IMG/VR virus record: IMGVR_UViG_2695420596_000003 | Span: 1-8,564 of that record | Length of the DNA stretch: 8,564 nt | Origin: a virus | Taxonomy: Duplodnaviria; Heunggongvirae; Uroviricota; Caudoviricetes | Direction: 5' to 3' (one strand) | Part shown: in pieces, positions 1 through 8,564 of the stretch | Layout: each line of letters opens with the position of its first letter | How positions within the stretch are numbered: the first letter of the stretch is position 1 | Notes under the pieces: generated by a model | Told to the model about the DNA's origin: nothing | Databases searched by the model: none | The model's input: the letters and a program-made list of their open reading frames with translations, nothing else | Program-made: the position numbers and the translations under genes

Positions 1-660
1 TTCTGTTGCGGTCGTTGCATCCCTGGCTGCATTACCGGCTGCACTTTCTGCCGTCTTTCTTGACAATTCAGCTTCTGCTGCACTTTGTGATGACTCACTG
101 GCTTTTTGAGCGGCCGCAGAGGCCGAGGACGAGGACGCCTCCTCTGACTGCTTTGCAGCGGCTGCACTTTCTGCCGCCTGCCGGGCTGACTCCGATGCAT
201 CCCCTGCTGAAGTGTCAGCATTTGCAGCGTTCTCTTCTGCCTGACTGGCTGATATGCCGGCATTCCTCGCGGACGTCTCCGCCTCTCCGGCATTCTTCTT
301 CGCCTCCTCAGCGTGACGCGCCGCTTCTTCCACCATCAGTTCAAAACGACGCAGTGCCTCCGGCCGGACGTCATCCTCCGACATGGCACCGAGAAAATCA
401 TTCAGCGTACCGGGTTGAGAATCTTCATACACGGTGATGGTCCCGGCATGTGACGGCGGGAATCCTTCCACCAACAGAATGACGCTGTACTGACCGTACT
501 CAACGTCCATGCTGTAACGACCGGCTTCATCCGGATTTTCAGAGGCCACCGTGTTCACCACCACCGTGCTGCTGGTCCGTCTGGCTTTCAGTTGAATGGT
601 ACAGTTCTCTACCGGTTTTCCTGTGCCGTCTTTCAGTACACCTGAAATCTTTACTGCCAT
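1..660 (-). CDS. stf: Side tail fibre protein Stf, N-terminal 220 codons (5' partial; gene continues beyond window start)
   Basis: Minus-strand frame is open from ATG at 660-658 to position 1 with no stop (absent from the ORF track because it lacks a stop). Translation begins MAVKISGVLKDGTGKPVENCTIQLKARRTSSTVVVNTVASENPDEAGRYSMDVEYGQYSV..., near-identical to the lambda Stf N-terminus as remembered, then enters an Ala/Ser/Glu-rich low-complexity region. Possible SD GGGGTG upstream. Confidence 0.85.
   Translation of the reverse strand, partial: MAVKISGVLKDGTGKPVENCTIQLKARRTSSTVVVNTVASENPDEAGRYSMDVEYGQYSVILLVEGFPPSHAGTITVYEDSQPGTLNDFLGAMSEDDVRPEALRRFELMVEEAARHAEEAKKNAGEAETSARNAGISASQAEENAANADTSAGDASESARQAAESAAAAKQSEEASSSSASAAAQKASESSQSAAEAELSRKTAESAAGNAARDATTATE
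37..176. repeat. 18-bp perfect direct repeat (cggctgcactttctgccg at 37-54 and 159-176) within the stf low-complexity region
   Basis: Identical 18-mer seen twice, 122 bp apart; encodes a recurring AESAA peptide on the minus strand. Confidence 0.6.
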
Positions 661-670
661 ATTCACCCCA

Positions 671-698
671 CAAAAAAGCCCGCCTGAAACGGCGGGCT
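671..698 (-). terminator. Putative rho-independent terminator downstream of lom
   Basis: Perfect 8-bp stem agcccgcc (677-684) / ggcgggct (691-698) with a 6-nt loop; on the minus strand it is followed by TTTTTTG (complement of 671-677). Confidence 0.55.
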
Positions 699-724
699 GT
701 CATAACACGGTGTTACCTGGCTAA

Positions 725-1324
725 TCAGAACTTATAACCGACACCCACGATGAAACCGTCAGTGCGCCAGTCGCCACTGCCGGAGCCTTCATAAGCAATA
801 TCAATGGCCACGGATTCGGTCGGGTTAAACTGCACGCCAGCCCCCCACGCCAGAGACGTGTTGCTGTGGCGACCGTCATCACTTCCGGTCAGCACATCGT
901 GCGTTTTCCCCTTGTTGTCAGTTACGCGGAGATAATCCCCGGAGAAAGTCGACACACGGCTGTAAGCCACTCCCGCCATCGCATACGCGCTGAACCATTC
1001 ATTCACGCGCACAGACGGCCCCGCCATTACGCTGAACCAGCGGTTACGCACGGAATCTTCATGCCAGCGGGTATCGCTGTAACGGGTAATCTGGCGATTC
1101 CTGTCTCCTGCATAGCTGAATGACGTCACCAGCCCCAGCGTGTCCGTGAATTCATAACGGTATTTCACGTTAATCCCGTTAAGATTATCGCTACCGGGAG
1201 CGTTCGTCCGGGCATGAAGATACCCCGCGCTCAGCGTGGCCTGCTGCTCAGACGCCCATGCAGGCGCACCGGATACGGTCAGACAAATGGCTGCGGACAA
1301 AATGGCGGCATAAAGTTTACGCAT
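725..1324 (-). CDS. lom: Lom, outer-membrane beta-barrel protein of the Ail/Lom/PagC/OmpX family
   Basis: 199-aa ORF with an N-terminal signal peptide ([24 protein letters not shown]) and C-terminus ...[29 protein letters not shown], matching lambda Lom as remembered. SD GAGAGG 7 nt upstream. Position after J matches lambda gene order. Confidence 0.9.
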
Positions 1325-1345
1325 AATTACCTCTCGCTTTTCTGC

Positions 1346-1372
1346 AATAAAAAAGGCGTCATTTCTGACGCC
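1346..1372 (-). terminator. Putative rho-independent terminator between J and lom
   Basis: 7-bp stem ggcgtca (1355-1361) / tgacgcc (1366-1372) with a 4-nt loop; on the minus strand it is followed by TTTTTTATT (complement of 1346-1354). Confidence 0.5.
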
Positions 1373-1390
1373 CGTTCTGGGTTATAAAAT

Positions 1391-3778
1391 TCAGCTGATA
1401 CTGATACCTGCTGTGGATTTTTTCATCACCACAACCAGCAGATCGCTGATACTTGCTGTGGGATACCAGTTATTTACCAGCCATGCTGACACCGAAAACT
1501 CCAGCGTCATGTGACCGTGACCGGCAGGCATATCAATAACGCCACTGTAAATCAGCGTATTATCCAGCGCGGTACGGTTATAAATTTCAGCACCGTTTTT
1601 CCGCACTATCAGACGGCATGAGGAGTAAATATCAGTATGCTCTCTCTCATGTTTAGCGCCGCTGAATGCCACCGCCGGAATAACAATTTGCCGGTCAAAC
1701 GGCTGATCGTCATAAACCCTGACGGTAATGGTCCCTGATGGCCACCGCTCCGGTGCACGGGAATCCCGGGGGAAAGCTTTGCCCACTGTTTTAACGAGAT
1801 CGCCTTCAATCTGGTTCGCGGACAGTTTTCCCAGAACCCGACAGTTCTCGTTAATCGTGACGTTGTTGAGCGTCCCGGAATTCGCATTCACGTTACCGCT
1901 GATATCAGCATTTCTTGCGGTCAGCCTGCCCTCCGGCGTCAGGGAAAACGTCGGGGGATTGCCGGACGAGGTGATACTCACCGCAAACAGCCGCTTCAGG
2001 AACACATCGTTCATGAACAACTGATTCCCCTGCGCCACAAATAACGGCGTGGTGTTGCCGTCCTCCGGGTTAATCATCGCAATACGGTCAGCCAGCAGCA
2101 GTATGTTGCTCAGGGGCTGGCCATCAGTATCCTCAATCCCCGCTCCAATACCGGCAACATAGGGTATGCCATTTTTTGTTTTCTGTACCTTCAGCATGTA
2201 AAGTGCAGCAAGGTCATCATTTGTGTCCTTCTGCACGCGCTGTATCTGCTGTATGGTGGCGCTCTGGTCTTCCAGCGTTTTACTGACCGTCTGTGTGATT
2301 TCATTGCGGGTTTCGGTGATGGTGGTCTTCATCTCCGCCATCTCATCCGCAAGCTGGCTGTTGTCTATCAGCTCCCACAGCCCCTGAGCCAGATGCAGTT
2401 TTCCTATTTTTTCCCGAAACAGTCCCAGATACCCTTCTGCATCATTGCTGGCCCGGCCACTGGCTTCCACAAAAGCAGATTTCCCCACCAGGTTGACGCT
2501 GCGCACGTAAAACCAGAAATCCTTCCCGGGCTTAATGTGCGGGCCGGATACACTCCACTGACTGCCGGTCCCCAGATAACGGGCAGAGGTTTCCACCTGA
2601 GATATGTCTGCGATTTTTGCCTCCGAAAACCAGAACTCAAACTGTACCGTCGGGTCATACACCGCAAGACGCGGGACCGCTGTTATCTGAAAATAGCCCG
2701 GTGTCAGCTCAATCGTGGCGGGTACCGCAGGTGCATTAATCCTGAACGTGGTGGTGGCCGGTTCGCCCTGCTGGCCATAACTGTTAATTGCCCTGACTGT
2801 CAGGGTGTATTCCCCGAGCGGCAGGCCGCTGAAACGGTGCTCCGTGTCTGCGGTGATGGCGGTGGTCACCAGTCTGGCATCCGTTCCCTTACCACTGGTC
2901 AGGCGCAGACTGAAGCGCACGCCCTTCACCACCCGCGGCGTGTCCCATTTAGCCTGCGCCAGATACTGGCCGTCAGCTGCACTCACCTCCACCGTCAGGT
3001 GCTGTACTGCCGGTGGGATGACGCTGTTCAGGGAACCTGACTGCGGCTCAAAGCGGGCACCGTTATCCACGATGGCTTCTTTTTCCGGTACGTGCTGCAC
3101 CGCCGTGATGGCAAAGGTGCCGTCCGTGTTTTCCCGGACGGAGACACAGCGGAACAGGCGACGGCGCAGTGACGGCAGGGACCAGAGCGTCTTATTCTGC
3201 AGCTGGTCCGAGGTGCTGTCCGCTGTCTCCCGGACCATCCGGATGTTAAAGGGCCGCTCAGGCAGATTATCCAGAATCACCGACGCCAGAAACTGCGAGG
3301 TGGTCTTGCCGTTAATGGTGACATCCTTTTCCGTCACCCAGTTACCGTTACGCTGTAACTGAATCAGCAGGCGGACGGATGTCGGGTTTCGGTCACCCTT
3401 TGACGTGGTCTGCACCAGTGACTGCACCCCGAAGGTGACCCGCAGGCGGTCAATGTTCGCGGATGTAATGGTGCGCGTCACCGGCTTTGCCTTCGTCACT
3501 TCCACGCCCAGTGCGGTTTCCGCCCCGGAGGACTCAAAGCCTTCAGGTGGTGTCTGCTCCTGCTCCCCGGCGCGCCAGACCGCGGTCACACCATGTATCA
3601 CAGGATTACCGTCCGTGTCCGTCAGCGGGGTTTTGTTCACCAGGATACTCTGCAGCCCCTTCACCGGACCTTCAATCGGCCCTTCACCAATGGCGTCAAT
3701 CACGCTCATCATCTGCGTGGATTTGAGATTGTCCTTCGCCTCACGAGGTGTGTGCGCCCTGCCGCCACCTTTACCCAT
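1391..3778 (-). CDS. J: Tail tip / host-specificity protein J (central tail fibre), shortened 795-aa form
   Basis: N-terminus [22 protein letters not shown]... and downstream blocks ([34 protein letters not shown]; [27 protein letters not shown]; [18 protein letters not shown]; [20 protein letters not shown]) match lambda gpJ as remembered. SD GAGAGG upstream of ATG at 3778. Length is about 340 aa short of lambda gpJ (1132 aa from memory). Confidence 0.9.
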
Positions 3779-3911
3779 AATGTTCCTCTCAATTGGTATT
3801 ATTAATCGCAGTGATAGGATATTGCACAGCTATTGCGCGATATCATCAGAACGCTGTTTGTTACCCTGTAACCAGCAAGCTCAGTCTGTTAACGGAATTA
3901 ATGAGGGTTTT

Positions 3912-4439
3912 ATGAAATGTAAAATCATTGCTGCCATTGCCATGCTGACAGCAGCATCATGCGGATACGCAGCAGAACAGGAAGTCCCAATGAACCTTGT
4001 CAGTGCTGACGGAAAAGAAGTCAGCATTGGAAAAATAACCATTCAGGAGACCCCCTACGGTCTGCTGTTCACACCAGCCCTTCACTCTCTGTCTGAAGGC
4101 ATTCATGGTTTTCATGTGCACGAAAAAGGAAATTGCGCCCCGGCACTGAAAGACGGAAAACCGGTCGCAGCATTATCGGCTGGCGGTCACTTTGACCCGA
4201 AAAACACCGGCAAACATCTTGGCCCCTGGTCTCCGGATGGACACCTGGGCGACCTCCCTGCGCTGTTCGTGACGCATGACGGAAAAGCGAACTACCCGGT
4301 CCTGGCCCCGAGACTGAACTCATTAAAAGAGATTAAAGGGCGTTCTCTCATGCTTCATGCTGGCGGTGATAACCATCATGACCATCCGGAGCCCCTGGGC
4401 GGTGGTGGTGCGAGAATGGCCTGCGGCATCATTCAATAA
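3912..4439 (+). CDS. sodC: Periplasmic Cu/Zn superoxide dismutase (prophage-borne SodC)
   Basis: 175-aa product with a signal peptide ([20 protein letters not shown]) and Cu/Zn-SOD motifs [31 protein letters not shown] and C-terminal [19 protein letters not shown] 5 nt upstream of ATG at 3912. The longer ORF-track entry 3405..4439 is an antisense-to-J extension of the same frame. Confidence 0.92.
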
Positions 4440-4445
4440 TCAGTC

Positions 4446-4474
4446 AGGTAAGGGGCGGGCCCCTTACCTTTATT
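4446..4474 (+). terminator. Putative rho-independent terminator of sodC
   Basis: 10-bp GC-rich stem aggtaagggg (4446-4455) / ccccttacct (4460-4469) with loop cggg, followed by TTTATT. Confidence 0.6.
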
Positions 4475-4586
4475 CCTCAGGACGATAAATCCTTTCTCCC
4501 TGAAAAGAACGGCACATCCTCCCTCTCTGAGTTAATGTTTTTGTCGTGACATAAGAATAATTCCTTACACTCAATCTTCGTAACTC

Positions 4587-4630
4587 TCCCGCAGTTCCTG
4601 TCCGTGAGCACTGCGGGATTTTTTCGCTTT
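4587..4630 (+). terminator. Second plus-strand rho-independent terminator abutting the 3' end of gene I
   Basis: 9-bp stem tcccgcagt (4587-4595) / actgcggga (4610-4618) with a 14-nt loop, followed by TTTTTTCGCTTTT (4619-4631). Confidence 0.5.
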
Positions 4631-5310
4631 TATGCCTGCCGCCCGATAACCACCACCTTCCCGTCACCGCCTTCATCACGGGTACTGATGTCCTGGGATA
4701 TACGGCGGGAGCCAACCAGCATTTCACCGTAAGGCACCGGCATCGGGTTCCCCTGGGCAATCATGTTATCCAGCGAGGAAAAGTACGTGTTCTGTCTGCC
4801 GTTATCCGTGCTTTTGTACTCCGGTACTTTAGCCTTCGGGGCCAGCATCTGAGCCACACCACCCAGAATCATGCTGGCCCCCAGAGAAAACAGCATCGTG
4901 GTGGCAGAAAAACCACCGGCTGCCAGGGCTGAACCCCATAACGCCATTGATGCCCCGGCCGTGAAGAACGACCCCACGATGGCTGCCGCCCCCAGCACAA
5001 TCTGCAGTCCGCCCTTTCCGGCTCCGGCCAGTCGCGGCACAATATGGATGACCGCCCCCTCACCCAGAGGTTCGTGAAGACGGGCGTACACCGCCTCCGG
5101 TGCCGTGTCCTCACCGCGAATACGTATCTGGTACCAGCCTTCGTTCATCTGACGGCGGAATCCCGGCATCTGCATCGACAGGGCACGGATGGCTTCCGCT
5201 GCCGTGTTCACATACAGGCTGAGGCGGCGGCCAAATCGTTGTAAATCCCCGTGAAGGCAGATACGTGCCAGTGGCGGTGACGCCAGGCTGAATGCGTTCG
5301 TCGTTGCCAT
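4630..5310 (-). CDS. I: Tail tip assembly protein I
   Basis: 226 aa: MATTNAFSLASPPLARICLHGDLQRFGRR ... QIVLGAAAIVGSFFTAG ... GASMILGGVAQMLAPKA ... NTYFSSLDNMIAQGN, matching lambda gpI as remembered. Overlaps K by 103 nt, the same arrangement I recall for lambda K/I. Confidence 0.9.
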   Translation of the reverse strand: MATTNAFSLASPPLARICLHGDLQRFGRRLSLYVNTAAEAIRALSMQMPGFRRQMNEGWYQIRIRGEDTAPEAVYARLHEPLGEGAVIHIVPRLAGAGKGGLQIVLGAAAIVGSFFTAGASMALWGSALAAGGFSATTMLFSLGASMILGGVAQMLAPKAKVPEYKSTDNGRQNTYFSSLDNMIAQGNPMPVPYGEMLVGSRRISQDISTRDEGGDGKVVVIGRQA

Positions 5311-5951
5311 TTTTCGGAATACCTCTCCCGTTTACTCAGTTGTTCAGGCAGATGGTGAAGCAGCTCACCGTTGCCGCAGTATATGGCGGCATGATTGGCC
5401 ACCGATGCGCCAAAGCAGCACAGCAGGATATCGCCAGGCTGTGCGGAAGGCAGGGAAATCCTGTAAAAACCAGTCGCCTCCATATTGTCCAGGTACAGGT
5501 TCTGACCGTTGCGCCACCAGTCATCCTCACGCTCAAAATCCGGCATATCAATTCCCGCCAGATGGTAGGCATCCCGGAACAGCGTGTAACAGTCCGTCAC
5601 CCCGTGCTCAAAGCGCCGTCCTGTCAGATGTGGCACACAGCGGAATTTATGAATTTCCCCCCGGCAGACCAGCCACCAGGACAGTGCACTTTTTATCTGC
5701 AGCCGCCGGTCGGCCTCGCTCAGCCAGGGCAGACCACCGGGATGACTGTGGACCAGTGCCACAATCTCCCCCTGCATCTCTGCCCGCAGCCAGTCTTCCG
5801 GTGCAATACGAAAATACGCCTCCGGCTCTGCAGAGATATTCACACAAGGGATATACCGCTCCCCCTCCGGCGTTCTCACCACGAAGCCGCACGACTCCGC
5901 AGGCACACACCGCCGGGCATGCGCCAGAATCGCTGATTCTGTCTGTGTCAT
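5208..5951 (-). CDS. K: Tail tip assembly protein K (JAMM/MPN metalloprotease-like plus NlpC/P60-like domains)
   Basis: 247 aa starting MTQTESAILAHARRCVPAESCGFVV, matching lambda gpK as remembered. JAMM motif HSHPGGLPWLSEAD is present; Cys in GVTDCYTL and His in ANHAAIY fit an NlpC/P60 Cys-His pair. Confidence 0.9.
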   Translation of the reverse strand: MTQTESAILAHARRCVPAESCGFVVRTPEGERYIPCVNISAEPEAYFRIAPEDWLRAEMQGEIVALVHSHPGGLPWLSEADRRLQIKSALSWWLVCRGEIHKFRCVPHLTGRRFEHGVTDCYTLFRDAYHLAGIDMPDFEREDDWWRNGQNLYLDNMEATGFYRISLPSAQPGDILLCCFGASVANHAAIYCGNGELLHHLPEQLSKRERYSEKWQRRTHSAWRHRHWHVSAFTGIYNDLAAASACM

Positions 5952-5956
5952 TGGAT

Positions 5957-6655
5957 TTACTGCGAAAGTTTGTTAATGGAAAGGAAACCGCCAAAATTAG
6001 CCACCATGCCGCGCATCTCACACCCGCGCATGCACTTGCTGCATCTGTCCTTACGGATATCGGTGGTGGGTTTATCGAACTCATCCGCCACCGCAGGACC
6101 GTTATACCCGCATTCATCTCCCCGGTAATCCCACATACAGGTGTTCGCCAGCATGATGCGACCGGGAAACAGCGCTCCGTCCGTCTCCGTCGGTGTTGCC
6201 AGCACAAACGAGGCTGTCATGGCCGTCAGCTCTGACATCTGCTCCACCACCCAGCGGTCGCTCAGCTCCTGCTCCGGGTCCGCTTCCGGATTGCCCGCCA
6301 CAAAATTCACCGCATCCAGAAAACGCGCATACACCCGGCGGCGGACCACCGTGGCACCCACCAGGCTCTGCAAATCCTCCGCCATCCCGGTGACAAGACC
6401 GAACAGATTGGACACCGTCAGCGACGGGCGGGCACTGCAGCCCTTTCCGTTCATCTCAAAGCCACTGCCGTCAATCGGGTATGCCTGATATTGCCGCCCC
6501 TGCCAGGTAACCGCCTCCCCTTTTTCATTCAGCTCATTGCAGAAAAAATACCGCTCACCACCCTGTACCGTCAGGTCGATTTCCCAGAGTACCACCCGCG
6601 GTGACTGCTCTGATTTAACCGACTCGTTCAGACTTTCTTCGTGAATATCCTGCAT
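5957..6655 (-). CDS. L: Minor tail protein L (tail tip, Fe-S cluster protein)
   Basis: 232 aa: MQDIHEESLNESVKSEQSPRVVLWEIDLTVQGGERYFFCNE..., with a C-terminal cysteine cluster (CMWDYRGDECGY ... DRCSKCMRGCEM) as in lambda gpL. Start overlaps the M stop (ATGA). Confidence 0.92.
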   Translation of the reverse strand: MQDIHEESLNESVKSEQSPRVVLWEIDLTVQGGERYFFCNELNEKGEAVTWQGRQYQAYPIDGSGFEMNGKGCSARPSLTVSNLFGLVTGMAEDLQSLVGATVVRRRVYARFLDAVNFVAGNPEADPEQELSDRWVVEQMSELTAMTASFVLATPTETDGALFPGRIMLANTCMWDYRGDECGYNGPAVADEFDKPTTDIRKDRCSKCMRGCEMRGMVANFGGFLSINKLSQ

Positions 6656-6984
6656 CAGTTCACCACCTGCTTAAACTCCGCGCTGAATTCAACCCGCAGC
6701 ATGCGAACCCGTGATGACCAGGCGGCACAGGTCACCTTTATCTGCCGCCAGGCATAAGGCGGTGTCCACAGAAACGCCTTCCAGCCACCGTGCTCTGCCA
6801 GGAATGCCTCCAGATGTCGGGCCTCCTCCCGGGTCACGGAAAGCGTCACACGGTATGTTTTCAGGTCAGCATTCAGCCCCGCCGCCATACGCTGCGAATA
6901 CCCGTCACCAAAACGCACTTCACGCACCGATGGCTGCGAGTTCACCTCCATATCCGGCTTCACTTTCCAGCGAAATGTTTTCAT
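6655..6984 (-). CDS. M: Minor tail protein M
   Basis: 109 aa: MKTFRWKVKPDMEVNSQPSVREVRFGDGYSQRMAAGLNADLKTYRVTLSV..., matching lambda gpM in sequence and length as remembered. Start overlaps the H-remnant stop by 4 nt. Confidence 0.9.
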   Translation of the reverse strand: MKTFRWKVKPDMEVNSQPSVREVRFGDGYSQRMAAGLNADLKTYRVTLSVTREEARHLEAFLAEHGGWKAFLWTPPYAWRQIKVTCAAWSSRVRMLRVEFSAEFKQVVN

Positions 6985-7229
6985 CGCCTGCCTCCGGAAA
7001 AGACGCCGCCATCACGCATCTGCGCCTGAATCTCATCCTGCGCCCCCTTGCGGGCCATGTCATACACCGCCTTCATCAGCTGCGGCCCCGCCTGTCCGTT
7101 GGTGCCGTCGTTCTGAATCACCACGTGATTGTTCTGATTAAAACTAATGCCTTCCGCCCGCCGCATCTGCGCCGGACTTCCGGCACCGCCCACATAACCA
7201 CCTTCCGCATAATGCAGTTGTGACAGCGC
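6981..7229 (-). pseudogene. H: 3'-terminal remnant (~82 codons) of tail tape-measure gene H
   Basis: Frame ends ...NNHVVIQNDGTNGQAGPQLMKAVYDMARKGAQDEIQAQMRDGGVFSGGRR* and overlaps the M start as lambda H does, resembling the tape-measure C-terminus. The frame is closed by an in-frame stop at 7230-7232 only ~83 codons upstream; the 'M' in the ORF track is a GTG. A full tape-measure protein is ~850 aa. Confidence 0.8.
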
Positions 7230-7236
7230 TCATCAT

Positions 7237-7266
7237 ATTATTCAGTTGTTGCTCTGATATATTCAT
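7237..7266 (-). pseudogene. A: 5' stub (~10 codons) of terminase large subunit gene
   Basis: ATG at 7266-7264 overlaps the Nu1 3' end, as the lambda A start overlaps Nu1. It encodes MNISEQQLNN (lambda gpA starts MNISNSQVN from memory), then runs out of frame into H-derived sequence and terminates after ~40 codons. Confidence 0.5.
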
Positions 7267-7744
7267 CAAGTAAATCCGGTAATTTATCCCCTGCCCGCGC
7301 ACACTGATTTGCCCCCTTAGCAATAAGGGTTTTCAGATGGTCAAGATGGCGCGGTGTTAAATCAGGAAACTGTCGCTGCATGGATAAAGGGATGGAATCA
7401 AGCGTACTGGATAACGCCATTGCCAGCTTACTGAGGGCAAAAATACAGAATCCGGTGTCAATAAGCTTACCTTCGGTTACCTGATTTTTAAGTTTTTGAG
7501 CTACGGCCTGTTCTTCTGTCAGTTCAGCTCTGGCCCGAAGCAGCCTTTCCTCCAGATCGCCCTCGTCATCAGGTATTCTCTGATTGTGTTGTCGCCGCTC
7601 GCGATCTATCTCCAGTACAGTTTTAACGTCATAAAAAACTTCCCTCCCCCGACGCTCAACAGGAGGAACGCCCCATTTATCAAATGCCTGAACAGATATA
7701 CCGATGGAGGAGGCCATATCACTTTTATTCAATAAAAAGGCCAT
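7238..7744 (-). CDS. nu1: Terminase small subunit, Nu1-like (NohA/NohD-like)
   Basis: C-terminal half ...TGFCIFALSKLAMALSSTLDSIPLSMQRQFPDLTPRHLDHLKTLIAKG...LPDLLDEYIRATTE aligns with lambda Nu1 (TAFCTFVLSRIAGEIASILDGLPLSVQRRFPELENRHVDFLKRDII...LLSEYIEQSG) as remembered. Start chosen at ATG 7744 (MAFLLNKSD..., preceded by GGAGAGGAG) by alignment with the lambda N-terminus; the ORF-track start at 7849 and the ATG at 7762 are alternatives. Lies ~190 bp from cosN as in lambda. Confidence 0.8.
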   Translation of the reverse strand: MAFLLNKSDMASSIGISVQAFDKWGVPPVERRGREVFYDVKTVLEIDRERRQHNQRIPDDEGDLEERLLRARAELTEEQAVAQKLKNQVTEGKLIDTGFCIFALSKLAMALSSTLDSIPLSMQRQFPDLTPRHLDHLKTLIAKGANQCARAGDKLPDLLDEYIRATTE

Positions 7745-7938
7745 CTCCTCTCCATAAGCCATCGATAAAAAGCGATACAACAACCATGTGTTTTTACAAA
7801 ACCATTTGATATCATTGACATTTTTCGCATTGACGACATCAAAACACATCGTAAGGTTGTTGTATTTATTTTATTTTCACCTTACTTATCAATTAGATAT
7901 ACCAAACAATTAAACAACAACTCCCCCTCAAAAAATCT

Positions 7939-8001
7939 CATAAATAGCGAAAACCCGCGAGGTCGCCGCCCCGTAACCTGTCGGATCGCCGGAAAGGACC
8001 C
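7939..8001 (-). other. cos: Cohesive-end site cos (cosN 12-nt overhang at 7960-7971, flanking cosQ/cosB-proximal sequence)
   Basis: Reverse complement of 7939-7971 reads GGGCGGCGACCTCGCGGGTTTTCGCTATTTATGA, identical to the first 33 nt of the lambda left end as remembered. 7972-8001 (reverse complement GGGTCCTTTCCGGCGATCCGACAGGTTACG) matches the lambda right end. Confidence 0.85.
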
Positions 8002-8008
8002 ACGAAAA

Positions 8009-8023
8009 TGATAATAATTATCA
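8009..8023. promoter_or_regulatory. Perfect 7-1-7 palindrome TGATAATAATTATCA matching the Fur-box consensus TGATAATnATTATCA
   Basis: Read directly from the sequence; the inverted repeat extends to 8-1-8 (ATGATAAT A ATTATCAT, 8008-8024). Lies in the divergent intergenic region between cos and the YlcI-like gene. Confidence 0.35.
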
Positions 8024-8178
8024 TCTACATGAGGTTTATCACGACATGTGTGTACGCCATCAAACCACGAGAAATAATCAATTATTACGCAGGTATCGTA
8101 TTAATTGATCTGCATCAAATTAGCGTAAAAGCAACTTCAGATAATACAAATCAGCAACACTGAATACGGGGCAACATT

Positions 8179-8403
8179 ATGTCATCAAAGAACAGAACCC
8201 GCAGAACAACAACCCGCAACATCCGATTTCCAAACCAGATAATTGAACAAATTAACATCGCTCTTGACCTGAAAGGTTCAGGTAATTTTTCAGCGTGGGT
8301 TATTGAAGCCTGCAGAAGAAGATTAATTAATGAAAAATATTCTCAATTTGTACCCAACAAAGACAAACACGACCAGAGCACCTGTTCAGACAGGTTTACT
8401 TAA
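8179..8403 (+). CDS. Small YlcI/YnfO-family (DUF3950-like) prophage protein, possible DNA-binding protein
   Basis: 74-aa ORF MSSKNRTRRTTTRNIRFPNQIIEQINIALDLKGSGNFSAWVIEACRRRL..., transcribed divergently from Nu1 across cos, the same arrangement as ylcI/nohD and ynfO/nohA in E. coli K-12 cryptic prophages (from memory). Weak SD (ACGGGG) upstream; terminator downstream. Confidence 0.6.
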   Translation: MSSKNRTRRTTTRNIRFPNQIIEQINIALDLKGSGNFSAWVIEACRRRLINEKYSQFVPNKDKHDQSTCSDRFT

Positions 8404-8422
8404 ACGACTTATATATGACACA

Positions 8423-8450
8423 AAAAGCGACCACTAAAGTCGCTTTTTCT
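8423..8450 (+). terminator. Putative rho-independent terminator after the YlcI-like gene
   Basis: Stem aaaagcgac (8423-8431) / gtcgctttt (8439-8447) with a 7-nt loop; T-run 8444-8448 followed by CTTAT. Flanking A- and T-runs could allow bidirectional function. Confidence 0.5.
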
Positions 8451-8564
8451 TATGGTAACAGGCAATAACTCTCTCAGATATTTTTTAGCATTTTTTTGAC
8501 CGCGCGTTTCCGGACGTATTCTGTTCTCCTGTCCCTTTATATCGTCGGAATACCCGCCGCTCTT

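Follow-up and report, generated by a model that had tools for sequence, protein, structure and literature searches.

An in-frame internal deletion in the gpJ-type tail-tip gene of a defective sodC-carrying lambdoid prophage of Escherichia coli

Introduction

Is a 795-residue homologue of the lambda tail-tip protein gpJ a naturally short member of its family, or a full-length protein that has lost an internal part, and, if the latter, how did the loss come about and what does it leave behind? This question is raised by an 8,564-bp stretch of DNA, here called the window, which is the entire contig CXZG01000055.1, in reverse orientation, of an E. coli draft assembly (GCA_001283165.1). The original prediction, made from the sequence by eye, was that the J gene in the window (J' in the following) carries an internal in-frame deletion and that this deletion, together with a scar between the terminase and H genes, reflects stepwise decay of a prophage. 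Below, we define both junctions, map the lost residues onto the known lambda structures, and weigh several explanations for the origin and persistence of J'.

The prophage and its chromosomal site

On the minus strand, the window contains cosN, the small terminase gene Nu1, 19 codons of the large terminase gene, the last 76 codons of the tape-measure gene H, and the tail genes M, L, K and I. After I there is sodC on the plus strand, followed by J', lom and the 5' part of stf, again on the minus strand. J' therefore occupies the place expected for the gpJ/TipJ family, downstream of M-L-K-I and upstream of lom and stf. The features are as follows.

1..660, minus strand: stf (side tail fibre gene), 5' part, cut by the contig end
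725..1324, minus strand: lom (Ail/Lom outer-membrane protein), intact
1391..3778, minus strand: J' open reading frame (WP_053904290.1; 795 aa), homologous to lambda gpJ, with part of the interior deleted in frame
1391..3179, minus strand: block of J downstream of the deletion junction
2825..3164, minus strand: mosaic patch in J
3180..3181, minus strand: deletion junction in J, with a 2-bp microhomology assignable to either side
3182..3778, minus strand: retained 5' part of J, codons 1-199, with 0 mismatches against TUM3755
3912..4439, plus strand: sodC (Cu,Zn superoxide dismutase), cargo gene that separates I from J and runs on the opposite strand
4630..6984, minus strand: intact tail-tip gene block M, L, K, I
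4630..5211, minus strand: I, intact
5208..5951, minus strand: K, intact
5957..6655, minus strand: L, intact
6655..6984, minus strand: M, intact
6981..7209, minus strand: remnant of the tape-measure gene H, last 76 codons (residues 784-859)
7210..7211, minus strand: second scar, junction of a 12,313-bp deletion with a 2-bp microhomology (TA)
7210..7266, minus strand: terminase large subunit, first 19 codons, fused out of frame to the H remnant
7238..7717, minus strand: terminase small subunit (Nu1 family), intact
7960..7971, minus strand: cosN, the exact lambda 12-mer GGGCGGCGACCT with lambda-like flanks

The packaging site cosN and an intact small terminase gene thus survive without a large terminase subunit or head genes. 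The location of sodC between I and J is not peculiar to the window, as it is found likewise in the intact relatives TUM3755, JB2 and OkiPb01688.

Two deletions and two short conversion patches, one patch in J and one in L, set the window apart from the prophage in the complete genome TUM3755, to which it is otherwise nearly identical. Its chromosomal context is provided by a 73.6-kb contig from another assembly (L003; GCA_016693495.1), which matches the window without a difference (100% identity) across 4,704 bp that take in the J junction, and in which the gene order is J'-lom-stf-tfa-nleG-dinI-int-dusA-pspG, followed by dnaB. At its nleG/dinI end (L003 8424-10647), the prophage borders on a tyrosine integrase that adjoins the 5' end of dusA, which places the element in the dusA-integrating group. 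TUM3755 is arranged alike, and the chromosomal flank of L003 is 99.6% identical to that genome over 9.6 kb. The window is the remnant of a lambda-like, sodC-carrying prophage integrated at dusA. It is defective in the usual sense: essential morphogenesis and packaging genes are missing relative to the intact relative, and the element sits in the chromosome with its cargo genes sodC and lom intact.

A single 1,086-bp deletion in J

Alignment (MAFFT) of J' with lambda gpJ (1132 aa, NC_001416) and with TUM3755 J (WP_062898222.1, 1157 aa) gives one 362-residue gap, from after residue 199 to residue 562 in the numbering of either reference, the two being collinear in this part. Because one serine is ambiguous, the lost residues can be written as 200-561 or as 201-562. 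At the DNA level, BLASTN aligns window 1-3181 with positions 3001-6181 of an intact prophage (L001) and window 3180-7211 with positions 7266-11297, and 1,086 bp are missing from J as a single deletion with its junction at window 3180/3181, inside the interval (3176-3181) that had been named from inspection. The same 1,086-bp gap is obtained against the intact J of JB2 (1158 aa), which carries both flanking alleles and matches the window on either side of the junction, and phage records match J' in two pieces spanning 3,474 bp. Since 1,086 is 3 x 362, the reading frame of J is kept and a shortened protein of 795 residues can be read, as the original prediction had it.

The two ends of the J deletion overlap by 2 bp (GA on the plus strand, TC in the coding sense). 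The junction in H likewise has a 2-bp overlap, and around both, the flanking 45 bp on each side show no further similarity. A few shared base pairs and no IS element or long repeat are what a microhomology-mediated deletion leaves behind.

The pairwise alignment that had been called for thus yields a single gap of about 1 kb, both against lambda gpJ and against the closest intact relative. The retention of some 200 N-terminal residues, followed directly by the downstream block, is borne out by the 199 codons upstream of the junction. The further claim that this block lies about 340 residues further downstream in lambda gpJ has the direction right and slightly underestimates the distance, which is 362 residues. 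The figure of about 340 residues does fit the overall difference in length between J' and lambda gpJ, which is 337 residues. The latter value is smaller than the gap because the J lineage to which J' belongs has, in the fibre, a 28-aa insertion and three 1-aa gaps relative to lambda, i.e., a net 25 extra residues.

Apart from the gap, J' is collinear with members of the gpJ/TipJ family by both MAFFT and phmmer. The identity to lambda gpJ (PDB 8IYK, 8XCG, 8XCI and 8XCJ) is 63% over 767 aligned residues, and the gene order M-L-K-I-J-lom-stf is shared, as are the FNIII-A and FNIII-1/2 domains, the fibre and, at the C-terminus, the receptor-binding domain. Besides the absence of residues 201-562, J' differs from lambda gpJ by the 28-aa insertion, which lies in the helical shaft region, and by a divergent C-terminal half, and the prophage differs from lambda by the sodC gene inserted between I and J. 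The similarity to TUM3755 J is much closer, with 99.2% amino acid identity over all 795 residues of J' and identical flanking genes and chromosomal site. In contrast to J', the J genes of TUM3755 and JB2 retain the 1,086 bp, and TUM3755 also has the full region from terminase to H.

J' does not belong to a family of short J proteins

A naturally short J family, in which J' would show no gap relative to its closest relatives, would account for the small size without any deletion. We therefore collected the 120 best relatives of J' from a collection of 5.8 billion proteins. Among these, 112 have 1156-1158 residues, and 5 more (1107-1178 aa) retain PF13550, the Pfam domain that J' lacks (see below). 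Only 3 entries among the best 120 are without PF13550, and they comprise the query gene itself (P0001), the same gene with another start (P0002) and a partial protein from a contig end (P0101). A short family is thus not seen among the closest relatives. The exact J' protein forms a singleton cluster at 90% clustering and occurs on 3 contigs (three NCBI accessions), all of them from short-read draft assemblies and including the 73.6-kb contig and one of 208 kb. A BLAST search of 5,426 complete E. coli genomes did not find the J junction, which makes the physical confirmation of the deletion an indirect one.

The missing part corresponds to the hub of the tail tip

In intact J, PF13550 (Phage-tail_3) matches residues 330-498 (E = 7e-38); it is absent from J', and all other Pfam domains of J are present. 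PF24801 (FNIII-A) matches residues 86-200 of J' and covers profile positions 3-118 of 126, with the last strand missing. Downstream of the junction there are matches to PF24421 (residues 247-350) and PF24489 (residues 352-452), and the fibre and C-terminal receptor-binding domain are represented by PF09327 (residues 509-636) and PF12421 (residues 665-795).

Over residues 1-836, intact J of this lineage is collinear with the lambda gpJ chains of known structure (8IYK and others), which allows the published domain boundaries to be applied to it. In lambda gpJ, FNIII-A comprises residues 72-215, the HDIV beta-sandwich residues 483-569 and strand beta25 residues 570-578, after which come a linker, FNIII-1, FNIII-2, the helical shaft, the beta-prism fibre and the receptor-binding domain (PMC10721106, PMC11101478). 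A review places the classical Tal domain at approximately residues 185-520 of gpJ (PMC7291167). By these limits, FNIII-A loses its last strand through the deletion, the HDII-insertion domain loses its C-terminal half, HDII and HDIII go completely, and hardly anything is left of HDIV and its beta-sandwich insert. The mapping likewise assigns to J' the first 200 residues, both FNIII domains, the fibre and the receptor-binding domain; the retained 5' part comprises the N-terminal strands of the HDII-insertion domain and FNIII-A minus its last ~15 residues. The central domain that had been suspected missing is therefore the hub, or Tal, module (PF13550; HDII-HDIII-HDIV), which is what separates J' from the gpJ/TipJ family to which it is otherwise collinear.

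We also ran the structure prediction that had been proposed for identifying the lost domains. AlphaFold2 on J' gave a mean pLDDT of 36 and a pTM of 0.24, with a shallow alignment of 22 sequences (at least 92% identity), and only FNIII-1 (approximately residues 250-350) was predicted with confidence. Given that this alignment is too shallow, the domain mapping is based on Pfam and on the published lambda structures.

In lambda, the hub domains of gpJ continue the tail tube and close it off, are stacked, with gpL, on the gpM ring, bind gpI through beta-sheet augmentation, and enclose the C-terminal coiled coil of gpH (PMC10721106, PMC11101478), and the Tal domain forms, with TMP and Dit, the complex that initiates tail assembly (PMC7291167). 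A J protein that has lost the module that builds the tube, docks gpM and gpL and holds gpI and the gpH C-terminus would be unable to build a tail tip, and judged from the lambda structures J' is almost certainly nonfunctional as a tail-tip protein.

The parent allele was a mosaic and the deletion is likely recent

The first 600 nt of the retained J have 0 mismatches to TUM3755. The block downstream of the junction has 37, of which 35 fall in window 2825-3164, with almost none afterwards; the patch begins 16 bp from the junction and lies within 356 bp downstream of it. The patch allele is also present in the intact J of JB2 and in the J of O157:H7 TW14359. On either side of the junction the window agrees with JB2 J, with 4 mismatches between the two in J nt 1-1000. 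Most simply, then, J' descends from an intact J that was already mosaic, and the deleted DNA may include the patch's upstream edge. In gene L, a similar patch (window 6326-6446) holds 9 of the 11 mismatches that the respective block has to TUM3755. The patches in L (6326-6446) and J (2825-3164) look like gene-conversion tracts from other resident lambdoid prophages.

J' has no private substitutions: every one of its bases also occurs in one or more of five intact alleles. The codon differences to TUM3755, 26 synonymous and 6 non-synonymous, belong to the patch. The lack of any private substitution suggests that the J deletion is recent.

A second deletion and a shared breakpoint in H

At window 7210/7211, terminase large is joined to H by a deletion whose length, 12,313 bp, is not divisible by 3; this deletion extends from codon 20 of the former to codon 783 of the latter and removes the head genes and most tail genes. 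The same H scar was recovered independently in the Logan assembly of ERR124658. Two separate junctions imply at least two decay events, and they show that the prophage was already defective before J was damaged or became so separately. Near-identical prophages with an H deletion and an intact J exist, namely L009 and L011 (for L011, J is intact over at least 1038 aa). Neither of the two exact junctions of the window was found on its own in any sequence, including the 5,426 complete genomes. The proposal of stepwise decay is thus supported, by two deletions with two junctions relative to intact TUM3755 and by the H-deleted relatives with intact J.

An exact-sequence look-up of the 70-aa open reading frame left from H returned six contigs, in which four different upstream partners are joined to one and the same H nucleotide (29277/29278 in L007, the TUM3755 locus). 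The sequence at this breakpoint is ...GGGTA/TGCGGAAGG... (window 7210/7211), and the partners are the following.

Window and Logan assembly of ERR124658: codon 19 of terminase large
L009: H codon ~79
L010: L007 position 22459, where the head protease gene has just ended and the head decoration gene begins
L011: 3' end of a lambda-type Nu1

The shared breakpoint, ...GGGTA/TGCGGAAGGTGG..., is located at ~9985 in L009, 9984/9985 in L010, ~139-141 in L011 and ~50-51 in L012. Microhomologies at these junctions are 0-3 bp. The prophages come from different assemblies and differ hardly at all in other respects, and to the right of the junction they are identical to TUM3755 over 4 kb. A look-up with the 70-aa frame favours endpoints near the start of that frame, a bias that does not explain a coincidence at a single nucleotide. 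In one further contig, L013 (CASDMU010000013.1, 2,167 bp), the end of H, M and the beginning of L occur a second time, with the truncated L rejoined into H (L007 29255); this is a tandem duplication or else a misassembly.

Around the H breakpoint, neither DNA folding nor repeat searches revealed anything unusual (z = -0.5), and in a comparison by eye none of Chi, cosN, the gyrase consensus and the type I-E PAM fits the site convincingly. A pattern scan of IMG/VR and metagenome contigs found no new H junction; all 190 loci that it retrieved have an intact H in which the GGC codon is a synonymous one, so that the pattern was not well suited to the purpose. When the 76-aa H remnant was used as a protein query, 48 short proteins were retrieved, none with a new clean junction at the H site; they are mostly contig-edge partials, frameshift products of a noisy assembly (P0128/L204) or an adapter chimera (P0150). 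In P0150 (107 aa, named 'tail tape measure protein H, partial' at NCBI), a J fragment is linked to the H C-terminus via 'EMCIRDR', which we take to be the translation of the Nextera transposase adapter, and the protein is probably an assembly artefact in a draft genome. None of the four H junction types has a carrier among the 5,426 complete E. coli genomes searched by BLAST.

Nested deletions in other J genes

Two further J deletions lie within the one in the window. L010, on which one of the deletions that end at the shared H breakpoint is found, has an independent J deletion of 997 bp (L010 14049-14051, corresponding to L007 33345..34341), which is out of frame, has a 3-bp microhomology and ends 37 and 52 bp inside the deletion of the window. 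L010 was considered as a direct ancestor of the window and rejected: downstream of its junction its J is of the TUM type, whereas the window has the JB2-type patch. The J of O157:H7 TW14359 (L005 2361..5216; NC_013008.1 1715831-1718686; WP_000514948.1) has 951 residues, owing to a 618-bp in-frame deletion with a 1-bp microhomology that takes out 206 aa (residues 305-510). It resembles J' in having an independent in-frame deletion in the same hub region, and differs in the smaller size of that deletion, in the J allele (86.5% identity) and in the prophage that carries it. The K gene adjoining the 951-aa J has an internal stop. In at least 64 complete genomes, the query flanks fall in one joined match with TW14359-like spacing, the deletion itself having been verified in TW14359 only; among the 25 matches listed, all span the same 768 bp. 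In total, there are three independent deletions in J, of 1,086, 997 and 618 bp, nested around one hub-coding core.

Weighing the explanations

We consider it likely, with a probability of about 85%, that J' arose from an intact mosaic gpJ-type gene through one recent illegitimate deletion at a 2-bp microhomology and that it is hub-less, fresh genetic debris. According to this reading, the event would have removed 1,086 bp, with the frame kept by chance, and would have left a 795-aa J' that is still readable and lacks the hub (Tal) module. The likely sole reason for the persistence of J' is its position between retained cargo genes, sodC and lom, with nleG further downstream. A more complex event is conceivable, given that the allele just downstream of the junction departs from TUM3755 at 35 positions within 340 bp: in the course of repair or recombination involving a second, homeologous J, the ~340-bp patch would have been laid down as a conversion tract and the other end joined by microhomology. 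The concentration of 35 of the 37 mismatches within 356 bp of the junction, next to 600 identical nucleotides upstream, is what such an event would produce, and the similar patch in L (6326-6446) indicates that exchange between prophages does occur in this lineage. However, the intact J of JB2 already joins the same upstream sequence to the patch, so that a simple deletion suffices, and since the upstream boundary of the patch may lie anywhere in the deleted 1,086 bp, its contact with the junction is uninformative. We regard a recombinational origin as quite improbable. The coincidences among breakpoints raise another possibility, namely that the tail module is repeatedly taken apart at a hotspot of site-specific breakage or recombination (for example through a nuclease, a defence system or a cut linked to packaging) and that J' is one of the outcomes. 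Four partners joined to one H nucleotide would fit such a process, and purely random decay fits less well with the nested deletions in L010 and O157:H7. The folding, repeat and motif comparisons at the H site gave nothing to match it, and we consider a hotspot unlikely as the source of J'.

That the real J is intact and that a short-read assembler collapsed several lambdoid J genes into J' is very unlikely. The worry is a legitimate one, as the window is a whole 8.5-kb draft contig ending in repeated phage genes, an E. coli genome has a median of 4 and up to 22 related loci, the J junction is in no complete genome searched, and adapter-mediated chimeras such as P0150 are known in public drafts. 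Yet the two sides of the junction share only 2 bp, which offers no k-mer path without reads that span the junction, and no adapter sequence is present there. Moreover, the identical junction occurs in different assemblies (on the 73.6-kb contig, with 100% identity over 4.7 kb, and on the 208-kb contig), and the companion H scar comes independently from the Logan assembly of ERR124658. Least credible of all, and extremely improbable in our view, is a J' that is naturally short or maintained by selection, be it as a hub-less receptor-binding protein that masks receptors or as a dominant-negative poison of the tails of competing lambdoid phages. Preservation of the frame, both here and in the independent 206-aa deletion of O157:H7, might hint at such a role, but two in-frame deletions out of three are unremarkable (the chance is 1 in 3 for each and approximately 1 in 4 for at least two), and the third nested deletion, in L010, is out of frame. 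In addition, J' is a singleton cluster with no diverged relatives, and without a private substitution there has been no time for selection to act.

Consequences for the prophage and its family

With the DNA between terminase large codon 20 and H codon 783 lost, no particle is possible in any case, whatever the state of J, and the loss of hub function from J' would probably have been neutral. This is the ordinary decay of a defective sodC/lom/nleG lambdoid prophage, of a kind well documented in EHEC and EPEC (PMC2669165). The defective lambdoid prophages of those strains, such as the Sp pool of O157:H7 Sakai, carry the same virulence cargo of sodC, lom and nleG and have deletions, frameshifts and IS insertions in morphogenesis genes with the cargo kept (PMC2669165). 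The present case does not differ from them in kind, and is a further instance with precisely defined junctions.

Taken alone, J' has little significance, and the coincidence of breakpoints among independent deletions is the sole point that may be worth more. For annotation, a 795-aa 'host specificity protein J' or 'DUF1983 domain-containing protein' (NCBI) of this type is a hub-less derivative and is not to be taken as a functional tail-tip protein. For the biology of these elements, the locus is a clean example of how a prophage with virulence cargo loses its particle-forming genes piecemeal and the cargo, here sodC, lom and nleG, stays.

Follow-up and report, generated by a model that had tools for sequence, protein, structure and literature searches.

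The widened spacer between the tail genes I and J in this prophage DNA is very probably occupied by two separate elements, the known moron sodC-F, which encodes a Cu,Zn superoxide dismutase (Cu,Zn-SOD), and a promoterless gene of the PasB family. On this explanation, which we consider the best overall, the slot would hold two plus-strand modules that are independent of each other and antisense to the tail operon. Module 1, from 3779 to about 4523, would be the sodC-F moron, transcribed in the lysogen from its own promoter, and module 2 (4524–4626) would be the gene of a PasB-family Hfq-dependent small RNA (sRNA), a resident of the same slot in relatives that do not carry sodC. The sequence analyzed (the window) is an 8564-nucleotide stretch of DNA, and all coordinates below refer to it unless stated otherwise.

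The window is the tail-tip end of a lambdoid prophage, and its tail genes lie on the minus strand. The ORF list and Pfam matches place there Lom (725–1324), the tail tip gene J (1391–3778, 795 amino acids, with the Pfam J domains), the tail assembly gene I (4630–5310, Pfam Lambda_tail_I), K (5208–5951), L (5957–6655), M (6655–6984), a 70-amino-acid C-terminal remnant of the tape-measure protein H (6981–7193), and a Nu1-like small terminase gene (7238–7849), all on the minus strand. An earlier note, made from the letters of the window, had drawn attention to the wide gap between I and J and had read it as one self-contained lysogenic-conversion module, with a signal-peptide Cu/Zn superoxide dismutase on the opposite strand, its own Shine–Dalgarno sequence, and two plus-strand hairpin terminators. 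The gap indeed measures 851 bp (3779–4629), compared with 60 bp in lambda (I ends at 15444 and J starts at 15505), and the gene, its Shine–Dalgarno sequence, and both hairpins with T-rich tails (4446–4469 and 4587–4618) are present. The notion of a lysogenic-conversion module stands insofar as sodC-F is known prophage cargo; it does not stand for the 851 bp as one cassette, the I-proximal ~100 bp of which are found in relatives without sodC. The sodC and PasB-like genes are convergent with I, and sodC is divergent from J. With the tail operon on the minus strand and sodC on the plus strand, late tail transcription would run antisense through sodC, as the note had also pointed out. In the window this conflict is probably moot, because the prophage is defective. 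J carries an in-frame internal deletion of 1086 bp with its junction at 3180/3181 (blastn against strain H19; positions 10596 and 11681 of the sequence L001 are joined), and an intact relative can be matched only as far as 7211, the point at which the H remnant meets the Nu1-like gene, so that the prophage has lost its head genes and most of H. Within this decayed prophage, sodC is undamaged and does not differ from the reference allele.

The sodC gene (3912–4439, plus strand) encodes a precursor of 175 amino acids. The Shine–Dalgarno sequence GAGGG (3903–3907, plus strand), from which sodC would be translated, lies 4 nt ahead of the ATG and is invariant in an alignment of three cassette lineages. 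The protein matches Sod_Cu (PF00080) over the full length of the family (positions 3–133 of 133, E = 3.9e-32), and its best solved relatives in the PDB are bacterial Cu,Zn-SODs (E about 1e-62). Compared with 1z9n and 1z9p, the metal-binding motifs HGFHxHE, GGHxDP, HxGDLP, and HAGGDNH and the C-terminal MACG are kept. The translation of 3912–3971 reads as a signal peptide with the lipobox AASC, identical to the SodC-F leader. All 175 residues are identical to those of ECs_1989 of Escherichia coli O157:H7 Sakai, and the codon that is polymorphic between the F1 and F2 forms specifies Leu in the window (nucleotide 335 of the gene, window position 4246, is T). The Sakai prophage Sp10 has the order I, inverted sodC, J, and lom with the same spacer sequence as the window, and strain H19 shows the same neighbors of sodC. 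The window gene is thus the already characterized prophage SodC-F of the enterohemorrhagic E. coli (EHEC) type. Because the protein is identical to SodC-F and the I–sodC–J piece is found in 544 of 5426 complete E. coli genomes, this part of the finding was already known; it is the rediscovery of a characterized lysogenic-conversion gene, and its worth lies in correct annotation.

The properties of SodC-F in O157 were described by D'Orazio et al. (2008, PMC2569942). There are two prophage copies, F1 and F2 (in CP-933R and CP-933V of EDL933), and the protein is produced in log phase and also anaerobically. SodC-F, identical to the window protein, has a superoxide dismutase activity of 19380 U/mg; it is a very stable dimer that resists proteases and surpasses the chromosomal SodC in activity. 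It is partly membrane-anchored via the lipobox AASC, its leader is processed by both signal peptidases I and II, and sodC-F mutants show raised sensitivity to H2O2. By its identity to this protein, the product of the window gene would be exported by a signal peptide that either signal peptidase can cleave and would act in the periplasm and at the membrane as a stable dimeric Cu,Zn-SOD that clears exogenous superoxide. Compared with SodC-F1 and SodC-F2 of O157:H7, the gene itself shows no difference, and the host prophage of the window is a remnant.

The presence of sodC between I and J varies among otherwise matching relatives. The I and J flanks were matched in 1875 complete E. coli genomes, 544 of which have sodC between them; these are the genomes that contain the 1401-bp piece 3500–4900 over at least 80% of its length. 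The I–sodC–J piece was found in 41 records at a DNA identity of at least 99%. The phage records include two Stx2a phages with sodC, compared with about 149 Stx phages in which the flanks are present and sodC is missing. Given this presence and absence among flank-matching genomes and phages, sodC is polymorphic cargo that did not belong to the tail cluster from the start; it is a moron, a cargo gene that some phages have, and others lack, between two genes that adjoin each other in relatives. An arrangement common to all relatives, which the earlier note had named as grounds for giving up its reading, is not what these genomes show. When genome contigs were searched for SodC, the matches listed comprised only chromosomal SodC proteins (Serratia, Pseudomonas, and others), with at most 68% identity, and have no bearing on the prophage setting. 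Two further types of cassette were found in the same slot. Type B (L171/L172) has 80% protein and 78% DNA identity to the window and occurs in six complete E. coli genomes, and type C (L169/L170) has 87% protein identity and occurs in about 10 genomes, including three plasmid records. The three lineages, with the window type as type A, are about 78–82% identical at the DNA level.

Comparison with sodC-less relatives, which the earlier note had proposed, fixed the boundaries of the sodC unit. The spacer of the window was aligned with those of a sodC-less Stx1a phage, the enteropathogenic E. coli (EPEC) strain E2348/69, and the Sakai prophages Sp15, Sp14, and Sp11. On the side of I, homology runs past the I stop codon and through the second hairpin to about 4524; the sodC-less spacers share about 4524–4629 with the window and nothing to the left of it. 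On the side of J, homology ends exactly at the J ATG, so that even the J ribosome-binding site differs between spacer types. In the window, this site lies in the region GAGAGGAA (3779–3792, minus strand), which is supplied by the sodC block; apart from carrying sodC, the block would thus also provide the J ribosome-binding site. By this alignment, the unit restricted to sodC-bearing spacers is 3779 to about 4523, and the sequences compared indicate that it replaces the J-proximal spacer, the J ribosome-binding site, and the PasB promoter and is not a simple insertion.

The segment shared with the sodC-less spacers (4524–4626, plus strand) belongs to the PasB sRNA family, as judged from a profile match, position, and architecture. 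An nhmmer profile was built from 22 PasB variants, with the window's own subfamily left out; it matched 4531–4624 on the plus strand with 39 bits (E = 4.9e-12), and the next match had an E value of 5.6. The segment has a U-rich 5′ part, an A-rich stretch, a conserved single-stranded AAUCUUC (4573–4579), a terminator stem-loop, and a run of six U residues that ends at 4624, 5 nt before the I stop codon (4630–4632). A scan of IMG/VR for the terminator pattern gave at least 123 copies in at least 119 DNA stretches, whose variants grade into one another and share one architecture. The terminator had been sought among known RNAs: AgvB, AsxR, Esr41, and STnc100 are all in Rfam and none of them match hairpin 2, and a search of all Rfam families at E values up to 1 gave on the spacer only a chance-level match to STnc400 (E = 0.65). 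A minus-strand ORF of 44 amino acids (4477–4611) was dismissed as a gene, as the PasB variants show indels that are not multiples of three and lengths of 91–100 nt.

PasB of E2348/69 is an 83-nt RNA that is Northern-validated and Hfq-dependent and has many RIL-seq partners (Pearl Mizrahi et al. 2021, PMC8550237). Its gene (NC_011601.1, 1466343–1466261) lies between I (end 1466255) and J (start 1466496), opposite to the tail genes. The window copy likewise lies in the I–J spacer beside the I stop codon, antisense to the tail genes, and shares the U-rich 5′ part, the A-rich stretch, the AAUCUUC motif, the CCCGCAG/CUGCGGG terminator, and the U-run; unlike E2348/69 PasB, it belongs to another sequence subfamily, lacks the native promoter, and has sodC upstream. 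The TTCACA-16-TATAAT promoter predicts a start for E2348/69 PasB that is about 20 nt upstream of the published 5′ end; this difference would reflect processing of the mature RNA or the approximate nature of an end taken from coverage.

In Sakai, the Hfq-binding RNAs EcOnc22, EcOnc23, and EcOnc24 were reported in Sp15, Sp14, and Sp11, respectively, with an RNA of about 85 nt that is destabilized without Hfq (Tree et al. 2014, PMC4104026). The published coordinates at face value would place them near the J start. This placement was rejected on account of a genome-version shift of about +137 nt: the Rfam match of AgvB is at 1941920–1941981 in the current Sakai version, compared with a published peak at 1941783–1941835, and homology mapping of EcOnc42 and EcOnc21 agrees with the shift. 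After the correction, the three peaks fall on the PasB-like bodies of the sodC-less spacers in Sp15, Sp14, and Sp11, which strongly suggests that EcOnc22, EcOnc23, and EcOnc24 are probably members of the PasB family.

The two hairpins accordingly have different owners. A terminator scan of 3500–4900 gave six sites, compared with 1.2 expected. The first hairpin (4446–4469, −17.4 kcal/mol, z = −3.1) forms, with its tail, the predicted intrinsic terminator of sodC (4446–4475, plus strand), which consists of a 10-bp G+C-rich stem, a 4-nt loop, and the tail UUUAUU; sodC transcription would end there, at least in part. The second hairpin (4587–4618) has a 9-bp stem followed by T6 (4619–4624) and a fold z score of −3.3. 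It lies in the PasB-family segment, and the assignment of both terminators to sodC in the earlier note is thus withdrawn. On the minus strand, both hairpins lack a T-run, and for this reason neither should stop late tail transcription.

The reading of the note, in which 3779–4629 was inserted whole and the hairpins are tandem terminators of sodC, draws on the location of both hairpins downstream of sodC on the sodC strand and on their constant association in type A cassettes. It is nevertheless very improbable. The segment 4524–4629 occurs in sodC-less spacers with a strong promoter of its own, and a validated sRNA is among its homologs. The type C cassette and that of the Salmonella prophage Fels-1, which occupy the same slot, have no PasB segment, and type B keeps the PasB promoter. 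If the sodC-less spacers were regarded as deletions of sodC, the promoter found upstream of PasB there would speak against it. Because some cassettes keep PasB together with its promoter and others have no PasB at all, sodC and PasB are better understood as independent modules sharing one slot.

The pattern of variation further defines the mobile block. Twenty-seven distinct sodC cassettes of the window type were compared. The 5′ end of J (3600–3778) has 30 variable sites in 179 positions, and the count falls to 1 of 133 in the sodC upstream region (3779–3911), 2 of 528 in the coding sequence (3912–4439), 0 of 36 in the first terminator, and 1 of 48 in the linker (4476–4523). It is 14 of 103 in the PasB-like segment (4524–4626), where all variable sites but one are at or past 4585, and 10 of 61 in the adjoining part of I (4630–4690). 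The sodC block thus has four variable sites in 745 bp, compared with about 16% of sites in the flank ends of J and I, and the low-diversity block extends from 3779 to about 4584. Such a uniform block amid variable flanks points to a single allele that has recently spread, by homologous recombination, into tail regions of diverse background. The positions of the breaks indicate crossovers on one side in the 5′ end of J and on the other in I and the terminator of PasB; the block would move among prophages by recombination through J on one side and through PasB and I on the other, with J and I as its left and right flanks. The mobile block can in this way be given exact limits, from the J start codon to within PasB.

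These data also bear on the possibility that the tail lineage had sodC from the outset and that the sodC-less spacers arose by loss. Three diverged sodC cassette lineages of E. coli and the Salmonella prophage Fels-1 have sodC in the same slot and in the same inverse orientation, so its association with the slot is old or recurrent. The near-uniformity of the block between flank ends with about 16% variable sites speaks for a recent spread; further points against ancestry are its G+C content below that of the flanks (0.44–0.49 across 3751–4200 compared with 0.59–0.62 in the flanking tail genes), the absence of sodC from lambda and most relatives, and the insertion of sodCI elsewhere in Gifsy-2, between lom and L. 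We consider an ancestral sodC improbable and retain the view of sodC as a moron.

In the sodC-less spacers, PasB is preceded by a conserved TTCACA-16-TATAAT promoter. Among the matches listed, 75 of 115 sodC-less copies score at least 9.5 of 12 for this promoter; the window and all 14 window-type sodC-linked copies among the matches listed score 5–5.5 of 12, which is no better than background. In these cassettes, a linker specific to the window type (4476–4523, plus strand) stands in place of the promoter. Compared with type B, about 45 nt including the −35 hexamer are absent from the window type, CATCCTCCC is found where the −10 region CTTATAATT is expected, and homology resumes at the predicted PasB start site. 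The type B cassette, which is rarer than that of the window, has the order sodC, terminator hairpin, intact PasB promoter, and PasB; PasB is absent from the type C cassette and from the sodC spacer of Fels-1. In the predominant sodC cassette, the PasB promoter would therefore have been deleted or overwritten, with the transcribed part and the terminator retained. The PasB-like copy would then yield no RNA, which is the possibility toward which we lean, or be transcribed solely at the 3′ end of sodC transcripts that pass the first terminator. In the Sakai CRAC data (one condition), no orphan Hfq site is listed at the sodC-linked copy in the spacer of Sp10, which fits silence.

A functional coupling of the two modules is possible, if doubtful. 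In this case, the PasB-like RNA would be derived from the 3′UTR of sodC: transcription would read through to the PasB terminator, RNase E would release an Hfq-binding sRNA of ~85 nt, and its output would follow that of sodC. The transcribed part and the terminator of PasB are complete, and the point at which homology breaks off coincides with the predicted start. The strong stem and the modest UUUAUU tail of the first terminator make some read-through into the PasB-like part plausible, and the U-tracts of types B and C are poorer still, being weaker or absent. The 5′ end of E2348/69 PasB just past the U-run, beyond the predicted start, is compatible with processing, and the commonest sodC cassette, found in the 544 genomes, has the PasB-like arrangement. 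On the other side stand the lack of a called Hfq site in Sp10 and the strength of the first hairpin, and the retention of the RNA part can be explained without selection, by recent origin and by its use as a recombination flank. The stronger form of this idea, that the predominant cassette captured PasB by promoter deletion and that an Hfq sRNA now has no other source than the 3′ end of the sodC mRNA, through read-through and processing, appears unlikely; if it were true, a prophage sRNA regulon would have come under the promoter of an antioxidant virulence gene. The locus offers a simple test of whether moron insertion can rewire an sRNA into a 3′UTR.

With the sodC moron and the promoterless PasB gene taken as separate modules, what is new is the assignment of the second terminator to the latter; this is a refinement and not a new kind of system. 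No mention of hairpin 2 as part of a promoterless PasB gene was found in the literature searched, and sodC has zero occurrences in the 2026 survey of PasB by Zhu, Shabalina and Storz (bioRxiv 10.64898/2026.05.13.724894). Promoterless PasB-family copies behind sodC are present in about 10% of the complete E. coli genomes, which matters for surveys that count PasB genes as functional. The I–J spacer can be viewed as a modular cargo slot for sodC and the PasB sRNA gene.

As to the transcription of sodC, the earlier note had seen no convincing sigma-70 promoter, and our consensus scan agreed, with no two-hexamer site in 3500–4900. Promoter prediction in 3779–3911 gave a more favorable result only when the scan was relaxed: a candidate extended −10 element, TGgTATTAT (3794–3802, plus strand), is conserved as TGaTATGAT in both diverged lineages L169 and L171. 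It would start the transcript at about 3808–3811, with a leader of about 100 nt. In O157, a 299-bp fragment from upstream of sodC supports RpoS-independent lacZ expression (PMC2569942), and the element falls inside the homolog of this active fragment. The conservation and the location suggest that this extended −10 element is most likely the sodC promoter. The relaxed scan also returned TTGGTA-16-TAGGAT with a TG, which ranked below TGgTATTAT because its −10 is not kept in cassette types B and C and was rejected. The longest invariant block of the leader and upstream region in the alignment of the three cassette lineages is TTGCGCGATATCAT (3833–3846, plus strand). It includes a −10-like TATCAT (3841–3846), with no usable −35 at 15–19 nt, and may act as a promoter in place of the extended −10 element or as a site for a regulator; the TATCAT block is as well conserved as that element. 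By analogy with Salmonella sodCI, a PhoP box was also sought; CTGTTTG-N4-CTGTAAC (3856–3872) has only one good half-site, and no convincing box was found. The literature searched on ECs1989, sodC-F1, and EcOnc22 yielded no transcript mapping of the sodC locus.

Two Salmonella prophages provide the closest comparisons. SodCIII of Fels-1 (STM0924) is likewise a signal-peptide Cu,Zn-SOD encoded in inverse orientation in the same I–J slot, but it has 60% identity to the window protein and a different upstream region. In Fels-1, sodC is separated from I by 53 bp without a PasB-like element, and the J-proximal hairpin is retained. SodCI of Gifsy-2 (STM1044) is also a prophage-borne periplasmic Cu,Zn-SOD whose gene is antisense to the tail operon, and it is a PhoPQ-regulated virulence factor. 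Its identity to the window protein is 59%, and unlike sodC-F, its gene lies between a lom-like gene after M and L. As in SodC-F, the protein is dimeric and protease-resistant (PMC2569942).

The sodC-F module resembles the lambda morons lom and bor in being an extra gene with predicted transcription signals of its own, lower G+C content, expression in the prophage, and a function in host fitness; the moron concept itself reportedly goes back to Juhala and colleagues in 2000. Unlike lom and bor, sodC opposes the late operon, and its slot is shared with an sRNA gene.

Deletions have removed the head genes, the gene for the large terminase subunit, and most of the tail genes, making the window prophage defective, with its sodC kept intact. 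The match to an intact relative ends at window position 7211. The tape-measure gene H is represented by its last 70 codons only (6981–7193), and a Nu1-like gene for the small terminase subunit (7238–7849) lies immediately upstream of this remnant. The A+T-rich stretch upstream of the Nu1-like gene (7850–8564; G+C 0.36–0.42) is possibly the cos region, and it contains a 74-aa ORF on the plus strand (8179–8403) with a match to DUF3950 (E = 1.3e-17). The J gene (1391–3778, minus strand) encodes 795 aa rather than ~1157 aa. Comparison with strain H19 revealed an in-frame internal deletion of 1086 bp (junction at 3180/3181), by which roughly residues 200–561 are lost, and the reading frame is still open.

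[quoted passage not shown] The window has T at this site (4246), and its gene is thus the SodC-F1 allele; C was found there in 2 of the 27 distinct window-type cassettes. The type C cassette, whose protein shows 87% identity and which is not accompanied by PasB, the Hfq-dependent sRNA family of the I–J spacer, also occurs on 63–93-kb plasmid records (H139 and H140; NZ_CP128933.1 and NZ_AP027635.1), possibly phage-plasmids. Two Rfam matches in the window were far under the gathering score and were taken as chance: the eukaryotic lncRNA ST7-AS1_2 inside lom (756–860, E = 0.037) and STnc400 over the sodC stop codon and terminator (4403–4479, E = 0.65).

A hairpin near the start of J (for example, ACAGGCACCCTCCGGGGTGCCTGTTGTTTTCT), whose T-run falls on the strand of the tail operon, is common to sodC-less spacers, lambda, and Fels-1. 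It is located at 4235–4262 in the Sakai Sp15 locus (L007), at 1270–1290 in lambda (L268), and at 4866–4890 in Fels-1 (L006), and is also present in two further compared loci (L003 and L004). It resembles a terminator or attenuator within the operon, placed ahead of J. This hairpin is replaced in all three E. coli sodC cassettes.

When coordinates are shifted by ~+137 nt from NC_002695.1 to NC_002695.2, EcOnc22, EcOnc23, and EcOnc24 (Tree et al. 2014) seem to be the homologues of PasB in Sakai. The corresponding PasB-like loci are in Sp15 (L007 4345–4420), Sp11 (L009), and Sp14 (L010). This link is absent from table S6 of Pearl Mizrahi et al. (PMC8550237) and from the accessible part of the 2026 PasB survey text.

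The I–J slot has a third type of filler, a J-proximal module of ~200 bp found in L025 and L032 of IMG/VR and many others; among the IMG/VR matches listed, it accompanies ~37 of the 123 PasB-like copies. The module has its own plus-strand terminator (AAACCCCGGTATCAGCAGATACCGGGGTTTTCTTT), sits upstream of an intact PasB promoter and gene, and may be another small transcript. In one IMG/VR contig (L136), the sodC terminator is separated from the PasB-like gene by an IS-like insertion followed by a transposase-like ORF. The insertion, at ~3608 (window 4519), is only a few bases away from the site of the missing PasB promoter.

Follow-up and report, generated by a model that had tools for sequence, protein, structure and literature searches.

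The window, that is, the whole 8,564-nt stretch of DNA that was analyzed, is the entire contig CXZG01000055.1 of Escherichia coli assembly GCA_001283165.1 (locus label L003), and it is a remnant of a dusA-integrated lambdoid prophage with sodC, lom, and, downstream, nleG. All of the phage genes within it lie on the minus strand, while sodC and a ylcI/DUF3950 gene lie on the plus strand. In gene order, the features are as follows.

Start of the order, before the ylcI/DUF3950 gene: PerC-family gene, 3' end only
8179-8403, plus strand: ylcI/DUF3950 gene
7960-7971, minus strand: cosN-like cohesive-end site GGGCGGCGACCT, read directly in the sequence, in a conserved cos region
7238-7744, minus strand: small terminase subunit gene (Nu1 homologue), intact (PF07471, Phage_Nu1)
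7210-7266, minus strand: stub of the large terminase gene terL (gpA/TerL), first 19 codons, MNISEQQLNNMMSAVTTAL (57 nt)
7210-7211, minus strand: deletion junction 1, with TA common to both parents (2-nt microhomology)
7144-7209, minus strand: out-of-frame read-through of the stub into H DNA, CGRWLCGRCRKSGADAAGGRH, from the ORF list, with stop TAG at 7146-7144
6981-7211, minus strand: remnant of the tape-measure gene H, last 76 codons plus stop (231 nt), colinear with the annotated 3' end
6655-6984, minus strand: tail-tip gene M (PF05939; 'phage tail protein' in relatives)
5957-6655, minus strand: tail-tip gene L (PF05100)
5208-5951, minus strand: tail-tip gene K, a JAB/NlpC-P60 peptidase (PF14464 and PF00877)
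4630-5211, minus strand: tail assembly gene I (PF06805)
3912-4439, plus strand: sodC (Cu,Zn superoxide dismutase, PF00080), cargo between I and J
1391-3778, minus strand: J' (tail-tip/host-specificity gene with an internal in-frame deletion), 795 aa versus 1,157 aa for intact J
3180-3181, minus strand: deletion junction 2, inside J, with a 2-nt TC microhomology
725-1324, minus strand: lom (Ail/Lom outer-membrane protein, PF06316), cargo
1-660, minus strand: side tail-fibre gene (PF08400), 5' part, cut by the contig end

The site GGGCGGCGACCT resembles the λ cosN sequence. The surrounding cos region (7931-8326) is 87-88% identical to λ-type phages, and phage DE3 annotates the matching stretch as 'cos site'. 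The adjoining Nu1 gene is of the λ type, as judged by its PF07471 domain, its position next to cos, and the overlap of its 3' end by the terL ATG at 7266; its DNA is 100% identical to an annotated 'terminase small subunit', and it terminates, as had been proposed, at 7238 (TAA at 7240-7238). Other starts called for this gene are at 7849 (203 aa) and at 7717 (RefSeq, 159 aa).

Two intact relatives were used as parents for comparison: locus L001, in E. coli 2003-3014 (NZ_CP101292.1), and locus L010, in E. coli Z1323CEC0003 (NZ_CP148493.1, about 190-238 kb), the closer of the two, which is integrated beside dusA. E2865 (L009) was rejected as a relative, being a different prophage without sodC. 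In a BLAST comparison with L001, the window resolves into three colinear blocks: 8564-7210 matches L001 20001-21355 at 100%, 7211-3180 matches 33667-37703 at 97.6%, and 3181-614 matches 38788-41355 at 98.4%. Identity of the sequences flanking the first gap to L010 is 99.93% on the left (1 mismatch in 1,355) and 99.73% on the right, where a cluster of 9 mismatches lies at +762 to +882; in L010, both flanks are found 12.3 kb apart within one intact prophage. The intact dusA sodC/nleG prophages share with the window not only 99.7-100% identity on both flanks but also gene order, with sodC (annotated in both L001 and L010) on the opposite strand between I and J, followed by lom, the tail fibre gene, and nleG7, and with the integrase beside dusA. 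They differ in possessing the terL-to-H segment of 12,313 bp and the J segment of 1,086 bp, both absent from the window.

The flanks are also widely represented elsewhere. Seven listed complete E. coli genomes match the left flank (1,355 nt) at 100% identity, and 91 cover at least 80% of the query; in the matching genomes, the flank extends from PerC across 'terminase small subunit' and into 'phage terminase large subunit family protein'. For the right flank (312 nt), 242 records show at least 99% identity, and in them the sequence forms the 3' end of a gene annotated 'phage tail tape measure protein', with the M homologue next.

Junction 1 is placed by alignment, against both L001 and L010, between 7210, where the left match stops, and 7211, where the right one begins. 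The original prediction had described a deletion scar in which Nu1 is followed by a terminase stub joined out of frame to the distal end of H, a reading that is supported at its core, but it had located the junction within 7225-7270 (near 7235), which is about 25 nt off, the true position falling 14 nt outside that span. The ATG at 7266-7264 that opens MNISEQQLNN is exactly the annotated large terminase start in intact relatives (L001). However, the terminase sequence continues not for ~30 nt or 10 codons, as had been supposed, but for 57 nt or 19 codons, to 7210. These 57 nt are the beginning of the annotated TerL coding sequence in L001 (21299-23227) and L010 (22320-), and in phage PhiR12 the corresponding DNA is annotated 'terminase DNA packaging protein A'. 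Although colinear with the TerL N-terminus, the stub retains only 19 of 642 codons and lacks the PF05876 ATPase and PF20454 nuclease domains of a functional enzyme. Read-through adds 21 codons after the stub, giving a fusion ORF of 40 aa in total.

On the other side of the junction, distal H is followed by M, L, K, and I, as had been foreseen. The H remnant was thought to comprise ~82 codons; it has 76 plus the stop, from 7211 to 6981, and this sequence is the annotated 3' end of H, corresponding to the tape-measure coding sequences of L001 (31318-33897), L010 (32339-34918), VT1-Sakai, and PhiR12. The stop at 7232-7230 that was said to close the H frame is indeed a TGA in that frame, but it lies in terminase-derived DNA. 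Directly upstream of M, the remnant is colinear with the gpH C-terminus; with 783 of 859 codons gone, it is not a full-length gpH with the TMP_2 and Tape_meas_lam_C domains. Gene callers annotate on it a 70-aa ORF beginning at GTG 7193, and the 70-aa product has no Pfam match.

Compared with both intact relatives, exactly 12,313 bp are missing at junction 1, in keeping with the predicted loss of ~12 kb. The absent segment corresponds to L010 22377-34689 and is not a multiple of three; terL codon 19 is fused to codon 784 of the 859-codon H, out of frame, as had been claimed. According to the gene list and alignment of the intact relatives, the loss comprises the terminase-to-tape-measure block, for which removal of ~90% of H had been anticipated. 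Deleted from the head part are terL codons 20-642, the head-tail joining gene, and the genes for portal, S49 protease/scaffold, decoration protein, major capsid protein, FI, and FII; deleted from the tail part are Z, U, V, G, T, and H codons 1-783 (about 91% of H). A search for microhomology at the junction, which had been suggested as a check, yielded the 2-nt TA. Because the window, apart from two gaps, is colinear with an intact prophage that holds the missing DNA, the 12,313-bp loss is almost certainly a real deletion.

The second gap, at junction 2, represents 1,086 bp (362 codons) absent in frame relative to the intact relatives, and the J' product lacks PF13550, a domain present in intact J. 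The claim that the element keeps cos, Nu1, and the tail-tip genes M-L-K-I-J therefore holds for cos, Nu1, M, L, K, and I, but J is short of 362 codons that include this domain. The J' junction is also found in L002 (GCA_016693495.1), on a 73.6-kb contig that continues beyond J' through the tail fibre gene, nleG, dinI, and the integrase and then into dusA-pspG-dnaB; because this contig reaches the integrase and dusA, it fixes the integration site of the J' prophage. Given the two deletions, neither heads nor tail tubes nor a normal tail tip can be made. The element is a prophage in decay: cos, Nu1, and cargo are still there, but particles can no longer be built.

Taken alone, the scar is of an ordinary and well-known cryptic-prophage kind. 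In the DLP12 prophage of K-12 (ylcI - cos - nohD - aaaD - tfaD), the annotation likewise shows a ylcI/DUF3950 gene and an intact Nu1 homologue, nohD, whose 3' end is overlapped by the terminase pseudogene aaaD, which was joined to late tail genes when the head/tail block was lost. The DLP12 deletion, however, reaches the tail-fibre assembly genes, whereas that of the window ends inside H, leaving M-L-K-I-(J'); we know of no recurrent breakpoint in DLP12. The Sp series of EHEC O157 Sakai also comprises lambdoid prophages that have been inactivated by internal deletions and IS events and have retained virulence cargo, but these belong to another prophage lineage and integration site than that of the window. 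Thus, the scar by itself adds one more defective lambdoid prophage, in which cos, Nu1, and cargo (sodC, lom, and downstream nleG) are kept yet no particles are made, and it changes nothing.

The unexpected part, and the one worth following, is that the nucleotide-precise endpoint in H recurs. Contigs carrying it were found by lookup of the exact 70-aa ORF of the H remnant, whose GTG at 7193 is 18 nt from the junction. This ORF is present on a handful of contigs, on which five different left partners adjoin the H breakpoint GGGTA|TGCGGAAGG, as listed here.

terL codon 19: L003 (the window; GCA_001283165.1) and L007 (Logan ERR124658); microhomology TA
3' end of a lambda-type Nu1: L006 (ENA metagenome contig); microhomology TA
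3' end of decoration gene D: L005 (GCA_017046475.1); no microhomology
Middle of chaperone gene G: L123 (Logan SRR15361645) and L222 (GCA_019481765.1); microhomology GGTA
N-terminal part of H: L004 (GCA_027556825.1); microhomology TAT

The ERZ27280773 bin is among the carrier genomes. In all five types, the retained right flank begins ...(TA)TGCGGAAGGTGG, corresponding to L010 34688-34690. The joins are illegitimate, their microhomologies measuring 0-4 nt, and in each case one end is fixed, while the other varies over 2 to 12 kb. Both sides of L003, L004, and L005 match L010 at 99.9-100%, which assigns them to the same prophage lineage. In four of the five types, the right flank shows no difference from L010 over at least 762 nt, which is compatible with one progenitor allele; the right flank of L123 is a different H sub-allele, differing from L010 at +104 to +137. 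At least four further deletions therefore end at the H nucleotide of the window; the isolates may be clonally related, in which case fewer of these would be independent events.

Two groups of candidates were set aside: the P0087 contigs, which are frameshift-ridden long-read assemblies rather than deletion carriers, and P0108 with its cluster, which encodes an unrelated Bro-N protein. Frameshifts in error-rich long-read assemblies were seen to yield the 70-aa call as well.

The manner in which the carriers were found restricts what could be seen. A 70-aa call mostly requires an endpoint between the ATG 9 nt upstream and the GTG 18 nt downstream of the break, a detectable stretch of about 24 nt. 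With an endpoint further upstream, the call tends instead to be an 'MRGY...' product, and such products do exist. Nevertheless, even in this ~24-nt stretch, all five junction types are confined to a single span of 3 nt, for which a probability of ~1e-3 to 1e-4 is estimated if endpoints were uniform, and for this reason the fixed endpoint is held to be real. Very probably, then, the H endpoint is anchored at a fixed break and is not a coincidence; the combination of one H breakpoint with five left partners points to a fixed break in the DNA.

These findings can be accommodated in a model in which a double-strand end would arise repeatedly at one position in H and the broken end would be closed by microhomology-mediated end joining to a variable point upstream. 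In E. coli of the EPEC/STEC type, the fixed end would most likely come from an insertion sequence that once lay in H and was removed, along with flanking DNA, by transposase-dependent, IEE-assisted excision. As a whole, an explanation by illegitimate deletions from a fixed H break, with a vanished IS as the likeliest source, is probably correct. The more specific proposal that IS excision caused the H break is tentative and is argued from its likeness to a known process.

In two reports (PMC9943667; bioRxiv 10.1101/2023.06.07.543989), transposase-dependent, IEE-assisted excision is described for elements of the IS3, IS1, and IS30 families, with IEE-dependent excision producing deletions beside the IS that range from a few nt to >40 kb; IEE itself is described as having a microhomology end-joining activity and as being present in >30% of E. 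coli assemblies. The IEE-assisted deletions of IS629 and the IS3 family in EHEC (Kusumoto et al. 2011, as summarized in these two reports) resemble the present ones in having one endpoint fixed and the other variable, in extending from a few nt to tens of kb with short microhomologies and with the IS gone, and in occurring in a host background that is EPEC/STEC-like. They differ in that, at the H site, an IS is seen in no relative, and the resemblance is one of pattern alone.

Accordingly, two of the hallmarks of IEE-type events are present here, namely, a shared endpoint with variable distal ends (five types) and short microhomology at the joints (TA, TA, TAT, GGTA, or none), whereas a third, an IS still in place at the common endpoint in either a progenitor or a sister genome, did not appear in a thin sampling of close relatives. 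A 3-kb probe centred on the site aligned as a single piece in all of the best 60 complete genomes. Scans of IMG/VR with an IUPAC pattern gave 112 matches, all of them intact H alleles, and a second pattern gave 0; a scan with a 42-mer from the right flank found 85 metagenome contigs and one GTDB contig, again all intact. When proteins were searched with the 76-aa remnant and with the 66 aa that precede the site, no H truncated at ...RGY and fused to an IS was detected. Overall, in about 260 contexts, neither an IS nor any other insertion was present at the H site. Because the defining IS was found in none of these contexts, the IEE type is a candidate assignment. Furthermore, because L123 carries a different sub-allele within 104 nt of the break, descent from a single IS-bearing ancestor would need either extra recombination or a second insertion at the same place. 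If a vanished IS was responsible, the junctions would constitute a natural record of IEE-type excision and flanking deletion acting on prophages, with events that could be counted in genome collections.

The lack of an IS at the site in about 260 contexts is also what favours another agent as the source of a fixed H break, either a sequence-specific nuclease (a defence system, a homing or TnpB-like endonuclease, or a restriction enzyme) or a transposase that acts at a cryptic 'TG...' pseudo-end where the retained flank starts, followed in each case by end joining. Such an agent would account for a right flank that invariably opens with TGCGG and for the L005 joint, which has no microhomology. 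However, none of the IS600, IS3-family, and IS66-family copies in related loci has an end that resembles the retained flank, the site lacks both a palindrome and a stable hairpin, and the TA-containing microhomology in four of the five junctions is a better fit to end joining than to strand transfer. To our knowledge, no candidate nuclease for the H site has been described, and this alternative is possible but doubtful. If no IS was ever there, the site would represent an unrecognized site-specific break in a conserved phage structural gene. In its strongest form, GGGTA|TGCGGAAGG would be the target of a sequence-specific breaking activity, rather than the position of a vanished IS, that repeatedly amputates the packaging/head side and leaves the half with the tail tip and cargo. 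This is unlikely; were it true, it would amount to a directed route of prophage inactivation and domestication.

Several features of the local sequence were considered as causes and rejected. A structural hot spot was dismissed given that the site contains no palindrome and that its DNA fold is no better than that of shuffles (z = -0.4). Similarly, a cryptic transposon end was discarded, the retained flank having only chance matches of 7-10 nt to the IS600, IS3-family, and IS66-family copies. By inspection, a pseudo-cos, GGGCGGTGCC, lies 19 nt away on the wrong side of the break, and a Chi-like sequence, GAAGGTGG, has two mismatches and an orientation that is wrong for protecting the retained side.

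A more conservative reading is that the window records a one-off, random illegitimate deletion during prophage decay and that the shared endpoint reflects coincidence together with ascertainment, which enters because the contigs were found through an exact match to the 70-aa ORF, whose start is only 18 nt away from the junction. Many truncated C-terminal fragments of H with other lengths do exist, the 70-aa call is also given by frameshifted long-read assemblies, and three other rearrangements (L008, L130/L131, and L132) end nearby, at L010 34667-34669. Coincidence is nonetheless improbable in the face of five distinct junctions in 3 nt of the detectable stretch, given the low estimate under uniformity cited above.

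Returning to the fixed H break as the preferred reading, two further alternatives concern the origin of the element rather than that of the breakpoint. Illegitimate recombination between two resident prophages, as part of a larger chromosomal rearrangement, would be consistent with the concentration of 9 mismatches in the right flank as against 1 in 1,355 on the left and with L006, in which a lambda-type Nu1, unlike that of L010, is joined at the same H site. Yet the flanks lie at the expected 12.3-kb spacing in one intact prophage to which they are 99.7-99.9% identical, and the J' allele in L002 runs on to the integrase and dusA; such an exchange is therefore very unlikely.

Selection for the architecture itself (cos, Nu1, tail-tip genes, and cargo), with the element behaving like a satellite that is packaged by helper lambdoid phages, would fit the 100% conservation of cos and Nu1 and the retention of cos plus most or all of Nu1 in both the window and L006. 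But J is gutted in the window copy, L004, L005, and L123 retain terminase and head genes instead, and selection would be unable to fix an endpoint to one nucleotide. Moreover, neither satellite-specific genes nor the hijacking functions and compact architecture of PICI, P4-like, or cos-satellite elements are found. Because only the two deletions interrupt its colinearity with the parent prophage, and because the sister deletions retain different sets of genes, the element is not a phage satellite, and the chance that its architecture was selected is slight.

Finally, the possibility that the contig is an assembly or library chimera of two prophage regions is raised by its being a short, whole contig in a short-read draft of a genome likely to contain several lambdoid prophages, and by the absence of the junction from GTDB representatives (no match to the junction 40-mer), from 5,426 complete E. 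coli genomes (none covering at least 80% of a junction-spanning probe), and from the IMG/VR and metagenome contigs examined, but it is extremely improbable. Collapse of the assembly graph, which had been named as a condition that would undo the deletion, is excluded because the flanks share no repeat beyond 2 nt, where a shared, k-mer-long one would be expected. In addition, the identical contig is on record for two samples, analogous junctions occur in NCBI, ENA/MEGAHIT, and Logan assemblies, and the independent Logan assembly of ERR124658 has the same junction as the window on contig ERR124658_278 (L007).

At the hot spot, the recurrent right-hand deletion breakpoint near the 3' end of tape-measure gene H (34688-34690 in the intact relative L010), the left partner in one contig (L006 1-142; ENA ERZ27280773 k141_178408) is a Nu1 allele of the lambda type; both the window and L010 have a different Nu1. 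The break in this contig lies only ~25 nt upstream of the expected terL start; consequently, two of the five left endpoints fall within ~80 nt of the Nu1/terL overlap. On the retained side, the same octamer is found twice:

Window 7201-7208 (L010 34691-34698): GCGGAAGG, the first 8 nt of the retained flank.
Window 7150-7157 (L010 34742-34749): second copy of the octamer, 51 nt downstream.

For the 70-aa ORF called on the H remnant, which starts with GTG, the octamer also provides a Shine-Dalgarno-like sequence; the stop of this ORF overlaps the start of M.

Loci from other assemblies contain further junctions beside the hot spot:

L130 7060-7491 and L131 208-373 (GCA_051338885.1, GCA_001520555.1), together with L008 (GCA_949281635.1): other rearrangements, located at L010 34667 (~21 nt upstream of the hot spot).
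L132 5990-6000 (GCA_039719545.1): H remnant beginning at L010 34669, adjoining an unrelated block.

Of the rearrangements in the first group, one is an inverted duplication, in which a single contig bears M-L-K-I-J on both strands, and the other joins L to H in tandem; either real snap-back structures or assembly artefacts could account for them. In L132, the block beside the H remnant carries integrase, large serine recombinase, and ParB-like genes; it is a different element adjoining the same end of H.

Deletions have also arisen within J and elsewhere among the late genes:

Window 3180-3181, minus strand, inside J' (1391-3778): junction of an in-frame internal deletion of 1,086 bp (362 codons), with TC microhomology.
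L123/L222, relative to L010: ~240 bp deleted around FI.
L123/L222, relative to L010: ~600 bp deleted, joining the FII/Z region to U.
L123/L222, relative to L010: ~400 bp deleted in K.

The J junction of L002 (GCA_016693495.1) is identical to that of the window. L005 carries another, out-of-frame deletion (L010 38757-39753), which overlaps that of the window but differs from it; the middle of J has therefore been lost at least twice in this prophage lineage. In the related prophage represented by L123 (Logan SRR15361645_116) and L222 (GCA_019481765.1), the internal deletions listed are additional to the G-to-H deletion, and small deletions riddle its late region.

One feature has kept its place:

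Window 3912-4439, plus strand: sodC, opposite in orientation to, and lying between, tail genes I and J.

Both intact relatives (L001 and L010) and every deletion variant have this moron in the same position.

Finally, in L010 (6246-9729), the phage N6-adenine methyltransferase gene is interrupted by an IS3-family element, which shows that elements of this family are active in the prophage lineage. This element is itself broken by a group II intron (ltrA).
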